Assembly (NCBI GenBank): GCA_963748225.1
Contig: CAVVHW010000015.1
Coordinates: forward strand, 7,838-71,837
Direction of reading: 5' to 3'
Source: an uncultured Acidobacteriaceae bacterium
GTDB taxonomy: Bacteria; Acidobacteriota; Terriglobia; Terriglobales; Acidobacteriaceae
Length of the DNA stretch: 64,000 nucleotides
Positions 1 to 64,000 of the stretch are shown here, piece after piece (within the stretch, counting starts at the first letter, position 1; each line of letters opens with the position of its first letter). The position numbers were made by a program, and so were the translations under genes. The notes under the pieces were generated by a model that worked only from the letters and a program-made list of their open reading frames with translations, did not search any database and was not told the DNA's origin.

Positions 1-503
1 CCGAACCAACTGAAGGTCGCGACCATGTGCGCCGCGAAGCCAACGCTCACCGCCATGTTGCTGACCGCGTACTCCAGGATGAGGTCCCAGCCGATGATCC
101 ACGCAATCAATTCGCCCATGGTGGCGTAGGTGTAGGTGTAAGCGCTGCCGGCGATGGGGATCATCGACGCCAGCTCCGCATAGCAGAGGCCAGTGAACGC
201 GCACACGATGGCCACCAGCACCAGCGAAATTGCCAGCGCCGGTCCCGCTCCCGGCCGGCCTAGCGTCGCGGCATGATGCACCAGGTAGTCGGCCACGGGT
301 GCGTTCAAGATCGACGAGGTGTCGAACTTTTGTCCGGCAATTGCCGTCCCAATGACGGTGAAGATTCCGGCGCCAATCACAGCGCCGATGCCGAGCCCGG
401 TCAGCGACCACGGCCCCAGCGTCTTCCTAAGCCGATGTTCCGGCTCCTCCGAATCGGAGATCAGCTTGTCGATGGACTTGCACGCGAAGAGTTGGTTCGC
501 CAG
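1..503 (-). CDS. APC-superfamily amino acid permease, N-terminal part (gene continues past the left edge)
   Basis: Reverse translation reads (L)ANQLFACKSIDKLISDSEEPEHRLRKTLGPWSLTGLGIGAVIGAGIFTVIG...YAELASMIPIAGSAYTYTYATMGELIAWIIGWDLILEY, a typical N-terminus and first TM helices of APC/cationic amino-acid transporters. There is no ATG/GTG/TTG in frame after the upstream TGA. A CTG at 501-503 lies 6 nt after GGGAG. Confidence 0.8.
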   Translation of the reverse strand, partial: MANQLFACKSIDKLISDSEEPEHRLRKTLGPWSLTGLGIGAVIGAGIFTVIGTAIAGQKFDTSSILNAPVADYLVHHAATLGRPGAGPALAISLVLVAIVCAFTGLCYAELASMIPIAGSAYTYTYATMGELIAWIIGWDLILEYAVSNMAVSVGFAAHMVATFSWF

Positions 504-607
504 GTAACGCTCCCGGGAGTGCTGGAATCAGTGCCTTCGAATTCAAACAGAAACAATGGGGCGAGAGCAAGTGGAGGGCGATTCAGCCGGGGGGACAAAA
601 CAACTCT

Positions 608-732
608 TTACCACAGAGGCACAGAGACCCAGAAAAGAAAATTGCTCTTGCTTCCCAAGAGCAGGAACGAGATGGGAATAGCTGCGCTCCTCAGAGTGAC
701 AGCGAAAATATTCCGCTCTGCCTCTGTGGTGA
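608..732. repeat. MITE-like inverted-repeat element (CACGGAGG-type termini), no cargo
   Basis: Left end ttaccacagaggcacagag (608-626) and right end ctctgcctctgtggtga (716-732) are inverted copies. The termini resemble those flanking the GxxExxY gene at 60063-60578. Confidence 0.6.
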
Positions 733-748
733 GAACGAGCTGAAACCT

Positions 749-1015
749 CTAACTGGCGGCCGCTTTCTTGGGACGTCCTCCGAGAAGGCCATTGCTCCGG
801 GACGCCCGGCGTTTTGCCGCACTTGTGCTCTTTCCGCCCATAGCGCCTAGCTTCGCCGCCATCCACTTTCGCGATCCGAGCACACCCTCCAGCAACGCCG
901 GCAAGTACAAGTCCGCATCCAGCTTGGGAAAGTAGATTCCCAATCCAGACGGAGTGATTTTGATTACCTCTAACTCCGACGCAATAGCGTCCTCCAGACC
1001 TTCGGGTCGGAAATT
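749..1015 (-). pseudogene. DUF2442-like protein, C-terminal remnant with basic GGRP tail
   Basis: The open frame after TAA reads NFRPEGLEDAIASELEVIKITPSGLGIYFPKLDADLYLPALLEGVLGSRKWMAAKLGAMGGKSTSAAKRRASRSNGLLGGRPKK. The G-x-G-I-x-(W/F)P-x-LD-x-DL pattern is that of DUF2442. The N-terminal half and a plausible start are missing. Confidence 0.4.
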
Positions 1016-1098
1016 TTAGCGCGGGCGCTCCACTCAGGATGACATTTTGAATTCATGAATAATTCAGCTACAGTTTGGCACTTCGCTTTTGCTAGCTG

Positions 1099-3414
1099 CT
1101 AATTGCCAACTGCTAACTGCTTCCCTGGCGCCAATACCTCCTCAAAGTGGTTATCGATCATATGAAACAAATGCGTCCGCGCCTCGAACCCGGCAATGCC
1201 GTGCGTCTTTCCCGGATACAGCATCAGCTCAAACTGCTTGCCCGAGTTGATTAACCCATTGATCATCTGAATCGTGTTCTGCATGTGTACGTTGTCGTCG
1301 CTGGTGCCGTGTACCTCCAGCAGGTTGCCATGCAGGTTCGCAGCAAAGTTCACCGGCGAACTGTTCTTGTATCCTTCCGGATTGTCGATTGGCAGGCCCA
1401 TGTAGCGTTCGGTATAGATCGAATCGTAATTGCGCCAATCGGTCACCGGCGCCACCGCGACCCCGGCCTTAAACATGTCGGTGTGCTCCATCGTATACAG
1501 GGTGAAGTATCCGCCGTAGCTCCAGCCCCAAAATCCCAGCCGGCTTCCATCCAGTTGAGGAAACTGTTGCAGCGCCTGCTTCACCGCAGCCATCTGATCG
1601 TTGAACTCGTTCTCGCCGAAATTATGTTTGATCACCATGGCAAAGGCCTTTCCCCGTCCACCCATCCCGCGATTATCCACATGCAACACAGCAAATCCCT
1701 GGCGGGCCAGCACCTGATCGAACAGATCTCCGCCTAGCCATGCATCGCGTATGGTCTGGGCTCCCGGGCCGCCATATGGATTGACGATCAGCGGCGCCTT
1801 ACCGTTCGCCATCATCGGTCCGCCCTCCGGCAGCAGGATCACCCCCTGCAAAGTGGTTGTGCCATCGGCGGCCTTGAAGTCCACAAACTTCGGCGTTAGC
1901 AGGTTGTAGGCTTCCACGCTGCGCGCCTTCCAGAAGGCATTACAAGCGCCGTCCACGGTGCACAACGAAGCCGTTGGCGGCGTGGTCAGCGCCGAGTATG
2001 TATCCACGTAATACTTGGAATTCTTCGGATCGAAGTCCGCCGCGTGCGATCCATTTTCCTTGGAGACGCGGTGCAAGTTCTGTCCGTCCAGCCCTACCGC
2101 ATACAGGTTCGTCTGCCGCCAATCGCCCTCATTGGCCGAGAAATAAACCATCCCCTGTTGGTCATCAACGCCATCGATGCTCCTGACCTCCCAATCGCCA
2201 TGGGTGAGCTGCGCCACAAGCTTGGCCGGGCCGCTCAGCGGCTTGTCTTTGTCGAACTGGTACAGATAAATATGGTTGTGCCCGTCGCGCCAACTCGTCC
2301 ACAAATATCGATCGCCCGACGCCAAAATCTGAAAGTCCACCTCAGGATGCATGTCGATCCACGCGTCGGTAGTCTCGTTCATCATCAGCGCCCACTTGCC
2401 GTTGTTCGTATCCACAAAATACAAATCCATTTCATTTTGTAGGCGGTTGAGGACTATTGCCCACAACAAGCCTTCGCGCACCCATCCGAAACGGGGGACC
2501 AGGCCATTCGGGTTGTTGGAAAGCGGAAGGTCATTGTTCTTGCCGGTTCCCGCGTTGATCCATTTGATCTTGCCGCCATTCGAATTCACCAGGCCTAATT
2601 GCACGTTGGGATTGGGATCGCCCGGCTGCGGATACTTCTCCTGGTCCACGGTGGCATGCGTGGGCATCCAGTCGGTGATGGGATAGGTGGGTACGGCCTT
2701 CTCGTTCATTTGCAGAAATGCGATCTGCTTGCCCTCCGGAGACCAGAAGTAATTGCTGCGGGCGTACAGCTCCTCTTCGTACACCCAATCGACTTCGCCA
2801 TTCAGCAAATTGTCGTCGCCATCTTTGGTCAGGGTCTTTTCGTTCCCGCCCTCCACTGCACGCACATAGAGGTTGTGCTTGCGAACGTAGGAAATCCGGC
2901 CGCCATCCGGCGAGAACTTGGGATCGACAGTCCCCTCGGAGCTGGTCGTCATCTGCACCGCCGTGCCGCTGTCCAGGTTGTAAAGCCAAAGCTGACCCAT
3001 CGAGTCGAATAACAGCTTCTTCGAATCGGGCGACCACTGGTACGCGGCAATGGAATAACGCCGTGCCGCTTCCTTCTTGCGTTCGTCCTTGATGTTGCTG
3101 GTGGGCGGCGCCAGAGCGGCCAGCTTCTCGCTCGCCACCAGCACCGCGGGCTTGCCCGTGGTCACGTCCACGTAGTACAGCGCGCCGTGGTCGCCGCTGT
3201 CATCCCGTTGCACGAAGGAAACCTTGGAGCCATCCGGACTCCACTTCACGTCCTCCGGACCGCGGCCCAGTATGCCGCCAGGCTGGAAGATGTCTTCAAT
3301 CGTCAGCTCTTTTTTCGCGGATGACTCTTGCGCGGAAGGCGGCGGGGTAGATTGCGCAATCAAGAATGAAGTGGACAACACACAGCAAAGCAATGCAGCG
3401 AACCGTGATTTCAC
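1099..3414 (-). CDS. Dipeptidyl-peptidase IV family serine peptidase (S9B), secreted
   Basis: 771-aa ORF with a signal-like MKSRFAALLCCVLSTSFLIAQ. It has a long propeller-type N-terminal region and a C-terminal alpha/beta hydrolase with the GWSYGG nucleophile elbow, then GTSDDNVH and GKTHGI (Asp/His). Confidence 0.9.
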   Translation of the reverse strand: MKSRFAALLCCVLSTSFLIAQSTPPPSAQESSAKKELTIEDIFQPGGILGRGPEDVKWSPDGSKVSFVQRDDSGDHGALYYVDVTTGKPAVLVASEKLAALAPPTSNIKDERKKEAARRYSIAAYQWSPDSKKLLFDSMGQLWLYNLDSGTAVQMTTSSEGTVDPKFSPDGGRISYVRKHNLYVRAVEGGNEKTLTKDGDDNLLNGEVDWVYEEELYARSNYFWSPEGKQIAFLQMNEKAVPTYPITDWMPTHATVDQEKYPQPGDPNPNVQLGLVNSNGGKIKWINAGTGKNNDLPLSNNPNGLVPRFGWVREGLLWAIVLNRLQNEMDLYFVDTNNGKWALMMNETTDAWIDMHPEVDFQILASGDRYLWTSWRDGHNHIYLYQFDKDKPLSGPAKLVAQLTHGDWEVRSIDGVDDQQGMVYFSANEGDWRQTNLYAVGLDGQNLHRVSKENGSHAADFDPKNSKYYVDTYSALTTPPTASLCTVDGACNAFWKARSVEAYNLLTPKFVDFKAADGTTTLQGVILLPEGGPMMANGKAPLIVNPYGGPGAQTIRDAWLGGDLFDQVLARQGFAVLHVDNRGMGGRGKAFAMVIKHNFGENEFNDQMAAVKQALQQFPQLDGSRLGFWGWSYGGYFTLYTMEHTDMFKAGVAVAPVTDWRNYDSIYTERYMGLPIDNPEGYKNSSPVNFAANLHGNLLEVHGTSDDNVHMQNTIQMINGLINSGKQFELMLYPGKTHGIAGFEARTHLFHMIDNHFEEVLAPGKQLAVGN

Positions 3415-4230
3415 GTGAGCTCCGACCAGAAAAATGTGTAGCGGGAAAGTTTATATCAGGACAGCGGGTTTATGTGGCACGACTGAAATTCGGGTAGTGG
3501 ACTAAATGTGTGTTGACGGCCCCCAGCCCGGCGGCGGCTCCATGAAGACGAATATCCACCTATCCTCTTCTGGGAAGTCGATCATTAGACCTTCGGAAAG
3601 AAGCGCACCTCTTGGGATGGCTGCCTGTTCTTCGTCGGATAACAAGGAGATCGGGGGGCAACGACGAATGTGATTCCCGCGACGTTCAAGGGAACACTGA
3701 ATCCGGTAAAGCCGTTTTGGGAAGTAATAGAAACCTCTTCTGCCGTGAGACTGGAGATTGTTCCCGAGCCGGGAAAAATTACCCTTCCCGACCTACTGAC
3801 AAACGCCACGGTACTACTGGACAGAAACTTTAATACCTGCATGGCTTCGTCGAAAGAAATCAAGGCGCCCCCTTTCCCCGATTGGGTATGGATGTTCTGT
3901 GGCCGAATGGTTGAGCGAGCGAAACTACCTAAACAACACCGAAATGACAACACCCTTCCGGATTAGATTCTGCGCGACATTTTCACTTGCCTCAGAGAGG
4001 GCTATCCCCGCCTCGCCGAACATATCCAGGCCGGAGGCTACAAGTTCGTTTAGCAGGCCAGCGTCGTGTGCATCGCAATCAGTGGGATGCATCAGACGTA
4101 AACAGGGAGACCAATCTTCGTCCACTGCGGGGTCGCCCTCAAAGATCAGGGTTTCCCATTGTCCGCAACGAGCGCCGTACTCACAGAGCAGTTAAAGGCG
4201 GTGGTGTGAATGGATGTAGCCAGATCACTG

Positions 4231-4701
4231 TTAGGCTCCGATGGTGGCACTCGGCAGGCGATCATGACTAACCCAATCCCGAAGCGCCTCCGGGTTGGGA
4301 ATTGTTATCTGATGGCCGTACTCGCATACGATTCCATCAAGTTTCCAAAAAGACATCTCTGCGAGGCACTGTTCTTTCGCGGTGCCAGACTCTCGGAGTG
4401 CGACCAGTTCTACTTGAGATTTGCAGTTGCTACCATCGCATCTTGCTACGACTGAAAATCGGACAATGCCTGTCTTTTGAGGCGGTGCGTCATTCAATAC
4501 CGCCCCTTCGGATGTTTGACGATTCTGCCAATCGAATTGATAGGCACTCTTACATCGCGGGCATACAAGCGTTAGAAAAGGAGCGCCCGTGGTTGACGCT
4601 CCCCGATATCGAACTATTTCTTCAAGGTTGGTTTCAGGCTGATAGATGTATGACCCGCAGTTTGGGCAGTACAAGCGGTACTCAGGTCGAGACAAGCACA
4701 C
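4231..4701 (-). CDS. hypothetical Cys-rich (zinc-ribbon-like) protein
   Basis: 156-aa ORF with paired CxxC motifs (CPNCGSY ... CPRCKSAY) and further Cys (CDGSNCKS). It lies in a lower-GC stretch next to an IS remnant. I recognise no family. Confidence 0.45.
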   Translation of the reverse strand: MCLSRPEYRLYCPNCGSYIYQPETNLEEIVRYRGASTTGAPFLTLVCPRCKSAYQFDWQNRQTSEGAVLNDAPPQKTGIVRFSVVARCDGSNCKSQVELVALRESGTAKEQCLAEMSFWKLDGIVCEYGHQITIPNPEALRDWVSHDRLPSATIGA

Positions 4702-4704
4702 CCC

Positions 4705-4980
4705 CTATGAAAGCAACTCCGTCAACGCCCAAACGTGATCGGTTAGCCCCGCTTCCATCGCAGGAGTGACTCGAAGCGTTTGATGAACGCGGCAGAAGTT
4801 GTAAAAGGCGACATACAGCGTAACAGCCGCCTTGAGATTGTCCAGCTTTTTGCTGAACGCATTGGTTAAGCGGGTAAAACGGCGCAAGTGCATACGCAAA
4901 CTCAAATTCGATCTCTCCACAAAACTGGTAGAGATGTGCTTGGGGTCGGGCCGTTCGTGTCGTTTTATTTTTGTCATCAC
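4705..4980 (-). pseudogene. IS1-like transposase, C-terminal fragment
   Basis: The 91-aa ORF reads ...HISTSFVERSNLSLRMHLRRFTRLTNAFSKKLDNLKAAVTLYVAFYNFCRVHQTLRVTPAMEAGLTDHVW. This is the C-terminal block seen in IS1-family-type transposases. The catalytic N-terminal part is absent. A paralogous remnant lies at 38090-38311. Confidence 0.6.
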
Positions 4981-5190
4981 GAACCGACTTTAGTCGGTGA
5001 GGGACCTGCTTTTGCGAGTTTTTTAGCAGTAGTCTCTTTAGTCGGCTGAGGATTGTTTTTTCGCCCCTGCAAGCTCGATGGGAGCGCACGACTAAGGCCG
5101 CAGGGCGACACAATCGTAGCCCAGTGCGTAAGCACTGGGTAGGCTCCTAAATAGAACCCCGAGCCCCGTAGGGGGGGCGGCACTCTAACG
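4973..5190. repeat. composite array of short hairpin repeats (B-type head plus others)
   Basis: It starts with gtcatcacgaaccgactttagtcggtgagggacctgctttt (B family). Hairpins follow, such as agcccagtgcgtaagcactggg and gagccccgtaggggg, which recur at 22420-22620. Confidence 0.6.
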
Positions 5191-5192
5191 CT

Positions 5193-5450
5193 TCAGCGTC
5201 CCATCTGATAGATCCGCAACCATTCCACCAGCACCACGAAAATTCCAATGCCGAAATAGAGGTTGCGTGCCGTTTGCGTTGTGAGCGCCGCGGGCAGAGG
5301 CATACCGCGGCTGCGCAAGGTCAACACTAGCGAATGCTCGTGCTTCGTAATGAAGTCGGCAATCCGCCTATGGAAGGCGATGATCAGCAATCCCAGACAA
5401 AGTCGCGCAATTTCGATGGCCATATCCGATGCTAGGCGCGAACGCCGCAT
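5193..5450 (-). CDS. hypothetical small membrane protein
   Basis: 85-aa ORF with two hydrophobic segments (LCLGLLIIAF, LYFGIGIFVVLVEWL). No recognised family. Confidence 0.4.
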   Translation of the reverse strand: MRRSRLASDMAIEIARLCLGLLIIAFHRRIADFITKHEHSLVLTLRSRGMPLPAALTTQTARNLYFGIGIFVVLVEWLRIYQMGR

Positions 5451-5549
5451 TCTCTCAATAGGCCGAAAACCTTAATCCTCCCGCCCGCCGGGCCGCCAAA
5501 GACCCGGTTTCTGCGTGCTAGAATCCCAGCAGGTTCCCCTGGGGTTCAA

Positions 5550-6398
5550 ATGAATTCCGATCTGCAGAAGCTGATCGACTTGCAAGAGGTCGATGCCCGA
5601 ATTGCCACGCTCCAGGCCGAGATCGCGGCGCTTCCCAAACAAGTCGCACAGATCGAGGCCAAACTCGCCGGCTCCAAGGCCCAACTCGAGGCCGCCCAAG
5701 CCGCCATCAAGGCTGACGAGGTCACCCGCCGCAAACACGAGTCCGACATCAAGGACCAGCAGGAGAAGATCAGCAAGTACCGCGACCAATCGCTCAAGGT
5801 CAAGACCAACGACGAGTACCGGGCGCTGAACCACGAAATCCAGTTTGCCGAGGCGGAGATCCGCAAGCTGGAAGACAAGATCCTGGAAATCATGGTCGCT
5901 ACCGATACGCGCAAAGAGGCGATCAAGCAGGCCGAAGCCGCGCTGAAGGCCGACACCGCCGCCAATGAAAAAGAAAAAGAGCACGCCCGCGCCCAAACCG
6001 CCGAGGACGAAAAGCAACTCGCCGAGCTGAACGCCACCCGTAAGCAACTTCGTTCCGGCGTCACCGAAGAAACGCTCACCCATTACGACCGCGTGCTCAA
6101 GCTGCGCGGCTCCGTGATGGCGGCGGTTCATGAAGATGAAAGTTGCTCGGCTTGCCGGGTGCGGCTACGCCCGCAGGTCTTCCAGGAAGTCACGACCAAC
6201 GAGCAAATTGTCACTTGCTTCTACTGCAATCGGATTCTGTACTACGTCCCCCCGCCACCGCCCAAGCCGGAAGAGCCGGAACAGAGAAAAGCGGGAAAGC
6301 AAGACACGCTAACAAACCTGCCAAAGAAGAGTCCGTCGAGGCCGACGAGGCTGCGGCGCAGTAATCGGAAGGGTTCAGTCGATGGTGACCGCCGTTGA
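5550..6398 (+). CDS. coiled-coil / C4 zinc-ribbon protein (COG1579, DUF164-type)
   Basis: It has a long heptad-rich N-terminal region (LIDLQEVDARIATLQAEIAALPKQ...). It ends with CSACRVRL...CFYCNRILY, the family's zinc ribbon, followed by a Pro/Lys-rich tail. Confidence 0.8.
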   Translation: MNSDLQKLIDLQEVDARIATLQAEIAALPKQVAQIEAKLAGSKAQLEAAQAAIKADEVTRRKHESDIKDQQEKISKYRDQSLKVKTNDEYRALNHEIQFAEAEIRKLEDKILEIMVATDTRKEAIKQAEAALKADTAANEKEKEHARAQTAEDEKQLAELNATRKQLRSGVTEETLTHYDRVLKLRGSVMAAVHEDESCSACRVRLRPQVFQEVTTNEQIVTCFYCNRILYYVPPPPPKPEEPEQRKAGKQDTLTNLPKKSPSRPTRLRRSNRKGSVDGDRR

Positions 6399-7538
6399 TA
6401 GCCGAGATAATTCCTGAGGCCTACGATGTCGAGGGCAGAAAAGTTTTTCGCCCTGACGCTCGTCGGCACAGTGGTTTCAAGCCAACCTTTCCCGCTGGAC
6501 GATTCTTGAGCCAACCGCTAAAGCACTGGTGTTCGGATTTTGTTGAACTCAGGCGTTTCCTTTCGCGCTTCATGTATCGCCTGTGGAAATGCGCCTAATA
6601 GAAAATACGACCAGGAGCGAGTGGAAAAGAAAATGATATTGGACAGCCTGACCTGAGATGCCACCAGCAATTTGAAGAGAGTGAAAAGGGGGATTGCGTT
6701 CTTCAGGTTCTCTGGAGTCGGGTTGCGCACAAGGGACTATGCATTATGGACTATTCCATTTGGAGGCAAGGGCTCCTGCACCTGCGAGACTATCCGCCGC
6801 ACTAGATTACCGGAGCTGGATACATCCGGTCGGTCAAAAAAACCAGGGTCACGCCTGGGATAACCATTTGAAGCTGAAGGACGGCAAATGGTTCCTGCAT
6901 ATTGAGTACCGCTAGGTCGTGATGCTGGGTGGCCGCAATTTAATCGGCCGTTTCGAAATCCTGTCGATTTTGCGGGGGAGTATCTTACAGTCTCCTGAAC
7001 GTTCTGGATGGCGCGGTTGGGATCGGAAAGACCATTTCTGCTTTAACCGCGGTACGAGCTACGACTTGGATAGCCAAGGTTTCTGATCTCACCGTCGCAG
7101 ATCGGGTTATGTTTAGGTGAATAGGGTCAGTTCATTGGTTGCGAGGCCTAAGTTGGACGAGAATTCTTTCTAAGCCTAGGGGACAGGGCTCGTATTCAAG
7201 CGCTCGGGTGTAAAGCCGTACGGTCGAGACCTCGGAACAATTTACGATAGGGGAACACACCCGAAACAAGTACCAGTTGGAGCACACGGCAAGCGTTAAG
7301 GATACACTAGGAACTAAAGGAACTTGCGCGTCACGTGCCGATGCGGCAGCCCACGAATATCCGCGCAATAAATTCGACACACGTACAACTATCGCAGTGT
7401 AAGCGGACACGTCGAACGGCTGGCCGACGCCTTGCACAGCCAAACCGAATACGAAGCCAGCAGCCATGCAATAAGCGGATTTCGAAAGCCGAATCGTCAC
7501 GGAGAAATGGCCCTCGAGTCGATCATTGAATTAGCCTC

Positions 7539-7811
7539 TCAAGGTCCCATAATGGAGACGAACAGCGCTCGCACGACGACGGCGTAAAAGAAAAGGGCAA
7601 AAACAAGGACAGTTGTCCATTTATGTAGGTTTGTTAGAATGCTGAGCAGATCTGCGTCTAGATGAATTAGGCTAAGGCCGAAGAACGCCAAGTGAATTAA
7701 AGCGAGAATTAGAAGTAAATTTATTAGGGTTACAGCATCTCGCCATTGCGAGAGAACATCCGGGCGGACGTCCTTCCACAGCCTGCGCCAGAATCCAGCC
7801 TGATCAGCCAT
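7539..7811 (-). CDS. hypothetical small membrane protein
   Basis: 90-aa ORF with two clear TM segments (LINLLLILALIHLAFFGLSLI; TVLVFALFFYAVVVRALFV). It lies in an otherwise ORF-poor, lower-GC stretch. Confidence 0.35.
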   Translation of the reverse strand: MADQAGFWRRLWKDVRPDVLSQWRDAVTLINLLLILALIHLAFFGLSLIHLDADLLSILTNLHKWTTVLVFALFFYAVVVRALFVSIMGP

Positions 7812-8185
7812 CGCATCAGAAGTATACGCGGCCGCCCTGGTGCCCCTTCTTTTGGTTGACTGAGTGTTTTGGTCCTGCCTCCGCTACGGTATCTGCGTGT
7901 CTGCCTGCGAATGAGTTCGCATATTGGTAGTGGTGTAAGAAGCCCGCAAATCAAGCGTCGGAATCTGCGGCGACCGTTACGCAGGACCGAGACAATAGCG
8001 GCGCTCGTCGGTAAGTGGGAATGAGACCGAGTCCCGAAGGGATTCGATGATTCACCTACGGACCCCGGCTCCGCGGTCGCGATAGCGTGGTCAGCAGGAT
8101 CCAGAGTCCTCCGGATGAAAAAGTGAATGTTCTAGAGGCGATCACGCGCGCGTGAGATGATTGCATTGATCCGCACGAGGACACC

Positions 8186-9382
8186 CTGGCCGATTCCATT
8201 CCAATCATCACCGTAAACCATCGCGGAGCCGCGCGGCTGGGTGGCGGGCACTTGTGGGTCTATCGCTCCGATCTGGTGCCACCAGCGGAAGCTCCGGCCG
8301 GCTCGCTGGTCCACGTGCGTGATGAGCGTGGGCGCCGGCTCGGATCGGCCCTCTACAGCAGCGCTTCGCAGATTGCGGTCCGCCTGCTGACCGCCGACGA
8401 AATCAGTGAAGCGCAACTCCCGTCTCTCGTGCGGGAACGTATCGCTGCTGCCGTTCGCTTTCGCCACCAGGTCGCGCGTGATACCGATTCCTACCGCGCC
8501 ATCTTCAGCGAGGCTGACCTGCTCCCGGGCCTCATCCTCGATAAGTACAACGATGTGCTGTCCCTGCAGGCGTTGACCCAGGCCTTTGATCGGCAGGATC
8601 TGCGGCGGTTAGTACTCGACGCGATCGCCGAATACTATCCCCAAGCCAGTGTGATTGAGCGCGTCGATCCACACATTCGCGAACTGGAGCAATTGCCGCC
8701 ACGCAATTCGCAACTGGTGCGCGGCGCAAAATCCAACACCATCTTCACCATGAACGAAGTCCGCTTCCACTTCGACGGACTCGGCGGGCAGAAGACCGGA
8801 GCCTTCCTCGATCAGCGCGAGAACTACGCCGCGGCGGCGCGGTACGCTCACGGAGATGCTCTGGACTGCTTCACCTATCAGGGAGGATTTGCACTGCACC
8901 TCGCGCGGACGTGCCAGAGCGTTACCGCTGTGGACTCGTCGCGTCCGGCGCTGGAAGTGGCGGAGCAGAATGAGCAACTCAATCGCGATGCCCACCGCTG
9001 CGGCGAGATGGAGTGGATCGAGGCCAATGCATTCGACCTGCTCAAGGACTACGCCACTGCCGGCCGCCAGTACGACACTATCGTTCTTGATCCGCCGGCC
9101 TTCGCCAAGACCAAGCGAACTTTGCCGACTGCGCTGCGCGGCTACAAGGAGCTGAACCTCCGCGCTCTGAAGATGCTGCGGCCGGGAGGCGTCCTCGTGA
9201 CCTGCTCATGTTCGTTCCACGTCAGCGAAGGCGAGTTCCTGGCCATGCTCGGCTCCGCCGCCACCGATGCCGGTCGTCGCGTGCGAATCCTCGAGAGACG
9301 CGGCCAGGCCCTCGATCATCCCAGCTTGCTGAATATGCCGGAGACGTCGTATTTGAAGTGCATACTTTCCCAAGTCGTTTAG
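8186..9382 (+). CDS. RlmI-like class I SAM-dependent rRNA (m5C) methyltransferase with PUA-like N-terminus
   Basis: N-terminal ...ITVNHRGAARLGGGHLWVYRSDL (PUA-type), a Rossmann block ALDCFTYQGGFAL, and motif IV IVLDPPAFAK. The ORF track starts at TTG 8252, which would cut the PUA region. CTG 8186 lies 5 nt after GAGGA. The start is uncertain. Confidence 0.8.
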   Translation: MADSIPIITVNHRGAARLGGGHLWVYRSDLVPPAEAPAGSLVHVRDERGRRLGSALYSSASQIAVRLLTADEISEAQLPSLVRERIAAAVRFRHQVARDTDSYRAIFSEADLLPGLILDKYNDVLSLQALTQAFDRQDLRRLVLDAIAEYYPQASVIERVDPHIRELEQLPPRNSQLVRGAKSNTIFTMNEVRFHFDGLGGQKTGAFLDQRENYAAAARYAHGDALDCFTYQGGFALHLARTCQSVTAVDSSRPALEVAEQNEQLNRDAHRCGEMEWIEANAFDLLKDYATAGRQYDTIVLDPPAFAKTKRTLPTALRGYKELNLRALKMLRPGGVLVTCSCSFHVSEGEFLAMLGSAATDAGRRVRILERRGQALDHPSLLNMPETSYLKCILSQVV

Positions 9383-9533
9383 AAACATCGGTTTATTAGT
9401 TTCACCCCCAGCCTTCTTTCTTTGCCTCAGCATCGCCTGGTTCCCAATGTTCCAACACCAAATGATACATAACTTTATATTTATCTGTAGCTTAGATAGA
9501 TATCTAATGCCAGCCTGAGTCTGACGATTTTAT

Positions 9534-9562
9534 TTGACAATAGTAAGCTCATATTTTATGAT
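9534..9562 (+). promoter_or_regulatory. sigma70-type promoter candidate for hsp20
   Basis: TTGACA (9534-9539), a 17-nt spacer, then TATGAT (9557-9562), inside a strongly AT-rich intergenic region about 75 nt upstream of the hsp20 ATG. Confidence 0.5.
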
Positions 9563-9637
9563 TCTTTTGTGCTGAGATATACATCAAACTCAGTGAAGGT
9601 CATATAGACCGCAACATCTTTTTGGAGGATTTGGATC

Positions 9638-10153
9638 ATGACTGTGTTAACCCGCTGGGAACCGTTTCGTGAGTTGACCGCTTTGCAGAATCGTATGAAC
9701 CGTTTGTTCGAAGAGCAGTACGGCGGCGGCCGCGAAGAGTCGCTGACCACCGGCGCCTTTGCTCCTCCGGTTGACATTTACGAAGACGAGCACAGCATCC
9801 AGTTGAAGCTGGAAGTGCCCGGCATCGACGAAAAGGACCTGGACATCCGGGTGGAAAACAACGTTCTCACTGTAAGCGGCGAGCGTAAGTTCGAGAAGGA
9901 AGAGAAGGAAGAGAACTTCCGCCGGGTGGAGCGCCGCTATGGCAGCTTCAGCCGCTCGTTCACTCTGCCGAACACGGTGAACACCGAGGACATTCAGGCC
10001 GAGTACACCAATGGAGTATTGAACGTTCGACTGGCAAAGCGTGCCGAAGCCAAGCCGAAGCAGATCAAGGTCAATATCGGCACCCAGAAGCCGCTTGAAG
10101 GCAAGAAGCCCGAAGGTCAGACGCACAGCGCGACCAAAGGGCAGGTTGCCTGA
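9638..10153 (+). CDS. Hsp20/alpha-crystallin family small heat-shock protein
   Basis: The alpha-crystallin domain pattern is PPVDIYEDEHSIQLKLEVPGIDEKDLDIRVENNVLTVSGERK...FSRSFTLPNTV...EYTNGVLNVRL. GGAGGA lies upstream of the ATG. Confidence 0.95.
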   Translation: MTVLTRWEPFRELTALQNRMNRLFEEQYGGGREESLTTGAFAPPVDIYEDEHSIQLKLEVPGIDEKDLDIRVENNVLTVSGERKFEKEEKEENFRRVERRYGSFSRSFTLPNTVNTEDIQAEYTNGVLNVRLAKRAEAKPKQIKVNIGTQKPLEGKKPEGQTHSATKGQVA

Positions 10154-10203
10154 CCCAAGTTTCGCCCACCGGTGAGATCGGAGGGAGACGAACTGGGGAG
10201 TTC

Positions 10204-10233
10204 AAGGGAGGCGAATCTGCCTCCCTTTTGTTT
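10204..10233 (+). terminator. rho-independent terminator after hsp20
   Basis: 9-bp stem aagggaggc / gcctccctt with a 6-nt loop, followed by ttttgttt. Confidence 0.7.
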
Positions 10234-10406
10234 ACCGAAGGAACTCACCGGGGGCGAAAGCTAGACAGTGGCAAGTGGTGGGTGGATAGTAGTCAAATAA
10301 GGCAGGGGGCCGAGCACCTTGCCTATGGGTGGGACGTGCGAAGCGATACCAGAACACCCGTGACCTCCTTGACTATCCACTCACCACTTTTCATTGGAGT
10401 GAACCC

Positions 10407-13043
10407 ATGGCAATTCGTTGGGATAAGTTAACAGTTAAGGCGCAGGAAGCCATGCAGCGGGCGAACGATCTGGCCAGCGAGAACGGTAATCCTGAGTTGC
10501 AACCGGTACATATTCTGGCCGCGCTGCTGGAAGATCGCGAAGGCATCGTCGCTCCTTTGTTGGAGCGTGTAGGACTGCATACCCAAACGGTGCAAGCCGA
10601 GGTCATGAGCGACATCGAGCGCCTGCCCAAAGTCTCGGGCAGCGGCTCCACGCAGGCACATCTCTCGGATGCCGCCCAGAAGGTGCTGGAGAATGCCTTC
10701 AAAGAGGCCGCCAACTTCAAGGACGAGTACGTCTCTACCGAGCACATGCTGCTGGGGATGACCAAGTTGAAACGCGATGCGGCACAGGAGATCCTGACGC
10801 GCGGCGGCGCCACCTATGACAACATCCTGCGCGGGCTGACCACGGTGCGCGGCAATCAGAAGGTCACCGACCAGAATCCCGAAGCCAAGTATCAGGCGCT
10901 GGAGCGCTACGCCAAGGACCTGACCGAGCTCGCCCGCCAGGGCAAACTCGATCCCGTGATCGGGCGCGACGAAGAAGTGCGTCGCGTCGTGCAGGTGCTT
11001 TCGCGCCGCACCAAGAACAATCCAGTGCTGATTGGCGAACCCGGCGTCGGCAAGACTGCCATCGTCGAAGGCCTGGCGCAACGCATCATCTCCGGCGACG
11101 TGCCCGAGCAGCTGAAGAACAAGCGCGTGGTGTCGCTCGACCTGGGAGCGATGCTGGCGGGTGCTAAGTATCGCGGCGAATTCGAAGATCGCCTGAAAGC
11201 CGTGCTGAAGGAGATTGAGCAGTCGCAAGGGCAGATCATCCTGTTCATTGACGAGCTGCATACGCTGGTGGGCGCGGGAGCGGCCGAAGGCGCGATTGAC
11301 GCCTCCAACATGCTGAAGCCGGCGCTGGCACGCGGAGAGCTACGCGCCATTGGCGCCACCACGCTGAACGAATATCGCAAGTACATCGAGAAAGACGCCG
11401 CCCTGGAGCGGCGCTTCCAGATTGTGTATGTCGGCGAGCCCAACGTCGAGGACACCATCGCCATCCTGCGCGGTCTGCGCGAGAAGTACGAAGTTCACCA
11501 CGGCGTGCGCATTAAGGATTCGGCGATTGTGGCGGCGGCTACGCTGTCGCATCGCTACATCTCCGACCGCTTCCTGCCCGACAAAGCCATCGATCTGATC
11601 GACGAGGCCGCGGCTTCGCTGCGCATCCAGATTGACTCCATGCCAACCGAGATCGACCAGTTGGAGCGCCGGGCGACGCAGCTGGAGATCGAGCGCCAGG
11701 CGCTGAAGCGCGAAGACGATGCGAACTCGCGCGAACGGCTGGCAACTCTGGAGAAAGAGCTGGCGCACATCAAAGAGGACGCCAATGCTCTGAAGGCGCG
11801 TTGGAAGCAGGAGAAGGAAGCCATCGCTAAGGTGCGCGAGGCTAAGGAGCGCATCGAGCGGCTGAAGCTTGAGGAGCAGGAAGCCACACGCAAGGGCGAC
11901 TACAACCGCGCGGCGCAGATCAAGTACGGCGAGCTGCCGCAGTTGGAAGCGGAAGTGGCCAAGCTAAGCGCGGCGATGGATGGCAAGCAGTCGCGCATGT
12001 TGAAAGAAGAAGTCGATGAGGAAGACGTTGCCAAGATCGTCAGCAAGTGGACCGGCATTCCGGTGTCGAAGATGCTGGAAGGCGAAGTGAAGAAGCTGGT
12101 CACCATGGAAGACCGTCTGCGCCAACGCGTGATCGGACAAGATGAGGCGATCCAGAGCGTGGCTAACGCCATCCGGCGTTCACGTGCTGGGCTAAGCGAT
12201 CCGCGCCGGCCGATTGGCTCGTTCATCTTTCTGGGGCCGACAGGTGTCGGCAAGACCGAGCTGGCGCGGGCGCTGGCGGAATTTCTGTTCGATGATGAGC
12301 ACAACATGATTCGCATCGACATGTCGGAGTACATGGAGAAGCATTCCGTGTCGCGGCTGATCGGCGCGCCTCCAGGCTACATCGGCTACGACGAGGGCGG
12401 GCAGTTGACCGAAGCGGTGCGCCGCCGGCCGTACGCCGTGGTGCTGTTCGATGAAATCGAGAAGGCGCATCCCGACGTGTTCAATGTCTTCCTGCAGATC
12501 ATGGACGACGGCCGCCTCACCGACGGCAAGGGACGCATCGTCGATTTCAAGAACACCATCCTCATCATGACGTCGAACATTGGTTCGAGTTATCTGCAGG
12601 ACCTCGGCGAGCGTTCGCCGGAGCAGATCTCTGACGCGCACCAGCGGGTGATGGAGGCGCTACGGGCGCACTTCAAGCCCGAGTTCCTGAACCGAGTGGA
12701 CGACATTGTCATCTTCAATCCGCTGGGCAAAGAGCAGCTCACGAAGATCGTGGACCTGCGGCTGGAAGACCTGCGCAGGCTGTTGGCCGATCGCAAGATC
12801 AGCCTGGAGCTGACCGCGAAGGCGAAGGAGCTGATCTTTACCGAAGGCTACGATCCGAATTACGGTGCGCGTCCGTTGAAGCGGGCCATCCAGCGCCTGG
12901 TGCAGGACCCGCTGGCCATGAAGATCCTCGACGGCGAGGTGCTCCATGGCGATCACGTCGTCGTGGACGTCGACAAGAAGGAGCACAAGCTGACGTTCAA
13001 AGTGGCGAAACGGGTGGGAGAACCAGCGGCGGTAACGAAGTAA
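10407..13043 (+). CDS. clpB: ATP-dependent chaperone ClpB
   Basis: It has a Clp N-domain, two AAA+ modules ([16 protein letters not shown]) and a long coiled-coil middle domain between them. Start chosen at MAIRWDKLT (ATG 10407) rather than the upstream in-frame start at 10329. Confidence 0.97.
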
Positions 13044-13076
13044 GCCGCCGGACTAGAAGTTGGCAAAATGCAGTTT

Positions 13077-13110
13077 GCGGCACAGTCGAAAGGCTGTGCC
13101 GTTTACATTT
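13077..13110 (+). terminator. hairpin after clpB (possible terminator)
   Basis: Stem gcggcacag / ctgtgccgt with an 8-nt loop, followed by a weak T-rich tail tttacattt. Confidence 0.4.
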
Positions 13111-13127
13111 CCAAGGTCACAAAGGCC

Positions 13128-13334
13128 TCAGTAATCGTACCGAGCCTGCAGGAAGTCGATGCGGCCCTCACCGACCCGATAGACGAGCCGATGCTCCTGG
13201 GTAATCCTCCTTGACCAGCAATCTGCCAGCGCAAACTTTAAGGGTTCCGGCTTGCCAATGCCGGTGAACGGTTCGCCCACTACCGCTTCTGCCAGTTCCA
13301 GAATTCGTAGGCGCGGCCTTGCAGCCACGGCCAT
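13128..13334 (-). pseudogene. YoeB/Txe-family toxin, N-terminally truncated, no antitoxin
   Basis: ...EPFTGIGKPEPLKFALADCWSRRITQEHRLVYRVGEGRIDFLQARYDY matches the YoeB core (GKPEPLK...WSRRI..EHRLVY...Y.Y). An in-frame TAG lies 5 codons upstream of the first ATG, and there is no room for a YefM gene. Confidence 0.6.
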
Positions 13335-13391
13335 GTCCGCCGGCCTGTGCTACCATCTCGCTTCACTCTTCTTATTTTTCCAGGAGCTCTC

Positions 13392-13955
13392 ATGCGGAAA
13401 ACCGTTCTATCGCTTGCTGTTCTTCTGTTCCTGGCGCTGTCGATGCTCGATCTGCACGCCGCCACCCTGGCGGGCGTGACCCTGCCAGACACGGAACAGG
13501 TGGGGAGCACCAAGCTGGTGCTCAATGGCCTGGGGCTGCGCACCGATTTCATGGTCAAGGTCTATGTCGCCGGACTCTACCTTGAGCAGAAGTCGTCGGA
13601 CCCCGGCACCATCATCAAAACCGACGGGCCGAACCGAATTGTCATGCAGTTCCTGCATGGCGCCAGCCAGAGCCAAATGGCAAATGCCTTCAAGGAATCG
13701 TTCAACGACAATACGCCCGACGCCATGAAGACGATGAAGCCCGACATCGACCGCCTGCTCGGCGCGCTCGAGCCCGTCAAACCGGGCGACCAGATGATCT
13801 TCACCTATGTCCCGGGCACGGGCACCACTTTTGCCATCAATGGCAAAGACAAGCTCACCATCGCTGGTTCAGCCTTCAACCCGGTGATTCTGTCAGTATG
13901 GCTCGGACCGAAGCCGCCCACCGCCAACGTGAAAAAAGGGATGCTCGGGAAGTAG
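13392..13955 (+). CDS. chalcone isomerase-like family protein, secreted
   Basis: Signal peptide MRKTVLSLAVLLFLALSMLDLHA, then GV.LPD...LVLNGLGLRTDFMVKVYVAGLYL...SVWLG, typical of bacterial CHI-like (Chalcone_3 type) proteins. AGGAG lies before ATG 13392. Confidence 0.75.
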   Translation: MRKTVLSLAVLLFLALSMLDLHAATLAGVTLPDTEQVGSTKLVLNGLGLRTDFMVKVYVAGLYLEQKSSDPGTIIKTDGPNRIVMQFLHGASQSQMANAFKESFNDNTPDAMKTMKPDIDRLLGALEPVKPGDQMIFTYVPGTGTTFAINGKDKLTIAGSAFNPVILSVWLGPKPPTANVKKGMLGK

Positions 13956-14118
13956 CGCCTGTCGTGGAATTTTCGTTTTTCTAATCACCGGCAACGGGCG
14001 TCCGACAACTGTTCTCGGTGCTCACACAAGCTTCCTTCGCTTGGCTGAGTTCTTCATTCTCCTGACCACCGGCGCCTTTGTGCGAAACTCGGGCAGGTAC
14101 GAAACAAGGGGCGAGCGC

Positions 14119-15537
14119 ATGGCAGCGACAGAGGAACGTCTCAGCAAGGCCACGATTCTAGGCATGATCGCCATGGGCGTCGCCGTTCTGGTGGTGGCCA
14201 ACGATTTCACCGCGCTCTCGGTGGCCCTCCCGGCGATCGAGAAGACCCTCCACACCGATATCACCACCGTGCAGTGGGTGATCAACGGCTACGCCATGGT
14301 CTTCGGTGTTCTCATCGTGACCGGCGGGCGGTTGGCCGACATGTTCGGACGAAGGCGCGTCTTTCTCGCTGGTGCCGCAATCTTCGCCGGCTTCTCCGTG
14401 ATCGGAGGCGTTGCCCCGAACGTTTGGGTGCTCCTGGCTTGCCGTTTCCTCATGGGCGTCGGCGGCGCCATGATGTGGCCCGCCATCCTGGGCATGACTT
14501 ACGGCTTGCTGCCGCCGAGTAAAGCCGGGCTGGCCGGCGGCATCATCCTGGGTGCGGCCGGATTCGGCAATGCGGTCGGCCCGCTGCTGGGTGGATGGCT
14601 GACCGACACCGTCGGATGGCGATGGATCTTCTTCGTCAACCTGCCGGTCGCCGCCGCCGCGGCCCTCATCACGTTCGTTGTCGTGCCGCCCGACACAGCG
14701 CGCAAGGGCAATGGAAGAATCGATTATCCCGGAACAGCCGTACTTTCCCTCGGACTGTTGGCGTTTCTGCTCGCCCTTGATTGGGCCCTCAACCTCGGCT
14801 GGACCGCGCCGCTGATCATCTTTCTTTTTGTCCTGGGCGCGGTCGCATTGGCCGCCTTCTTGTTCATCGAGCGGCGCGCCGGTGAAAGCGCTCTGGTCCC
14901 AGAAACCGTTCTTCAGAACCGTGGCTTTGTCGCAGCGTGCATGGCCACGCTGTTGGCCTCGGCTATCTTCTTCGCCGCGCTGCTTTACCTGCCTCAATTC
15001 ATGTCCAAGGTGCTCGGCTTCAGTGCTATGGGCTCGGGCGCCGGGCTGCTGCCCATGATGGGTACCTTCATGGTGACCTCGTTTGTCGCGGGACGGCTTT
15101 ACGAACGTCTCGGACCGAAGCTCATCGTCACTCTGGGCGCTCTTCTTCTCGGAGCCGGCATGATTCTTCTGTCGGCGATCTCGGCGACAACGACGTACAA
15201 CCATCTCATCTTTGGAATGGTCGTCCTCGGCATTGGCGTCGGATTGTTCTATTCGTCGGTTACCACGGCGGCGATCACCGCGCTCGATCCATCTGAGGCC
15301 AGTCTGGCCGGCGCCATCGTCTATATGTTTCAGATTGCCGGTGGATCGATCGGCATCGGCTTCAACACCGCCATTGTGGTCTCTGCATCATCGATGCCCG
15401 GGGGAATTCATATTGCGTTTCTGGTGGACGGCATCCTGGCCATCTGCAGCGCAACCGTGGCGATTCTCTTCGTTGGAGGCACCGTAGATCGCGAGCGCCT
15501 GCGCGCCTTGCGTCATCACCATCGCGCCCACGCGTGA
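14119..15537 (+). CDS. MFS transporter, DHA2 (EmrB/QacA-like, 14-TMS) family
   Basis: Many TM segments. The MFS motif A is GGRLADMFGRRRVFLAG, and the length fits a 14-TMS drug:H+ antiporter. Start at MAATEERL is preferred over the upstream in-frame start. Confidence 0.9.
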   Translation: MAATEERLSKATILGMIAMGVAVLVVANDFTALSVALPAIEKTLHTDITTVQWVINGYAMVFGVLIVTGGRLADMFGRRRVFLAGAAIFAGFSVIGGVAPNVWVLLACRFLMGVGGAMMWPAILGMTYGLLPPSKAGLAGGIILGAAGFGNAVGPLLGGWLTDTVGWRWIFFVNLPVAAAAALITFVVVPPDTARKGNGRIDYPGTAVLSLGLLAFLLALDWALNLGWTAPLIIFLFVLGAVALAAFLFIERRAGESALVPETVLQNRGFVAACMATLLASAIFFAALLYLPQFMSKVLGFSAMGSGAGLLPMMGTFMVTSFVAGRLYERLGPKLIVTLGALLLGAGMILLSAISATTTYNHLIFGMVVLGIGVGLFYSSVTTAAITALDPSEASLAGAIVYMFQIAGGSIGIGFNTAIVVSASSMPGGIHIAFLVDGILAICSATVAILFVGGTVDRERLRALRHHHRAHA

Positions 15538-15587
15538 GCCGTGCTCCCACATCAAGGCTAGAGCAACTTCTGAGTTGCTATAACCGC

Positions 15588-15729
15588 CTTGAAGGGGCGC
15601 GGCTTCAGCCGCGCCGATCCGCATTATCAACAACTCGGCCTTTAGACCCTGCGGTGCACCCCCTCAGCGGCTAAAGCCGGTCACTTCCTGCCATCTTTCG
15701 GCACGCCTGAAGCCGTGCCCTTTCAAAGC
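15588..15729. repeat. C-family hairpin repeats (two copies, opposite orientation)
   Basis: cttgaaggggcgcggcttcagccgcgcc (15588-15615) and ggcacgcctgaagccgtgccctttcaaagc (15700-15729). The same unit recurs at 22584, 26693, 50466 and 57285. Confidence 0.65.
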
Positions 15730-15886
15730 GCATACAGCCACTGGGGAATCGAGCTCTAGTCACGCGACGGCGTGACCTCGCGCACTGACAAAATATCTTG
15801 AGCGACTATCGTTCACTTGTCTTGAAAATAGGGATTTTCCGTCCACCGTCCACCTGCCCACGAACAGTTTCCCAGAAGGAGATGCC

Positions 15887-16303
15887 ATGATGAGGACGAG
15901 ACTAGTGCTTGTGGCTTTGATATCGCTTCTTGCACTGCCGGCATTCGGCAAGACCTACAAGAATACCTACGCCGATCCTTGCACCGAAGTATGGAGCGCG
16001 GTCAAGGACACTCTTAGCAATCCGGACAACTACACCGTCGTGGAGAATAACGACGCTCAAATGACCGCTTCTTACGACGTAAAGCACTCCGCCCATGTCA
16101 ACATCAGCGGAACGCTCCTGCAGCGTACCAATAAGGTCACCCTGGTATCGAAGGGTACCGGGTGTGAGATGCAGGTGGTGTCGAACTATAGCGGATGGGA
16201 GCACAACGATAAGGGTGACTTCAGGACTCGTGTGGATGAAGCTTTGGCTAAGCTGAAAGCTGCCACTCCGCTGCCCGCGAAACCGGCGGAAGCGGCCAAA
16301 TAA
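15887..16303 (+). CDS. hypothetical secreted protein
   Basis: 138-aa ORF with signal peptide MMRTRLVLVALISLLALPAFG and GGAGA upstream. No recognised domain. Confidence 0.6.
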   Translation: MMRTRLVLVALISLLALPAFGKTYKNTYADPCTEVWSAVKDTLSNPDNYTVVENNDAQMTASYDVKHSAHVNISGTLLQRTNKVTLVSKGTGCEMQVVSNYSGWEHNDKGDFRTRVDEALAKLKAATPLPAKPAEAAK

Positions 16304-16550
16304 TATCGGCAGGCGCGCGCGACGCCCGTGGGGCGGGCAATCGTCGGGTCTCCGACGATACATCGGGCAAGGGCGACATTCACGTGCGCGTCTCGCCGAT
16401 GGCGGTGATGGGTTCGGCGATTGTGCTGCTTGTGGTTGGCGTGATGAGCGGCGTGGTCCAGTCCTGCGCGCGTCGAAGCTGGATCCGGTAGAGGCGTTGA
16501 GGTACGAGTGAGGCCGGCTGCTTGAGGAACGCTCATAAACGGAATGGGAT

Positions 16551-17096
16551 CTATCCGAACCGCAGCAACGGCGGAGCCTCTTGTTCAGTAACTCCCCCTC
16601 CCTCTAAGAATGGGGTCACATCTCTCACTCCCGATTCACGCAGCACAGCAGAAAGATCTTCGAGACAGCCTATTTTCGAGAATGATTTTTTGGCACGCAG
16701 GTAAAGAAGAACATTCTTGTGGGCATTAATTAAATTGACGACATTGGTGAGGGTTCCTTTGCTCCGACCGTCCCACAGCATGAAGCCACAGGTCGAGCGG
16801 GTTGCCATGGCTTTGTCTTTGATCGCGTAGTAGTGGCGGTCGCGTCGAAGGTGCGAGGGGGCTTGGTGATGCTGGGTTGACCATCCGCCGACATTGTTTC
16901 GACAGACATCCATGCAATGTACAACCACATTCTGATACTGCCGTTTCGCAAGATAACTCTGAACGGCCTTGTCGGCGCCGTTAGCGTCGCCGACAAGCAC
17001 GGTGAATCCCTGCTTTATGATGTTGTCAATACGTTCCGTAATCTGCGAATTTAACCGCGAGACGGCGCGAGAACCGGCAATAAAAACGGTTGTCAT
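16551..17096 (-). CDS. SLOG/DprA-like Rossmann-fold protein (putative ShosA-like partner)
   Basis: It starts TVFIAGSRAVS and carries VLVGDANGADKAVQSYL and CGFMLWDGRSKGT. This is the G-rich strand plus GxxxGxD signature of the SLOG superfamily (DprA/DUF2493-like). It is coupled to the upstream PRTase gene by a 2-nt spacer. Confidence 0.65.
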   Translation of the reverse strand: MTTVFIAGSRAVSRLNSQITERIDNIIKQGFTVLVGDANGADKAVQSYLAKRQYQNVVVHCMDVCRNNVGGWSTQHHQAPSHLRRDRHYYAIKDKAMATRSTCGFMLWDGRSKGTLTNVVNLINAHKNVLLYLRAKKSFSKIGCLEDLSAVLRESGVRDVTPFLEGGGVTEQEAPPLLRFG

Positions 17097-17098
17097 CG

Positions 17099-17680
17099 TT
17101 AGCTCCTTGTGCGCGTGAGCGCGAGGACATATAAGGCCTTCGCCCGCCCCTGTACCTTGATCAATTCTGCAACGACCGTCATGCTTGCACCTGATTGCAA
17201 GAGATCGTCAATCAACAGCACGTCTTTCCCTACGAGATCATCGCCAACCGTAAAGGCCCCCCTCAATGTGGCAACTCGCTCCGAGAAGTCGCCGATGTCC
17301 TTCATCTGCGCGGTGCTTTTCAATTTCGAAACGGACCTCGTATCCAGAGGAATATTCAAAGCTCGACTCAATGCGGAGCCAATTTCGAAAGTCGGTTGCA
17401 CGGGACGTTGTTTTGAGGGCGGCATCGGGACAATGACATTGGGATAAATCCCAACGGTCTTCAAGAATTGTGCCGTAATTTCGACGATAGGTTCAATCAC
17501 ACTTTGGTCCCGCTTATATTTCAGGCGGTATACCAACTCACCGAGTTCGGAACGCTGAGTGTCGAATTCAGGATGGCCGAACTCGTTGTACCCTATCATG
17601 GTACTCGAAATCGTGTGCCTGTCTAGGACATATCCTCGATCCCATGGACCCTTAATTTCCTTCGGGTCGATGTTCACCAT
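17099..17680 (-). CDS. ComF-like phosphoribosyltransferase-domain protein (putative ShosT-like)
   Basis: LVYRLKYKRD..., VIVPMPPSK, ...R..LRGAFTV... and the PRPP-binding loop GKDVLLIDDLLQSGASM match the ComF/PRTase core. There is no N-terminal zinc finger. Confidence 0.7.
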   Translation of the reverse strand: MVNIDPKEIKGPWDRGYVLDRHTISSTMIGYNEFGHPEFDTQRSELGELVYRLKYKRDQSVIEPIVEITAQFLKTVGIYPNVIVPMPPSKQRPVQPTFEIGSALSRALNIPLDTRSVSKLKSTAQMKDIGDFSERVATLRGAFTVGDDLVGKDVLLIDDLLQSGASMTVVAELIKVQGRAKALYVLALTRTRS

Positions 17681-17761
17681 GAATTCAGCCTTCCTTTACT
17701 TGAATCAGCGATCATAGACTGGGCAGGTGACAAATTCGTTCTGAACATACGGGAAAGTATG

Positions 17762-19294
17762 CTATCGCTTATTGGACGTCTCCCTTGCCCGGTTCTTGAT
17801 CCAGATTGGCGTGCCCACAAATCCAAAGGCCGCTCGAATCTGGTTCTCCAGAAATCGCTGATACGAGAAGTGCAGCTTCACCGCGCGATCGGTGAACAGG
17901 ATGAACGTGGGTGGCGACACGCCTGCCTGGGTCATATATAGAATCTTGACTCGCTTCGCCATCGGAACCGAAGCCCGCTCGAAATCAACCTTGGCGAGAA
18001 ACCGGTTCATCTCTCCGGTGCCGATGCGCTTGCGCCGCTCGCGTGACACCAGTTCCAGCGTGGAAAATACCTTGTCGAGATTTCGCCCCGTAGTCGCCGA
18101 AACAAACAACACCGGGGCGTACGACAAAAACTTCAGGTGCCGCCGAACCTGCTCCTCGTAAACGCTGCGGTCCGCAGGAGGCTTGCCGTCGGTCCGCTTA
18201 TCCGTGACGAGATCCCATTTGTTGATAACGATGATCACCGACCGTCCACTCTCATGCGCGTAACCGGCGATCGTGGCATCGCTGGCGGTGACACCTTCCA
18301 CCGCATCAATCAACATCAGTGCCACGTCGGCGCCCTCGAGATGCTTGCGCGCCATCACCACCGACAGTTTCTCGGCCATCAATTCCGTCTTGCCTTTGCG
18401 ACGAATGCCCGCCGTATCGATAAAGCGATACTCGAGTCCGTCGCGCTCGATGAGTTCGTCCACGGCATCACGCGTGGTGCCGGCAATCGGCGAAACAATC
18501 GCGCGCGACGTGCCGGTCAGCGCATTTAACAGCGTCGATTTGCCGACATTCGGACGGCCGATGATCGCGACGCGAGTCTCGCGGGGAAGCTCAGCCTCCT
18601 GTTCTTCTGTCCCCTCAGCTCTATCTGTCATTTCGATTTCATCTGTCATCCCGAGCGTAGTTCGGTCGCCGGCGGCGCCCGAACGGAGTCGAGGGACCTG
18701 CTTTTCGCCAATATCAGCCGCCGAGGCTAGCGGGGTTTGCTCCTCCGGCATCACGCTCAGAACATGCTCCAACAGTTCCGCAATACCGTTACCATTCTCG
18801 GCAGAGATGGGAAACAGTTCCTTGATCCCAAGCCGCCGGAATTCCTCGGCGTAAGGTTCAAGCTGCGGCGTGTCGGCTTTATTCACCGCCAACAACAGCG
18901 GCTTGCCGGTGCGCAGCAGCAATCGCGCGAGGTCAATGTCGGGAGACGCCAATTCGGTTCGCCCATCGACCACCAGAACAATCACGTCGGCCTCTTCCAG
19001 CGCTACCCGCGCCTGCCGAAAGATCTCCGCCGGAATCAGTTGTAGGTCGTCGGGAACGATGCCGCCGGTATCGACCACGCGAAACTTCTTACCGACCCAC
19101 TCCACATCGCCATAGATGCGATCGCGGGTGATACCAGGCTCGTCGCCAACAATGGCGCGGCGCGACCCGACCAGCCGATTGAACAGCGTTGACTTGCCGA
19201 CGTTAGGACGACCGACGATGGCCAGCGTCCCGGCTGTAGGCGGTTCGCCCTGTTCGGCAGTCCGGCTGGACTCAAATTGCATGCGACGATTCAC
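17762..19294 (-). CDS. der: ribosome-biogenesis GTPase Der (EngA) with repeat-derived linker insertion
   Basis: Two G domains (GRPNVGKSTLFN, DTGG, NKAD; GRPNVGKSTLLN, DTAG, NKWD) plus a KH-like C-terminus. The inter-domain linker contains the B-family repeat in frame. Confidence 0.95.
   Translation of the reverse strand: MNRRMQFESSRTAEQGEPPTAGTLAIVGRPNVGKSTLFNRLVGSRRAIVGDEPGITRDRIYGDVEWVGKKFRVVDTGGIVPDDLQLIPAEIFRQARVALEEADVIVLVVDGRTELASPDIDLARLLLRTGKPLLLAVNKADTPQLEPYAEEFRRLGIKELFPISAENGNGIAELLEHVLSVMPEEQTPLASAADIGEKQVPRLRSGAAGDRTTLGMTDEIEMTDRAEGTEEQEAELPRETRVAIIGRPNVGKSTLLNALTGTSRAIVSPIAGTTRDAVDELIERDGLEYRFIDTAGIRRKGKTELMAEKLSVVMARKHLEGADVALMLIDAVEGVTASDATIAGYAHESGRSVIIVINKWDLVTDKRTDGKPPADRSVYEEQVRRHLKFLSYAPVLFVSATTGRNLDKVFSTLELVSRERRKRIGTGEMNRFLAKVDFERASVPMAKRVKILYMTQAGVSPPTFILFTDRAVKLHFSYQRFLENQIRAAFGFVGTPIWIKNRARETSNKR
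18645..18709. repeat. B-family hairpin repeat located inside der
   Basis: gtcatcccgagcgtagttcggtcgccggcggcgcccgaacggagtcgagggacctgcttttcgcc. On the der strand it is translated as GEKQVPRLRSGAAGDRTTLGMT. Confidence 0.75.
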
Positions 19295-19313
19295 TGAGAC
19301 TCTTTCCGCGGCG

Positions 19314-21386
19314 ATGGCCCCAACAGCGATTGCCCCTAGCGGCTATTATAGGGACAAGACTCCTCGCGTCGTGTCTTCCAAACCACAATCCGCCGCACTG
19401 GCCGCACGTTTGCCGTCGCTGTATCAGTTCTTCGGCCCGGGCGGCGTGTTGGCGCGCACGCATCCGGCATACGAATTCCGTCGCGGACAGCTTCAGATGG
19501 CTGAGGCTGTGGAGCAAGCGCTGACCGAACGCCGCCACCTGATCGTGGAGGCTGGCACTGGCACCGGCAAGACGTTGGCGTACTTGCTGCCCGTCATTCG
19601 TTCCGGTAAACGCGTCATCATTTCCACCGGCACCAAAACCTTGCAGGAGCAGCTCTACTTCAAAGACGTTCCGTTCCTGCGCGAGCATCTTGGCGAGCTA
19701 CGCGTCTGCTACATGAAGGGGCGCGGCAATTATCTCTGCCGCAAGAAGCTCTACGATCTCAGTGATCAGCCGGTGCTGAATGGGCTGGAGGAGATCAACC
19801 AGTTCCGCATCATCAGCGACTGGGAGCGGACCACCGAGACCGGCGACCGCGCTGAACTGGCCGACCTGCCGGAGAATAGCCACCTGTGGCCCAAGCTGGA
19901 CGCGCGCACCGACCGCTGCATCGGCTCGCAATGCCAGCAGTTTGACCGCTGCTTCATCACCGAGATGCGCCGCCGCGCTGCCGAGAGCGACATCATCATC
20001 GTCAACCATCACCTGTTCTGCGCTGACCTGGCGATCAAAGCCGCTAAGGACCACGCCCCCGATGCTGGTGTTTTGCCCGACGCCGGTATCGTCGTCTTCG
20101 ACGAAGCCCATGAACTGGAAGACATTGCCGCCGATTACTTTGGCGTCACCGTATCCAATCTGCGCGTGGATGAATTGCTGCGCGATGTCGAACATACCTT
20201 GCGGCGGGTAGATGTCCCGCTCGCCGATATTGTTCACGTGTGTAATGGCATCAAGGACCGCTCGCAATTCTTCTTCTCGTTGCTGCCGCCGGGTGAGGGC
20301 CGCTTCGCCTTCGAAAATCGTGCCGAGTTCCTGGAAGAAAACGGCGACGAGTATCTTGTCCTGCAAAATTCGCTGGTGCATCTCTACACCGAGCTGCAAG
20401 CCATTCCCAACAAGCCTGACGAAGTTCACGCGCTGTCGCGGCGGGTGGAGGAGTTGCGTGTAAACCTGGGGTTCATCCTGGAAGCCGAGCAGCGCAATAC
20501 GGTCTTCTGGATTGAACGTCGCGGCGACCGCAGGGGCGGACGCAGCACGCAACACAACGTATTTCTGCAAGCCACACCTATCACAGTGTCGGACATCCTG
20601 CGCACCACGCTCTTCGAACACTTGGAATCGGCCGTGCTCACCTCAGCGACGCTGGCAGTCGCCGGAGGTTTCGAGTACATCCGCAACCGCATCGGCATCC
20701 AGCACGCGCGCGAACTGATCGTTCAGTCGCATTTCGACTATGAGAGCCAGGCGCTGCTTTATGTCCCGCCCGATCTGCCCGACCCACGCGCGCCGCAGTT
20801 CGTGGAGTGCGCGGCGCAACGCGTCAAGCAGCTATTGGAGATCACGCGGGGGCGCGCATTCTGTCTGTTCACCAGCTACGCGTTGATGCATCAACTTTAT
20901 GAGCGCTTGCTGGGCGAGTTGGAGTTTCCCATGCTGTTGCAAGGCAGTGCGCCCAAGAATGCGCTGCTGGAAGAGTTTCGGCTGACGCCGAACGCAGTGC
21001 TTTTTGCGACGTCGTCGTTTTGGCAAGGGGTTGACGTCCAAGGCGAGCAGCTCAGTTGCGTCATCATCGACCGGCTACCGTTTGCGGTTCCGAACGATCC
21101 CGTGGTAGCCGCGCGAATCAAAGCCATCGATGAAGAGGGCGGCAATGCCTTCTTCCAGTACCAGGTACCCGGCGCCGCGCTGGCGCTGAAGCAAGGCTTT
21201 GGCCGGCTGATCCGCTCGCTGCACGATCGTGGCCTGCTCTGCCTGCTCGATAATCGCATCCTGAAGAAGCAGTACGGGCGCGTCTTCCTCGACAGCCTAC
21301 CGAAGTACGGACGTACGACGGACATCCAGGCGGTGGAGAGGTTCTTTGGCGTGAACTCGCAGGACGAGAAAATTCACCCGACCTAA
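19314..21386 (+). CDS. DinG/Rad3-like ATP-dependent DNA helicase (Fe-S type)
   Basis: Walker A AGTGTGKT, DEAH box FDEAHELED, Cys cluster CRKK...CIGSQCQQFDRC, and a C-terminal helicase domain (QGVDV...). The start is uncertain. The listed ORF start at 19116 overlaps der. Confidence 0.85.
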   Translation: MAPTAIAPSGYYRDKTPRVVSSKPQSAALAARLPSLYQFFGPGGVLARTHPAYEFRRGQLQMAEAVEQALTERRHLIVEAGTGTGKTLAYLLPVIRSGKRVIISTGTKTLQEQLYFKDVPFLREHLGELRVCYMKGRGNYLCRKKLYDLSDQPVLNGLEEINQFRIISDWERTTETGDRAELADLPENSHLWPKLDARTDRCIGSQCQQFDRCFITEMRRRAAESDIIIVNHHLFCADLAIKAAKDHAPDAGVLPDAGIVVFDEAHELEDIAADYFGVTVSNLRVDELLRDVEHTLRRVDVPLADIVHVCNGIKDRSQFFFSLLPPGEGRFAFENRAEFLEENGDEYLVLQNSLVHLYTELQAIPNKPDEVHALSRRVEELRVNLGFILEAEQRNTVFWIERRGDRRGGRSTQHNVFLQATPITVSDILRTTLFEHLESAVLTSATLAVAGGFEYIRNRIGIQHARELIVQSHFDYESQALLYVPPDLPDPRAPQFVECAAQRVKQLLEITRGRAFCLFTSYALMHQLYERLLGELEFPMLLQGSAPKNALLEEFRLTPNAVLFATSSFWQGVDVQGEQLSCVIIDRLPFAVPNDPVVAARIKAIDEEGGNAFFQYQVPGAALALKQGFGRLIRSLHDRGLLCLLDNRILKKQYGRVFLDSLPKYGRTTDIQAVERFFGVNSQDEKIHPT

Positions 21387-21706
21387 TCCCCAATCAAGAC
21401 CACTTCTCCGGATCGGATGGACCTTACTTGTTCGAGACAAGCTTTGACATGAGGCAATAGGTCGCCCATACGGTTTGACCTTGCCCGAATCAGAATGATT
21501 GCGATGCTACGCTTAGCCAGATTCTGTTGGTACTGAACCCCTTTATCAAGGGTCAAGAAGATTTCAAACCCGTTCTGCTCCGCAAGGGATAAGAGTTCCC
21601 CGTTCTTCTTGCCAGCAAGTCCTACCTCGGGCGCAGTCGAGCAGTCATGACCCGCCAGGCTGTACTTGAACTTTCTCGGGACGCATTCGTCGAGCAGGAC
21701 CCTCAT
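21383..21706 (-). CDS. DUF5615-family PIN-like putative toxin
   Basis: MRVLLDECVP... with acidic residues spaced as in Mut7-C/PIN-like DUF5615. It overlaps the upstream DUF433 gene by 4 nt. Confidence 0.7.
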   Translation of the reverse strand: MRVLLDECVPRKFKYSLAGHDCSTAPEVGLAGKKNGELLSLAEQNGFEIFLTLDKGVQYQQNLAKRSIAIILIRARSNRMGDLLPHVKACLEQVRSIRSGEVVLIGD

Positions 21707-21921
21707 CCAAGCTGGCCGACGAGAAGCATCTTGGCGGCTTCGAGCGCAGAAACCGCAGCTTCGCGCGTAACCGTGGGAAAGTCATCCAGAAATTCCGCCA
21801 GCGTCTGGCCGCCCTCCAGATAGTCAAGCAAAGCCTGGAATGGAACCCGTGTTCCGCGAAAGACCGGCGTACCTCCGAGGATTTCGGGATCCTTCACGAT
21901 GACTTGGTTGACCGGCCGCAT
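21703..21921 (-). CDS. DUF433-domain putative antitoxin
   Basis: DPEILGGTPVFRGTRVPFQALLDYLEGGQTLAEFLDDFP is the DUF433 signature. It is paired with DUF5615 downstream. Confidence 0.75.
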   Translation of the reverse strand: MRPVNQVIVKDPEILGGTPVFRGTRVPFQALLDYLEGGQTLAEFLDDFPTVTREAAVSALEAAKMLLVGQLG

Positions 21922-22001
21922 GACCCTATCTTACGTCCAAACACGCTAAAATAGTAACTTCACCGTAACCCCGCCTATTTGCGCTGTTACGGCCGGAGCT
22001 C

Positions 22002-22379
22002 ATGTTTGAAGTCACTGTAGAAGACACCTTTTCCGCGGGACACTACCTGCGCAACTATCACGGCAAGTGTGAGAAGCCCCACGGACACAACTACCGGGTT
22101 CGCGTCACCCTGAGCGGCGAGACTCTCGACCACGCCGGCCTGCTGCTGGACTTTAAGGACCTGAAGGACGTCCTGCGTCCGGTGATGAGTTATCTCGATC
22201 ATCAAATGATGAATGAGTTGGAGCCCTTCACCACCATCAATCCTTCGGCGGAAAACCTGGCCAAGTATTTCTACGATGAGACCAACTCGCGGCTGAAGAA
22301 CGGCACAGATGGCCGGGTACGCGTGAAGGACGTCACCATCTGGGAGACCGATACCACGACGGCGCGATACAGCGAGTAG
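22002..22379 (+). CDS. queD: 6-carboxy-5,6,7,8-tetrahydropterin synthase QueD
   Basis: 125 aa. FSAGHYL...CEKPHGHNY...LDH are the PTPS-fold zinc/His motifs. It is followed by queE and queC. Confidence 0.9.
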   Translation: MFEVTVEDTFSAGHYLRNYHGKCEKPHGHNYRVRVTLSGETLDHAGLLLDFKDLKDVLRPVMSYLDHQMMNELEPFTTINPSAENLAKYFYDETNSRLKNGTDGRVRVKDVTIWETDTTTARYSE

Positions 22380-22419
22380 CCGGAATAAAAGAGACTGTGT
22401 CGCGACCTCGCATCAGTTC

Positions 22420-22620
22420 GCGCCAGTGAAATGAAGCAGGAAAGAAGCAGTCCCTCGGGGCGGAAGAGCTTAGCCCAGCGCTTCAGCGCTGGGGGAGTGA
22501 GAAATAAGACTGAGTCCCGTAGGGACGGCAGAGGTTGCGACACAGGTTCTGAAAGCCCGCTGACTTTAAGAAGAGCCAGTATCGGCGCGGGTGAAGCCGT
22601 GCCCTTTCAAGTCAGTCGAG
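22420..22620. repeat. composite hairpin-repeat array between queD and queE
   Basis: It contains agcccagcgcttcagcgctggg, gagtcccgtagggacgg and the C-family unit ggcgcgggtgaagccgtgccctttcaag (22584-22611). It is related to 4973-5190. Confidence 0.6.
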
Positions 22621-22658
22621 TTCGAGGCAGTCCACACGGGATTGCCGCAATCCCAGCC

Positions 22659-23340
22659 ATGCAGATCATCGAAATCTACAAATCGCTGCAAGGTGAATCC
22701 TCCTACACCGGGTTACCATGCGTGTTCGTGCGGCTGGCGGGGTGCAATCTGCGCTGCACCTGGTGTGACAGCGAGTACACCTTCAAGGGCGGCCAGCGCA
22801 TGACGCTCGAAGAAATCGAAGCCGAGGTGCATCAGCCTCTTGCCCGACGGCGGCTTGGTCGAGATTACCGGAGGCGAGCCCCTGTTGCAGGAGCGTGAAG
22901 CGGTCGCCCTGATGGACCGGCTGCTTCCTCGCTACACCGTCCTGCTGGAGACCAGCGGCGAGCGGCCTTTGAATCGCGTTCCCAACGCAGTCGTTAAGAT
23001 TGTCGACGTAAAATGTCCTGACTCGGGCGAGGGCGACACGTTCCGCATCGAGAACCTTAACGCCCTGACCCGCCACGACGAGCTGAAGTTTGTGATCGCC
23101 AGCCGCCGCGATTATGAATTTGCGCGCGACTTTATCCGGCAGCATAAGCTGAACGCGCTCGTCGGCACCGTGATTCTGTCGCCGGCGTTTCGTAAGGATG
23201 CAACGGGGAATCGCGATGTCTCGCACTGTCTGGTTGACCCGCAGCACCTGGCGAAATGGATGCTCGCCGACGGACTGAACGCACGGCTGGGGCTGCAAAT
23301 TCACAAGTTCATTTGGGAGCCTTCGCTGAAAGGGGTTTAG
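22659..23340 (+). pseudogene. queE: 7-carboxy-7-deazaguanine synthase QueE with an apparent +1 frame break
   Basis: Frame 0 reads MQIIEIYKSLQGESSYTGLPCVFVRLAGCNLRCTWCDSEY...MTLEEIEAEV. The rest (GGLVEITGGEPLLQ...IHKFIWEP) is in frame +1, starting around 22830-22850. The length of 682 nt is not a multiple of 3. Confidence 0.8.
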
Positions 23341-23354
23341 AGACCGAAATCGCT

Positions 23355-24065
23355 ATGCACGATCAGGCACAGGTAGTAGTGGCACTTAGCGGAGGCATGG
23401 ATTCGTGCGTCTGCGCGGCCCTAGCGGTGCGCGACTTCGGAGCTCCCGCTACCGCTGCGCTGCACATTAGCTACGGGCAACGCACCGAAGCCCGGGAACT
23501 GGCTTCGTTTCAGGCGATTTGCGATCGGCTCCAGATTCCCCAGCGTCTCAGCGTTCGTACGCCGTTCTTTCGCGCGATTGGGGGCTCCGCCCTCACCGAC
23601 GACAAAATCTCCATTCCCGATGCCGGCCCGGAGATTGGCGCGCACATACCCGTCACTTACGTTCCCTTTCGCAATGCGCACTTCCTGTCGGCCGCCGTGA
23701 GCTGGGCCGAGGTGCTGGGCGCAACCACAATCTACATTGGGGCCGTGCAGCAGGATAGCTCGGGATACCCCGATTGCCGTCCCGAGTTCTACCGGGCATT
23801 CAACGAATTAATCCGGGCGGGCACCAAGGAAGGAAAAATTCGCGTCGAAACCCCCTTGATCGCGCTGCGAAAGGCCCAGATTGTGACGCTTGGCCTTGAA
23901 CTGAACGCGCCCTTCCATTTAACTTGGTCATGCTACGGCGCGGAAGACAAGGCTTGCGGCACCTGCGAGAGTTGCGTGTTGCGGCTGAAGGCCTTCAGCG
24001 CAGTGGACGCGGTGGATCCTATTTCCTATGCTTCGCAAACCGCGGTTCAGTTTCGCAGTCCATAA
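23355..24065 (+). CDS. queC: 7-cyano-7-deazaguanine synthase QueC
   Basis: PP-loop VVALSGGMDS, conserved YVPFRN, and a C-terminal zinc cluster CYGAEDKACGTCESC. Start taken at MHDQAQV. Confidence 0.92.
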   Translation: MHDQAQVVVALSGGMDSCVCAALAVRDFGAPATAALHISYGQRTEARELASFQAICDRLQIPQRLSVRTPFFRAIGGSALTDDKISIPDAGPEIGAHIPVTYVPFRNAHFLSAAVSWAEVLGATTIYIGAVQQDSSGYPDCRPEFYRAFNELIRAGTKEGKIRVETPLIALRKAQIVTLGLELNAPFHLTWSCYGAEDKACGTCESCVLRLKAFSAVDAVDPISYASQTAVQFRSP

Positions 24066-24116
24066 TCTTGATTCTAGTAAAGCAGTCATCATTCCGTTTC
24101 ATGGGTTGGAGGAAAA

Positions 24117-25184
24117 ATGAAGAAACATATTTCCTTGGTAATATTGCTGACGTTCTTGGTGGGCATCTGCGCCGTTCCGGTGTGGGCGCAGTTCACCGGT
24201 ACAGTTAAAGGCACTGCCAAGGACGACAACGAAAAGCCGATCGCCGGCGCTACCGTAGAGCTCAACAATCTCGAAAACGGAGCGAAAGTCACTCTAAAGA
24301 CCAACGCTAAGGGCGAGTATTTTTCGATTGGGGTGGCGCCGGGCACGTACAAGTTCAACCTGATCCAGGACGGCAAGGTAATCGATTTTTACGACAAAGT
24401 GCCGGTCCAAGCGGGCGCAGAGCGCGAGGTCAATTTCGACCTTGCTAAGGAAAGAAAGCAGGCCGCCCAACAGGCCGGCATTACTCCAGAGCAGCAGGCA
24501 AAGATTGCAGAGGCCCAAAAACAGAATGAAGCTATCAAAGGGCTGAACGCGGAGTTAGCTCAGGCCAGAGATTTGCAAAAGGCCGGCAACTACGACCAAG
24601 CCATTGCCCTCTTGCAGCCAACCGCACAAGCGAACCCTAACCAAGACCTGCTTTGGGCGAACTTGGGCGAGGCGCAACTCGGCGCCAAGAAATATACCGA
24701 CGCAGTTGACTCGTATCAAAAGGCGATTGCGCTCAAGCCGACCTCCGGGCCTTACCACAGCGGACTGGCCGATGCCTACGCGCGGTCGGGTCAAACCGAT
24801 AAAGCCGTACAGGAATGGGCCACCGCCGCCCAGAACGATCCCACCAACGCAGGAGCGTACTACTTTAACGAAGGCGCGGTGCTCACCAACACCGGCAAGG
24901 TGGACGAAGCTATCGCCGCCTTCGACAAGGCGCTGCAGGTCGATCCCAACCGCGCCGATGCCTACTACTGGAAGGGTGTGGACCTGATGGGCAAAGCCAC
25001 GACCAAGGGCGACAAGATGGTCGCGCCACCCGGCACGGCCGAGGCTTTCAATAAGTATCTGGAACTGCAGCCCACAGGCAAGTACGCCGACCCCGCCAAA
25101 CAGATGCTGGCTACCATTGGCGCCTCGGTCGAAACCACTTACGGAAAGAGCAAGACGCCTCCCAAGAAGAAGCCGAACAACTAA
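24117..25184 (+). CDS. secreted TPR-repeat protein with carboxypeptidase-regulatory-like N-domain
   Basis: Signal peptide, then GTVKGTAKDDNEKPIAGATVEL...GEY...APGTYKF (CarboxypepD_reg-like), followed by several TPR-like units (NYDQAIALLQ, KYTDAVDSYQKAIALKP, ...). Confidence 0.8.
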   Translation: MKKHISLVILLTFLVGICAVPVWAQFTGTVKGTAKDDNEKPIAGATVELNNLENGAKVTLKTNAKGEYFSIGVAPGTYKFNLIQDGKVIDFYDKVPVQAGAEREVNFDLAKERKQAAQQAGITPEQQAKIAEAQKQNEAIKGLNAELAQARDLQKAGNYDQAIALLQPTAQANPNQDLLWANLGEAQLGAKKYTDAVDSYQKAIALKPTSGPYHSGLADAYARSGQTDKAVQEWATAAQNDPTNAGAYYFNEGAVLTNTGKVDEAIAAFDKALQVDPNRADAYYWKGVDLMGKATTKGDKMVAPPGTAEAFNKYLELQPTGKYADPAKQMLATIGASVETTYGKSKTPPKKKPNN

Positions 25185-25202
25185 GATTCAATTGGCACGA
25201 AG

Positions 25203-25235
25203 CCCCAGGTGCGTCACCAATCGACGCACTTGGGG
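25203..25235 (+). terminator. 13-bp hairpin after the TPR gene (no U-tract)
   Basis: ccccaggtgcgtc / gacgcacttgggg with a 7-nt loop, 19 nt after the stop codon. Confidence 0.35.
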
Positions 25236-25308
25236 TGAGACTAAGCTCCCCCACCGCCCAACCCTGCCCGCCTCGCGCTAAAATATCTCTTCGCATCGGG
25301 AGACCTTC

Positions 25309-26526
25309 ATGCCAGCTACTACTGCCCGCATCAACCCGCTTTCCTACCTCACCGACCAACTGAACGAACTCAAGCAGAAGGGCACCTACTTCAAGCTGCG
25401 TGTCCTCGACGACGAGCAGGCCCCGGTCTGCACCTTCGACGGCAAGAAGGTCATCAACCTTGCCTCCAACAATTATCTCGGCCTGACGACGCATCCTAAG
25501 CTGCGCGAAGCCGCCCTCGAGGCCACCAAGAAATACGGCGTAGGATCGGGTGCGGTGCGCACCATCGCCGGCACCATGAAGATCCATATGGAACTGGAGG
25601 AGAAGATCGCGCGTTTCAAGAACGTCGAAGCTTGCGTGGTCTTTCAGTCGGGATTTACGGCGAATGCGGGCACGGTATCGGCGCTGCTGGGCAAAGAAGA
25701 CTTCATCATCTCCGACGAGCTGAACCATGCCAGCATCATCGACGGCGCACGTCTCTCCCGCGCCAAGATCAAGGTCTTCCGCCACAAAGACGCCGCCCAC
25801 GCCGAAGAACAGTTGGAATCGATCAAGAACGAGCCCGGCCGCAAGCTGGTCATCACCGACGGTGTCTTCTCCATGGACGGCGACATTGGCGCGCTGCCGC
25901 AACTGACCGCGCTCGCCGAGAAATACGGCGCCATCATGATGGTGGACGACGCCCACTCGTCGGGCGTGCTAGGTCGCAACGGACGCGGCACTATCGATCA
26001 CTTCAAGCTGCACGGACGAGTGGATGTGCAAGTGGGCACGCTGTCGAAAGCCATCGGCGCGCTGGGCGGCTACGTTTGCGGCACGCGCGATCTCATCGAG
26101 TTCCTCTACCATCGCGGGCGGCCGTTCCTGTTCTCAACGTCGCATCCGCCGTCAGTTGCGGCCACCTGCATCGCCGCCTTCGACGTGCTGGAGCAGGAAC
26201 CCGAACGCATCGAGCAGCTCTGGGAGAACACGCGCTACTGGAAGAAAGAGCTGGGCGGCCTTGGCTTCAACATCGGCGGCGTGAATACGCCGGCCAGCGA
26301 GACGCCGATCACCCCCATCATCGTCGGTGATGGCCGCCTCACCATGGACTTCTCGCGCGAGCTGTTCAAGGAAGGTGTGATGGGCACGGGGATTGCGTTC
26401 CCCACGGTGCCCGAGGGTAAGGCGCGCATCCGCACCATCATGACCGCGACCCATACGCGCGAGGAACTCGATCAGGCGCTGGAGACACTGAAGCGGGTCG
26501 GTAAGCGCATGGGGATTCTGGGATGA
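25309..26526 (+). CDS. kbl: glycine C-acetyltransferase (2-amino-3-ketobutyrate CoA ligase)
   Basis: Alpha-oxoamine synthase family: NNYLGL, DELNHASIIDG, MVDDAHS, and the PLP-lysine context GTLSKAIG. N-terminal similarity is to Kbl rather than BioF. Confidence 0.85.
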   Translation: MPATTARINPLSYLTDQLNELKQKGTYFKLRVLDDEQAPVCTFDGKKVINLASNNYLGLTTHPKLREAALEATKKYGVGSGAVRTIAGTMKIHMELEEKIARFKNVEACVVFQSGFTANAGTVSALLGKEDFIISDELNHASIIDGARLSRAKIKVFRHKDAAHAEEQLESIKNEPGRKLVITDGVFSMDGDIGALPQLTALAEKYGAIMMVDDAHSSGVLGRNGRGTIDHFKLHGRVDVQVGTLSKAIGALGGYVCGTRDLIEFLYHRGRPFLFSTSHPPSVAATCIAAFDVLEQEPERIEQLWENTRYWKKELGGLGFNIGGVNTPASETPITPIIVGDGRLTMDFSRELFKEGVMGTGIAFPTVPEGKARIRTIMTATHTREELDQALETLKRVGKRMGILG

Positions 26527-26570
26527 TCGATTTAATCGCTGTTTTTCCCCTGCATTGCCGAGCATCGGAT

Positions 26571-26721
26571 CGTCATCGCTTGTCGAGTTGTCATCACGAG
26601 TCGGCCTATCTTTTTGTCATCACGAGTGGGCTTCAGCCCGCGAGGGATCTGCTTTTAACTGCGCTCACGAAAGCCGTGGGTGCAGTGTTTCGCTTTGAAG
26701 GGGCACGCCTTCAGGCGTGCC
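26571..26721. repeat. B-family (three heads) plus C-family hairpin repeats downstream of kbl
   Basis: gtcatcgc..., gtcatcacgagtcgg..., gtcatcacgagtgggcttcagcccgcgagggatctgctttt (26616-26656), then ctttgaaggggcacgccttcaggcgtgcc (26693-26721). Confidence 0.65.
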
Positions 26722-26734
26722 GTGAAGGTCCATT

Positions 26735-27296
26735 ATGAATCCGGCTTTAGCCGCCGAGGGAACTCGCCGTTTGAACCATCTCCCCTCCGGGCTGAAGCTC
26801 GTTTCTTCTCCATCTCCCAAGGGCGCAGTTGAAGCTTCGTCCCTTCAACTTCGCTGGACCTGGTGGACGCTGGCGCCCTTAACGTTCGCCGCCGCCGTTG
26901 TCGCTACTCCCTACTTCCTGACCCACGGTTTCCCGGCGATCGGGTTCGCGTCTGTATCGCGGCTTCGCAATTGTCTGCCACCAGCGGCCCGAACGCTCCT
27001 TCTGGATCTTTGGTGGGACGGTCGCCGTGTGCTCGCGCTGTCTGGGAATCTATCTGGGCGCAGCCGCGGGCCTGCTCTTTCGCACCTCGCGCAGAATTGC
27101 TTTGCGTTTGCTGATCGCCGCTGCCGCGCTCAATCTTCTCGACGCGGCGACGGAGTTGGCTGGCCTGCACGGCAACTGGCTGGGAGTGCGATTCGTTCTC
27201 GGATGGGCGCTGGGTGCTGCGGGGGCACTGCTCATTTCATCATCTCGAACTCCGTTCAGCCCCTCTCGGGTCCATCTGCGAACTAAGGTAGAATGA
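26735..27296 (+). pseudogene. DUF2085-family membrane protein with an apparent frame break
   Basis: The N-terminal TM region (WWTLAPLTFAAAVVATPYFLTHGFPAIG) is in one frame. The family core (LYRGFAIVCHQRPERSFWIFGGTVAVCSRCLGIYLG...) is in another that opens only after TGA 26919-26921. The switch is near 26950. The true start is uncertain. Confidence 0.55.
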
Positions 27297-27300
27297 CCGA

Positions 27301-28233
27301 ATGCTTGGCCGCGACGCCCACACTGCCATGACAGCCGATCCCGCTCGGCTATCTTTGAAACCATCGCGGGTCCGCCGCCTATGGCGGGTACTATGGATCG
27401 GTTTCGCAGTCCTGGCCATTCTTGTCGCCGGACTTCTGCTCTACAACAACTATTCTTTGCGCAAACAATCGCGCGCGCAATTCGATGCGCAACTCGATGG
27501 AGCTCTGGAACGGGCAACGGTCTGGATAGTGGCGAATCGGGAGCTCTCGCTGAAGAACCCTTCTGTCATGTACATGATCGCCGACATGGCGAAGTTGTCC
27601 AGCGATCCGCGGCTGCAACAGATGCTATTCGAATATCGCGAGTGGCTGCCGCATTCATCCGAGGCACTCGCTCCCTTCTGGGTCCGGTTGGTTGACCGCC
27701 ACTCCCCGGTGCCTATGATCGCGGCCCCTCCCTTGCGTGGCCCGGGCGATGAGAGACTTTGGGACGCGTACGCCATCGCCCCGGACTACGTTCAGCTCAG
27801 CAGTGCCGATCGTGACGACATGTTCTCGCCCACCAAGTACATTTGGGGAGCGCGTCATCACCAACTGCTGGCGCTGATCATGTATCGCGACTTCAACGGA
27901 AGTTATCCCAAACTCGACTCCACCATTAATTACCTTTCTGAAAAAATTGCGCGCGACGCGCACTATGATTTCCGGGTCAGCGACTCGTACATTCAGCGGA
28001 CTGCTTTTGTCTTGGCTGCGGGGCGGCCCGACCTCATTCGAAGCCGCTGGGTAGAGCGTATTCTGGAAAATCAAATGCCCGACGGCTCATGGAAGTATTG
28101 CTGGTACGGCTGGTGTCGCGGCATCTTTGAGTTCAATCTCGTTAACCCAGGCCATCCTACCGTGCAGGCGGCGTGGGCACTTACCATGCTGAAGTATCGC
28201 TATCCGCAATGGATTGAAGAGCACTATCAATAG
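27301..28233 (+). CDS. hypothetical membrane-anchored protein
   Basis: 310-aa ORF with one N-terminal TM segment (LWRVLWIGFAVLAILVAGLLLY). The C-terminal ENQMPDGSWKY is reminiscent of prenyltransferase/terpene-cyclase repeats. No firm family. Confidence 0.55.
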   Translation: MLGRDAHTAMTADPARLSLKPSRVRRLWRVLWIGFAVLAILVAGLLLYNNYSLRKQSRAQFDAQLDGALERATVWIVANRELSLKNPSVMYMIADMAKLSSDPRLQQMLFEYREWLPHSSEALAPFWVRLVDRHSPVPMIAAPPLRGPGDERLWDAYAIAPDYVQLSSADRDDMFSPTKYIWGARHHQLLALIMYRDFNGSYPKLDSTINYLSEKIARDAHYDFRVSDSYIQRTAFVLAAGRPDLIRSRWVERILENQMPDGSWKYCWYGWCRGIFEFNLVNPGHPTVQAAWALTMLKYRYPQWIEEHYQ

Positions 28234-28237
28234 CTCG

Positions 28238-29618
28238 CTATGGGACCTGTGCGCCGCTGCTGCCACTTGATTCGCCAGACTGCGGTGCATATAGCTTGAG
28301 GTTTTCCTTCTTCCACCGCATCGCCGCGTAGATTCGGTTGTAACCGCTAGGATGGTCGAATAAGATGTACTCTTCGATCGGTCCCGGGTACATCTTGCGA
28401 TACTCGCCCAGGTGAATGGCGGCTTGGGCGAAACCATCCGGCTGGCGGCTGGCGTTTAGACCATACATGTCAGCTTCGTGCTCGGTAGTCCGGGTGTGAG
28501 TGTTAAGCAGAGGGGTCGCGACGAATCCGATGATGGAGACCAGCAGGATGACCAGCGGCACCACGGCGATGTCGCCGATACCGCGGATCTGCCACTTCTC
28601 TCCCCAGCGCTTCAGGCACCACTCCAGCGACCAGCGCAGCAGCGCGAAGCACACCACAATCAGCACGGTGAAGAACAGCAGATCTTTGGGAATGTGGTTG
28701 AGGACATAGTGTCCCATTTCGTGTCCCATGACCGCCTGGATTTCTTCCGGCGAACCACGGCGCAGCAGGTTGTCATTCAAGGTGACGCGCATGGTGCTGC
28801 CGAAGCCGCTGACGTTGGCGCTCATGCGCGTCGTCTGCTTCGAGGCATCCATCTCCCAGACATCTTTCGCCGGAATGCCATTGGCTCGCGCCAGGCTCAG
28901 AATGGGCGTGGTCACCTTGGGATCATCCAGACGGGTGACTTTGTTGAAGATGGGCACGATGAAGACCGGCACAATCATCACTGCGAATACCAGAAATACC
29001 GAGGTCACAATCGCTCCCCAGATCCACCAGGTGCGCGGCAGGCGGCGTACGATGCCGAACAGTAACATCGCAAGGACTCCGCCCAGAACGATGCCGATCA
29101 TCAGTCCTTTGGTCTGGTCCCATGCCCACGGGCCGAAGGTTTGCGTGGCCAGACCGTATTGGCGCTCGCGCGTGTATCCCTCATAAATCGCCAGCGGCGC
29201 GCCCAGAACGAACGTGATCACCGAATATTCAGCCCAGTAAATAAAAGTCTGCAGCGGCTTGAAACGGCGTTATGCGCTCCGCCAGATTGCGCATGGCCGC
29301 CGACCAGCGCAGGTTCAGCAGCAGAAGCGCGATCACGGCTCCATAGAGAAAATCCCACAAGATGAGCCAATAGCCGCCTTCGAAATACGCATCGCTGCGG
29401 GCCTTGGAGCTGGCGGGGATGCTCGCCATGTAGGCGTCGGTGGCGGCTTCCACGTTGAAGTTGGAGGAAGGCTGCGCTTCGGGAGGCACGGTCGTGACGG
29501 ACGGCATCTCGCTCGCCGCGTTGCCGGAGGCCGCTGCGGTTTGCGCCGGTGCAATGCTCAGACACACGCAGAAGATCAGGACAGCCAGAACACAACTGGC
29601 CCGCGTACCGAAGAACAT
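28238..29618 (-). pseudogene. M48 (Ste24/HtpX-like) zinc metallopeptidase with an apparent frame break
   Basis: The C-terminal ORF carries HEMGHYVLNH. The N-terminal ORF (MFFGTRASCVLAVLIF...MRNLAERIT) ends at 29229. The downstream frame is already open from 29269 and reads RRFKPLQTFIYWAEYSVITFVLGAPL. The switch is most likely near 29265-29275. Confidence 0.8.
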
Positions 29619-29727
29619 GAATGTACCTCGTTGTAAAGTCGGTAGGAGTATATACGCGTGAATGCAGCGAATTGTTTCACGCTCTTGGGTTTGCAAATTG
29701 AATTGCTTTAGAGCCGCGAAAGATTGA

Positions 29728-30024
29728 CTAGCCGCCGGCAATGGCCCCTATGATCAGAAAAGGCTCTGCACCCAACACGACGGCATCGGGCAATGGGGCG
29801 TCTGGAGATTCGTGGGACAAGTCCTCTTCGCAGGCGAAAAACCGCAGGAACGGCCGTCGTTGTTGGGTGACGTGGTCGCGGATGGTACCGCACAACATCG
29901 GATAGCGGGCTTCGAGTGCGTCGAGGACCGAGCGCTGCGTGACTCGGCCCTCCACTTCAATTTCTATCTCGCTGCCAACTTTCGCCAGCGTCCGCAGATG
30001 TGCCGGCAAGACGACGCGGATCAT
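29728..30024 (-). CDS. MoaD/ThiS-family ubiquitin-like sulfur-carrier protein
   Basis: 98 aa ending ...IIGAIAGG (C-terminal Gly-Gly). Its start overlaps the stop of the upstream BNR-repeat gene by 4 nt. Confidence 0.8.
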
Positions 30025-31199
30025 GGCAGCGTCTGCACCTCGACCGAAAGCACAGCCGGAAGATCGCGCACAATGGGCGCCCAGTTGTCTCCCGCGTCAG
30101 ACGACGCATACACCTGACCGCCGGTGGTACCGAAATACACCCCGCAGGAATCCAGCGAGTCCACGGCCATGGCGTCGCGCAGGACGTTTACGTAGCAGTT
30201 GCTCTGCGGCAGGCCTTTAGTAAGCGCCTCCCACTCGTTTCCGCCGGTGCGACTGCGATACACGCGCAGCTTTCCCTCAGGAGGAAAGTGCTCTCCGTCA
30301 CTCTTGATGGGAACCACATAGATCGTCTCCGGCTCATGCGCATGCACGTCAATCACGAAGCCGAAGTCGGTGGGCAAATTTCCACTGACCTCATGCCATG
30401 AGTCGCCGGCGTCGTCGCTGCGCATGACGTCCCAATGCTTCTGCATGAATAGCACGCCAGGGCGCGAGGGATGCATCGCGACGTGATGCACGCAGTGGCC
30501 GATCTCAGCCGTCGGGTCGGGAATGTATTGCGAACGCAGTCCCTGGTTGATCGGCTTCCACGTCTTGCCGCCATCGTCGGTGCGGAAAGGCCCGGCGCTG
30601 AGATGGCAATGTAAATCCGGCCAGGATCCTTGGGATCGAGAATGATGGTGTGCAGGCACATTCCACCGGCGCCCGGCTGCCAGTGCGGCCCGGTGCCATG
30701 CCCGCGCAATCCGGGAAGTTCGTGCCAGCTCGTTCCTCCGTCGGTTGAACGAAAGAGGGCGGCGTCTTCAACCCCTGCGTACACCGTGTTCAGGATCGGT
30801 GAGCGACGGTTCCAGATGCCACACCCGCTTGAACTCCCACGGGTGCTGCGTACCGTCGTACCATTGATGCGTGGTCAGGGGTTTGCCGGTCTCCGTAGAA
30901 CTGTCGTAAACAAATTTATTGCTCGCACCTCCCTGCATGGCCTCAGGACCCGGCTTTATGTCGCCCCCCGGCGCCTCCCAGGTTTTACCGCCATCATTGG
31001 ATCGCTGAATGACTTGGCCAAACCATCCGCTGGTCTGCGACGCATAAATGCGATTCGGATCGACCGGCGATCCTTTGATGTGGTACATCTCCCATCCGGC
31101 AAAATGGGGGCCGCTGACGTCCCACCGTTCGCGCTTGCCATCGGACTCTAGAACGAACGCGCCCTTGCGTGTGCCCACCAGAACTCTTACTTTGCTCAT
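30021..31199 (-). pseudogene. BNR/Asp-box (sialidase-like propeller) repeat protein with two compensating frame breaks
   Basis: Three consecutive ORFs together read as one protein with repeated S-x-D-x-G-x-T-W boxes ([44 protein letters not shown]). The first and third ORFs share a frame. The middle ~196 nt is shifted. Confidence 0.8.
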
Positions 31200-31537
31200 C
31201 CTCAATCCTCCCTACCCGCGTCGCAGGTGTCTCATCATATTGACGATTGGGTTGGCTAAAGATCGACATCTCCGGCGAAAAAATCCTTTTGCCGGGCCTA
31301 TGACTCTTCTGCCAGTCTGATGCCTTAAGTGTGCCAAACCGCCTACCGAGATCACTTGCAAGAATATACGGCTATGGTGCGATAGGTCGCGCCGACTTTG
31401 CAAGGGCCCATTACGAAACTCGCCTTCAGTACCCGCCGAGTCTGTGCCGGTGTTATGCCACTTGGGTTCTTTGGCCGCCACCGTTAGAATCGAAAGTTGG
31501 CATTCATGCCGCCATTGGCGGACAAGAGGAGTTCTTG

Positions 31538-31810
31538 ATGGCACACATGGTGAAGTGCGTAAAGATGGGCCGCGAAATGGAAGGTCTGGACGAGCCGCCC
31601 TTCGATGGTGAACTCGGACAGAAGATCTATAACAACGTTTCCAAGCTCGCGTGGGAGCAGTGGCAGGAGCACATGAAGATGCTGCTCAACGAATACCGCC
31701 TGCAACCGTGGAAGAAAGAGCACCAGGAATTCATCGTGCAGCAGATGGATGCCTATTTCTTCGGCGAAGGCGCCGAGAAGCCCAAGGAGTATGTGCCGCC
31801 TAAACAGTAG
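31538..31810 (+). CDS. yggX: Fe(2+)-trafficking / oxidative-damage protection protein YggX
   Basis: 90 aa. MAHMVKCVKMGREMEGLDEPPFDGELGQKIYNNVSKLAWEQWQEHMKMLLNEYRL is the YggX pattern. AAGAGGAG lies upstream of ATG 31538. Confidence 0.9.
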   Translation: MAHMVKCVKMGREMEGLDEPPFDGELGQKIYNNVSKLAWEQWQEHMKMLLNEYRLQPWKKEHQEFIVQQMDAYFFGEGAEKPKEYVPPKQ

Positions 31811-31898
31811 TCAGTTGTCAGTGGTCAGTGGTCAGTAACTGGTTGTTAGGGCCGCCACTACAAGAACTGACAACCGACAACTAGCTACTGACAACTGC
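31811..31898. repeat. oligomer-repeat hairpin filling the gap between convergent yggX and amylase genes
   Basis: cagttgtcagt (31812-31822) pairs perfectly with actgacaactg (31887-31897). The interior is made of degenerate cagt/gaca oligomers. It probably acts as a bidirectional terminator. Confidence 0.55.
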
Positions 31899-33239
31899 TT
31901 ACACCTGTGGCGCGTAAACCGCCCATCCTCGCGGAGCGGCCCAAAAATCAGCGTAACCGTCGGCCGAGGTCGTTTTCGCATCGGGACGGCTGTTGTCATA
32001 TCCTCCGTAAGCTACCGGCTGAAACTGCACATTCGACCACTGGGTTTGCACCAACGCACCATTCCAGGCATCGCCCAGATTGTTGAGCACATAAACCAAC
32101 CCCGGAGCGCCACTCGCCCCGATGCGCTGCATCACGTAGAGATTGTCGTTGGCATATAACACCTCCGTCGTTCCGCCGGCGTGTTGCTCGTGGGCGGCGA
32201 CCAGCGCCGCGATCCCATTGGGCGTACCCGTCTTCGCCAGACCGAAGTTGTACCAGTCCATCCAGAAAACGCTGGGATAGCCTTCATGCGTAAGGATGAA
32301 GCTGTACGCCAGCAGCTTGTCATTGTTGATGGCGTTGGCCGGATCGCGAATGGTGTCGTGGTTGTCAACGAAGCTCACTGCTTGCGACGGCGTGTCCTGC
32401 ACTACGGTTCCGGGAGTGGCGAGCATGCTCAGACTGAAGCCATAGGTGTCGCAGAGGTCCTTCAGCCGGTAATGCAGCGGAAAATCGAACGCCGAAACAG
32501 GATTGTCGGTGTAACTGTTGACCTCGCCGAGCCAGTCGTCCACGGTGCGTTCGTTGTCCCAGCACTCGCCTACGCAGAACGTGTAAAAGTTATCCTCCGA
32601 TTTTTTCAGGTAGCGCAGCTCGGCGATCGATTGCACCATCCAAGGCGCATAGCCTTTAACGAAATCAAAACGGAAGCCATCGAAACCGATAGTTTCTACC
32701 ATCCACTGCGCCACCTCAATGAGCGCGGCGTAAACCACGGGATTGCGGTGGCAGAGATCGGGCATGTCACCGAAGGTCATCTCGTCGAATATCTCGAATG
32801 GCGACGGATGGAAGCATGTCCAGTCGCGCGGAAACTTGCCGCTGGCGGGATTGAACTTGGTCCAGCGCGTCTGGCCATCGATAGGGTTAACCTCTTGCGC
32901 GTCGCCACCGTTGTTGTGGTCGAGCACCAGGTCGGCATAGACCTGCATGTTCGCGGTGTGCGCCGCGTTGATCAGCGAGACCAGCTCCGCCTGATTGCCA
33001 AACCAGGTCTTGAGGCGGCCTTTCTGGTTGAAATCGCCAAGGTCGAAGTAGTCGTACGGATCGTAGCCCATGGACGGGCCACCGATATTCGCCGCTTTGC
33101 ACGCGGGCGGCAGCCATAGCGCGGTGAATCCAGCCTGCTGCAACTCTGGAAGTTTGCCGGCAAGGAAGTTCCACCAGGTGCCGTCCTGATTTTCTGCCGA
33201 TGGACAGTTCCAATAGAAAGCCTGAAATAAGACTCCCAT
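31899..33239 (-). CDS. alpha-amylase family glycoside hydrolase (GH13)
   Basis: GH13 regions: DLVLDHN, GFDGFRFDFVKG, GECWD, FVDNHD. Start taken at MGVLFQAFYW (AGGAG upstream) rather than the in-frame start at 33278. Confidence 0.9.
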   Translation of the reverse strand: MGVLFQAFYWNCPSAENQDGTWWNFLAGKLPELQQAGFTALWLPPACKAANIGGPSMGYDPYDYFDLGDFNQKGRLKTWFGNQAELVSLINAAHTANMQVYADLVLDHNNGGDAQEVNPIDGQTRWTKFNPASGKFPRDWTCFHPSPFEIFDEMTFGDMPDLCHRNPVVYAALIEVAQWMVETIGFDGFRFDFVKGYAPWMVQSIAELRYLKKSEDNFYTFCVGECWDNERTVDDWLGEVNSYTDNPVSAFDFPLHYRLKDLCDTYGFSLSMLATPGTVVQDTPSQAVSFVDNHDTIRDPANAINNDKLLAYSFILTHEGYPSVFWMDWYNFGLAKTGTPNGIAALVAAHEQHAGGTTEVLYANDNLYVMQRIGASGAPGLVYVLNNLGDAWNGALVQTQWSNVQFQPVAYGGYDNSRPDAKTTSADGYADFWAAPRGWAVYAPQV

Positions 33240-33327
33240 GGCGAGCTCCTTTTTGCGGATGGAAAGAGGATAACGCAATCGGCCGCCGATGGCTGTGACC
33301 TTAAGAATGAAAAACTGGTAAACGCGA

Positions 33328-33996
33328 CTACGCCCTGACCGATTGTTCGTCCGGCCCCAGCGGCAGAAAATACTGTGTGCCCCGGATCGGCTCGCTGACC
33401 CGTCGCAGCAGCGCCTGCAAGTCTTCGCTGCGCTCCACGAAGTCGATCTCCGAGGTGTTCACGATCAGCAGGTCCGACGACGTGTAGTGAAAGAAAAAGT
33501 GTTCGTACGCCTTGATCACTTCTTCCAGATAGTCGTCGCTTATGGCCTTCTCGCCGGGGGCGTTCTTCTTCTTCAGCCGCTTCTTCAGCACTTCAGGCGT
33601 CGCCTGCAGGTAGATGACGAGGTCTGGCGTTGGCACGTTTTGCCGGAACAGCTCGTAGTAGCGGTTGTAAACGTCCAGCTCGGCATCGCCCAGGTTAAGG
33701 CAGGCAAACAACTTGTCTTTTTCGAAAATGTAATCGGCTACGTAGGTCTTGTTGGGATTGTGTTTGACGTCGAGGCTGCCCAGTTGCTCGTAACGCGCGA
33801 TGAGGAATGCGAACTGCGCCTGGAAAGCGGCCCCGTGGTCACCTTCGTAGAACGATCGCAGAAACGGGTTGTGCTCTGGCTCGGTGATGCGCTGCGCGTG
33901 CAAGGTTTCCGCGATGACCTGGCAAAGCGTGCTTTTGCCGACGCGGATCGGGCCTTCGACTGCAATGTACCGGGGTGGTTCGAAAAGGTTCGCCAT
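33328..33996 (-). CDS. deoxynucleoside kinase
   Basis: P-loop IAVEGPIRVGKST, then EP...NPFL..FY and DYIFEKD..FA motifs of the dNK/dCK/dGK family. Confidence 0.85.
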   Translation of the reverse strand: MANLFEPPRYIAVEGPIRVGKSTLCQVIAETLHAQRITEPEHNPFLRSFYEGDHGAAFQAQFAFLIARYEQLGSLDVKHNPNKTYVADYIFEKDKLFACLNLGDAELDVYNRYYELFRQNVPTPDLVIYLQATPEVLKKRLKKKNAPGEKAISDDYLEEVIKAYEHFFFHYTSSDLLIVNTSEIDFVERSEDLQALLRRVSEPIRGTQYFLPLGPDEQSVRA

Positions 33997-34242
33997 GGGA
34001 GTTAAACGTTACGAATCGCAGAATATCTTGCTCGCCGTCCGCGCGCAATTGTCGTGATGGTAAATGTTTGGAGGATCGCTGTTCGCTGTTCGCTATTTGC
34101 GGTTCGCTTTTTTTGCGTCGGGCAGCTAAGTCGAATCCGGTAAACCCCACGAGAGCAAAGTCTCGCCCAGTGGTCTCAACGAAGTCATTGCACTCTCAGA
34201 AAGCCTAGGAGCGAAAAACCAATAGCGAAAGGCGAAGAGCGA

Positions 34243-35007
34243 ATGGCCAACAACGACTCTCCCGCTACAATTGAGGCCGTGCTTCCACAGCTTACTGGCG
34301 GGATGGCCGTTGCGGGACTGGCGAGTTGGGCTGGCTACCACACCATGTCACCCACCTCGCAGCTCTACGGTCGAACCTTCATTGGCCTCGGACCTGGCTC
34401 TCGTCTGCTGGCGCTCACGTACGATGACGGGCCGAACGATCCTTACACCTGGCGGATGCTCGAGGTCCTGGAACGCCATCAGGTAAAGGCAACATTTTTC
34501 CTCATCGGACAATACGTGCAGCAGAAGCCCGAGATCGCGCGCGCCGTGGTCGCCGCCGGTCACGCCATCGGCAGTCACACCTGGAGCCATCCCAACCTGA
34601 TCTTTCAACAAGTCACCGAGCTGCGCCGCCAGCTCGTGCAGACGCGGCAAGCTATCCTCGATGCCACCGGCGTTGAAACGAAAATCTTTCGCCCACCGTT
34701 CGGTGGCCGCCGCCCGGCTACGCTGCGCACCGTGCGAGCGTTCGGCTTGCAGACCGTGATGTGGAACGTCACCTGTTGCGACTGGAAGGCGAAGCCAGCA
34801 GACGAAATCGTCGCCCACGCCGAGCGTCAGATTCGCAGTGGCGACGTCATCCTGCTGCATGACGGCTCACATGTGCGGATGGGCGTCGACCGCAGCCGCA
34901 GTGTCGAAGCCAGCGACCGGATCCTCAGTCGCTATCGGGGCGAGGGCTACGAGTTCGTCACGATTCCCGAAATGATGGAAAAGCAGCAATTAGCAATTGG
35001 CCGTTAG
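34243..35007 (+). CDS. polysaccharide deacetylase (NodB homology, CE4)
   Basis: LTYDDGPND, ATFFLIG, GHAIGSHTWSHP and FRPPFGG are the NodB motifs. Confidence 0.88.
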   Translation: MANNDSPATIEAVLPQLTGGMAVAGLASWAGYHTMSPTSQLYGRTFIGLGPGSRLLALTYDDGPNDPYTWRMLEVLERHQVKATFFLIGQYVQQKPEIARAVVAAGHAIGSHTWSHPNLIFQQVTELRRQLVQTRQAILDATGVETKIFRPPFGGRRPATLRTVRAFGLQTVMWNVTCCDWKAKPADEIVAHAERQIRSGDVILLHDGSHVRMGVDRSRSVEASDRILSRYRGEGYEFVTIPEMMEKQQLAIGR

Positions 35008-35030
35008 CAATTAACAACGACCAAAGCAGA

Positions 35031-36326
35031 TCACACCAGCGCCAGGGCTTCTCTTGCCCCGGCAATCGTGTCGTCGATATCCCCTTGCGTGTGCGCGATG
35101 CTGAGGAACGCAGCTTCAAATTGTGACGGCGGCAGCCAGACGCCAGCGTCGAGCAGGGCGCCGTGGAAGCGGCCAAACTTGGCGGTGTCGCAGGTGGCCG
35201 CGCTCTCCCAATCAGTGACCTGCCTGTCAGTGAAGAAGAACGTGAACATCGATCCCACGCGGTTGGCGGTCATTGGCACGCCCGCGCCTTTAGCCGCTGC
35301 CATGACGCCCGCCACGAGCTTGCCCGCCATGTCACCAAGCTGTTTATAGAAGTGCTGACGGTTGGCCTTTAGCTGGCACAGCGTCGCGATACCCGCTGCC
35401 ATCGCTAGGGGATTGCCGCTCAATGTTCCCGCTTGATACACAGGGCCGACAGGAGCGACCAGGTCCATAATCTTCGCCGGTCCGCCGTAAGCGCCCACTG
35501 GCAGACCGCCTCCGATAATCTTTCCCAGCGTCGTGAGGTCGGGCTTGATGTTGTACAACTCCGATGCGCCGCCGAAAGCCACGCGGAATCCAGTCATTAC
35601 CTCGTCGAAGATAAGCAACGCCCCTTCGCGCGCGGTGATCTCGCGCAGGGCTTCGAGATAGCCCGGCTGGGGCGGAACGCATCCCATATTGCCGACGACC
35701 GGCTCCACGATCACGCAGGCAATCTGGCCTTTGAATTTGGCGAACGCCGCTTCCACCGCATTGCGATCGTTGTAAGGCAGTGCCAGGGTGAACTCGACAA
35801 ACTCTGGCGGCACACCTGCCGAGCCGGGAATGCCGAGCGTGGCCACGCCGGAGCCAGCCTTTACCAGCAGGGCGTCGCTGTGTCCGTGATAGCAACCTTC
35901 GAACTTCACGATGAACTTGCGTTCGGTATACGCGCGGGCCAGCCGAATCGCCGACATCGTAGCTTCTGTTCCCGAGCTGACGAGGCGCACCTTCTCGATA
36001 GCAGGAAAAGCCTCGACCACCAGCGCAGCCAGATCAGCTTCGGTTGGAGTGGAGGCTCCGAAGCTGGTGCCATTGCGGGCGGCCTGAATGATGGCCTCGA
36101 GGACCTCGGGATCGGAGTGGCCGAGGATCAACGGACCCCACGATCCCACATAGTCGATGTACCGGTTGCCGTCTGCATCCCAAACATGAGCGCCCAGCCC
36201 GCGGACGAGGAACGGCGGCGTGCCGCCGACCGAACGGAAGGCGCGGACCGGCGAATTGACTCCGCCGGGGATCAGATGCTCAGCGCGGGTTTGCAATGCG
36301 CGGGACGTGTTAAGAGTACGGGCCAT
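35031..36326 (-). CDS. hemL: glutamate-1-semialdehyde 2,1-aminomutase
   Basis: Class III aminotransferase. N-terminal [23 protein letters not shown] and the PLP-lysine context [12 protein letters not shown] are typical of HemL. Confidence 0.95.
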
Positions 36327-36511
36327 GTTCGCTATTCGCCTTTCGCGATTCGCTCTTCATTTGCCGGCTTGTGGCGTAAACAGACGAGTTTATCAGGGGA
36401 GCGACAAGGCGGTTGCGAGCGCGCCCAGTGAAGACTACTTTGTTGGGTCGAGCACCGAAAAAGAGGAGGAGATGGAACGGACCGCACTGTTCTTGTGTAC
36501 ACTGTAACCGT

Positions 36512-36730
36512 ATGAAAAATATTACGCTAAGTGCAGACGACGACCTGATCGAGCAGGCACGACGGGTAGCGCGCTCGCAGCACAAGACGCTGAACTCGGT
36601 TTTTCGGGAGTGGCTGCTAAACTTTACCGCCCAGTCCGGCAACGGGCAGGAGGTGGATGCGCTCATGCGCCGGCTGCGTCACGTCAATGCGGGCCGCCAT
36701 TTTAGCCGGGACGAAATGAATGAACGGTAG
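36512..36730 (+). CDS. vapB: VapB-like antitoxin
   Basis: 72 aa starting MKNITLSADDDLIEQARRVA.... It overlaps the downstream PIN gene by 11 nt. Confidence 0.7.
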   Translation: MKNITLSADDDLIEQARRVARSQHKTLNSVFREWLLNFTAQSGNGQEVDALMRRLRHVNAGRHFSRDEMNER

Positions 36731-37175
36731 ATTTTTTCTTGACACGAATATCTTCGTTTACTCATTCGACAGAAATTCACCGGAGAAGCTCCGCCGGTCA
36801 ACCCAACTGATTCGTCAAGCCGTCGCAACCGGGAAGGGCGCGGTCAGTTATCAGGTGGTGCAAGAGTTCTTCAACGTCGCGCTACGCCGGTTCTCGCCAC
36901 CCATGACTGTAGCCGAAGCAGAACAATATTTGGGAACGGTGTTCCGTCCGCTGCTGACCGTGCATTCGTCGCAAGCTCTATACGCGGAGGCCCTTCATCT
37001 GCAACATAAATATCGTTCATCCTGGTACGACTCCTTGATCCTGGCTGGAGCCTTCGAAGCGCAGTGCAGCGTGCTTTACAGCGAAGACCTACAGCATGAC
37101 CAAGAATTTGGCGGGTTGCGAATCGAGAACCCTTTTTCGTCGCTCCCGGGCGCTTCCCGATCAACAAAGGCTTGA
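36720..37175 (+). CDS. vapC: PIN-domain toxin VapC
   Basis: FFLDTNIFVY (first acidic residue), VVQEF, and SWYDSLILAGA...VLYSEDLQ fit the PIN acidic quartet layout. Confidence 0.85.
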   Translation: MNGRFFLDTNIFVYSFDRNSPEKLRRSTQLIRQAVATGKGAVSYQVVQEFFNVALRRFSPPMTVAEAEQYLGTVFRPLLTVHSSQALYAEALHLQHKYRSSWYDSLILAGAFEAQCSVLYSEDLQHDQEFGGLRIENPFSSLPGASRSTKA

Positions 37176-37205
37176 AGGACCAGGTATGGCAAGAGGCTGA
37201 TCGGC

Positions 37206-37422
37206 AAAGCTCCGTCGATCAACGCAACTGATTCGACGAGCAGGAGCAACCGGAATCGGGAAGAGCTTGCAGGCATCGTTCTCACAACCCGAGGTGGTGT
37301 ACATTACTAAGCACTATCGCCGCGTCGTGGCATGGGTGTTGACTGGTCATACTCCCGAAGGCGCTTTTTACAAGGGCGCCGCAGATCGGCGACACCAGCT
37401 AGAATTGAACTCCAAGTCATAG
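37206..37422 (+). pseudogene. degenerate partial duplicate of vapC
   Basis: It reads KLRRSTQLIRRAGATGIGKS..., versus vapC codons 23-40 KLRRSTQLIRQAVATGKGAV. The nucleotide similarity to 36785-36840 is visible by eye. The N-terminus and any start are missing. Confidence 0.45.
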
Positions 37423-37443
37423 GGGCGGCTTAGCGACATTCCG

Positions 37444-37839
37444 ATGACGGCTGAGAAGAAAAAGCGCAGCGGCGCCGATCCGATTATTCCGGACAAGCTT
37501 TACTTCCGCATCGGAGAAGTAGCCAGCCTCTGCCGTCTGCCAGCGTACGTGTTGCGCTTCTGGGAGACCGAATTCCCTCAACTCAAGCCAGTGAAGAGCA
37601 GCACCGGCCAGCGAATGTATCGCCAGCGTGACGTGGAGAATGTCCTGCGCATCAAGAAGCTGCTCTACGACGAGGGCTTCACCATCGCCGGCGCCCGCCA
37701 GCATCTCAAGGCCGAACTCAAACCGTCGCAACTGCAGGACGGCTTACCCTTCCCCAAGCGGCGTTCCGGCGACAGCCTGAAGAAAGTTCGGCAGGGCCTA
37801 CAGGAGATTCTGGGCATCCTCAACAAGAAGCGGCGGTGA
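37444..37839 (+). CDS. MerR-family transcriptional regulator
   Basis: YFRIGEVASLCRLPAYVLRFWETEFPQLKPVKSSTGQRMYRQRDVENVLRIKKLLYDEGFTIAGA is a MerR HTH plus wing. Confidence 0.85.
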   Translation: MTAEKKKRSGADPIIPDKLYFRIGEVASLCRLPAYVLRFWETEFPQLKPVKSSTGQRMYRQRDVENVLRIKKLLYDEGFTIAGARQHLKAELKPSQLQDGLPFPKRRSGDSLKKVRQGLQEILGILNKKRR

Positions 37840-38089
37840 AGAGGTTGGTCTGCCGCGGGCGGTAGTGGGTCAGTTTGAATTTCTGGAGTAGGCAGCCCGG
37901 AAGGCAAGCCAAAATCCAGTGGCAAAGATCAGAGTCACCACAATCGTCAAAATGAGTTGGTTATGTGTGGACGACATGAAAACACCGTTTACGACTCCGC
38001 TCCCTACCAGCAGAAACAGGATGGCAACCGCCCAGCCGAATGCCGCCAACACAGCGAGGACCCGCCGAGAATCGCCTTGACGTATCGCT

Positions 38090-38311
38090 TCATGCCACAC
38101 TCCGTTTCTTGTAAGGGCCGCGCTTCGCGGGCGTCTGGACTGAAACCAAGTGCGCCAATTCTTCAACACTCCAAACGTGATCGGTTAGTCCGGATTCCAT
38201 CGCAGGCGTCACTCGAAGCGTGGAATGGAGGCGCAAAAATTGTAGTACATGAAATACAGCGCGACCTTGCGAAGCCACGGCCTTTGCTTGAGCGCGTAGG
38301 CTCGTTCCCAT
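38090..38311 (-). pseudogene. IS1-like transposase remnant (second copy)
   Basis: ...LHSTLRVTPAMESGLTDHVWSVEELAHLV... is paralogous to 4705-4800 (HQTLRVTPAMEAGLTDHVWALTELL). The upstream part is out of frame or degenerate. Confidence 0.55.
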
Positions 38312-38383
38312 GATGCCACCAATTGGGAGCCGACGCGACGCTATGAGATTTCAAACTGAGACACTACCCCGCGGGCTTAGTGT

Positions 38384-38413
38384 TTGACCTTGCCTGCCCA
38401 AACACGCTACACT
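38384..38413 (+). promoter_or_regulatory. possible promoter of the rplU-rpmA operon with a long leader
   Basis: TTGACC (38384-38389), an 18-nt spacer, then TACACT (38408-38413). It would give a leader of about 230 nt before the rplU ATG. Confidence 0.3.
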
Positions 38414-38651
38414 TCTATGGTTTGCCTGTACTAGCAGCTCCCGTCAGGGACGGTCCCCGCCTTTCCGTGAAGGTTTCCTTCCCGGCTCGGGGAAGTGCAA
38501 GCGCACAAAGAGTTTAACGGCCGTTCGCGCCACAGGTGTGTGCGGCGCGTAAAGCCCGGGACGCTCGCTGACTCGCGAGCCGCCTGAGATGATGGCCTAG
38601 CAGCCACGCGTTGCGTAGCCTTTATCGGAAAAGTTCATTGGAGGCATTGCC

Positions 38652-38975
38652 ATGTACGCGGTGATCCGCGCCGGGGGGAAGCAGTATCGCGTCGCACCCG
38701 GAGACGTAATCAAGGTCGAGAAGCTGCCGCAGACCAGCGGTGAAAATATTCAGTTCGACGAAGTGCTGGCGGTCAGCGGCTCCGAAGGCGAACTTGGCAA
38801 GCCGGAGAAGGCCTTTGTTAGCGGCCAGGTGGTCGAACAAGGCCGCGCCGACAAGATCCTGGTCTTTCACTTCAAGCGCAAGAAGCAGTACAAGAAGCTG
38901 AACGGACATCGCCAGCCGTACACGGCCGTGAAGATCACTGGCATCAGCGTGGACGGCCAGGAATTGAAGGCTTAA
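38652..38975 (+). CDS. rplU: 50S ribosomal protein L21
   Basis: MYAVIRAGGKQYRVAPGDVIKVEKL...ILVFHFKRKKQYKKLNGHRQPYT is the L21 signature. Confidence 0.97.
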   Translation: MYAVIRAGGKQYRVAPGDVIKVEKLPQTSGENIQFDEVLAVSGSEGELGKPEKAFVSGQVVEQGRADKILVFHFKRKKQYKKLNGHRQPYTAVKITGISVDGQELKA

Positions 38976-39150
38976 CGGCCGATGCTAACCTGCCAGTTGA
39001 TCGTGGCGTTCGTCGCCGCAGTGAAGCGCTTTGATGCGGTGCTCATGCATCTTTCCGCGGCAGTCCGCCGGTTGGTCTCGCGGGCGCGGGTGAGCGACTC
39101 CGATTTGCAGGAAACATAAGTGGAAGAACTGATAACCGGCCCGTGAGTTT

Positions 39151-39189
39151 GTCATCACGAGGCGGTTTCCGCCGAGGGACCTGCTTTTC
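39151..39189. repeat. B-family hairpin repeat between rplU and rpmA
   Basis: gtcatcacgaggcggtttccgccgagggacctgcttttc. A partial extra head, gtcatcaca, lies at about 39215. Confidence 0.7.
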
Positions 39190-39253
39190 GCCGGTTCCCG
39201 CGGATGGCGACAACGTCATCACAGGGTAAAGATTTTTTTTTGAGGATATTGCG

Positions 39254-39526
39254 ATGGCACATAAAAAAGGTTTAGGTAGCTCTCGGAACGGTCGCGACTC
39301 GAACGCGCAGCGGCTGGGCGTCAAATCGTTCGGGGGCCAGCTGGTTTCGGGTGGCTCCATCATCGTGCGGCAACGCGGCACTCGCATTAAGCCGGGCATC
39401 AATGTTGGCCGCGGCAAAGACGACACCCTGTTCGCGAAGGTGACGGGCGTGGTTCAGTTCAAGGACCGCGGGCAGATGGGCAAGTTCGTGTCGGTTACCC
39501 CGCGGGAAACAGCAACTAGCAATTAG
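39254..39526 (+). CDS. rpmA: 50S ribosomal protein L27
   Basis: [29 protein letters not shown]...[10 protein letters not shown] is the L27 signature. Confidence 0.97.
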
Positions 39527-39551
39527 CAGCTAGCAACTAGTTATGAGGACG

Positions 39552-39577
39552 GGCCTCGTCGCGGCGAGGCCTTTTTC
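39552..39577 (+). terminator. rho-independent terminator after rpmA
   Basis: 7-bp GC-rich stem ggcctcg / cgaggcc with a 6-nt loop, then ttttt. Confidence 0.65.
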
Positions 39578-39589
39578 GTTGGGGAGCCG

Positions 39590-39770
39590 TCAGCTATCAG
39601 CCATCAGCTTTCAGCTAGCCCGCAAAGTTGGGGCACCGAGGTTCATCCGCGAAAACCCCTAGGACTGCCTTCGACGACCGAGTCTACTCGAGGCAGAAAG
39701 CCGATGGCTGACGGCTGAAAGCTGACAGCAGTTTCACTAGCCCCTAACCACTATCCACTAGCCCCTGTTT
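39590..39770. repeat. oligomer-repeat block upstream of obg
   Basis: gtcagctatcagccatcagctttcagctagcc ... gccgatggctgacggctgaaagctgacagc (inverted copies) and cactagcccctaaccactatccactagcccctg. Similar oligomers occur at 1096-1125, 34985-35020, 50395-50420 and 51871-51982. Confidence 0.55.
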
Positions 39771-39774
39771 CCCC

Positions 39775-40803
39775 ATGTTCGTTGATGAAGCAAAAATCCG
39801 AGTGAAAGCCGGCGACGGCGGCAACGGCTGCATGGCCTTCCGGCGCGAAAAATTCGTTCCGCGCGGAGGTCCGTCTGGTGGCGATGGCGGTCATGGTGGC
39901 GACGTCGTGATGGAGTCGAGCGAGCGCCACAATACGCTGGTGCACTTCCGCTTCAATCCCGAATACAAAGCGGAGCGTGGACGCCACGGCGAAGGTTCCA
40001 ACAAAACCGGTCGCGAGGGCGAAAGCGTCGTCTTGAAAGTACCCGTCGGCACGATCGTTTATGACGAGATGACCGGCGAAGTGGTGCACGACTTCTCGCA
40101 TCCCGACGAGCGCGTCGTGGTGGCACGAGGCGGTCGAGGCGGTCGAGGCAATGCCCGTTTCGCGACCTCGACCCATCAGGCCCCTCGCGAGCATGAAGAA
40201 GGCAAACCCGGAGAAGAGCGCGACCTGCGACTTGAGTTGAAACTGCTCGCCGATGTTGGGCTGGTCGGCTATCCCAATGCCGGCAAGAGCACGTTGATCT
40301 CGCGCATCTCGGCGGCGCGTCCCAAGATCGCCGATTATCCCTTCACCACGTTGCAGCCAAACCTTGGCGTCGTAGCCGTCGGAGAAGCGCGCGAAGAGGT
40401 CAGCTTCGTGGTGGCCGACATTCCTGGCCTCATTGAGGGAGCCAGCCAGGGCGCGGGGTTGGGCACACAATTTCTGCGGCACATCGAGCGCACCCGGCTG
40501 CTCGTGCACCTGGTGGATGTCTCCGATGCCAGCGGACGTCCTGACCCGGTGCAGGATTACGAAGTCATCACCGGCGAGCTCGCGACCTTCGGCGCTGGGC
40601 TCGACACTAAGCCGACGATTGTTGTCGCCTCAAAGATAGATGTGGCGAACAAAGACAAGCTGGCAAAACTGAAACACTACTGCAAGCGCAAGAAGCTGGA
40701 GTTGTTTCCCATCTCGGCCGTTACCGGCGAAGGGATTGACGACCTGAAGTGGGCGATGGCCGAGCGGGTTGAGAAACTGCGGAAGTCAGGGGCCAGGGAC
40801 TAG
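39775..40803 (+). CDS. obg: GTPase Obg/CgtA
   Basis: [27 protein letters not shown]...[10 protein letters not shown] (Obg fold), then the G domain [22 protein letters not shown]. Confidence 0.96.
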
Positions 40804-40903
40804 GGGTTAGTGGTGGGGGTCTGCAGCATGGTGAAGACCATGCAGTACGGCCACGAGTCTGAACAATTCTGGAACTTCAACCGGCGCACGGGCGTATCAA
40901 CTC

Positions 40904-41779
40904 GTGTTCCCGGAGGACATTCTGCGCAGGAAATGGAAAGAAGTCGGACTTGGTCTGCTGAACCTGGTGGCCGTCGTTGCAGTGATAGTGGTATTTCAGC
41001 CGCTGGTGCGGAAGCACATGTTCTGGGCGGGGGCTGGCGTCATGGCGGTGCTCGTCCTCGCCACTTACATTCTGGCTTCCAGATTGATCGAGCGGCGTAT
41101 CCCGACGGAGTTTGCGGCCAACCGCGCTTTGCCGGAATGCGCCACGGGAATCGCTCTCGGCTTTGTCCTGTTCGCGGCCGTGATGGCGACCCTGCTCGCG
41201 ATGGGCGTCTATCATCCCGAAGGCTGGGGCACGACCAGCGGCCTAGCCAGCGGACTCTTTTTCTCCGTGCTGACAGGCATCACGGAAGAGATCCTGTTTC
41301 GCGGGCTTCTCTTTCGACTGAGTTCGAAGATTGTGGGAACGTGGGGCGCATTGATTTTTACCTCCGGACTCTTTGGCCTGGCACATCTGGCCAATCGCGG
41401 GGCCTCCATCCGCAGCTCGATAGCGATTGCACTAGAGGCAGGCGTCCTGCTGGGCGCCACCTATGCGGCGACACGGCGACTGTGGCTGCCCATCGGGCTG
41501 CATGCCGGCTGGAATTTCACGGAAGGCTCGCTCTTTGGCATGACGCTCTCGGGCAACACCATGGGAGTCGGGTTGCTGCGCGGATCGCTGAGTGGGCCGG
41601 TGACCCTGACCGGCGGCACGTTCGGGCCGGAAGCCTCGATTGTGGCGGTGTTAGTCTGCCTGGTCGCAGCGCTCTTCTTCCTGTGGAGGATTGTGAAATT
41701 GCACCGCGTCGAAGCTCCGATGTGGAGCAAGGCACCTGACTATATACCAGGGGCAGAGCGCTCTGCTCTCGTGAAGTGA
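40904..41779 (+). CDS. CPBP-family intramembrane glutamic endopeptidase (CAAX protease / Abi)
   Basis: Multiple TM segments with ITEEILFRGLLF, GLFGLAHL and GLHAGWN, the three CPBP motifs. The start (GTG 40904) is uncertain. Confidence 0.85.
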   Translation: MFPEDILRRKWKEVGLGLLNLVAVVAVIVVFQPLVRKHMFWAGAGVMAVLVLATYILASRLIERRIPTEFAANRALPECATGIALGFVLFAAVMATLLAMGVYHPEGWGTTSGLASGLFFSVLTGITEEILFRGLLFRLSSKIVGTWGALIFTSGLFGLAHLANRGASIRSSIAIALEAGVLLGATYAATRRLWLPIGLHAGWNFTEGSLFGMTLSGNTMGVGLLRGSLSGPVTLTGGTFGPEASIVAVLVCLVAALFFLWRIVKLHRVEAPMWSKAPDYIPGAERSALVK

Positions 41780-41794
41780 TACGCTGTTTCCGCC

Positions 41795-42295
41795 ATGACT
41801 GCCGATGAAGTCAAACAACTGCTGCAGCTACAACCGCTCTCCATTGAGGGTGGCTTCTTTCGTGAAACCTATCGCTCGCGCTGGAATGTCTCGGCGGAAT
41901 ATCTGCCTGAGGGCGTTCGTGGTTCGCGCTCCATCGGTACTGCAATCTACTACATGATCACGCCGGAAACGTTCTCGGCCTTGCATCGGCTGCCGGGCTC
42001 TGAGGTGTTTCATTTCTATCTCGGCGATTCGGCGATCATGCTGCAGTTGCTGCCTGACGGGAGTTCGCAGACGATCACGCTGGGTAGCGACCTCGCCGGC
42101 GGACAGCATCCGCAAGTGGTGGTTCGCGGCGGCATATGGCAAGGATGCAAGCTCGCACCCGGTGGCAGATTCGCGCTAATGGGGACAACCATGTCTCCCG
42201 GCTTCGATTACGCGGATTATGAAAATGGCAATCGCGACGAATTGAGCGCCCAGTATCCAGGCGCGGCGGAGTTGATTCGTCAGTACACGCGGTAA
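41795..42295 (+). CDS. cupin-fold protein (DUF985 family)
   Basis: LSIEGGFFRETYRS...GTAIYYMIT...SALHRL..SEVFHFYLGD...GGIWQG are typical of DUF985 cupins. Confidence 0.8.
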   Translation: MTADEVKQLLQLQPLSIEGGFFRETYRSRWNVSAEYLPEGVRGSRSIGTAIYYMITPETFSALHRLPGSEVFHFYLGDSAIMLQLLPDGSSQTITLGSDLAGGQHPQVVVRGGIWQGCKLAPGGRFALMGTTMSPGFDYADYENGNRDELSAQYPGAAELIRQYTR

Positions 42296-42333
42296 GAAAC
42301 GCAACCACGGGCGATCTTCGCCCCGGAGTCGCT

Positions 42334-42714
42334 TTAGTTTTGGGGGGCCGGGTGTTCTGCCGGCGCTGTCTTCACACCCCGTCGCTGCTCCTCCCGGTTG
42401 ATTTGCGTGCGCAGCTCGCGGATCAAAATCCTCCACATGCGGGCGTTGCTATTCAGCAGGATTTGCAGGTTCTGGTCCCGCAAGAACGTGATCTCGCCGC
42501 TCATGTTGTTCAGCAGGCTTTCCATGTGGTCGAGATCGGTCCGCATTTGCGCCAGATCGTCAGTCGCATCAGCCGGCGACGGTCGCGTCGTGGATTGGCC
42601 CACCGCTTCCGCCTGATTCTGCCCATTCTGAGCCGACGGGCTCGGCTGACCACCGCCGCTTTGCGCCCATACGGTCGAAGTCAACAGCAGTAGACAAATC
42701 ATTTGCCGCAGCAT
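42334..42714 (-). CDS. hypothetical secreted protein
   Basis: MLRQMICLLLLTSTVWAQ signal, a Gln/Gly-rich region, then a predicted helical C-terminal region. GGAGGAGG precedes ATG 42714. Confidence 0.5.
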   Translation of the reverse strand: MLRQMICLLLLTSTVWAQSGGGQPSPSAQNGQNQAEAVGQSTTRPSPADATDDLAQMRTDLDHMESLLNNMSGEITFLRDQNLQILLNSNARMWRILIRELRTQINREEQRRGVKTAPAEHPAPQN

Positions 42715-42983
42715 CGCCTCACCTCCTCCTAGAGTGTAACGGTGTTGAGCTGGCCCCATGAAACGCCAGGCCTCCGCGGACACGCATTTCGAAAGAGAAA
42801 TGTGGGCGCTCCGCGCTCTGCAAACCGACCGCTTTACCCAATCTTCCTGATTTCACTTTGCAACGTTCCCTCTGTTCGCACCTGTAATGGTGCGTTACTA
42901 TTCCTTGTTCTCCACATTCAGTCCGCGGATGCATTGCGGTGCAGTATTCCCCATGGCCCGTTCTAAAGATAGAAAGGCTACCT

Positions 42984-44504
42984 ATGAGTCCACGTGTCAA
43001 ATCGGTTGCAGCGAAGTTGCTACCAGAAAGAACCAGACCGTCCAAGTTCGCACGCACAATAACTACAATGCCTGCGACGAGCAGCGAATATGGAATCGAA
43101 GGGCTGCGCGCACCGGGGGATCGAGCCGGCAAATTTGATTTGCGAACCGCCAACAACCCCTGGGAGAAGCGGCGGGCCATTGGTAAAGGACTGCGCGCTC
43201 GCGCGGCGCGGGAGAGCCACGCCGGCACCAAACCAGTCGCCAACCGCCCGGACGCTCTCGATTTGCTGGCAGCGAACAACGTGGGGCGGCAGGAGCATTT
43301 GATACCGCTGCGTATGGGACGGATGGCAGCTTCGCCGTTTACTTTCCTGCGTGGCGCGGCCTGTGTCATGGCGTGGGACCTCTCGCGGACCCCAACCTCG
43401 GGTATTCATGTGGTCATGTGCGGCGACGCACACATCAACAACTTCGGGCTTTACGGTACGCCGCAGCGCGACGTCATCTTCGACTTGAACGATTTCGATG
43501 AGGTCACCATCGGTCCGTGGGAGTGGGACTTGAAGCGGTTGGTGGCCAGCGTCAATGTGGCCGGCCGCGAAAACGGATTGAACAAGAAGGAGCGCGCCGA
43601 TGCGGTTATGCGCGCGGTCGAAGGCTATCGCTTTAACATCACGCGATTGCAGAATATGGGCGTGCTCGACATCTGGTATCTGCACGCCTATCCCGACCGC
43701 AAAAGTCCGTTGGTGCAGATGGATGCCAAGTCCAGTGCGGTAATTGCCAAGTGCGTAGCCAAGGCGCGGCAACAGACCAACGCTACTCTGCTGACCAAGG
43801 TCTCCGAGCGCGGGGTCTCTGGTGGGTGGCGCTTACGGGAAGAGCCGCCAGTGCTCACCCATGTGGATGAGCCGACGCGGGACAAGATCATTGACGGGCT
43901 CAACGAATATGCTGAGTCCCTGCCGCTCGAACGCCGCTACATGCTCAGCCGCTACCACGTGGTTGACGTTGCCCATCGTGTCGTCGGTGTGGGCAGTGTG
44001 GGGACGCGGGCTTACCTGGCGTTGCTATTTGGCAGCGACGACAACGACCCGCTGTTTCTGCAAATTAAAGAGTGCGTGTCCCCGGCCCACGCACCCTATG
44101 TTCCCCGGCTGCCGAAGCAGTACATAGAGCATGAGGGTCGCCGTGTGGTGGTGGGTCAACGGGCGCTGCAGGCATCCGGCGACATCATGCTGGGAATCAC
44201 CACGATTGATGGCCGCCCTTATTTCGTGCGGCAGATGAAAAATATGAAGGCGTCAATCCCCGTGGAGTGGTTGACGGGCGACTCGTTCAACTTTTACGCC
44301 TGGGCATGCGGAACGCTGCTGGGCCGAGCCCACGCGCGTGCCGGTGACGCGGCCGCTATCGCCGGCTATTGCGGGGGCTCCGCGGTGCTCGACAGGGCAC
44401 TGGCGACATGGGCAGAAGCCTACGGCGATCAGACCGAACAGGACCATGATCGCCTGGTCAAGGCCATCAAGTCGGGCAAGGTGAAGGCGACTATGGACGC
44501 GTAA
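42984..44504 (+). CDS. DUF2252-domain protein
   Basis: SPFTFLRGAACVMAWDL, GDAHINNFGLY and FDLNDFDE are the conserved DUF2252 blocks. Start taken at MSPRVKSV. Confidence 0.8.
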   Translation: MSPRVKSVAAKLLPERTRPSKFARTITTMPATSSEYGIEGLRAPGDRAGKFDLRTANNPWEKRRAIGKGLRARAARESHAGTKPVANRPDALDLLAANNVGRQEHLIPLRMGRMAASPFTFLRGAACVMAWDLSRTPTSGIHVVMCGDAHINNFGLYGTPQRDVIFDLNDFDEVTIGPWEWDLKRLVASVNVAGRENGLNKKERADAVMRAVEGYRFNITRLQNMGVLDIWYLHAYPDRKSPLVQMDAKSSAVIAKCVAKARQQTNATLLTKVSERGVSGGWRLREEPPVLTHVDEPTRDKIIDGLNEYAESLPLERRYMLSRYHVVDVAHRVVGVGSVGTRAYLALLFGSDDNDPLFLQIKECVSPAHAPYVPRLPKQYIEHEGRRVVVGQRALQASGDIMLGITTIDGRPYFVRQMKNMKASIPVEWLTGDSFNFYAWACGTLLGRAHARAGDAAAIAGYCGGSAVLDRALATWAEAYGDQTEQDHDRLVKAIKSGKVKATMDA

Positions 44505-44608
44505 GGAGATTACAGCATCGCAGTTATTGAGCGCCGGCGGACCGCTCTCTGCCGCATGTGATACCGATTCAGTATCATCAGAAAACCAACTTCTTGTGGA
44601 GACAACCG

Positions 44609-45460
44609 GTGCATCGAGCGACGCTGGGCGACTTTGAACTCACTATTCTTTCCGACGGGATCTATCGCATGGATGGCGGAGCCATGTTCGGCATCATCCC
44701 CAAGGTGATGTGGGAAAAGCGCATCCAACCGGACGAGCGCAATACCATTCCACTGGCGCTCAATTCGTTGCTGATTCGCACCGGCAAGCAGAACATCCTC
44801 GTCGAGACCGGCATCGGCAGCAAGCTCAGCGAAAAAAGCCGGTCCATATACCAGAACCAGGCGCTGCTGATGAAGAGTCTTGAAGCGGCCGGCATTTCGC
44901 CCGACGAGATTGACATCGTCATCAACACGCATCTGCACTTCGACCATTGCGGCTGGAATACCTACTACAAAGACGGCAAGCCGGTGCCCACCTTCCCGCG
45001 CGCCCGGTACTACGTGCAGGAGGGCGAGTGGCGCCACGCCCGCGAGCAGCACGAGCGCGACCGCGTCAGCTACATGACCGACAACTACGATCCCCTGGTT
45101 GCGAGCGGACAGATGCAATTGCTCAAGGGCGACGCCGAGATTGCCCCCGGCGTCTCGGTGAAGGTTTATTCGGGCCACACTCGCGATTTGCAAGCAGTCG
45201 TGGTGCGCAGCGGCGGCCAAGTGGCCTGTTATCCCAGCGACCTGGTGTCGGACGCCAAACACCTCGATCCCGTCTGGGTGCTTGGGTACGACCTGTATCC
45301 ATTGGACACCATCGCTAACAAGCATCGCCTCTACGATGTTGCAATTCCTGAACAGTGGCTGATGGTCTTTACCCACGATCACGACACGCCGTGGGCTTAC
45401 CTCGAAGCGGGCGACAAGGGGCGCCCGGTGGCGAGACCGGTAAAGGAAGCGGCGGGCTGA
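44609..45460 (+). CDS. MBL-fold metallo-hydrolase
   Basis: NTHLHFDHCGWN (HxHxDH motif), later GHT and HD. GTG 44609 lies 6 nt after GGAGA and is preferred over GTG 44558. Confidence 0.85.
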   Translation: MHRATLGDFELTILSDGIYRMDGGAMFGIIPKVMWEKRIQPDERNTIPLALNSLLIRTGKQNILVETGIGSKLSEKSRSIYQNQALLMKSLEAAGISPDEIDIVINTHLHFDHCGWNTYYKDGKPVPTFPRARYYVQEGEWRHAREQHERDRVSYMTDNYDPLVASGQMQLLKGDAEIAPGVSVKVYSGHTRDLQAVVVRSGGQVACYPSDLVSDAKHLDPVWVLGYDLYPLDTIANKHRLYDVAIPEQWLMVFTHDHDTPWAYLEAGDKGRPVARPVKEAAG

Positions 45461-45628
45461 ACCATCCTCCTGGCGTTGTGATCAAGAGGCGTGGCCCCGG
45501 GGCTGTTTTTGATCTCCGCTGCGTTTAGCGGCGGCACATTTTTGCGGAAAATCTCTACACCTAAGAGCCATTGACGCACCGCCCCGCAATATCTACGTTG
45601 TATGGTGTACCACATTGTGGGGGTCACG

Positions 45629-45937
45629 ATGAGCAAGAAAAGCAAGAAGAAAGACCGTAAGAACAAGCACAAGAAAGCGATAGGCTCGTCGGAAAGCACC
45701 GTAACCAGTCTGGACCTACGCTCAGTCGCGATCCCATCCCGCCCTAGGCCGCTCAAGCCGGCCGAGATCCGAGCGATGCGGACGGCCATGAATGCCAGTC
45801 AGGCGCTGTTCGCGCGTCTGCTCAATGTCAGTTCCAATGCAGTCGAGAGCTGGGAGCAGGGTATCCGGCAGCCGCGACAGGCTACCCTGAAGCTGTTGCA
45901 CATCGCCCGGAAGAATCCGAAAGCGCTGCTCGGCTAA
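45629..45937 (+). CDS. XRE-family HTH protein, HigA/YiaG-like orphan antitoxin with Lys-rich N-tail
   Basis: KPAEIRAMRTAMNASQALFARLLNVSSNAVESWEQGIRQPRQATLKLLHIARKNPKAL matches the COG2944-type antitoxin HTH. The N-terminus is MSKKSKKKDRKNKHKK. No partner toxin ORF is adjacent. Confidence 0.7.
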   Translation: MSKKSKKKDRKNKHKKAIGSSESTVTSLDLRSVAIPSRPRPLKPAEIRAMRTAMNASQALFARLLNVSSNAVESWEQGIRQPRQATLKLLHIARKNPKALLG

Positions 45938-45982
45938 GCCGCATGCCGCGAATCCAGAATGTTTTCTTCTGTCTCGCCGCAG

Positions 45983-46011
45983 AAAAAAGCCGGAGCTGGT
46001 TGGCCCCGGCT
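45983..46011 (-). terminator. terminator after the first PEP-CTERM paralog
   Basis: Plus strand aaaaaagccggagctggttggccccggc. On the gene strand this is a GC stem followed by a U-run, 22 nt after the stop. Confidence 0.45.
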
Positions 46012-46032
46012 ATGAAGTGAAATTCTGCGAAA

Positions 46033-46689
46033 CTACCGGTTCAACTTGCGGCGGATAACACCGAATGCTCCGACCAAACCGGTGCCGAGCATCAACAGAG
46101 AGCTAGGCTCTGGGGTGGTGGTGCTGCCATTAGTCTGTATCCACATGCCACCCAGGACTTGGCCCGGGAACTGGTTCCAGCCGCTGCCTGAGTTTTGATC
46201 AAGCTGGCCAAGGAAGCCGTTTGAATTCTGATTCCAGGCGTCCCATGTGGTGGCGTCGGCCAGGATTACCACAAAATACTGACCTCCAGCGGTGAGAGTG
46301 CCCCCGGTACCGGTCACAGTCAGCTCACAAGGGTTTGGACAGTTAGAACCGAAGGTCGCGGCGTTGTTGAGACTCCCCACGGAGCCAATGGGGCTTCCCG
46401 GCGCACCACCAACATCGGTGTAGAGCTGTACACTGGCACCGTTGTCGCCGGCCGCATAGCCTATGTCGATGGAAATCGAGCTGACCGTGCCGCTGGTTGC
46501 GGAAGTGAACAGCTGAGCATCCTCGACGAGTCCGACCAGTGAGCCCGATCCGCCAATGGTCCAGCCACTGCAGCAATTGGAACCGGTGGGGAGAGTGTTG
46601 TTATAAGCGGTGCCGGCCATCGCCGGCAAAGTGCTGACGCAGAGAGCGAGCGCCAGCGAACATAACATCCATGCAAATTTCTTGTTCAA
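46033..46689 (-). CDS. PEP-CTERM sorting-domain secreted protein (paralog 1)
   Basis: Signal peptide MNKKFAWMLCSLALALCVSTLPAMA and C-terminal TTTPEPSSLLMLGTGLVGAFGVIRRKLNR (PEP motif, TM, basic tail). TTG start with GGAGGAT upstream. Confidence 0.88.
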   Translation of the reverse strand: MNKKFAWMLCSLALALCVSTLPAMAGTAYNNTLPTGSNCCSGWTIGGSGSLVGLVEDAQLFTSATSGTVSSISIDIGYAAGDNGASVQLYTDVGGAPGSPIGSVGSLNNAATFGSNCPNPCELTVTGTGGTLTAGGQYFVVILADATTWDAWNQNSNGFLGQLDQNSGSGWNQFPGQVLGGMWIQTNGSTTTPEPSSLLMLGTGLVGAFGVIRRKLNR

Positions 46690-46966
46690 GTTGGTATCCT
46701 CCGCGGTTGAGAGCCTTGCCTCGCGAGATTGCGACTGCTAACTCGAACCCCTTGCGGTGCTCGCGGGGGGGGCCAGATTTGAATGTCTAACTCGAACACC
46801 TTGCGAGTGTTCACCGGGGCTGATAGTGCTCAATGAGCGGATTGCAACGAAGGATCGCTCACTGCCTGGAACTCTCGAAGACGCCAGCCCACGCAGCAGG
46901 AAGGCATCCCGAAACAGACCATTGGGTATCGAGATGCAATTATGGTTCCGCGCTAACTGGTTGGGA

Positions 46967-47006
46967 AATATAGGAATGGAGTAGGTCGAGGTGCAAATGC
47001 TTGCAC
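46967..47006 (-). promoter_or_regulatory. conserved promoter-like element with palindrome upstream of PEP-CTERM paralog 1
   Basis: On the gene strand: TTGCAC, an 18-nt spacer, TATATT. The -35 lies inside the palindrome GTGCAAATGCTTGCAC (46991-47006). The same geometry repeats at 48006-48045. Confidence 0.45.
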
Positions 47007-47047
47007 TACAGTGCCGGAACGCTTCCGTGTTTCGCAGCGACAGAGAG

Positions 47048-47077
47048 AAAAAAGGCCGGAGCTGGTTAGCTCCGGCC
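47048..47077 (-). terminator. rho-independent terminator after the second PEP-CTERM paralog
   Basis: Plus strand aaaaaaggccggagctggttagctccggcc. It has a 9-bp stem ggccggagc / gctccggcc and a U-run on the gene strand, 23 nt after the stop. Confidence 0.7.
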
Positions 47078-47099
47078 TCCAAAGCGTTTCGCGCAGAAA

Positions 47100-47747
47100 C
47101 TAGCGATTCAGCTTGCGGCGAATCACGCCGAATGCGCCGACCAATCCGGTACCGAGCATCAACAGCGAGCTCGGCTCTGGAGTCGTGGTGCTGCCACTGG
47201 TCTGTATCCACATGCCGCCCAGAAGTGAGCCGGGGAACTGATTCCAGCCGCTGCCTGAGTTCTGATCAAGCTGCCCAAGGATGCCGTTTCCATTCTGATC
47301 CCAGGCATACCAACTGGTGGCGTCGGCTTCGAGTACGAGAAAATACTGGGTTCCAGCGACAAGCGTGCCTCCAGTACCGGACACACTTACCTCACAAGCC
47401 GGGCACGGTCCGCCGGCCGGTGGGGCTGGGGGAAGATTTCCGATGCTGCCGATGAGCGACCCAGGGGCTCCGCCTACGTCGGTGTAGATACCGACGGTGG
47501 CCATGTTGTCGCCCGTCACAAAGCCCAGATCCACAGCAATCGAGCTGACAGTGCCAGACGTCAATGACGTAAACAGTTGAGCATCCTCGACCAGTCCGGG
47601 AGGCGAGTCCACGCCGCTCGTTGTCCAGCCAACGCAGCAGTTAGAGGGGTTGGGGAGCGTATTGTTGTAGGCGGTGCCGGCCATCGCTGGCAAACTCATG
47701 GCGCACACCACCAGCAAACATAAGAACCATACAGATTTATTGTTCAA
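47100..47747 (-). CDS. PEP-CTERM sorting-domain secreted protein (paralog 2)
   Basis: MNNKSVWFLCLLVVCAMSLPAMAGTAYNNTLP... and an identical C-terminal TTTPEPSSLLMLGTGLVGAFGVIRRKLNR. TTG start with GGAGGAT upstream. Confidence 0.88.
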   Translation of the reverse strand: MNNKSVWFLCLLVVCAMSLPAMAGTAYNNTLPNPSNCCVGWTTSGVDSPPGLVEDAQLFTSLTSGTVSSIAVDLGFVTGDNMATVGIYTDVGGAPGSLIGSIGNLPPAPPAGGPCPACEVSVSGTGGTLVAGTQYFLVLEADATSWYAWDQNGNGILGQLDQNSGSGWNQFPGSLLGGMWIQTSGSTTTPEPSSLLMLGTGLVGAFGVIRRKLNR

Positions 47748-48005
47748 GTCTTTATCCTCCGGGTTGAGAGCCCTACCTCGCGAGCAACCTTACGGTGCTC
47801 ACGGGGGCTGGATTTTGAACGTTCCGCCCGAACACCCCCACGGGATTCATGGGACCGGACATTGATTCAACGAGCAGTTTCGCAACAAGAGCCGCTGATT
47901 GCCTGGCGCTCTCGCAAATGCCACCCCACACACTGCTAAGCGGCATCCAGACAGAAACCCTCATTCGTAGTGTTGCAATTATGTGTCCGCGCTAATGCAT
48001 TGAAA

Positions 48006-48045
48006 AATATGAGAATGGAACCCTCGGTGGTGCAAATGCTTGCAC
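48006..48045 (-). promoter_or_regulatory. conserved promoter-like element with palindrome upstream of PEP-CTERM paralog 2
   Basis: On the gene strand: TTGCAC, an 18-nt spacer, CATATT. The palindrome GTGCAAATGCTTGCAC lies at 48030-48045. Confidence 0.45.
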
Positions 48046-48145
48046 TTGAGTGCTGAATTGGTTCCCCGTTTTCATGGCGACGGTCCCTAGAATTCTCCGC
48101 CACGCTACGCTGGCCCAACCCTCAGAGTTGCCGTATTGGTCACGT

Positions 48146-48742
48146 TCAGGGAAGCGTCAGTCTGCCCCCTTCTCCCATATTCGTGTTTCGCCGCTGACCC
48201 CGATATTCGTAGGTGACCTGCAAGTTTTTCGGCTGGTTAAAGGCCGGGTCGCCACCCATGGTGCTGTTGTTGACCAGCACGGTGAGACGATTGTTGCGCA
48301 CCATGCTTTGCAGGCGGCTGGTTACATCTCGCCGGCGATTTCCAGCGCCATAGCTAGCTTGCACAATGCGCAGGCCAGGGAATTGATTGCCTCCGCCGGG
48401 GTAGCCACCTCCGCCAAAACCGCCTCCGACAAACATTCGGGACTCGACGGTTTGTCCCTCTTGGTAGTTGAAGTCGCGCATTTGCCCGCTGCCGCTGCGG
48501 GCATGGATGCGCAGTACCTTGTCCCTCCCGCGGGCGGGATCGACGCCCATAGTCGTGTTATTCACCCGAAAGTTGGGGCCATTCACCAGTCGCCTAACCG
48601 TGTTGGTGACATCGACGCGGTTGTTCTGCACGCCATAGTCAGCGCTCATCACCTGCCAACTTTGGGCCTCAGCTTTCACGGAACCCAGAGTTGCACAAAT
48701 CGCGATTGCAACAACACTCAATAGCATTCTGGCAACACGCAT
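48146..48742 (-). CDS. secreted protein with two DUF3395-like repeats joined by a Gly-rich linker
   Basis: Signal peptide, then the internal duplication SADYGVQNNRVDVTNTVRRLVNGPNFRVNNTTMGVDPARGRDKVLRIH and QASYGAGNRRRDVTSRLQSMVRNNRLTVLVNNSTMGGDPAFNQPKNLQVTY. The linker is GGGFGGGGYPGGG. Confidence 0.7.
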   Translation of the reverse strand: MRVARMLLSVVAIAICATLGSVKAEAQSWQVMSADYGVQNNRVDVTNTVRRLVNGPNFRVNNTTMGVDPARGRDKVLRIHARSGSGQMRDFNYQEGQTVESRMFVGGGFGGGGYPGGGNQFPGLRIVQASYGAGNRRRDVTSRLQSMVRNNRLTVLVNNSTMGGDPAFNQPKNLQVTYEYRGQRRNTNMGEGGRLTLP

Positions 48743-49285
48743 TGACTTGTCTCCCTAAGATGGTTTTCCAGTCGCCCGCCAGACCTAATTTGCGCGGGCG
48801 TAGTTGCACCACTGGTTTATCATCGTGGCGAAAAGGTCGCACACCTGCTTGTGAATCTGAAGCGACGAGAACCCGCGGATCATAAGGACTTCTTTACCGG
48901 CAACGCCACTCAGCGATTTTCCCCGTCGCAGTTTACATCGATAAACGCTTCGCACAATCGCAAGAATCAATCTAACTACTATTGGCGGCGGAACGCCGGT
49001 CGAACTTGCTTTGGGCGCATAGTCGGATTCGGCGGGCCTTTCGACATCCCAGAAAAGCGGTGTTTTTGTCCTTTTCCCGTGACGCCAGCGGGTGTATAAA
49101 AACTCCGCTAGCAATCTAGGGGTGTGGATTGCCGCCCAACCAGCCTGCAGTGGGGCAGGTTCAGCGGCCACCATCGAGCTGGGGCGAAGCCCGATCGGCA
49201 CAAAATCACATCTCTTTACAGATTGAGTTCCCAGGTCCATTACGCCTAGAAGCTGGACTTATGCTCCCCCGAAAGGAAATCAGTC

Positions 49286-49540
49286 ATGAACGAATTAGTG
49301 CAGATGGTGCAGCAGAAGACCGGGCTGTCGCAAGACATGGCCCAGAAGGTTGTGGACACGGTCGTCGGTTACCTGAAGACAAAGTTGCCGGCGCCACTAT
49401 GCTCGGGTCTCGACGAATTCATGGGCTCTGGCGCGGGCGATGCAAGCAGTGATGCCGCCGGTGCCACGGACGAAGCGGGCGGGCTCATGGGAAAGGCCCA
49501 GTCCATGGTCGCCGATCTCTTTAAGAAGCAGGGTGCCTAG
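49286..49540 (+). CDS. hypothetical small protein
   Basis: 84 aa. MNELVQMVQQKTGLSQDMAQKVVDTVVGYLKTKLP..., followed by a Gly/Ala/Asp-rich tail. AGGAAAT lies upstream. No firm family. Confidence 0.5.
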   Translation: MNELVQMVQQKTGLSQDMAQKVVDTVVGYLKTKLPAPLCSGLDEFMGSGAGDASSDAAGATDEAGGLMGKAQSMVADLFKKQGA

Positions 49541-49602
49541 GATTGCCAACAGCGATCGCCAATCTCAGGATGGCGAAGCAAATACCTAAGGAGAAAAGAC
49601 AC

Positions 49603-49923
49603 ATGAGCAAAAAGCGTGCAGCAATTTGTATTCTTTCGGCTGTGTTGGCAGTGCTTTTGTTGACAGGGCTCTGCGTGGCCCAGAGTTCGGGCAGCAAGAG
49701 TTCGAGCAAGTCGGGCGCGATGGCATCGTCCGACAATTTGGTTGACATCAACTCCGCCACCAAGGACCAACTATCGGCGTTACCTGGCATCGGCGACGTC
49801 TATTCGCAGAAGATCATTGACGGGCGGCCCTACCACACCAAGACTGATCTAAAGACTAAGAAGATCATTCCGGCCGCGACCTACAACAAGATCTCCAGCA
49901 TGATCATCGCCAAGCAGAAGTAA
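49603..49923 (+). CDS. ComEA-like helix-hairpin-helix DNA-binding protein, secreted
   Basis: Signal/TM MSKKRAAICILSAVLAVLLLTGLCVAQ, then VDINSATKDQLSALPGIGDVYSQKIIDGRPY (HhH). AAGGAG precedes ATG 49603. Confidence 0.8.
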   Translation: MSKKRAAICILSAVLAVLLLTGLCVAQSSGSKSSSKSGAMASSDNLVDINSATKDQLSALPGIGDVYSQKIIDGRPYHTKTDLKTKKIIPAATYNKISSMIIAKQK

Positions 49924-50062
49924 TCCAGCGCAAGGCTGTCCTCAGCGGGAGAAGTTCACGAGCTACGCGGTCATTCCCACTCTCGGCACCGAGGGTGGGA
50001 TTTTTGCGCAAAATCAGCCGGTTCTGATAGGAAGGGACATCACGAAGCCCACGACGCCGCTG

Positions 50063-52402
50063 TCAACCGAGAGACTGTGCGCTCGCTTGCCGTCGCGCCT
50101 GGATCTCGATATACACGTTGATCAGTGACACCGCCGCGGGGGTGACGCCGGGAATGCGGCTGGCCTGACCCAGGGTGCGGGGACGCACGCGCCCCAGCTT
50201 TTCATTCATCTCGCGCGACAGGCCGCTCACTTTGGCGTAATCGAACCAGTCGGGAATCAGGCGCTCCTCGGAACGCTTCAAGCGCTCGATGGCTTTGCTC
50301 TGCTGGTCCAGGTAGCCGGAGTATTTGATCTCCGTCTCCACCGATTTCAGTTCGTTGCGGATTTCCGCTGGGAGGCGGAAAGCGGGGGATAGTGGATTGG
50401 GGCTAGTGGATAGCACGGAATCCCCGCCTGCTAAGCTCTCTTCAAGAGCAACCTTGGAAATTGGGTTTTGAAAGGGCATGGCTTCAGCCGTGCCGCTAAT
50501 CGTCAATTTTGCAACGGGCTTTGGCCCCTGAGGTTCTTTGCGTTCGGCTGTTCCGGCATTTGTAAGATGCCTTCTATCTACTATTCCCTGATCACTATCC
50601 ACTCGCTCGAAGAATCCCGGCATCAGCCTACGCAGCAACGGCGCCAATTGCTCGATCCCCACCTCTGGCCGCTTCAACAGTTGCGCCAGCGTCAAGCCGA
50701 GTGCGCCGTCCAGCTTGCCGCTATCGAGACTCGCATCTTCAGCCTGAGATAGACCGCCCTCGCCGCCCGTAGTCGAAACTTGAAGGTCGAAACTCGAAAC
50801 TTCTTCCAGCATTTCGCCGTTGATCCGGGTGCACTCCAGCAAATCACGCATGGCCTGCATGCGCTTCTGCTTGGCAAGATGATCAGCCCAGGCAGCATCG
50901 TTAATCAGTCCTACGCGGCGTCCATGCGGAGTGAGCCGGCGGTCGGCGTTGTCGATGCGCAAGTGCAGGCGGAACTCGGCGCGCGAGGTGAACATGCGGT
51001 AAGGCTCGTTTGTCCCCTTGCTGATGAGGTCGTCGATCAGGATGGCGGTGTAGGCCTCGGTGCGGTCCAAAATGAGCGGCGGCTCGCCCTTCACCTGCAG
51101 TGCAGCATTGATTCCGGCCATGATGCCCTGGCACGCCGCCTCTTCGTAGCCGCTGGTGCCGTTAATCTGCCCCGCGAGATAGAGCCGCGCGATCTTCTTC
51201 GTCTCCAGCGTGCGCTGCAGCTCGGTTGGGTCGATGGAATCGTATTCGATGGCGTAACCCGGCCGCAGCATCTCGGCGTTCTCCAAGCCGGGGATTGACT
51301 TGATAATCGCAAGCTGCACATCGATCGGCAGAGAAGTGCTCATCCCATTCACGTAGATCTCGTGCGTGTTCAGGCCCTCGGGCTCCAGAAAGAGCTGATG
51401 CGTTTCCTTGTCGGGAAACTTGACGATCTTGTCCTCGATCGACGGGCAGTATCGTGGTCCGATGCTTTGAATCTGCCCGCTGTACATCGGCGAACGATGC
51501 ACGTTCTCGCGGATGATGCGGTGCGTCTCCGGCGTGGTGAACGCGATGTAGCACGGCACCTGCTTGTCATGGTGCGCCACCCGCCGGGTGCGGAAGCTGA
51601 ATGGCGTGGGATCGTCGTCGCCGGGCTGCACCTTGAACTTCGACCAGTCAATGCTGCGTCCATCGAGACGCGGCGGCGTGCCGGTCTTCAGGCGACAGCC
51701 GCGCAGTCCAAGCGCCTTCAACGATTCACCCAGCAGAACCGCGTTTGGCTCCCCGCTGCGTCCGGCTGGGTATTGTTGCTCGCCACAGTGGATAAGCCCG
51801 TTCAGAAATGTTCCGGTGGTGATGATCACGGCTTGCGCGGAGACGGTGCGCCCGTCGCGCAGGCGAACACCAGTTACCAGTTGTCGGTTGTCAGTTGTCG
51901 GCGAAGAAGCAACAGTTCCCGCGCCTTCGCTCGGGATAACAGACGTTTTGGCTAGTTGCTGATTGCTAGTTGCTAGTTGCTCCACAACCAAATCCGCCAC
52001 CTCCGCCTGCTTTATGTGAAGGTTAGGCTCCGAATCGAGCAGCTCGCGCATCTTCAGCCGGTACTGCTGTTTGTCGCATTGGGCCCGGGGAGACCACACT
52101 GCCGGCCCGCGCGAAGTATTGAGCAGACGGAACTGGATGCCGACCGCGTCCGTTACTTCGCCCATGATGCCGCCCAAGGCGTCCACCTCGCGCACCAGGT
52201 GTCCTTTGGCGATGCCGCCGACCGCCGGATTGCACGACATTTGCGCGATCAGATCGACGTTGAGCGTGAACAGCGCAGTCTTCAATCCCATGCGCGCTGA
52301 GGCCATGGCGGCCTCGCACCCGGCGTGACCGGCGCCGACCACAACCACGTCGTAGGTTTCAGTGAACTGTTGCACAGGAAAACTACCCCACATGGCCGCC
52401 AA
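50063..52402 (-). CDS. mnmG: tRNA uridine 5-carboxymethylaminomethyl modification enzyme MnmG (GidA) with repeat-derived insertions
   Basis: FAD motif [16 protein letters not shown], then [25 protein letters not shown] and a C-terminal [13 protein letters not shown]. At 779 aa it is longer than usual because of in-frame repeat blocks. Confidence 0.95.
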
Positions 52403-52746
52403 CGCGGCCGATTAGATCTATTTTAGCGGAGATCGCCTCCTGCGAAGATTATCTCGGCGTGGATCGCGCGGACTCCATACCCGTTCCGCTTCAGAACAGC
52501 CACCGAAATATCCGTTCCCATTCGGAACTCTTATCGTCGGCCCCTTTGATTCTCCGCCCCACACTCTGCACTGTTTTGCACATCGCGCAGCGCCGCTTTT
52601 GGCACGCCCCGTTCAAGCCACGGTTTTCACGTCATTTGCGTCGCCCAAACAATTGGCGGCTGACGTGCCTTTATAGAAAACGATTGTCCGAACTCACCCC
52701 AGTGCATTCGGCCATGACGAGGAGAAAAGGAAAAAGGAGCCTTGTT

Positions 52747-53274
52747 ATGAAAAAGAATGTTCTGGGAGCCATCGCGGTTCTGTGTTGCGCACTTGCGTTT
52801 GCTGCGTACTCGCGAGCCGACGCCATCAACTTCAACTACTCCGGTGACGGAGTCACAGCCAGCGGCACGCTGTTCGGCACCAGCAACGGAAACGGTACCT
52901 GGACTGTAACCGGCATCTCCGGCACCTACAACGGAACTGCGATCGGCGGTATCGTTCCCTTGGGTGCCGATCCCAGCTACATCTACGACAACCTTTTCTA
53001 CTACCCAGCCGATCCGCTGTTCGTGGATAACGGCGGCATCCTGTTCAATGTGCCCGGCGTCGGCGATGTGAACTTGTACTACGATCCCAGCTTTGGATAC
53101 GGCAACATAACAGGCGATCTCAGCCGCGGTTTCGTGACCACTCCCGTGGCCGTAGATTTTTCCGCGTCCGCGCCTGAACCCCGCACTCTGGTGCTGGTAG
53201 GGACTGGCATTCTGGGCATGCTAGGAATTTATCGCCGTCGCGCGGCGCACTTGGCGTCCAACCGGGGTCGGTAA
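52747..53274 (+). CDS. PEP-CTERM sorting-domain secreted protein (third, unrelated N-domain)
   Basis: MKKNVLGAIAVLCCALAFAAYSRA signal, and C-terminal SAPEPRTLVLVGTGILGMLGIYRRR. AAGGAG lies upstream. Confidence 0.85.
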   Translation: MKKNVLGAIAVLCCALAFAAYSRADAINFNYSGDGVTASGTLFGTSNGNGTWTVTGISGTYNGTAIGGIVPLGADPSYIYDNLFYYPADPLFVDNGGILFNVPGVGDVNLYYDPSFGYGNITGDLSRGFVTTPVAVDFSASAPEPRTLVLVGTGILGMLGIYRRRAAHLASNRGR

Positions 53275-53294
53275 CAGCGTACTGCAGTACGGGA

Positions 53295-53346
53295 GAGGCG
53301 CAGGGCCGTAAACAGGCAGGGCGGCTCCTGCGCCTCCTCCGTTTTT
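53295..53346 (+). terminator. terminator-like hairpin after the PEP-CTERM gene
   Basis: gaggcgcagg ... cctgcgcctc stem with a long loop, followed by ctccgttttt. Confidence 0.5.
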
Positions 53347-53434
53347 GGGTAGGGAATCACACGGTTGAAAAGATCGACTATTCTTCTTTTGGTTTATCCG
53401 CGCGCTCCGCGTAAATCCGCGGTTGCCTTTTGGT

Positions 53435-54097
53435 TTACGCCCGCTCAAATGCGTGCTTGGCGTGCAGATCTTCCAAGGCGCGATCCTTGAGGAAATGAAA
53501 CGCCTGCGCCCGCGCCAGCAAACCATCCGTCGCGCGAGCGTAATCGCCCGCCAGTTCCACCATGCCGCGTGCCGCCAGATCTTTCGCCGCAGCTAGCAGT
53601 TTGTCCATCATGTTCGGATCGCCGGCGTCCAGATATTGCGCGTCACACGGATCGGGGATCATCACCGGCTCACGCTGCTGCCCGCTCAACCAGAAAACCT
53701 TGCCCGCGACAAACTCTTCCACCTGTTGCGGCGTGGCATGCCAGAAGCGAAAGTGCCGATCGCGGATGCTGTAGCAGCGGCTCGAGACGGGTACCGGCTG
53801 CCGCTTACTCGACTTGAGTAGTTCCAGTTGCTTATCGTCGAGCGCTTTGCGGGCGGTGTTGATGGAGAGCCAAAACGCCAGGTCGCTGTCGAGCGACGGC
53901 AGCACCTCACGGATGGTCTGCGCCAGATTCAGCGCGATGTCGGCATACAAAGGCCCGCCATCGGCCAGGCGCAGCGTGCCGTGCAGAACGTACCAGTCGC
54001 TGCCACCGCCCGAGTGATGAAATGGCCATTGCAGCTCGATGTGCACCGGCATGCCGTGCAGGGTAACGCCATCGAAAGTTTTTTGTGTGTCCATCAA
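53435..54097 (-). CDS. hypothetical protein (no recognised domain)
   Basis: 220-aa ORF with normal composition and no competing long ORF of better quality. I recognise no motifs. Confidence 0.55.
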   Translation of the reverse strand: MMDTQKTFDGVTLHGMPVHIELQWPFHHSGGGSDWYVLHGTLRLADGGPLYADIALNLAQTIREVLPSLDSDLAFWLSINTARKALDDKQLELLKSSKRQPVPVSSRCYSIRDRHFRFWHATPQQVEEFVAGKVFWLSGQQREPVMIPDPCDAQYLDAGDPNMMDKLLAAAKDLAARGMVELAGDYARATDGLLARAQAFHFLKDRALEDLHAKHAFERA

Positions 54098-54228
54098 AAA
54101 CCAGCCATTTAAGATCGCAAACTATAGTGACACATCGGCAGGCGAAATAGAGAGATAGTGATTTACGAATCGTACAGTGTTATATGAGCAGCGGCCCACG
54201 CATAGAATATGAAACTCAACCATGGGGG

Positions 54229-54288
54229 CTCACGGAGGAAATTGGCTATGAACGGAAAACTCCGCGCCTCTGTGCCCTCTGTGGTGAG
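54229..54288. repeat. short CACGGAGG-type inverted-repeat element
   Basis: ctcacggaggaaa ... ctccgcgcctctgtgccctctgtggtgag. Confidence 0.5.
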
Positions 54289-54406
54289 CGATTTCAACGG
54301 AGCGCACGAATCAATAAACGCAGCTTTTCGCTATACTTTTTCCTCGCGCAGCTAGTCACTTAAAAGACGAGGAGAAGAATCCCTAACTCAATAACGAGGT
54401 CGATTC

Positions 54407-54889
54407 ATGACAGCCAGAATGAATTACTTAAACGCTCCCAAAGACGTAACCCAAGCCATGATGCAACTGCAGGAGCACGTCAGCAACAGCGGCCTCGAAC
54501 CGAAGCTACTGAACCTGGTTTATCTGCTGGTGTCGCGCATCAATGGATGCGCGTATTGCATTGACATGCACAGCAAAGACCTGCGGGCTCTGGGCGAAAC
54601 CGAGCTGCGCATTGACCTAGTCAGTGTGTGGGACGAATCGCCCGGTTATAGCGATCGCGAACGTGCAGCATTTGCCTGGGCCGAGTCGGTAACCAAGGTG
54701 AGTGAAACTCACGTGCCCGACGATGTGTACGCCCTGGCGCGCAAGCATTTTTCCGAGGAAGAGCTCGCTAAGCTGACGCTCGCCTTAATCGCCATCAACG
54801 GCTGGAACCGCTTTTGCATCTCGTTCCGCTTCGAACCGGGACACTATACGCCAGGACAGCACCAAACCACTAAGACTAAGGTGGCCTGA
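54407..54889 (+). CDS. carboxymuconolactone decarboxylase / AhpD-like family protein
   Basis: LVSRINGCAYCIDMHSKDL carries the AhpD-type CxxC in its usual context. 160 aa is the typical size. Confidence 0.85.
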   Translation: MTARMNYLNAPKDVTQAMMQLQEHVSNSGLEPKLLNLVYLLVSRINGCAYCIDMHSKDLRALGETELRIDLVSVWDESPGYSDRERAAFAWAESVTKVSETHVPDDVYALARKHFSEEELAKLTLALIAINGWNRFCISFRFEPGHYTPGQHQTTKTKVA

Positions 54890-54916
54890 CGTTTTCGCGA
54901 ATGAGTAACCGAAGCT

Positions 54917-54966
54917 TTCACCACGGAGGGCACGGCGTTACTTTCCGATGCCTTCCGTGGCGGCAC
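54917..54966. repeat. short CACGGAGG-type hairpin
   Basis: ttcaccacggagggcacgg ... tgccttccgtggcggcac. Confidence 0.55.
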
Positions 54967-54997
54967 TAACCTATCCGCCTGATCCTCCCTCCCGTCG

Positions 54998-55015
54998 TCA
55001 CACACACCTGTGTGA
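54998..55015. promoter_or_regulatory. palindrome upstream of the 111-aa ORF / radical SAM pair
   Basis: TCACACA cacc TGTGTGA (7-bp arms), about 100 nt upstream of ATG 55115. Confidence 0.3.
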
Positions 55016-55114
55016 GCGGTCACGGCATTCCATGACGCTCAAGAGCAAACTGAGACCAAGCTTCAAGTAACCCCGAACGCAGAGGGCAAACCTCATTTCG
55101 AAAGGAGAAATGAA

Positions 55115-55450
55115 ATGACTAATAAGCCAAGATCAGGAACAGTCGTGCACAAGGAAGGAAATTTCTTCCTCGAGGCGGAAGGCAAGCTCACGCCGATCCC
55201 GGTCAGCCCGAACTTTCAGCCAGGAACCTTGAAGGAGTTGGTCGGCAAGAAGGTGGAGGTGCTGTACACGGAACCGAGGAGCTTCGTGGCTGGATTGGTG
55301 GGCGGCCGAGTGCCCATCCTATGCTACTTCCCGGTCGATCCGTGGTTCAGTGTGGTGGACGAAGGAGCGCGTGCAAGCGTCGCTCAGCAGTTCCTTAGTG
55401 AGGGACTGATAAGCAAGGAAACCTTTGAAAAAATTGCCGGCGGCCGGTAA
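55115..55450 (+). CDS. hypothetical 111-aa protein preceding a radical SAM/SPASM gene
   Basis: AAAGGAGAAATGAAATG context. Normal composition, ends ...EKIAGGR. No recognised family. Confidence 0.6.
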   Translation: MTNKPRSGTVVHKEGNFFLEAEGKLTPIPVSPNFQPGTLKELVGKKVEVLYTEPRSFVAGLVGGRVPILCYFPVDPWFSVVDEGARASVAQQFLSEGLISKETFEKIAGGR

Positions 55451-55526
55451 TCCCTCATCGCTGGATATGTCCTTAATAATCTAATCTGAGCGGCTCGTTA
55501 ACAGCCGGTAAGAACGCTGGTATTTT

Positions 55527-56588
55527 ATGAAGCTAGCCCTGGACAGCTTCCAATCAAGACCCCTCCCCAAGAGCTTCGTTATCGAACTGACCAAACGCTG
55601 CAACAATCATTGTCTCTATTGCTACATGACAGAGGGACCCTCTGCGCAGGACTGCGACCGTGATCGAAGCAGCGAGATGAACGCCCAAGAGGTGACTGAC
55701 GTTATTGGGAAGTTGTGTGACGAGGCTCCCGTGCAATCGATCGCTTTGTCTGGGGGTGAGCCGCTATTGCGAGAGGATCTCCCCGAGATCCTCTCATTCA
55801 TTCGCAATAAAGGAATAGCCCCCGTCGTCATCACCAATGGCACGCTATTAACAGCGGAACGACTTGCATCTTTGGGCACAGATGTTACCTACGAGATCAC
55901 TCTGCTCAGCTATCGTCGCCAGGTGCACGACCGGCTGGCGGGGCGCCGAGGAGCCTGGGATGCCGCAGTGGACGGTATGGCGAATGTCCGGCAGGCCAAA
56001 GGCAATTTCGTAACTGTGTTTGTAGCTACCAAACTCAACAGTGACGAGGTCGGCAAAACCGCAGAACTGGCCCTTGCCCTGGGCGCGACCGGCTTGATGT
56101 ATAACCGCATGAACCTGGGCGCACACAACATTCGCAATGCCGATCGCCTGCTGCCAACCGCTGCCACGATTCGACAAAACCTGGATAGCTTAGAGGAACT
56201 GAGTGCGCGGTACCAATTGCCGGTCGCAGTCGCGGTGGCCATCGAGCCGTGTGTAATCGACACACGACAGTACAAACAGATTCATTTTGGCTGGTGCCCG
56301 CTGGCGGGAGAAGGATCGTACTTCACTGTCGATCCGAGCGGGAATGTGCGCATCTGCAATCACTCGGGCGTCATTCTAGGTAACCTGAAGACGGATCGCT
56401 TCACTGACATCTACTACAACCATCCTTACGTGCGGGCTTTTCGCGAGACCTGGCCCGCGGAGTGCGAGAGTTGCGAGCCGGAACTCAAGGCCATTTGCTG
56501 CGGAGGCTGTAAAGCCGCGGCCGAACAGTGCTACGGCAGCCTCGCAAAAGTTGATCCTTTTGTGACCATAAGCCGGCAGGCAAACTGA
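55527..56588 (+). CDS. radical SAM protein with C-terminal SPASM domain (peptide/protein-modifying maturase type)
   Basis: CNNHCLYC (CxxxCxxC) near the N-terminus, the SAM-binding GGEPLL, and a C-terminal Cys-rich CPLAGEGSYFTVDPSGNVRICNH ... CESCEPELKAICCGGCKAAA typical of SPASM auxiliary clusters. Confidence 0.85.
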   Translation: MKLALDSFQSRPLPKSFVIELTKRCNNHCLYCYMTEGPSAQDCDRDRSSEMNAQEVTDVIGKLCDEAPVQSIALSGGEPLLREDLPEILSFIRNKGIAPVVITNGTLLTAERLASLGTDVTYEITLLSYRRQVHDRLAGRRGAWDAAVDGMANVRQAKGNFVTVFVATKLNSDEVGKTAELALALGATGLMYNRMNLGAHNIRNADRLLPTAATIRQNLDSLEELSARYQLPVAVAVAIEPCVIDTRQYKQIHFGWCPLAGEGSYFTVDPSGNVRICNHSGVILGNLKTDRFTDIYYNHPYVRAFRETWPAECESCEPELKAICCGGCKAAAEQCYGSLAKVDPFVTISRQAN

Positions 56589-56624
56589 CCGTGTGGGTTC
56601 GCAGTTTGACGCTGCCAAAAAGAT

Positions 56625-56662
56625 TTCCGCTCCTCTGTGCCCCCCGTGCCTCCATGTTAAAA
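56625..56662. repeat. solo right-end copy of the CACGGAGG-type element
   Basis: ttccgctcctctgtgccccccgtgcctccatgttaaaaa resembles the right terminus actccgtgccctccgtgcctccgtggtgaaaaa at 60549-60581. Confidence 0.45.
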
Positions 56663-56684
56663 ATACTCGCTACAATCGTCTGCA

Positions 56685-57938
56685 ATGTCTTTCCGCTTCC
56701 AGGTTGAAGCGCGCGATGGTGCAGCCCGCGCCGGACGTTTCTTCACGCCGCACGGTGAAGTCCGGACCCCCGTCTTCATGCCGGTGGGAACGCTGGCGAC
56801 GGTCAAGGGCGTCCCGCAAGGCACGCTGGAAGAGCTGGGCGTCCAGATCCTGCTGAACAACACCTACCATCTTTATCTGCGCCCGGGCGTCGAGATGGTC
56901 CGCCGACTTGGCGGGGTGCAGAAGTTCATGGCCTGGGACCGTCCCATCCTCACCGACTCCGGCGGCTTTCAGGTGTTCAGCCTCAGCGATCTGCGCAAGG
57001 TCACGGAAGAAGGCGTGGCGTTCCGTTCTCACCTCGACGGGTCATCACATTTTTTCAGTCCGGAGAGTGCCATCGCGGCCGAGATTGGCCTGGGCGCCGA
57101 CATCATCATGGCGTTCGACGAATGTACCGAGCATCCCGCGGAGTACTCGCGCACGGAAGCGTCGATGGAGATGACGCTGCGCTGGGCAGCGCGCAGCAAG
57201 AGGTATTTCGAAGAGCACAAACATGAAGTGCCGTGGTATTCACGCGGACTGAAGTCGGCGGGAGAATTTAATGTCGCGCTGAACGGCACGGCTGAAGCCG
57301 CGTCCCTTCAAAGCGAAAGCGAAACCCAAACGCTCTTCGGAATTGTGCAGGGCGGCATGTTTCCCGATCTGCGTCGTGAATCAGCGCAGCGGACAGTTGA
57401 GCTTGATTTCCCGGGCTATGCGATCGGAGGCTTGAGTGTCGGCGAACCGCGCCCCATGACCTACGAAATGGTGGACGCCGCCATCCGCTTCCTCCCTGAG
57501 GACAAGCCGCGTTACCTAATGGGAGTGGGCACGCCGGAGGAGATTGTGCACTACGTGGCCATGGGTGTGGACATGATGGACTGCGTGCTACCCACACGGG
57601 CGGCGCGGCACGGGTTGCTGTTCACTTCCGAAGGCCGCCTCACGATCAAGAACGCTCGCTATGCCACCGACGACGGTCCGCTCGACCCCAAGTGCGCCTG
57701 CCAGGTCTGCTGCCGCTATTCACGGGCTTATCTGCGGCATCTGTATGCCTCGAACGAGCTACTCGCGCAGGTGTTGAACACCGTCCACAACCTGGCATAT
57801 TACCTTGACACTATGAGGAGGGTGCGGCAAGCTATAATACTTGGGGAATTAGCGATTTTTCTTTCTGGCATCCGGCCACCGCATCTCCCACCCCAATCCG
57901 CGCAAAAGGGGCGCGGCTCGGGGACCCCGGAAAGCTGA
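56685..57938 (+). CDS. tgt: tRNA-guanine transglycosylase (queuine tRNA-ribosyltransferase) with repeat-derived insertion
   Basis: ARAGRFFTPHGEVRTPVFMPVGT, TDSGGFQV, GIVQGG, LMGVGTPEE, and the zinc site CACQVCCRYSRAYLRHL. An extra ~30 aa lies before GIVQGG. Confidence 0.95.
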   Translation: MSFRFQVEARDGAARAGRFFTPHGEVRTPVFMPVGTLATVKGVPQGTLEELGVQILLNNTYHLYLRPGVEMVRRLGGVQKFMAWDRPILTDSGGFQVFSLSDLRKVTEEGVAFRSHLDGSSHFFSPESAIAAEIGLGADIIMAFDECTEHPAEYSRTEASMEMTLRWAARSKRYFEEHKHEVPWYSRGLKSAGEFNVALNGTAEAASLQSESETQTLFGIVQGGMFPDLRRESAQRTVELDFPGYAIGGLSVGEPRPMTYEMVDAAIRFLPEDKPRYLMGVGTPEEIVHYVAMGVDMMDCVLPTRAARHGLLFTSEGRLTIKNARYATDDGPLDPKCACQVCCRYSRAYLRHLYASNELLAQVLNTVHNLAYYLDTMRRVRQAIILGELAIFLSGIRPPHLPPQSAQKGRGSGTPES

Positions 57939-58104
57939 GCGTTCCTTAGCAGCCTTCGCTGTTCAGGTCCCCGGCAAAAACGCGATACTATATCAAGGTC
58001 AGGGCCGCGTCCTTGGCTGGCTAAACAGTTGCTGAAAAGCGACGTTCGGGTGATGCGGGCCTTTAAGCTGCTCCCGGGCGGTCTCCAGGAAAGTCGAAAG
58101 GCAA

Positions 58105-58422
58105 ATGGCCATTTTGGCAGTTATGTTCGTGCAGGGTATCGGCGGCTCAGCCCCGATCCTGATGATGGTTGCGATTTTCGCAATCTTCTATGTTCTCTTG
58201 ATCATGCCGCAGCAGCGCAAGCAGAAGAAGTGGCAGGCCATGTTGCAGCAGATCAAGCCCGGCGACCGGGTGATCACCAGCGGTGGTCTTACCGGTGCCA
58301 TCATGTCCGTAAAGGATGATGCTGTCGTTCTCCGGGTTCCTCCGGACAACATTAAGATCGAAGTGGCACGCTCCTCTATCGTCACGTTGACGACCGCGGA
58401 GGACACCCCCAAGTTGAAGTAG
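58105..58422 (+). CDS. yajC: preprotein translocase subunit YajC
   Basis: One TM segment, then MPQQRKQKKWQAMLQQIKPGDRVITSGGLTGAI. It sits directly upstream of secD. Confidence 0.92.
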   Translation: MAILAVMFVQGIGGSAPILMMVAIFAIFYVLLIMPQQRKQKKWQAMLQQIKPGDRVITSGGLTGAIMSVKDDAVVLRVPPDNIKIEVARSSIVTLTTAEDTPKLK

Positions 58423-58435
58423 GTAGCCGTCTCTC

Positions 58436-60055
58436 ATGAATAAGAATCTCCTCCTCAAAACAGTTTTGATTGTCGCGGTGCTGATCTTCTTTCTCTTCGG
58501 CATCTTTGGAATCCCCGGGAGTCTCACCGGCGAAGGGTTGAAGGCTGCGGTGCAGAAGCGCATCCACCTGGGCCTTGATCTCAAAGGCGGGACTCACCTG
58601 ATCCTTCAGGTACAGGTCAACGACGCGGTCAACGCCGACAGTGACCGTGCGGTGGAACGGCTGAAAGACTCCCTGAAGAGCGCTAACATCGCCTTCGGAG
58701 AAATCTCCAAGCCCGACCCGCAGAACCACCCGGAGCTGATCCAGATTAAGGGTGTGCCGCCGGAGTCCTCGTCCGAACTGCGTCGCATCGTCAACGAGAA
58801 GCTGGGCGATTACGATCTCGCCTCGGGCGCTGAGAACACCTGGACTGTCACCATGAAGCCCTCGATCGCCAATGACACCAAGAAGAAAGCGGTGCAGCAG
58901 GCCATCGAAACCATCCGCAATCGAATCGATCAGCTTGGCGTGTCCGAGCCGGTCATTCAGGAGCATGGACTGGGCGACTATCAGATCCTGGTGCAGTTGC
59001 CGGGTGTGGACGATCCCGCCCGCGTGAAAGAGATCATGCAGTCCACGGCCATGCTGGAGATTCGGCAGGCGGTCAAGGGGCCTTATCCGTCGGAGCAAGC
59101 CGCCATGCAAGACAACGGTGGCATACTTCCACCCGACACGGTTCTGATGAAGGGCAATATGCCGCACCCGCAGAATCCTGATGAGTCTGGCGACGTGTAC
59201 TGGCTCATCAGCCGTTCCTCCGCGGTAAGCGGTGCCGACCTGCGTTCCGCCGATGCGGGCCGTGACGAGAACGGCCGCGCCGATGTCAATTTCACTCTAA
59301 CCGGTGACGGCGGACGGCGCTTTGCCGCCTTCACCGGAGCCCATGTCGGCGACAAGCTGGCCGTGGTGCTCGATAACAAAGTGAAGTCGGTAGCCACCAT
59401 TCAGGAGCAGATCCACGATACCGGCCGCATCACCGGATCGTTCACTCCTGAAGAGACCCAGGATCTGGCGTTGACACTGCGCTCCGGCGCACTGCCGGCA
59501 GGAATCAAGTACCTGCAGGAGGTCACGGTGGGGCCGTCGCTGGGGGCCGATTCCATTCGCGAGGGCGTGCGCGCGGCGGTCGTTGGCATGGTTGCCGTGC
59601 TCATCTTCATGCTCTTCTACTACCACGCAGCCGGGATCAACGCCGACCTCGGGTTGATCCTGAACCTGGTGATCCTGCTGGGATTCCTCGGTTACAGCGG
59701 TGCGACGCTCACCCTGCCGGGAATCGCGGGTGTGATTCTGACCGTCGGTATGGGCGTGGATTCCAACGTTCTGATCTTCGAGCGCATTCGTGAGGAGTTG
59801 CGACACGGTAAGACACCCTCTTCCGCTGTGGACCAGGGTTTTGCTCACGCCTGGACGACGATTATCGATACGCACGTCACGACTATCGTGTCGGCGATCA
59901 TCCTGTTCCTGTTCGGAACCGGCCCGGTAAAAGGATTTGCCGTGACCCTCAGCTTCGGTCTGGCGGCGAACCTGTTCACCGCGGTTTTCGTCTCGCGCGT
60001 GATTTTCGAATCCATTCTCAGTCGCCATCAGCGTGGCGAGCCATTGAGCATTTAG
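58436..60055 (+). CDS. secD: protein translocase subunit SecD
   Basis: N-terminal TM segment, a large periplasmic domain (LGLDLKGG, GVSEPVIQ), and a C-terminal 5-TM bundle with GIAGVILTVGMGVDSNVLIFERIREE. Confidence 0.95.
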   Translation: MNKNLLLKTVLIVAVLIFFLFGIFGIPGSLTGEGLKAAVQKRIHLGLDLKGGTHLILQVQVNDAVNADSDRAVERLKDSLKSANIAFGEISKPDPQNHPELIQIKGVPPESSSELRRIVNEKLGDYDLASGAENTWTVTMKPSIANDTKKKAVQQAIETIRNRIDQLGVSEPVIQEHGLGDYQILVQLPGVDDPARVKEIMQSTAMLEIRQAVKGPYPSEQAAMQDNGGILPPDTVLMKGNMPHPQNPDESGDVYWLISRSSAVSGADLRSADAGRDENGRADVNFTLTGDGGRRFAAFTGAHVGDKLAVVLDNKVKSVATIQEQIHDTGRITGSFTPEETQDLALTLRSGALPAGIKYLQEVTVGPSLGADSIREGVRAAVVGMVAVLIFMLFYYHAAGINADLGLILNLVILLGFLGYSGATLTLPGIAGVILTVGMGVDSNVLIFERIREELRHGKTPSSAVDQGFAHAWTTIIDTHVTTIVSAIILFLFGTGPVKGFAVTLSFGLAANLFTAVFVSRVIFESILSRHQRGEPLSI

Positions 60056-60062
60056 AGGCGTG

Positions 60063-60578
60063 TTCACCACGGAGGCACCGAGGACACAGCGTTTTAAAAA
60101 AATTGGGGAGAAATTCCTAGAAAGCTACGGAGTTCATGATCGGCGAGATGCAGAGAACGACCGGAAGGGTTGAGCTTATTGAAGCCGAGCTAACCGGCGA
60201 GATCATCGGGGCTGCTGTTTCTGTGCATCGGGAACTCGGGCCGGGTTTGCTTGAATCGACCTATGAAGCCTGCATGTGTCATGAGTTTGAACTGAGAGAA
60301 ATTCCGTTTCGCTGCCAGGTTGAGTTGCCTGTGGAGTACAAAGGCTGCCATCTGGACTGCGGATATCGCATTGACTTGGTTGTGGACAATCGTGTGATTG
60401 TCCAACTCAAATCGGTCGAAGGTTTATCGGCCATTCACGAATCGCAATTGCTCACTTATCTGAGGCTAAGCAGGCTACAGGTTGGACTACTTATCAATTT
60501 CAACGTTCCCATCCTGCGCAAGGGCATTGTAAGAAGAGTTTTATAGAAACTCCGTGCCCTCCGTGCCTCCGTGGTGAA
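60063..60578. mobile_element. TIR-bounded mini-element carrying a GxxExxY gene, inserted between secD and secF
   Basis: The left terminus 60063-60094 is ttcaccacggaggcaccgaggacacagcgttt. The reverse complement of the right terminus 60547-60578 is ttcaccacggaggcacggagggcacggagttt. The first 16 nt are identical and 28 of 32 match. The right TIR begins immediately after the cargo stop codon. Confidence 0.65.
60136..60546 (+). CDS. GxxExxY-family protein (PD-(D/E)XK nuclease-like fold)
   Basis: ELGPGLLESTYEACM contains the G-L-L-E-S-T-Y motif. RIDLVVDNRVIVQLKSV corresponds to the family's D...(E)xK block but has Gln where Glu is usual. LLTYLRLSRLQVGLLINF is the conserved C-terminal region. Confidence 0.85.
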   Translation: MIGEMQRTTGRVELIEAELTGEIIGAAVSVHRELGPGLLESTYEACMCHEFELREIPFRCQVELPVEYKGCHLDCGYRIDLVVDNRVIVQLKSVEGLSAIHESQLLTYLRLSRLQVGLLINFNVPILRKGIVRRVL

Positions 60579-60599
60579 AAATTAGCAAGGGGTTTAGCG

Positions 60600-61817
60600 G
60601 TGGAGTTATTTCGCGATACCAATATCGATTTCCTGGGCAAGAAGTGGTATTTCCTTGCCTTCTCCCTGGTGTTCAGCGTCGCCGGAATCTGTTCCATGTT
60701 GTTCTGGCACCACATCCCCCTGGGGGTGGAGTTCCGCGGCGGCACGCTGGTTTACGTCAAGTTCGCGCAGACGCCTGACCTTGACCAGATTCGTCGCGAC
60801 ATGGACCGGGCCGGACTGCATGATCCCCGCATCCAGCGCTTCGGTCCGACCGCCGACAACGAGGTGCTGGTCGATCTGGGTATCCAGGAAACCAGCGAAG
60901 CGGCGCTCGACAAGGGCAAGAACACCATCATCAAAGCCCTGCAGGTCCGCAGCCCGGTCGCCGAAGGCAAGCAAGACCTGAATAACGTGGGCACCGCCAG
61001 CTTGCAGCAGTACCTGCTGCAGAAAGACCCGCTGCATTTGGGCATTGACGCCGGTCCCAAGTATGAAACCATCGCCCAACAGATTGAGGACTTCCGCAAC
61101 AAAGAGCGCGGCGGCATTTTGACTTCGATGGATGAGCTGCGCGGAGTCGTTGCTCCCGAGGTAATCAGCGCGCTGCAGCAGGACTTCTACACCTCCAACT
61201 TTGTGGTGCGCAACGTCGAAATCGTGGGACCGCAGGTGGGCTCGCAGCTGCGCCGTCAGGCCATCATGGCCACGTTGTACTCGCTGGCTGGAATGCTGAT
61301 TTATCTATGGTTCCGCTTTGAGATGATTTACGGCGTGGGCGCGGTTGTGGCCTGCTTCCACGACACCATTATCACGGTGGGCTTCTTCTCCTTGCTCGAT
61401 AAAGAAATAAGCCTGACCGTGATCGCGGCCATCTTGACGCTGATTGGCTACTCGATGAACGACACCATCGTCGTCTTCGACCGTATTCGCGAAAACATTA
61501 AGCTGCTGCGTCGTGAACCGCTGGCCGATATTGTCAATAAGAGCATCAACCAGACACTGAGCCGAACCATCCTGACCTCCGGCCTCACCTTCCTCACCGT
61601 ACTTTCGTTGTACTTGTTTGGCGGCGAGGTGCTGCGTGGATTTTCATTGGCCCTGGTAATTGGAATCTTGATCGGAACGTATTCGTCGATTGCCGTGGCG
61701 GCGCCTATGTTGGTGGCTTATCAGGACTGGCGGTCCAAGCGAGCCGGACAGTCCGCGGCTCAGCGCACGTCGTCACCTCGTGACAAGTCTCGCGAAAAAG
61801 TGAAGGTCAAGGCCTAG
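60600..61817 (+). CDS. secF: protein translocase subunit SecF
   Basis: GTG start. FLGKKWYFLAFSLVFSV, GVEFRGGT, and a C-terminal TM bundle with GYSMNDTIVVFDRIREN. Confidence 0.95.
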   Translation: MELFRDTNIDFLGKKWYFLAFSLVFSVAGICSMLFWHHIPLGVEFRGGTLVYVKFAQTPDLDQIRRDMDRAGLHDPRIQRFGPTADNEVLVDLGIQETSEAALDKGKNTIIKALQVRSPVAEGKQDLNNVGTASLQQYLLQKDPLHLGIDAGPKYETIAQQIEDFRNKERGGILTSMDELRGVVAPEVISALQQDFYTSNFVVRNVEIVGPQVGSQLRRQAIMATLYSLAGMLIYLWFRFEMIYGVGAVVACFHDTIITVGFFSLLDKEISLTVIAAILTLIGYSMNDTIVVFDRIRENIKLLRREPLADIVNKSINQTLSRTILTSGLTFLTVLSLYLFGGEVLRGFSLALVIGILIGTYSSIAVAAPMLVAYQDWRSKRAGQSAAQRTSSPRDKSREKVKVKA

Positions 61818-62142
61818 GCATACCTAATCGAGCGCGGATCGGTCGCGACTTGCGAATAGGAGCTGCCGACCCAGGTAAATCGTGGCCGGTAGGATTTTGA
61901 GCAACCTCCGCTGGTATACGGTTCATCCGACTCGCCCAAGGTCGGCTGATTGGCCAGTACGCTGGATTTGACGCCGGAGCGGGCGCACGGGTGTATACTT
62001 CGGTCGCCGTTCTAGGACACTCGTTCCCAGATTGAAACACGACTTCTGTTTGACGAGTTTTCGGGTGCAATTTGTGGATTGTGGGAGCAAAAAACTGACA
62101 GACGGTGTCTAAGTAATCGAAGCATCAGACGGAGAACAGGCC

Positions 62143-62877
62143 ATGTTTGAAGACAGCCTCGTAGAATCGGGAGGCAGGCTTAAGGGAAAGCGCGGCGCCA
62201 CCACCGCATTTTCCTTCATCCTGCAGATCGTGCTGATTGGCGTTCTAGTATTGTTGCCATTGATCTTCACCGAGGCGTTGCCCCGGCAGCAGCTGATGAC
62301 ATTCCTGGTTGCTCCCCCGCCGCCTCCTCCCCCGCCACCGCCACCGGCGGCCGCTCCGGTCATAGTGAAAAAGATCCAGAGTGAATTGGATAACGGCCAG
62401 TTGCGTACCCCGACAAAAATTCCTAAGAAGATTGAGATGATCAAAGAGGATGAGGCTCCGCCAAATACTGGCGTGGCTGGAGTAGTGGGCGGTGTGCCGG
62501 GCGGCGTACCCGGCGGTAGCATGGGCGGCGTTCTCGGCGGGGTGCTTAGCTCCACGCCCGTGGCCATTCCTAAGGCCGCGACCCCGCAGCGCGTCCGTGT
62601 ATCGCAGGGCGTCTCGCAGGGATTATTGATTCACAAAGTGCAACCGGCCTATCCGGCGCTTGCCCGCCAGGCTCGTATTCAAGGTACAGTTGTTTTGCAG
62701 GCCCTGATCGGCAAGGATGGCGCAATTCAGAACTTGCATGTGGTTAGCGGCCACCCGATGCTTACCGGCGCTGCCCTGGATGCCGTCAAACAGTGGAGGT
62801 ACAAGCCGTACTACCTCAATGGCGAGCCGGTGGAAGTTGAGACCACGATCAACGTTAATTTCACGTTGGGCGGTTAA
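62143..62877 (+). CDS. tonB: TonB-family energy transducer
   Basis: N-terminal TM anchor, a Pro run (PPPPPPPPPPPP), and a C-terminal TonB domain YPALARQARIQGTVVLQALIGKDGAIQNLHVVSG...AALDAVKQWRYKPY. Confidence 0.9.
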   Translation: MFEDSLVESGGRLKGKRGATTAFSFILQIVLIGVLVLLPLIFTEALPRQQLMTFLVAPPPPPPPPPPPAAAPVIVKKIQSELDNGQLRTPTKIPKKIEMIKEDEAPPNTGVAGVVGGVPGGVPGGSMGGVLGGVLSSTPVAIPKAATPQRVRVSQGVSQGLLIHKVQPAYPALARQARIQGTVVLQALIGKDGAIQNLHVVSGHPMLTGAALDAVKQWRYKPYYLNGEPVEVETTINVNFTLGG

Positions 62878-63004
62878 ATGGTGCGCGGATTGGTATTTCA
62901 CGCATCTAAGTCGATGCCGGTTGCGCGGCGTTGTATTCGCGGAGCGTTTTGATTTCCAGCTCATGTGAGGCACATGAGCTGTTGGTTCACGTATAGAGGG
63001 CAAA

Positions 63005-63083
63005 TTCGCCACCGAGGCATAAAGGTCACGGAGAAAACTCGACAGAAAGCAAGACTCCGTGTTCTCCGTGTCTCCCTGGTGAA
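63005..63083. repeat. CACGGAGG-type MITE-like element between tonB and exbB
   Basis: ttcgccaccgaggcat ... cacggagaaaac ... ctccgtgttctccgtgtctccctggtgaa. The termini are inverted. Confidence 0.55.
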
Positions 63084-63222
63084 TCATTTTTGCGGTGCCG
63101 ATTAAAGCTCACAACAGTTGTGTGGGAACGGTAATCGGCTCCGGATATTCGAATCATCTGCAGTACCAGTAGCACAATGTTGGTCTGCTGTAACGAAAGT
63201 TCTGAGGAGGAAAAGTCCACCC

Positions 63223-63975
63223 ATGTTTCTAGCTAACCTTACCACCTACGCTCTCAGCCACGTACCTACGGCTGCCGCTTGGATTTTCCAGGAAGCGACC
63301 GTGGGCTGGGATCCCATCTCTCTGTGGAAGCAGATGGGCATTTTGGCCAAGATCGTGGTTTTCATTCTGTTCATCATGTCGGGTTGGTCGATCGGCGTCA
63401 TGATCGATCGCGCCATGGCATTCAGTGCGGCTCGCAAACAGTCGCGTGCATTTGCTCCCGCGGTTGCCGGCGCCCTGCGAGAAGGCAAAATTGAGGAAGC
63501 CATCAAGGTTGCCGAGCGCAACAAGAAGAGCCATTTGGCGAAAGTCGTCGTCGCCGGCCTGCAGGAGTTCAGGGCCCATGGTGATTCCAATGACATCCCC
63601 GGCGAGCAGCTCGAGGCCTCCAAGCGCGCTCTCGAGCGTGCCGAAGCCATCGTGCACGCCGAGTTGAAGCGCGGTCTGGGCGGCCTTGCCACCATCGGTT
63701 CGACAGCCCCCTTCGTCGGGTTGCTGGGCACGGTGGTCGGCATTATCAACGCCTTCAAAGAGATTTCCACCCAGAAAGCGACCGGCCTAGGGGCGGTCAG
63801 CGGCGGTATCTCGGAAGCGCTGGTGACCACCGCTATCGGACTTTTCGTCGCCATCCCGGCCGTCTGGATGTTCAACTACTTCACTAACAAGGTGGAAGCC
63901 TTCGACGTGGAAATGGATAACAGCTCCAGCGAGTTGATTGACTACTTCCTCAAGAAGCGCGCGATTCGCCGGTAA
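63223..63975 (+). CDS. exbB: MotA/TolQ/ExbB proton-channel protein
   Basis: Three TM segments and the conserved LATIGSTAPFVGLLGTVVGIINAF...GGISEALVTTAIGLFVAIPA. GAGGAGG precedes ATG 63223. It follows tonB. Confidence 0.9.
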   Translation: MFLANLTTYALSHVPTAAAWIFQEATVGWDPISLWKQMGILAKIVVFILFIMSGWSIGVMIDRAMAFSAARKQSRAFAPAVAGALREGKIEEAIKVAERNKKSHLAKVVVAGLQEFRAHGDSNDIPGEQLEASKRALERAEAIVHAELKRGLGGLATIGSTAPFVGLLGTVVGIINAFKEISTQKATGLGAVSGGISEALVTTAIGLFVAIPAVWMFNYFTNKVEAFDVEMDNSSSELIDYFLKKRAIRR

Positions 63976-64000
63976 CTGGAGGCGCAATTGGTTTGCGCTG

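Follow-up and report, generated by a model that had tools for sequence, protein, structure and literature searches.

A two-gene PRTase-SLOG cassette from an Acidobacteriaceae genome, a stripped-down relative of the PsyrTA/ShosTA anti-phage systems with a putative role in phage defence

The window analysed here is a stretch of 64,000 nucleotides from an uncultured Acidobacteriaceae bacterium, within which two small minus-strand genes lie downstream of der in an islet whose neighbours are housekeeping genes, with no defence island. The features of this islet are as follows.

17680..17099, minus strand: candidate toxin/effector PRTase gene, 193 aa, ATG start (ORF list)
17096..16551, minus strand: candidate antidote/sensor SLOG gene, 181 aa, ATG start (ORF list)
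17094..17108, minus strand: coupling junction, consisting of AAGGAG (17108..17103), C, TAA (17101..17099), cg and ATG (17096..17094)
17681..17761, minus strand: 81-nt spacer from the der stop to the PRTase start, containing the ribosome-binding site AAGGAAGG (17696..17689)
16399..16511, plus strand: FtsX/MacB-type permease relic, C-terminal TM helix and tail, frameshifted

An earlier note, made from the sequence alone, described two minus-strand genes 2 nt apart; its coordinates and its TAA-cg-ATG junction are reproduced here, and the peptides it quoted are all found in the translations (LVYRLKYKRD, VIVPMPPSK and DVLLIDDLLQSGASM in the PRTase; TVFIAGSR and VLVGDANGADKAVQ in the SLOG protein). 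The junction reads ...AGC TAA cg ATG ACA..., with the AAGGAG Shine-Dalgarno sequence of the SLOG gene located within the 3′ end of the PRTase gene (17108..17103). A scan of the 81-nt spacer identified no sigma-70-like promoter, suggesting that read-through from der is possible, and in the surroundings of the pair neither promoters nor terminators exceeded the shuffled expectation. The GC content of the pair is 0.514, compared to 0.593 for der and 0.579 for the whole window, and the GC3 values of the two genes (0.60 and 0.57) are likewise lower than that of der (0.70); five G+C counts made by hand in the earlier note (21, 24, 32, 36 and 40 of 60) are exact. A tRNA scan found no tRNA integration site within the window. 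The sole repeat bracketing the pair is a 19-nt, 84% inverted repeat (16364-16382 / 17773-17791), which was considered as a transposon end and judged to be a chance occurrence, one arm lying inside the der coding sequence. In keeping with the earlier note, no competence or nucleotide salvage genes are present within about 8 kb, and no retron-type reverse transcriptase or ncRNA was identified near the pair.

The 30-codon ORF previously reported at 16399-16491 on the plus strand does exist, but is a pseudogene relic of a permease and unrelated to the module. The relic reads MAVMGSAIVLLVVGVMSGVV in one frame and continues in another with PVLRASKLDPVEALRYE, followed by a stop, and the closest relative contig carries an intact 420-aa MacB_PCD/FtsX gene convergent on the pair at the same position. 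This hydrophobic mini-ORF, being a frameshifted FtsX permease fragment, was rejected as a third component of the module. It is at this relic that the islet has its downstream boundary.

The first gene of the pair encodes a stand-alone, ComF-like type I phosphoribosyltransferase (PRTase) in which all three PRPP-binding loops are kept: the PPi loop PMPPSKQRPVQP, the flexible loop K119..F143, and the PRPP loop VLLIDDLLQSGASM containing D158 and D159, which are invariant in a wide alignment of the PRTase family. The PRTase core, at about residues 60-193, is preceded by a family-specific conserved module (residues ~1-55) that replaces the ComF zinc finger; the N-terminus has no Cys-rich motif, confirming that the zinc finger is missing. 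Pfam PF00156 is matched under its gathering cut-off (E 1.8e-5), and the best NCBIfam model, TIGR00201 comF (1.2e-12), is matched with 48 bits against a cut-off of 233.55. Among defence models, PADLOC PsyrT is matched at 2e-17, with the match confined to model positions 537-685 of 689, and PADLOC ShosT at 3.5e-9; both models are matched by 33/33 PRTase family members tested, with a best PsyrT E-value of 7e-24. Alignment by hhalign to the PRTase domain of an E. coli plasmid RecQ-PRTase gives a probability of 97% (E 3e-11, aligned region 577-704 of 710), and BLASTP gives 4e-7. In the plasmid used for this comparison, a DprA gene lies next downstream of the RecQ-PRTase gene. The AF2 model of the PRTase (pLDDT 84) has H. 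pylori ComFC (7p0h) as its best Foldseek match and ShosT at rank 10, with the ShosT structures 8zvb, 8zvc and 8zvd all matched by the predicted fold. PDB sequence searches with both proteins and both profiles retrieved generic PRTases only and no match for the partner; it is by fold alone that ShosT and ShosA are reached.

The second gene encodes a 181-aa stand-alone SLOG protein with a DprA/YAcAr-like Rossmann domain that begins at Rossmann strand 1 (residues 3-8) and carries no HTH. The conserved core comprises the first ~152 residues and is followed by a variable C-terminal tail, of which residues 170-181 are predicted to be disordered. Across the partner family, which counts 2108 representatives, the invariant residues are G36, D37, A38, G40, D42, Q46, R66, N67, N68, G70, W72, K93, D94, W108, S112, G114, T115 and N118. 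Searches of Pfam, NCBIfam and PADLOC gave sub-threshold profile matches to DNA_processg_A (0.0026), YAcAr (0.042), and ShosA and PsyrA (E 0.021 each), with the ShosA model matching across 45 residues only. The score against DprA models is 17.4 bits, compared to cut-offs of 191 (NCBIfam TIGR00732) and 29.6 (Pfam PF02481), and residues 4-60 alone align; similarly weak DprA matches occur in 27/33 partner homologs. Comparison with an E. coli PsyrA-like DprA was not significant by hhalign and gave no match by BLASTP. The best PDB match of the AF2 model (pLDDT 89) in Foldseek is ShosA (8zva, E 2.4e-4, a moderate TM of 0.55), followed by the TRPM SLOG domain, HpDprA and YpsA (2nx2, rank 9). YpsA-family membership was considered and set aside, as the profile search gave no DUF1273 match. 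The description in the earlier note of a short, stand-alone SLOG protein as a divergent partner is therefore upheld: the Rossmann domain is DprA-like, its best fold match in the PDB is ShosA, and its sequence falls below every curated threshold. The ShosTA-like module proposed there is supported, all computational checks suggested in the note having turned out in its favour: the PRTase matches the ShosT model and the predicted fold of the partner matches ShosA best. The reading needs correction in that the closest toxin relative is PsyrT/RqlH rather than ShosT, and the pair does not belong to ShosTA, as the PPase-like N-domain and the SAM domain are both missing.

Relatives of the SLOG protein are found in several fusions and settings. 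Agrobacterium homologs carry a fused C-terminal HTH, dnstrm_HI1420 ("addiction module antidote"), while other SLOG relatives are located N-terminal to the abortive infection effectors HEPN_AbiU2 and Abi_alpha, or are fused to the nucleotide-processing domains NADAR, DUF4326 and DUF488. Solo SLOG homologs on Mesorhizobium plasmids adjoin toprim, DUF2493, DUF736 and ParA genes.

The comparison took in 80 related genome loci, spread over more than 12 phyla. In 78 of them the two genes are neighbours in an unchanged order, indicating that their coupling, as proposed from the sequence alone, is not due to chance and that homologous pairs are strictly syntenic. The commonest junction is a 4-nt ATGA overlap, with spacings of +2/+3 nt in Terriglobales and the overlap elsewhere, and the pairwise identities of PRTase and partner correlate (r = 0.78). 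No third conserved gene was found beside the pair across the 80 loci, the flanks of which are variable. Phyla are intermixed in the tree of the family, at least three insertion contexts exist within Terriglobales, and the cassette is lower in GC than its flanks in 71/76 loci (median -6.4 points; p = 1e-12); this patchy distribution of homologous pairs and their low GC bear out the horizontal acquisition suggested earlier. Within Terriglobales the family shares 60-70% identity, which is unusually high for a conflict module and was counted against a toxin-antidote reading.

The family is carried by mobile elements in cultured bacteria. Genes for the PRTase were found on 70 plasmids and genes for the partner on 101, most of these plasmids being conjugative; natural homologs include those of E. 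coli NCTC11121, plasmid NZ_CP021538 and Klebsiella p67_2. The pair adjoins repA/rep in Klebsiella IncF plasmids, in Listeria pLI100 and in a 13.6-kb Acinetobacter plasmid. At some plasmid loci the pair adjoins CBASS and VapC, at others RM genes. One P2-like prophage of E. coli carries it as cargo between a gpD-like gene and ogr. An IMG/VR scan and tblastn against a phage collection revealed no relatives in sequenced free phages. The defence setting that the earlier note proposed to survey exists for cultured relatives on plasmids and the P2-like prophage, some of them beside CBASS or RM genes, but the window and most of the 80 loci are ordinary in context: among 261 immediate neighbours, PADLOC matches are scattered, single and mostly to generic domains, with no enrichment. 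At locus L037 a RecQ-like helicase lies immediately upstream of the pair, which may be coincidence.

These contexts bear on the possibility that the pair is an accessory two-enzyme system for nucleotide salvage or modification, in which the PRTase would convert a base and PRPP to a nucleotide, on which a LOG-like SLOG protein would then act. PRTase and LOG-type phosphoribohydrolase reactions are formally the reverse of each other, and the SLOG fusions to NADAR, DUF4326 and DUF488 are in keeping with such a pathway. None of the 80 loci, however, has the metabolic operon context that the earlier note had named as the mark of an ordinary pair, the distribution is patchy across phyla with low GC and carriage by plasmids and a prophage, and the PRTase groups with ComF/PsyrT instead of salvage PRTases. 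Furthermore, the position of the catalytic Glu in the LOG motif PGGxGTxxE holds an invariant Asn in the partner family; a LOG-type hydrolase reading of the partner was rejected on this ground, classical LOG chemistry being unsupported. Nucleotide salvage is consequently a very improbable function for the pair.

Loss of the two genes is asymmetric. Lesions of the PRTase beside an intact partner number about 18 independent events (frameshifts, stops, truncations, and IS or insertion), a count that in metagenomes was ascertained via the intact partner, which inflates the asymmetry, and that includes some lesions from nanopore MAGs, where assembly errors are possible. Further broken PRTase genes beside an intact partner occur on A. 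vitis plasmids, and intact and broken PRTase alleles coexist inside 95%-identity clusters. Partner lesions were found at two loci only, L016, where the PRTase C-terminus is lost too, and L161.

This pattern is unexpected for a cooperative ssDNA-handling module derived from ComFC and DprA, with which plasmids and prophages would protect or recombine incoming DNA without any toxicity. The PRTase is structurally most similar to ComFC, which has been reported to bind ssDNA and to interact with DprA in C. jejuni and S. pneumoniae (PMC9005727); the carriage of the pair by conjugative plasmids and a prophage, and the occurrence on Mesorhizobium plasmids of solo SLOG homologs adjacent to toprim, DUF2493, DUF736 and ParA genes, would also suit such a role. 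Against it stand the repeated loss of the PRTase alone, the missing ComF zinc finger, the TIGR00201 and TIGR00732 scores far under their cut-offs, the fusions to an antidote HTH and to Abi effectors, and the lack of competence genes near the pair. Nor is the arginine with which DprA binds ssDNA conserved throughout the family: the window partner and environmental members have it as R10, within the GSR motif, and the E. coli, Klebsiella and Acinetobacter members have Ile. The conserved ssDNA-binding arginines of ShosA are R139 and R234, and the replacement of R10 by Ile in enterobacterial members suggests that the ShosA mechanism is not simply transferable. Taken together, we regard a cooperative ssDNA-handling role as quite unlikely.

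A sensor-effector defence pair, in which a phage cue (ssDNA or a nucleotide) is recognised by the SLOG protein, which then activates the PRTase instead of simply restraining it, would also lose a costly effector preferentially, and loss of its SLOG protein would be harmless. The same logic has been proposed for DprA and PRTase by Rousset et al. (PMC9122126), and the location of SLOG relatives N-terminal to HEPN_AbiU2 and Abi_alpha is the usual place of a sensor domain. The partner, however, is almost never lost alone, its homologs include the antidote-type HTH fusion, and the pair is placed by plasmid replication genes, as is typical of addiction modules. The homologous systems act as toxin-antitoxins, in that deletion of psyrA or shosA was unachievable and the toxins are neutralised by RqlI and by ShosA. 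A sensor-effector arrangement is for these reasons considered unlikely.

The pair is probably a compact toxin-antidote cassette that moves horizontally and belongs to the PRTase/DprA-like class, corresponding to PsyrTA (RqlHI)/ShosTA cut to two core domains. Pointing to this reading are the domains identified, the homology between the PRTase and the toxin domain of PsyrT/ShosT, the strict pairing, the mobility and the asymmetric PRTase decay. The pair displays the generic traits of a toxin-antitoxin system, being small, co-directional, translationally coupled, mobile as a unit, and present on plasmids and prophages, and it displays asymmetric loss, the candidate toxin being lost alone repeatedly and the candidate antitoxin almost never, as ascertained in metagenomes via the intact partner. 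As a toxin-antidote cassette, the PRTase would be toxic and the SLOG protein would neutralise it, with a putative role in plasmid or prophage addiction and/or abortive infection defence. By analogy with the homologous RqlH domain, the PRTase is a putative growth-inhibiting effector that may generate a harmful product or adduct from PRPP. The SLOG protein would hold this effector harmless, and is probably a regulatory or sensing part too; candidate means of neutralisation include direct binding (RqlI-like), action on ssDNA/RecA (ShosA-like), and binding or removing the PRTase product.

The last of these can be phrased more specifically: instead of acting on ssDNA and RecA in the manner of DprA/ShosA, the SLOG partner may recognise, and perhaps remove or sequester, the phosphoribosylated product or adduct of the PRTase, such that the two proteins would form a reversible base or nucleic acid phosphoribosylation pair with DarT/DarG-like logic. 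This is hinted at by the invariant polar pocket (GDAxGxD, RNN, KD, WxGxSxGTxxN), by the lack of conservation of the DprA ssDNA arginine, and by the SLOG fusions to the ribose-nucleotide-processing domains NADAR, DUF4326 and DUF488, and is put forward as a rather doubtful, tentative extension of the toxin-antidote reading.

A literature search found no paper on the minimal PRTase-SLOG family, which represents a system pared to its bare domains of 193 aa and 181 aa. The family is a widespread one, its partner proteins falling into more than 2,000 representative clusters. It escapes PADLOC 2.0, Pfam and NCBIfam alike, so that defence and toxin-antitoxin censuses undercount it, and public annotation of the PRTase as a "ComF family" competence protein is misleading. 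The PRTase toxins ShosT, PsyrT/RqlH and the retron effectors all require PRPP binding for killing. Carriage of the family by E. coli and Klebsiella plasmids and by an E. coli P2-like prophage means that direct testing in model hosts is possible.

Amongst known systems, the closest is PsyrTA/RqlHI. The toxicity of RqlH is carried by its PRTase domain, is genotoxic and needs the PRPP pocket (PMC4670107), and RqlI neutralises RqlH by direct binding. The window PRTase is homologous to this C-terminal PRTase domain of PsyrT/RqlH (2e-17; hhalign 97%), the toxin gene is likewise upstream with an overlapping or nearly overlapping junction, the partner is likewise a SLOG superfamily member, and some partner homologs have a C-terminal HTH as RqlI does, although of a different type. 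In contrast, the window PRTase lacks the RecQ-like SF2 helicase, is 193 aa rather than about 700 aa, and has its own 55-residue N-module, while the partner is 181 aa rather than about 400-460 aa and has no detectable sequence similarity to PsyrA.

ShosTA resembles the pair in its PRTase with a PRPP-loop DD motif, located in VLLIDDLLQSGASM in the window protein (ShosT model 3.5e-9, structure rank 10) and required for toxicity in ShosT (PMC11961720), in the predicted fold of the partner, which has ShosA (8zva) as its best PDB match at moderate similarity (TM 0.55), in a C-terminal tail predicted to be disordered as in ShosA, and in having relatives that are P2-like prophage cargo. It differs in that the window PRTase lacks the pyrophosphatase-like domain of ShosT (residues 1-164 of 424), the window partner lacks the N-terminal SAM domain of ShosA, the ssDNA-binding Arg of ShosA that corresponds to R10 is not conserved throughout the partner family, and the prophage site is gpD-ogr for the window family and gpA-gpQ for the ShosTA-type system.

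With ComFC the window PRTase shares its fold, three loops and a ComF-like loop arginine, ComFC being its best Foldseek match, and with DprA the partner shares the GSR, GxAxGxD and SxGT motifs; the pair nevertheless lacks the 4-Cys zinc finger and competence context, scores far under the cut-offs, and has an accessory and mobile distribution. Retrons of type III-A also use a PRTase as an abortive infection effector, and their PRTase model is matched marginally by the window protein (E 0.038), however no reverse transcriptase or ncRNA is located near the window pair. Lastly, Brzozowski, Burroughs and Aravind (2019; PMC6459960) noted by comparative genomics a gene pair, within a conflict setting, in which a small SLOG protein of the YpsA family shows strong coupling to a PRTase; the window partner, which may be of another clade, has no YpsA/DUF1273 match and weak DprA and YAcAr matches instead.

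The candidate module consists of two adjacent minus-strand genes, for a ComF-like phosphoribosyltransferase (PRTase) and a SLOG-fold partner, lying amongst housekeeping genes that encode an RlmI-like methyltransferase, Hsp20, ClpB, an MFS transporter, Der, a DinG-like helicase and QueC. Both ORFs occupy exactly the positions assigned to them in the earlier note, whose motif strings are all present and whose five 60-nt G+C hand counts were reproduced exactly.

17680..17099, minus strand, PRTase ORF, 193 aa
17096..16551, minus strand, SLOG partner ORF, 181 aa
16399-16491, plus strand, hydrophobic 30-codon ORF, last transmembrane helix of an FtsX/MacB permease

The junction between the two genes reads TAA-cg-ATG, as had been claimed, and an AAGGAG ribosome-binding site lies within the 3′ end of the PRTase gene. 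The upstream der (EngA) gene ends 81 nt before the PRTase on the same strand, and no sigma-70-like promoter was found in this spacer. The GC fraction of the pair is 0.514, compared to 0.593 for der and 0.579 for the window. A 19-nt, 84%-complementary inverted repeat (window 16364-16382 and 17773-17791) brackets the pair with one arm within the 3′ end of der, and is probably a chance occurrence, not the terminus of a mobile element. For the DinG-like helicase, the longest ORF (19116-21386, plus strand) overlaps the 5′ end of der (17762-19294, minus strand) by ~180 nt; the true helicase start is probably further downstream. The sole Rfam match in the window, an Acido-Lenti-1 sRNA (RF01687; 22449-22493, minus strand; 40.3 bits, gathering score 37), agrees with an Acidobacteriota origin.

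The hydrophobic ORF that converges on the pair exists as described, but is rejected as a component of the module. This mini-ORF (16399-16511, plus strand) is a frameshifted C-terminal pseudogene relic of an FtsX/MacB-type ABC permease at the islet edge: the canonical permease tail PVLRASKLDPVEALRYE follows it in a different frame, ending at 16511 (...GVMSGVV then PVLRASKLDPVEALRYE). On the contig of the closest relative, the MacB_PCD/FtsX gene at this position is intact (420 aa) and convergent with the pair, so a deletion or rearrangement took place beside the pair in the window genome.

The upstream gene encodes a ComF-like type I PRTase. Profile searches matched comF TIGR00201 (1.2e-12, yet 48 bits where the cut-off is 233), PADLOC PsyrT (2e-17, at C-terminal positions 537-685 of the 689 in the model), PADLOC ShosT (3.5e-9) and Pfam PF00156 (1.8e-5, under the gathering cut-off). 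Both PADLOC models also match all 33 PRTase homologs tested. Profile comparison with the RecQ-PRTase of an E. coli plasmid, a PsyrT/RqlH-type toxin with a DprA gene downstream of it and nested in a type I restriction-modification (RM) operon, gave 97% probability and 29% identity across the PRTase domain. A full-length PsyrTA/RqlHI-type pair on E. coli plasmid NZ_OX030731.1 (2210-5727 of locus L171) comprises a 710-aa RecQ-PRTase and a 462-aa DprA overlapping by 4 nt; it is inserted into a type I restriction system, where it separates the S subunit gene from that of the R subunit. The structure closest to the AF2 model of the PRTase (pLDDT 84) is H. pylori ComFC; PurF and APRT come next, and ShosT ranks tenth. 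All three PRPP-binding loops described in ComFC (PMC9005727) are recognisable, namely the PPi loop PMPPSKQRPVQP, the flexible loop K119-F143 and the PRPP loop VLLIDDLLQSGASM, and residues D158/D159, R92 and Q95/P96 are kept from Listeria to Acidobacteriota. A family-specific, strongly conserved 55-residue N-terminal module replaces the ComF zinc finger; the missing zinc finger and scores far under cut-offs rule out a competence ComFC/DprA pair.

The partner had been called divergent, and indeed stays under every curated threshold (DNA_processg_A 0.0026, YAcAr 0.042, dprA 0.002, ShosA and PsyrA 0.02), as do 33 homologs. Its AF2 model is a SLOG Rossmann fold (pLDDT 89, tail 170-181 disordered) that in the PDB lies closest to the antitoxin ShosA (8zva, E 2.4e-4, TM 0.55); the TRPM SLOG domain, H. 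pylori DprA and YpsA come next. The invariant residues (G36, D37, A38, G40, D42, Q46, R66, N67, N68, W72, K93, D94, W108, S112, G114, T115 and N118) make up a polar pocket, and R10, the counterpart of HpDprA R52 and ShosA R139, is Ile in enterobacterial members. An exhaustive profile search recovered a compact family of 2,108 representatives at E <= 1e-3 (282 at E <= 1e-30) with a conserved core of about 152 residues. Members include NADAR+SLOG, DUF4326+SLOG, DUF488+SLOG, SLOG+HEPN_AbiU2 and SLOG+Abi_alpha fusions, linking the domain to both ribose-nucleotide processing and abortive-infection effectors; relatives P0310, P0322, P0351, P0295 and P0384 between them join it to NADAR, DUF4326, DUF488-N3a, HEPN_AbiU2 and Abi_alpha.

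A scan of one genome per species identified relatives in 154 species, the best 80 loci of which, all from MAGs of more than 12 phyla, were analysed. In 78 of them, the PRTase gene is directly followed by a co-directional SLOG gene; the junction measures +2/+3 nt in Terriglobales, and other groups show a 4-nt ATGA overlap. Of the two remaining loci, L075 is cut off by a contig end and L016 has a deletion. PRTase and partner co-vary (r = 0.78), no third gene is conserved across the 80 loci, and the flanks vary even inside Terriglobales. Defence genes are not enriched among the immediate neighbours of these loci. Horizontal acquisition, proposed from the low GC, is supported across the family: pair GC is below flank GC in 71/76 loci (median -6.4 points, p = 1e-12), and the tree shows a coherent Terriglobales clade but otherwise mixes the phyla. 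The pair is thus both self-contained and mobile.

By tblastn, 70 plasmids carry the PRTase and 101 the partner, most of these plasmids being conjugative. The pair lies beside replication genes in Klebsiella (repA, IncFIB/IncFII plasmids), in Listeria innocua (rep, pLI100) and on an Acinetobacter plasmid of 13.6 kb. It adjoins RM genes on an IncFII plasmid of E. coli, and on an Agrobacterium plasmid its neighbours are a CBASS operon, VapC and an HTH-ImmA pair. The partner on this last plasmid is 286 aa long, ends in a dnstrm_HI1420 HTH and bears the annotation 'addiction module antidote protein'. Among 5,426 complete E. coli genomes, eight hold a pair at least 84% DNA-identical to the E. coli plasmid copy and seven a chromosomal copy; that of NCTC11121 (9001-10148 of locus L170) lies within a P2-like prophage between a gpD-like tail gene and ogr, beside a hok/gef gene. 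In a Desulfatiglans MAG, a 653-aa RecQ-like helicase (7780-9741 of locus L037) with 31% identity to the helicase part of an E. coli PsyrT-like protein is encoded on the same strand ~260 nt upstream of the pair (10001-11136), and could be a 'split PsyrT' or merely a housekeeping recQ. Solo SLOG copies occur on 19 Mesorhizobium plasmids and may be orphaned antidotes, or genes by which conjugative elements counter defence; on M. huakuii plasmid p_3, one lacking a PRTase (4001-4534 of locus L172) neighbours genes for a DUF2493 (YAcAr SLOG) protein, a toprim protein, DUF736 and ParA.

Gene decay bears on which of the two genes is harmful. In the genome set, found via PRTase motifs, five loci combine a damaged PRTase with an intact partner.

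Damaged PRTase genes beside an intact partner
L019, 1-nt frameshift ahead of the PRPP loop
L031, frameshift
L061, internal stops
L063, N-terminal truncation and stop in the PRPP loop
L081, 190-nt insertion

The sole partner loss in this set (L016) also removed the invariant PRTase C-terminus. L063 has a second, orphan SLOG copy (1613-2176), preceded, over about 900-1600, by only the last ~14 PRTase codons and an IS110-like transposase fragment. The metagenome set, found via the partner, contains 52 intact PRTases, 12 frameshifted, six C-terminal stubs and one with a stop. A broken allele, often next to intact ones, is present in 10 of the 42 informative clusters at 95% identity, and the partner is damaged once (L161). 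The PRTase call in the window's closest relative is only 133 aa, and on A. vitis plasmids PRTase genes are frameshifted or IS869-interrupted beside an annotated antidote gene. Overall, about 18 independent lesions affect the PRTase and two the partner, the metagenome loci being ascertained through an intact partner.

This asymmetry is expected if the PRTase is a toxin and the SLOG protein its antidote, and agrees with experiments on homologs. RqlH toxicity is located in the PRTase domain and PRPP pocket, and RqlI binds and neutralises RqlH (PMC4670107); ShosT toxicity requires the PRTase DD motif (PMC11961720), and ShosA neutralises ShosT without binding it, via ssDNA and RecA (PMC12961424). 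We consider toxin and antidote the probable roles of the two proteins, the effector PRTase most likely using PRPP. The ShosA mode of neutralisation cannot simply be carried over, given the Ile at R10 in enterobacterial members and the polar pocket formed by the invariants. A sensor or regulator role for the SLOG domain would agree with the Abi-effector fusions, and binding or processing of a ribose-phosphate ligand with the fusions to NADAR and DUF4326. Based on the latter fusions and the proposal that DUF4326 processes ribose-linked phosphates (PMC9503650), the partner might recognise or reverse the PRTase product, although we regard this as unlikely.

No literature describing or testing this minimal PRTase-SLOG family was found. 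A comparative-genomics paper (PMC6459960) mentions a 'YpsA-PRTase gene pair'; the partner has no match to the YpsA model, though it could be of that clade. The ShosTA-like reading of the earlier note is supported as regards a probable toxin-antidote-type pair with a PsyrT/ShosT-related PRTase. The pair is not itself a ShosTA member, since the PPase-like and SAM domains of ShosTA are both absent. The helicase domain of PsyrTA/RqlHI is likewise absent, and the partner has no detectable sequence similarity to PsyrA or ShosA. The minimal PRTase-SLOG pairs represent an unrecognised, widespread candidate toxin-antidote family, which by analogy would operate like PsyrTA/RqlHI and ShosTA while belonging to neither.

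Follow-up and report, generated by a model that had tools for sequence, protein, structure and literature searches.

An in-frame hairpin repeat of the NTS/SRM type in the inter-domain linker of an acidobacterial Der GTPase: a probable single, old insertion

Der (EngA) is an essential GTPase of ribosome assembly, and its gene lies on the minus strand of the window analysed here, a 64,000-nt stretch of one contig from an uncultured Acidobacteriaceae bacterium. The encoded protein scores 506.4 bits against TIGR03594 (cut-off 306.7) over profile positions 2-430 of 432, which places it with Der/EngA as that model defines the family (two tandem G domains followed by a KH-like domain, and a score above the equivalog cut-off). 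The public gene call begins at the ATG at 19282 and yields 506 aa, and this exact 506-aa protein is found on one contig only in the public collection. The closest solved structures are those of Bacillus subtilis EngA (4DCS and 2HJG), EngA entries in the PDB match at E = 4e-109, and an alignment with orthologues reveals that all G motifs are present and that both P-loops are invariant. The linker between the G domains is long, with about 60 aa compared to about 16 aa in B. subtilis EngA; the PDB alignment is interrupted at residues 180-240, and AlphaFold2 predicts residues 185-237 with pLDDT below 50 and no secondary structure between confidently predicted domains. It is within this predicted disordered segment that the repeat copy described below is encoded. 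The features discussed, in window coordinates, are:

17762-19294, minus strand: der (engA), ribosome-biogenesis GTPase, 510 aa, with a GTG start at 19294
18584-18742, minus strand: linker between the G domains, residues 185-237, predicted to be disordered (AlphaFold2, PDB alignment)
18536-18559, minus strand: second P-loop (G domain 2), GRPNVGKS, which closely follows the linker (translation and invariant columns)
18645-18709, plus strand (antisense to der): in-frame hairpin repeat, long form of a family first called the 'B family', located as an exact 65-nt string
18645-18654, plus strand: head GTCATCCCGA of the der copy, with no mismatch to the family consensus
18655-18690, plus strand: interior of the der copy, 36 nt
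18660-18684, plus strand: inner hairpin GTTCGG-TCGCC-GGC-GGCGC-CCGAAC (fold prediction, orthologue comparison)
18691-18701, plus strand: tail GAGGGACCTGC of the der copy, with no mismatch to the family consensus, followed by TTTTCGCC
18623-18631 and 18641-18649, plus strand: duplicated element head ATCTGTCAT, 18 nt apart
4973-5009, plus strand: intergenic copy of the 37-nt class, GTCATCACGAACCGACTTTAGTCGGTGAGGGACCTGC
26590-26652, plus strand: intergenic copy with a duplicated head (partial head at 26590, full copy at 26616-26652)
39151-39192, plus strand: intergenic copy that shares its 20-nt tail, base for base, with the der copy

The repeat copy in der has the layout TGTCATCCCGA-hairpin-GAGGGAYCTGCTTTT and encodes GEKQVPRLRSGAAGDRTTLGMT, residues 196-217 of Der, between the two G domains; the reading frame stays open, as the preliminary description of this DNA had reported. 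One stretch of the predicted insert-encoded peptide reads QVPRLRSGAAGDR. The same description treated the 65-nt unit as recurring at 4973, 26616 and 39151. Those three copies are indeed members of one family, but they match the der copy at its ends only (about 10 nt of head and 11-20 nt of tail), and the 36-nt interior is unique to the der copy, being matched once in the genome at three or fewer mismatches. The peptide GEKQVPR, said to be read from the copy at 39151 on the same strand, is accounted for by identity at 20 of 20 nt (39173-39192). The proposal that this part of the linker is derived from a repeat and is not ancestral Der sequence also held, given that outgroup Der proteins are without the element and that the DNA matches the family ends with no mismatches. 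Genomes whose Der has no insert hold 24-84 repeat copies, and Granulicella genomes that are poor in or free of the repeat do not have this linker. The pattern that the preliminary description named as a refutation, repeat-free orthologues with an identical linker, is thus not what the orthologues show.

The immediate surroundings of the element were also analyzed for traces of its arrival. Comparison of filled with secondarily empty sites shows no evident direct duplication where the element joins der, so the element does not qualify as a MITE, which is defined by terminal inverted repeats plus a target-site duplication. Only a partial head of the element is duplicated, at a distance of 18 nt, and it belongs to a lineage-specific in-frame expansion of 30 nt (peptide EIEMTDRAEG) that is absent from the Der loci L002 and L003. 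Partial head duplications are also seen in two intergenic copies elsewhere in the genome (C15:34427 and C7:1081730). A search of the window against Rfam at the gathering score returned Acido-Lenti-1 at 22449-22493 as its sole match, with none of the four repeat copies scoring.

Members of the family are oriented: between a head (TGTCAT) and a tail (TCTGC(T)n) they have an outer stem that pairs imperfectly (CCCGAGCG / CGAGGGA) and an inner hairpin that varies. The 5.03-Mb genome contains 45 copies that fit the exact pattern and 104 that fit a fuzzy pattern, compared to none for a reversed-pattern control, and in the 37-nt class 226 of 240 stem positions are paired across 22 different arm pairs. 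The long form is rare, with 0-2 copies per genome; this genome (G000) and G013 have no long-form copy besides the one in der. About 7% of copies lie in frame within genes, a fraction that leaves out several matches within over-extended 5' ORF ends. At least five other genes here carry in-frame copies, namely nrdJ (class II ribonucleotide reductase, with two copies), tilS and the genes for an ATP-dependent DNA ligase, penicillin amidase and prmC, so an in-frame copy is not unusual in this genome. The in-frame copies occur in unrelated proteins and in both orientations. The nrdJ loop is empty in three congeners and in all f2 genomes, and in others it is filled by different repeats. A fuzzy match in an M1 aminopeptidase gene (C3:39940) was rejected as a false positive, since the repeat-like peptide is absent. 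A role as transcription terminator was also rejected: 26 copies in tandem contexts run with the direction of the genes and 28 against it, and 21 lie between convergent and 15 between divergent genes, counts that rest on crude gene calls which missed der itself. A literature search returned no paper on these repeats in Acidobacteria.

The family is also associated with a putative nuclease. Small GIY-YIG genes are bracketed by inverted repeat copies at 28 of 30 homologous loci in 23 genomes, and the repeat subtype co-varies with the nuclease subtype. This genome has two such genes (Pfam GIY-YIG, E = 1e-8 to 1e-15):

C12:112030-112326: GIY-YIG gene between repeat copies at 111972 (plus strand) and 112419 (minus strand)
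C5:352314-352601: GIY-YIG gene with the variant GTCATCCTGAGC...GAAGGACC on both sides

A nuclease of the subtype that matches the ends of the der copy (CCCGA...GGGACC) was not found in this 93%-complete genome. The acidobacterial GIY-YIG proteins are 53-57% identical to homologues from Alphaproteobacteria (E = 1e-24 to 1e-26), which in two of these bacteria are encoded between canonical NTS (CGTCATTCCCGCGAAAGCGGGAATCCGG) or SRM repeats. No homologue was detected in Neisseria lactamica NS19 or Neisseria mucosa at E <= 0.001, NCBIfam gave no match, and the best PDB match was the UPF0213 protein 1ZG2 (E = 2.5e-6). In L187, an NTS pair 443 nt apart has no clear GIY-YIG ORF between its members. The Ssn nucleases cut single-stranded DNA adjoining the repeat that flanks their own gene (Chenal et al., 2025, Nat Commun, PMC11893778). 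The published search string for SRMs, HGTCWYN(0-2)YYVSBRHN(0-5)WNVSBRGN(0-2)RNCYNB, matches canonical NTS and, applied strictly, none of the 104 copies; its 29 matches in this genome compare to 40 in the reversed genome and so are at background. SRMs are defined as hairpin repeats of 20-50 nt that occur in many copies and are oriented by a conserved non-palindromic 5' flank (HGTCWY); the family agrees with this in its TGTCAT head, its hairpin and TCTGC tail, and its copy number. Because it brackets GIY-YIG genes whose homologues sit between canonical NTS repeats, the der-repeat family is, as far as sequence comparison can tell, a divergent Ssn-related motif of the NTS/SRM type, and the enzyme that spreads it is presumably of the Ssn type. 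As the published string fails to pick up this acidobacterial variant, the Ssn/SRM system probably extends further than present catalogues show.

Comparison of orthologues dates the insertion. The element is carried by 22 of 104 Der loci, always in the same codon phase, place and orientation, and all 22 carriers fall in one crown clade of the genus (Der tree, support 97/91), compared to none among the outgroups. In all lineages outside the crown clade the linker is shorter (about 55-70 aa) and shows no vestige of the element, and within the clade it is present as long, short and decayed forms. Der proteins of the carrier clade are about 80% identical and their four-fold degenerate sites are saturated. 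Read from this distribution, the insertion predates the divergence of the whole genus-level clade and is not an event of this genome; the rarity of the long form likewise indicates that the der copy is not a recent landing. The loci L040-L043 are without the element but branch within the carriers, which makes secondary loss the most likely explanation. The element has decayed in L004-7 and L014, and in the decayed clade L004/5/14 30-35 of 58 nt are still identical to the copy in the window, a value reached by at most 1 in 20000 shuffles. Heptamer-type repeats take its place in the linkers of L047 and L053. The sister loci L011 (short form) and L049 (long form) have identical flanks around different interiors, a pattern which, judged from the alignment, means that the inner hairpin was exchanged between sister species. 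More generally, the tail variants TTTTC, GGTTC and TGTCC track clades while interiors switch, and the interior of the peptide is completely different between long and short forms. The loss and decay of the element in several lineages argue that the peptide would be dispensable.

At synonymous sites the ends and stems of the element are far better conserved than der itself. Identity at these sites is 0.92, 0.94 and 0.78 in the element, where the der domains have 0.57, 0.49 and 0.52 (P = 0.00015, 0.0004 and 0.0026), and the rare codons CCT, GGG and ACA are kept within it. Changes in the stems are compensatory: an A-T pair has become G-C in L012, and a C-G pair has become G-C in L049. Two changes in the window's copy lengthen the stem; its inner-hairpin stem is longer in this genome, with CCGAAC where orthologues read CCTCAC.

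We consider it likely that a single old insertion of an NTS/SRM-type repeat into the der linker was followed by vertical inheritance, swaps, decay and loss. A copy would have entered the acidic, disordered Der linker, in antisense orientation, in the ancestor of this acidobacterial genus (Korobacteraceae, or MAGs labelled 'Acidobacteriaceae'). Because that reading frame has no stop codon, translation of the copy would have continued from then on, adding about 22 floppy residues and leaving the G domains undisturbed; translation is suggested by the intact frame across many species, and the peptide is presumably neutral. The copy would then have been inherited vertically, have decayed in one subclade and been deleted in a few lineages, and its inner hairpin would have been replaced at least twice, from long to short or the reverse, with flanks unchanged. 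The consensus-like ends and stems would be due to gene conversion or template switching with other copies, and not to Der function, and Ssn may have set off conversion by cutting the hairpin while the DNA was single-stranded. A search for donors of the long-form interior recovered almost no other long-form copies, and this scarcity means that gene conversion from paralogues fits the short-to-long swap at L049 poorly. The excess synonymous conservation could equally reflect selection on the nucleotide sequence.

Other histories of the site have to be weighed against a single insertion. The der linker might be a hot spot or permissive sink that was entered separately in each lineage, a possibility in keeping with the heptamer-type repeats of L047 and L053, with the nrdJ loop, which has no insert in some congeners and contains different repeat families or arrangements in others, and with the scatter of long and short forms on the Der tree, where the short form needs six changes, no better than shuffled labels. 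Separate landings are nevertheless doubtful, given that all 22 copies agree in orientation, codon phase and place, that tail variants follow clades while interiors switch, that L011 and L049 differ only inside identical flanks, that the decayed clade shows homology to the long form, and that this form is too rare to have plausibly landed three times at one site. It is also rather improbable that the sequence or structure has been put to use in der, whether as an mRNA hairpin that paces translation, as a protein or Ssn site that shields or marks the gene in recombination or transformation, or as a peptide motif (QVPxL...GMT). Such a role would accommodate the synonymous-site conservation, the compensatory and stem-lengthening changes, and the occupancy of the site since before the genus diversified, but it sits badly with the loss in L040-43, the unrelated repeats in L047/L053, the decay in L004-7 and L014, and the wholly different peptide interiors of long and short forms. 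In addition, shuffled sequence reaches a predicted fold energy as good as that of the der-copy region (z = -0.26 and 0.19), and the presence of the family in unrelated proteins in both orientations indicates that conservation follows the repeat and not der.

An assembly error, or a der gene broken or split at the insert, is extremely improbable. The exact protein is indeed known from one contig, yet the ORF is intact with every G motif, and an unselected 66-nt stretch would be unlikely to remain open and in phase across so many species. The element occupies the same site, in the same frame, in over 20 independently assembled genomes of related species, which excludes an assembly artefact. As an extension of the single-insertion history, it is conceivable, if speculative, that the repeat system keeps the der copy 'alive', with Ssn cutting and repair from family members renewing its ends, stems and interiors in frame. 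If true, nuclease-driven concerted evolution of a repeat family would extend into proteins, and SRM sites in core genes would be functional Ssn targets that affect, for example, the transformation or recombination of those genes.

The findings matter in several respects. The der and nrdJ sites, at which the same permissive loop has been filled, swapped, decayed and emptied across one genus, offer a gauge of repeat movement and homogenisation. The analysis ties the repeat to the recently characterised Ssn GIY-YIG single-strand nucleases. For annotation, odd low-complexity linker stretches in core proteins of these MAGs can be recognised as derived from repeats and need not be taken as errors. 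The preliminary description had considered such an insertion unusual, a judgement that does not survive comparison with Rickettsia palindromic elements (RPEs) and intragenic REPs (PMC3733652, PMC10969869). In-frame palindromic repeats are already known, and the der family adds a case; what is new here is the age of the insertion, the conservation at synonymous sites and the non-uniqueness in the genome.

A close parallel is NTS/SRM. The NTS reads CGTCAT-TCCCGCG-MAV-GCGGGAA-TCYRG and the der family TGTCAT-CCCGAGCG-x-CGAGGGA-TCTGC, so that both have a (C/T)GTCAT head, a GC-rich stem of the TCCCG...CGGGA type and a TCYRG-like tail; both also reach tens to hundreds of copies per genome and have inverted copies around a gene that encodes a GIY-YIG protein with a single domain and about 100 aa. 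Unlike SRMs, the der family has a GAG/GAG internal loop in its outer stem, its interior can contain a further hairpin, variable and as long as about 40 nt, and its in-frame fraction of about 7% compares to 2% intragenic copies reported in Neisseria meningitidis (PMC11893778). The REP/REPIN-RAYT systems resemble the der family in that a dispersed hairpin accompanies a cognate, low-copy nuclease gene between inverted copies, with subtypes that co-vary. They differ in that the enzyme here is GIY-YIG and not an HUH/Y1 tyrosine transposase, that a REPIN doublet is not required, and that enzyme-driven mobility is putative. A RAYT partner was considered and rejected, as the four Y1 (PF01797) genes are flanked by other inverted hairpins and none of them by the der family.

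Short hairpins within the coding regions of known proteins are a further point of likeness, to the GTAG- and CGTC-tagged REPs, whose intragenic copies were found in several phyla as 20-30 residues, often in replication or repair genes, including the DNA ligase gene of Opitutus terrae (Di Nocera, De Gregorio and Rocco, 2013, PMC3733652). The tag of the der family differs, being TGTC in essentially all copies. CGTC is found in canonical NTS elsewhere, TGTC in the Sphingopyxis SRM. RPEs are in-frame palindromes in many unrelated, functional housekeeping genes (Ogata et al., 2000; PMC10969869, PMC3733652); two of them, RPE-4 and RPE-6, belong to the CGTC-tagged REPs, and Rickettsia is listed among the SRM-rich genomes. 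Like RPEs, the der-family elements would be translated as extra peptide segments at structurally permissive sites. The hosts contrast, since Rickettsia are reduced and intracellular and the acidobacterium here lives free in soil and has a genome of 5 Mb, which widens the host range of protein-embedded palindromes beyond the genus from which they are best known. The der-family elements span 28-65 nt compared to about 100-150 nt for RPE-1.

The repeat under study, a 65-nt unit of the B family of hairpin repeats, lies on the plus strand within a der gene read from the opposite strand, as the preliminary description of this DNA had placed it:

18645-18709, plus strand: B-family hairpin repeat (the element)
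17762-19294, minus strand: der open reading frame (TIGR03594 score 506 bits; cut-off, 306.7)

In the public gene call, der begins with the ATG at 19282. Translation of the der strand bears out the claim that the frame stays open, and yields GEKQVPRLRSGAAGDRTTLGMT as residues 196-217, after G domain 1 and before the second P-loop. The element comprises a head (GTCATCCCGA), a 36-nt interior that contains its own hairpin and has no second occurrence in the source genome, a tail (GAGGGACCTGC) and a T-rich run. The window copy has two substitutions that extend its inner stem, and this der also has a lineage-specific 30-nt in-frame expansion in which the element head ATCTGTCAT is duplicated, at 18623 and 18641. 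In a structure prediction, which had been proposed as a check (AlphaFold2, 23-sequence alignment), the G and KH domains were confident, and residues 185-237, including the insert, had pLDDT <50 and no secondary structure. By alignment, ~60 residues separate the end of G domain 1 from the start of G domain 2 in this protein versus ~16 in B. subtilis EngA (4DCS/2HJG). Together, the prediction and the alignment suggest that the insert occupies the most permissive place available in Der.

The source genome (5.03 Mb, 16 contigs, 57% GC) contains 45 exact or 104 fuzzy matches to the head-N-tail pattern, versus 0 for the reversed pattern. Three other sites said to carry the same unit are genuine family members, but they have only the head and tail, not the whole unit, in common with the der copy. 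In the commonest class, of 37 nt, 226 of 240 stem positions are paired across 22 different arm pairs, so the hairpin is kept while its sequence varies. By direct reading, the family consensus is free of stops in four of six frames. A simple terminator role for the intergenic copies is ruled out, since they show no preferred orientation with respect to genes (26 versus 28, from crude gene calls that missed der itself). A partnership with a Y1 (RAYT-type) transposase was also rejected, since all four Y1 genes of this genome are flanked by other hairpins; those at C16:4819-5148, C12:429589-429903 and C7:1079105-1079440 (loci L031, L032 and L034; IS200/RAYT-type) each have their own 25-60-nt inverted hairpin repeats, distinct from the B family. 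The B family has no Rfam match; the sole Rfam match in the window is an Acido-Lenti-1 RNA (RF01687) at 22449-22493 on the minus strand (40.3 bits; gathering score, 37). Elsewhere in the window, a 136-aa open reading frame (60136-60546) between secD and secF is boxed by 40-nt inverted repeats (60063-60578).

The history of the insertion was traced by collecting Der from 104 loci and building a tree without the linker, in which forks with support <80 were drawn open. The nearest loci belong to MAGs of uncultured Acidobacteriaceae and Candidatus Korobacteraceae (Terriglobales) recovered from bog, palsa and soil, the last from Denmark. Element head and tail are present in the linker at 22 of the 104 loci, all antisense, in one codon phase and at a similar distance from the ISAE motif, and all carriers fall within one crown clade (support 97/91). 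Outside this clade, linkers are shorter (~55-70 aa) and show no element trace, even where genomes hold 59-115 repeat copies elsewhere; cultured Granulicella, with 0-1 copies, have a different linker. Therefore, the linker segment is repeat-derived, as had been proposed, and no repeat-free orthologue sharing the same linker was found in these comparisons.

Within the clade, a long form with a 36-nt interior (...PRLRS-x11-LGMT; the window, L002/3, L035/38/39, L049, and L017 with a further insertion) is distinguished from a short form with a 21-nt interior (...PPLGLKSSVGMT; L008-L011, L015, L016, L060). In a sister subclade (L004-7, L014), the long form is decayed but still matches the window copy at 30-35 of 58 nt without gaps, a score reached in <=1/20000 shuffles. 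Four loci (L040-L043, Der 87-89% identical) are without the element yet nested among long-form carriers, and so most likely lost it. The sisters L011 (short) and L049 (long; support 92/78) have the flanking codons GDPEHLG-DDGQQVPPL ... GMT-RKGS in common and differ by exchange of the inner hairpin alone, a 15-nt in-frame difference; L017 and L060 show the same long/short contrast. The distribution of the tail variants CTGCTTTTC, CTGCGGTTC and CTGCTGTCC follows clades. Because long-form copies are rare (0-2 per genome), with the der copy the only one in the source genome and in genome G013, the window copy is an old resident and not a recent landing.

Conservation of the element exceeds that of the gene around it at the nucleotide level. 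Between carrier species, identity at 4-fold degenerate sites of the der domains ranges from 0.42 to 0.72 (median 0.51); comparisons with the element were as follows.

Four-fold identity in the element versus the der domains
Short-form codons: 0.92 versus 0.57 (P = 0.00015)
Element ends, 12 lineages: 0.94 versus 0.49 (P = 0.0004)
Long form: 0.78 versus 0.52 (P = 0.0026)

In addition, the element retains codons that are rare in der (CCT 17%, GGG 11% and ACA 4% of their families), and stem substitutions are paired, from GGAC/GTCC to GGGC/GCCC in L012 and from TCGCC/GGCGA to TCGCG/CGCGA in L049. These observations show that something acts on the nucleotide sequence itself, either homogenisation against other copies or selection. 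Homogenisation is the favoured reading, since several lineages can dispense with the insert peptide and the variants among der copies are drawn from the same set as those of the dispersed family.

When every copy was screened for extended stop-free frames to either side and the results were checked with Pfam, in-frame copies, in both orientations, were identified in five other genes of the source genome:

C10:431277-434471: class II ribonucleotide reductase (nrdJ); two copies, one within the barrel domain (LSSRTERSGVEGPAAL) and one close to the C-terminus (LSSRPEAAGSAAGAEGPAF)
C7:44634-46364: TilS; copy between the PP-loop and C-terminal domains
C10:566399-568270: ATP-dependent DNA ligase; copy in the N domain
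C5:204699-207224: penicillin amidase; the repeat-derived peptide, EKQVRRLLARRGSVARDDNGK, immediately precedes the GSNNW motif, in a region that in this protein family would hold the spacer removed at maturation
C10:570753-571781: PrmC; copy in the C-terminal tail

The PrmC frame enters the repeat and terminates there (...HQQIPGGLKPARDDKKQRP, then the stop), so the repeat supplies both its C-terminal tail and its stop codon; a VILSE-type stretch also occurs mid-protein. TilS and the ligase have an extra unit of the window's other hairpin family (GTAKAVPLQ / GTPEGVPLQN, from TTGAAGGGCACGGCTTCAGCCGTGCC-type repeats). The nrdJ loop (ATE...GAACPGW) is empty in three congeners (52 aa; L128, L131, L132) and in the outgroup family (39-49 aa), and in other species (loci L119-L144) is filled by the B family, doubled heads, other repeat families or heptamer arrays; across the genus it behaves like the der linker. 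At L144 (genome G004) the loop contains stop codons. In L047, L053 and more distant Terriglobales, heptamer-type repeats take the place of the element in Der; throughout this order, dispersed repeats collect in the Der linker, which acts as a general sink. Among the linkers of L047, L053, L106, L109 and L110, heptamer arrays supply SSELEPESSELEA and SHEPRATSHD, and stretches of the GEQRTANSKARTAHGKGRTT type also occur.

Inverted copy pairs ~400 nt apart led to a 99-aa GIY-YIG gene outside the window (C12:112030-112326, Pfam E = 9e-13; repeat-boxed locus C12:111972-112455). For a second small GIY-YIG gene (C5:352314-352601; locus C5:352233-352690), the bracketing repeats are of the sister variant, GTCATCCTGAGC...GAAGGACC; each of the two genes has its own repeat variant in inverted copies around it. 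Of 25 genus genomes, 23, including the source genome, have homologues, with 1-6 copies per genome; all 16 genomes from the neighbouring family lack them. At 28 of 30 loci, a plus copy lies to the left and a minus copy to the right within ~120 nt, and nuclease and repeat subtypes co-vary; the nuclease subtype matching the ends of the der copy was not found in the 93%-complete source genome.

This arrangement resembles that of single-domain GIY-YIG 'Ssn' nucleases, which have NTS/SRM hairpin repeats on either side (NTS, CGTCATTCCCGCGMAVGCGGGAATCYRG; SRM, Ssn-related motifs) and cut single-stranded DNA adjoining these repeats (Chenal et al., 2025, PMC11893778). The B-family layout (TGTCAT, CCCGAGCG, loop, CGAGGGA, TCTGC) is like that of NTS/SRM, and proteins located between canonical NTS or SRM copies, in an alphaproteobacterial MAG and in Sphingopyxis, share 53-57% identity with the acidobacterial one. 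However, the published degenerate SRM search string matches 0/104 B-family copies, so by sequence the family may be described as a divergent SRM-like variant and not as a proven member.

Palindromic repeats lying in frame within functional genes are already known from the RPEs of Rickettsia and from GTAG/CGTC-tagged REPs in several phyla, DNA ligase included (PMC3733652, PMC10969869); Rickettsia is among the SRM-rich genera, and NTS are rarely intragenic (2%) (PMC11893778). Given these precedents and the five other genes, the insertion in der is another such example rather than the unusual case it was first thought to be. A literature search found no paper on these repeats in Acidobacteria, which is no proof of absence. 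Compared with the known systems, what is new is the host group, the apparent connection between an in-frame repeat and the Ssn system, the history of one insertion site throughout the genus, and evidence of nucleotide-level maintenance and interior exchange within an essential gene.

Follow-up and report, generated by a model that had tools for sequence, protein, structure and literature searches.

Extra residues in the C-terminal domain of MnmG

The question raised by this locus is where the additional residues of an unusually long MnmG come from. The gene, which belongs to an uncultured soil acidobacterium, lies in a window of 64,000 nucleotides, the whole stretch of DNA analysed, and all coordinates, collected in Table 1, refer to it. 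Its product was identified as a full-length MnmG (GidA) enzyme by matches to PDB entries 2zxh, 9hip and 3ces (E ~1e-185) and by the Pfam models GIDA (residues 18-440, E = 8e-171), GIDA_C_1st (residues 502-593, covering only model positions 1-71 of 96, E = 4e-10) and SAM_GIDA_C (residues 706-761, E = 3e-24); MnmG chains with a solved structure comprise 637-651 residues, tags counted. A sequence-only reading of the window had claimed that a repeat-derived part of the C-terminal domain has no counterpart in the E. coli enzyme, and this was borne out. In a phmmer alignment the E. coli chain offers only ~42 residues opposite query residues 528-670, and the distance between the anchors QLLKRPE and VETxIKY is 363 nt in this genome's mnmG vs exactly 141 nt in 8/8 sister-family genomes, in which a fixed 47-residue connection occupies the site. 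The extra residues, 601-673, lie between two C-terminal helical sub-domains and are translated hairpin-forming repeat DNA nested in an older hairpin repeat.

Table 1. Features of the mnmG and tgt insertions and related repeats in the window
Feature	Position	Strand	Description	Basis or remark
mnmG CDS	50063..52402	minus	779 aa, frame intact	ORF list; Pfam GIDA, GIDA_C_1st, SAM_GIDA_C; PDB MnmG matches E ~1e-185
Nested insertion in mnmG	50384..50602	minus	Residues 601-673 (VDSDQG...PNPLSP), 219 nt in frame	Absent from sister family; content variable across genus
Outer hairpin, left arm	50573..50602	minus	GTGGATA-type heptamer array; 10 residues encoded	Inverted repeat I1, 27 nt, 74% complementary
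C-family module 1 in mnmG	50516..50535	minus	Small hairpin aaCCTCAGGGGCCAAAGCCC, encodes (E)PQGPKP	Offset from core as in most intergenic copies
Spacer between C-family hairpins in mnmG	50495..50515	minus	Encodes VAKLTIS	Diverges freely between orthologs
C-family core in mnmG	50466..50494	minus	Hairpin GGCACGGC-TGAA-GCCATGCC plus tail CTTTCAAAA, encodes GTAEAMPFQ	One mismatch to consensus
Outer hairpin, right arm	50384..50413	minus	CTATCCA-type heptamer array; 10 residues encoded	TRF period-7 array 50387-50413; pairs with left arm
tgt CDS	56685..57938	plus	417 aa	ORF list; Pfam TGT E = 3e-151, 381 residues to 346 model positions
C-family insertion in Tgt	57240..57320	plus	Residues 186-212	Module 1 CGCGGACTGAAGTCGGCG 57243-57260; core 57285-57313, encodes GTAEAASLQ
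Reference intergenic C-family doublet	15587..15728		Head-to-head	Cores 15587-15615 (-), 15700-15728 (+); copies C15:23424, C15:23537
Intergenic heptamer array	39735..39760	plus	CACTAGC CCCTAAC CACTATC CACTA, resembles mnmG right arm	Sequence; TRF period 7

Linker length at this site varied from 58 to 152 aa among 96 MnmG homologs and from 159 to 369 nt within the genus (n=20 loci), where 20/20 lengths were multiples of three; frame conservation of this kind argues that the insert is translated. The host ORF is open through the C-family element and the insert length is divisible by three, as in Rickettsia palindromic elements (RPE). The segment was predicted as coil by AlphaFold2 (pLDDT 35-40, with flanking helices at pLDDT 76-92), and this local contrast, in a model built from a 44-sequence alignment of close homologs that is poor overall (mean pLDDT 52.9, pTM 0.43), would suit a disordered surface loop. 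Modelled as RNA, the insert formed a single closed structure (-77.7 kcal/mol, z = -2.98) that was more stable than 199/200 shuffles.

The genome was assembled from a metagenome (16 contigs, 92.7% complete, 2.3% contamination) and repeats are well known for producing misjoins, so that a repeat-induced chimeric join could in principle have put repeat DNA inside mnmG. The frame is intact across 219 nt, however, and the arms of the outer hairpin described below are common to dozens of relatives. Moreover, the AEAMPFQ variant of the encoded peptide, together with the insert and homologous flanks, was found in 7 of the 120 closest MnmG homologs, i.e. in six other proteins, and three of these six related inserts were read as DNA, their contigs coming from two further metagenome samples. 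We consider an assembly artefact extremely unlikely. Since seven homologs share the AEAMPFQ insert, the insertion event predates this species.

The C-family repeat element

Each C-family unit consists of two small hairpins, CCTCAGGGGCYAAAGCCC (module 1) and GGCACGGC-TGAA-GCCGTGCC-CCTTCAAA, the latter, or core, having an 8-bp stem, a 4-nt loop and a tail. The mnmG core reads GGCACGGCTGAAGCCATGCCCTTTCAAAA on the coding strand, with one mismatch to the family consensus, and the consensus was matched by 100 copies at <=5 mismatches in the 5.03-Mb assembly, with 0 expected from window shuffles; the unit that had been noticed at 50466-50494 as encoding GTAEAMPFQ is thereby established as a family member. 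Searches with nhmmer gave 168 matches at E<0.01 and ~190 at E<0.1. The copies covary in their stems (GGCACGGC/GCCGTGCC, GGCGCGGC/GCCGCGCC, GGCGCAGC/GCTGCGCC and GGCACACC/GGTGTGCC), and 41/46 pairs were arranged head-to-head with a spacing of 130-137 nt; there were 76 singlets (singlet:doublet 76:46 = 1.65). The family was present in 25/25 genus genomes, with several thousand copies among them, in 0/16 sister-family genomes and in none of the reversed-pattern controls.

In Rfam there was no family for the C unit or the MnmG insert, the best chance matches being CRISPR-DR58 (E = 0.25) and H19_2 (E = 3.8). The 92.7%-complete assembly contains four Y1_Tnp (PF01797) genes, of which 0/4 had a C copy at E<0.01 within 3 kb (nearest, E = 0.46), and no transposase gene was found adjoining a C copy. 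Target-site duplications could not be defined, and none was convincing at the junction of filled and empty Tgt sites. Mobility of the C family is thus suggested by its distribution and by filled and empty sites rather than by a mechanism. No earlier description of the family was found in the papers searched on Koribacter and Korobacteraceae, among which one paper reports K. versatilis tyrosine-transposase genes having TIRs.

The outer heptamer-array hairpin

The sequence-only reading had treated the insert as a single repeat-derived segment. Repeat origin was upheld, but a single repeat was not: the insert is a nested composite in which an outer hairpin holds the C unit. The gtggatag and ggggctagtgg oligomers that had been noted are real and belong to a period-7 array at 50387-50413, which is 74% complementary over 27 nt to 50574-50600; a similar array of CCACTAx-type heptamers lies between genes at 39735-39760. 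Across the genome, the 8-mer GTGGATAG was not enriched (90 observed vs ~141 expected), the corresponding 11-mer was only weakly enriched (8 vs ~2.5 expected), the word GTGGATA was rare, and only 7 arrays of at least three GTGGNNN units were present, while TRF reported 768 arrays of period 7 vs 243 of period 8. The outer element is better described as a low-copy member of an abundant class of period-7 arrays, the class being defined by its periodicity.

Most of the genus has an outer heptamer-array hairpin at the MnmG site. Its left arm was also recovered from P0039, P0006, L004 and G013, and its right arm is kept in relatives as LST(S/I)HYPLS(T/P). What differs is the loop between the arms, which is 28-29 nt only in P0039 and G013, a different element (GTCATCCTGAGCG...) in P0006 and L004, and the C-family unit in this genome and in P0004, P0005 and P0063. 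Orthologs without the element exist for both proteins: in MnmG the sister family has the 47-aa linker and P0039 the outer hairpin lacking a C unit, and in Tgt the site is empty in seven species (see below).

Reading frame of copies within genes

Ten in-frame coding C-family copies were counted in the genome, and 94/100 copies lay outside any verified coding context. The observation that had started this line, namely that the mnmG and tgt copies share a reading frame in two tRNA-modification enzymes, held as far as sharing goes: the tgt copy (57285-57311 translated) encodes GTAEAASLQ, the repeat being read in the phase that is also used in MnmG. The sharing is wider than these two enzymes: the GTAEAxP(L/F)Q frame was found in 7/10 coding copies, namely those of MnmG, Tgt, TilS (two copies), an ABC ATPase, DNA ligase and CheA, the other 3/10 being in the antiparallel phase. 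In-frame copies were confirmed by Pfam boundaries in TilS (2), a DppD-like ABC ATPase, ATP-dependent DNA ligase, CheA, ThiL and an OEP-family protein (2). Nothing ties the insertion to tRNA modification, as the ABC ATPase, DNA ligase, CheA, ThiL and the outer-membrane efflux protein also carry copies. A separate C-family insertion elsewhere in the MnmG of nine relatives is in the GTAEA phase too.

The GTAEA phase is favoured, although part of this preference is trivial. Two of the six frames through the C family nearly always contain a stop, and the GTAEA frame, stop-free in 55/94 non-coding copies, is the most often open of the six. Relative to this stop-free expectation the bias gave p ~0.015 (8 independent events, 6 of them in the GTAEAxPxQ phase, with the frames open in non-coding copies as the null), and stop-codon filtering accounts for only part of it.

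Several long ORFs spanning C copies were rejected as coding because the element lay upstream of an evident start or signal peptide; their hosts were an amidohydrolase, IscU, QueE, an S9 peptidase, an RND adaptor and an outer-membrane barrel. Weak reverse-orientation C-family matches were also seen within an Lhr-like helicase and were assigned to neither class.

The C-terminal domain of MnmG contacts MnmE in the MnmE-MnmG complex. The insert site is within this domain, and no species of the genus is without an insert of some kind, the minimum between the anchors being 53 residues vs 47 in the sister family; the segment might therefore be read as an adaptive, lineage-specific linker or domain, for example one tuning the MnmE-MnmG interaction, with its likeness to repeats being secondary. 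Against this, the linkers differ between species in length (159-369 nt) and in content, which comes from four or more repeat families unrelated to one another; the parts outside the hairpins diverge at a roughly neutral pace; the great majority of copies of this DNA unit lie between genes, and others sit in unrelated proteins; and the predicted conformation is coil. We judge an adaptive linker improbable. The insert peptide is most likely a passenger loop that would have no sequence-specific role, because its spacer and flanks change at close to the neutral rate.

Conservation of the insertions in Tgt and MnmG

Comparison of orthologs, which was carried out for both proteins, found the MnmG insert to be absent outside the genus and the Tgt site to be empty (PWFAERGETQTLFG) in seven species and filled with 66-69 nt in others. 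The polarity of insertion is directly visible at the Tgt site from the empty and filled species. In L048, L049, L052, L054 and L055 the loop of the Tgt C hairpin holds a second nested element; such second elements are inserted at CTGAA|G in the loop.

Within the insertions, the hairpin cores are conserved more strongly at the nucleotide level than is the encoded peptide. In the DNA alignment of four mnmG orthologs, 17/18 positions of the module 1 hairpin were invariant and hairpin nucleotides were invariant at 48/51 positions vs 38% of 4-fold sites, and the intervening spacer read KLTIS, KMDIC, KMALG and KADMC. In the Tgt core, 7/7 four-fold third positions were invariant among six orthologs vs 14% of 4-fold columns gene-wide (p ~1e-5 under a null of <=0.2 per site). 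Gene-wide, synonymous sites are near saturation, and yet the core is invariant. Some force works at the level of the DNA or RNA itself, which may be selection for the hairpin or homogenisation by the numerous copies elsewhere in the genome.

Stem changes bear on these two forces. Compensated pairs were GGCATGGC/GCCATGCC in the mnmG core of P0004, P0005 and P0063 and GGCGCGGC/GCCGCGCC in L037 and L049. Uncompensated changes occur in this genome's mnmG and tgt copies, which carry one C-A mismatch and one mismatch plus one G-U, and in L052 and L055; the partly degraded hairpins of this genome fit neutral decay over strict selection. The intragenic hairpins might be functional cis elements under nucleotide-level purifying selection, either as mRNA structure that influences message stability or the pausing of translation, or as a DNA hairpin recognised by a protein of the host or by a domesticated transposase, so that the peptide would be a by-product of dual-use sequence. 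The invariance of the core at synonymous sites in six Tgt and four MnmG orthologs, the two compensated stems and the folding of the insert RNA relative to its shuffles all speak for such a role. The uncompensated changes speak against it, as do the absence of an Rfam family match, the small number of synonymous sites (7 and 8), and the fact that the compensated variants are sub-families common elsewhere in the genome, for which gene conversion or re-insertion gives the same pattern. This explanation, which would extend that of inserted repeat DNA and not displace it, is possible but doubtful, and the same tentative standing applies to the proposal that the mnmG and tgt hairpins persist as cis elements, e.g. 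as mRNA structure or as a landing or binding site for the repeat-moving machinery. Were it true, hairpin loops would be preferred landing pads and the surface loops of essential enzymes would grow stepwise, hairpin in hairpin, across the genus.

Comparison with known repeat systems

RPE-1 and related Rickettsia palindromic elements are palindromic repeats found in frame within unrelated housekeeping genes (PMC10969869, PMC3733652), and an intragenic REP has been described in the DNA ligase of Opitutus terrae (Di Nocera et al. 2013, PMC3733652). The C family in MnmG is a fresh example of this known effect. As with the Rickettsia elements, its copies are in frame in housekeeping genes unrelated to one another, one phase and thus one conserved peptide recur across hosts, insertions occupy fold-compatible positions, and further copies lie between genes. 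It differs in its host (Acidobacteriota, Candidatus Korobacteraceae by source names) and in presumably belonging to a different sequence family, the likeness being functional only; in its shorter unit (~70 nt, half of a ~165-nt doublet); in its position within the loop of another hairpin, one built of heptamer arrays; and in that several repeat families genus-wide have made use of the same MnmG and Tgt loops.

Likeness to REP/REPIN sequences is seen in a short GC-rich imperfect palindrome, of the 20-40-nt size expected of a REP, with covarying stems, present in ~100-200 mainly extragenic copies, mostly as inverted doublets with fixed spacing. The singlet:doublet ratio of 1.65 is under the limit of 2 used as the doublet criterion (Bertels & Rainey 2011, PMC3116915). 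New C-family copies also form in or beside existing ones, and some are intragenic, including one in DNA ligase. Unlike REP/REPIN, the C family has no GTAG or CGTC tag beside the stem, as the super-families of Di Nocera et al. have, the copies reading ...(t/a)ac GGCACGGC...GCCGTGCC CCTTCAAA, and no RAYT gene flanked by the repeat, and each unit joins two different hairpins and a conserved CCTTCAAA tail.

Bacterial MITEs (Correia/NEMIS, ERIC and Nezha; reviewed in PMC10969869) resemble the C family in being small, non-coding and able to make in-frame fusions with host ORFs, and the C doublet has inverted ends. On the other side, no target-site duplication was recognised for the C family, a search for Y1_Tnp yielded no parent IS with matching ends, and within genes the element is present as a lone half-unit and not as a complete element bounded by TIRs. 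With respect to the outer arms, Elhai and colleagues reportedly described in 2008 cyanobacterial heptamer repeats (STRR) as hairpin-forming tandem arrays, and small dispersed mobile repeats embedded in other repeats. The cyanobacterial arrangement would be alike in its hairpin-forming heptamer arrays and nested small repeats, and unlike in phylum and in repeat words.

Proposed order of insertion and its significance

MnmG residues 601-673 are, with high probability, the translation of non-autonomous palindromic repeat DNA, which came into the gene in two or more steps. In the first, a hairpin with inverted GTGGATA/CTATCCA heptamer-array arms would have been placed in the surface connection between the C-terminal helical sub-domains. 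In the second, one C-family unit, half of the usual doublet, would have entered the loop of this outer hairpin, probably in a common ancestor of this lineage and of at least six others among those sampled. As mnmG is needed, only in-frame, stop-free insertions would persist, and this filter of multiple-of-three length and absence of stops would favour the GTAEAxPxQ phase.

Since living relatives preserve empty, filled and doubly filled sites, the succession of events is open to direct reading. The locus is a clearly resolved example from beyond Rickettsia of selfish repeat DNA written into essential proteins, and one relevant to REP/REPIN biology and to the evolution of protein loops. Three points may be of interest: several repeat families have made use of the same two or three loops in MnmG and Tgt, newly arriving units settle in the loops of hairpins already in place, and the hairpins show no change at synonymous sites even as the translated spacer drifts. 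With regard to annotation, the finding explains Korobacteraceae housekeeping proteins that are 10-30% longer than their orthologs, and such segments should not be taken for domains.

The extra segment of MnmG

The insertion of a C-family unit (a short hairpin-forming repeat) in MnmG belongs to a known kind of in-frame repeat insertions, and the comparative evidence for it is unusually clear. The sequence-only reading had held that this segment is absent from E. coli-type MnmG and repeat-derived, and both points were borne out. Solved E. coli, Aquifex and Chlorobium chains (637-651 residues including tags) aligned to the query in three blocks, and only ~42 E. coli residues faced query residues 528-670. 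The mnmG locus was taken from 24 same-genus genomes and 16 genomes of the sister family, and linker length was measured between the anchors QLLKRPE and VETxIKY. The sister-family linker was exactly 141 nt in 8/8 loci examined (connection ...DPAGW...), and genus linkers ranged from 159 to 369 nt, every length being a multiple of three (n = 20 loci), with 363 nt in the genome studied here. The linker spanned 58 to 152 aa across the 120 nearest homologs in the database, some of them under the NCBI name Candidatus Korobacteraceae. In the AlphaFold2 model (44 close homologs), which was poor overall (pLDDT 52.9), residues 601-671 were coil at pLDDT 35-40 between helices of pLDDT 76-92, which is weakly consistent with a surface loop.

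MnmG was variable in like manner at about residues 141-178 and 533-567; both segments are repeat-derived, being flanked by or made of period-7 arrays (GCTAGTT/GTTGTCG and TCGAAAC). At the first of these, nine relatives carried a separate C-family insertion (CRGLKPT...GTPEGVPLQS) in phase fwd0, the GTAEA reading phase. In one genus genome (G013, locus L007) a frame change within the 29-nt loop of the heptamer hairpin leaves an ORF of 667 aa, and the last helical domain falls in a second ORF of 122 aa; either the gene is really split or broken where the element inserted, or the assembly is off by 1 nt.

Features of the mnmG and tgt insertions and related elements (window positions unless prefixed C7 or C10, which are other contigs of the same genome)
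Feature	Position	MnmG residues	Remarks
MnmG ORF	50063-52402		minus strand, 779 aa
GIDA FAD domain		18-440	Pfam
GIDA_C_1st		502-593	Pfam; only model positions 1-71 of 96 matched
SAM_GIDA_C		706-761	Pfam
Flagged peptide	50384-50602	601-673	minus strand
Arms of outer hairpin	50387-50413, 50574-50600		inverted repeats
C-family core in mnmG	50466-50494		standard spacing from second hairpin
Second small hairpin in mnmG	50516-50535		standard spacing from core
Variable segment	51869-51982	141-178	minus strand
Variable segment	50702-50806	533-567	minus strand
C-family copy in tgt	57240-57320		core 57285-57313; fwd0, GTAEAASLQ
Intergenic heptamer array	39735-39760		similar to mnmG outer arms
Acido-Lenti-1 sRNA	22449-22493		minus strand
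Coding C-family copies outside the window (TilS, ThiL, DppD-like ABC ATPase, ATP-dependent DNA ligase, CheA, OEP-family protein)	C7:45240-45610, C7:252005, C10:62570, C10:567933, C7:545602, C7:919883-920031		

Two repeat layers of the insert

The inner part of the MnmG insert is one C-family unit, located where it had been read from the sequence. The family core, GGCACGGC-TGAA-GCCGTGCC-CCTTCAAA, consists of a hairpin of 8 bp and a conserved tail, and in most copies a second small hairpin, CCTCAGGGGCTAAAGCCC, lies ~20 nt upstream. The core was found 100 times at <=5 mismatches in the 5.03-Mb assembly, and an nhmmer profile recovered 168 copies at E<0.01 and ~190 at E<0.1. Stems covary among copies (GGCGCGGC/GCCGCGCC, GGCGCAGC/GCTGCGCC, GGCACACC/GGTGTGCC). 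Pairs accounted for 92 of the 168 copies (46 pairs, 41 of them head-to-head at 130-137 nt), and 76 were singlets. The core was present in 25/25 genus genomes (7-98 copies each, <=2 mismatches) and in 0/16 sister-family genomes; a reversed-pattern control was never found.

The unit sits within an outer hairpin with arms of 27 nt, 74% complementary, made of 7-nt words (GTGGATA left, CTATCCA right), and TRF reported period 7 in the arm at 50387-50413. The oligomers gtggatag and ggggctagtgg, which had been noticed in this segment, are part of these arms. A C unit occupies the outer loop in the genome studied here and in the database homologs P0004, P0005 and P0063; P0039 has the outer element only (GTGGATAGTGGTCAGTGGATAGTGGATAG, a loop of 28 nt, CTATCCACTAGCCACTATCCACTACCCAC), and in P0006 and the genus locus L004 the same arms enclose a GTCATCCTGAGCG... 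element as loop cargo. Since loop content differs between relatives sharing the same arms, the insert is a hairpin within a hairpin; as RNA it is predicted to form a single closed fold (-77.7 kcal/mol, z = -2.98). Period-7 tandem arrays are abundant in the genome (768, compared with 270 for period 5 and 243 for period 8) and built of many words (AATTAGC, AACTGAC, AACTAGC, AACTGGC and others), the GTGGATA word itself being rare.

Insertion history in mnmG and tgt

A C unit was present at the flagged MnmG site in 7/120 homologs (P0001-P0005, P0017, P0063), all in one common phase and with the minority variant AEAMP(F/L)Q, and the DNA of three of these, which comes from contigs of two further metagenome samples, aligned with homologous flanks. 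The shared insert and alignable DNA argue against an assembly artefact of the genome studied here and indicate that the C unit entered mnmG before its species arose.

For tgt the genus retains the whole series of empty, filled and doubly filled sites. The empty site, PWFAERGETQTLFG, was found in seven species, and in others the site was filled with 66-69 nt (...RGLKSA...NGTAEAVPLQS...). In four species (loci L048, L049, L052, L055) a second composite unit sits directly behind the resident hairpin's loop, GGCNCGGCTGAA, and in one species (L054) a reversed C unit is nested at that loop and read LVTGHDFSRA. In L051 (genome G010) the tgt loop holds, beside the C unit, a run of ~six tandem 21-nt repeats that encode QGE(G/S)QTH, an in-frame minisatellite expansion within an enzyme loop. 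Out-of-frame insertions with stop codons occur in L047 (G016) and L063 (G004), with lengths of 190 and 331 nt. G004 (76% complete) has stops in mnmG too, so an assembly error is likely in its tgt; G016 is 96% complete, and its tgt may be truly broken.

Reading frames of coding copies

The consensus core contains a stop in two of six phases, which were open in only 4/94 and 14/94 non-coding copies. For the 71-nt two-hairpin unit, scored across the same 94 copies, fwd0 (GTAEAVPLQ) was open in 55, fwd1 (ARLKPCPFK) in 33, rev1 (FEGARLQPC) in 41 and rev2 (LKGHGFSRA) in 37, and the remaining two phases, which contain stops, in 1 and 6. Every C-family copy was screened for long spanning ORFs, with domain boundaries assigned by Pfam, and ten in-frame coding copies were found. 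Phase fwd0 was used in MnmG, Tgt, TilS (one unit in the PP-loop domain, one in the linker), a DppD-like ABC ATPase, an ATP-dependent DNA ligase (N-terminal domain) and CheA (Hpt-dimerisation linker). Phase rev2 was used in ThiL (within AIRS_C, reverse orientation) and an OEP-family outer-membrane protein (two tandem units past the signal peptide); none of the ten used fwd1 or rev1. With tandem pairs counted once, giving 8 insertion events, fwd0 was used in 6/8 against an expected share of 0.32 (p ~0.016), and fwd1 or rev1 in 0/8 (p ~0.011). The common fwd0 frame is real, and stop avoidance explains it only in part. The tgt copy does share the phase of the MnmG copy, as had been noted, but the proposal that this frame was fixed in two tRNA-modification enzymes was too narrow: the ABC ATPase, DNA ligase and CheA copies are also fwd0, and frame sharing is not specific to such enzymes.

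Conservation of the hairpins

Across four mnmG orthologs, 48/51 nt of both hairpins were invariant, the insert spacer and flanks were strongly diverged, amino acids included, and 38% of four-fold synonymous columns over the whole gene were invariant (pairwise identity ~60%). Across six tgt orthologs, 7/7 four-fold third positions of the core were invariant (p ~1e-5), with 14% of four-fold columns invariant in the gene; no codon class of the core exceeded 0.2 invariant except CTT, with two columns only. Stem changes were compensated in GGCATGGC/GCCATGCC, and in GGCGCGGC/GCCGCGCC in L037 and L049, and uncompensated in the copies of the genome studied here, L052 and L055. The inserted peptide thus appears to be free of sequence-specific constraint, and the hairpin DNA or RNA would be kept by selection or by recurrent homogenisation against other copies; the data fit both.

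Relation to known repeats

The defining trait of Rickettsia RPEs is that palindromes insert into housekeeping genes without breaking the frame (PMC10969869), and intragenic REPs have been catalogued in other bacteria, with DNA ligase and RNA-related enzymes among the hosts (PMC3733652). REPINs inserting into or beside existing REPINs, and their doublet organisation, have been described (PMC3116915). The C-family resembles REP/REPIN elements in its palindrome, copy number, extragenic bias and inverted doublets, and differs in having no GTAG/CGTC tag. The family had no association with a RAYT either: four Y1_Tnp genes were found in the genome, 0/4 flanked by C copies. No prior description of the family was found in the literature searched. 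Two features deserve follow-up: reused sites at which loops nest within loops, and hairpins conserved even at synonymous sites. Rfam gave no family match to the C unit or the insert; its sole gathering-level match in the window was Acido-Lenti-1 (40.3 bits, E = 1e-5).
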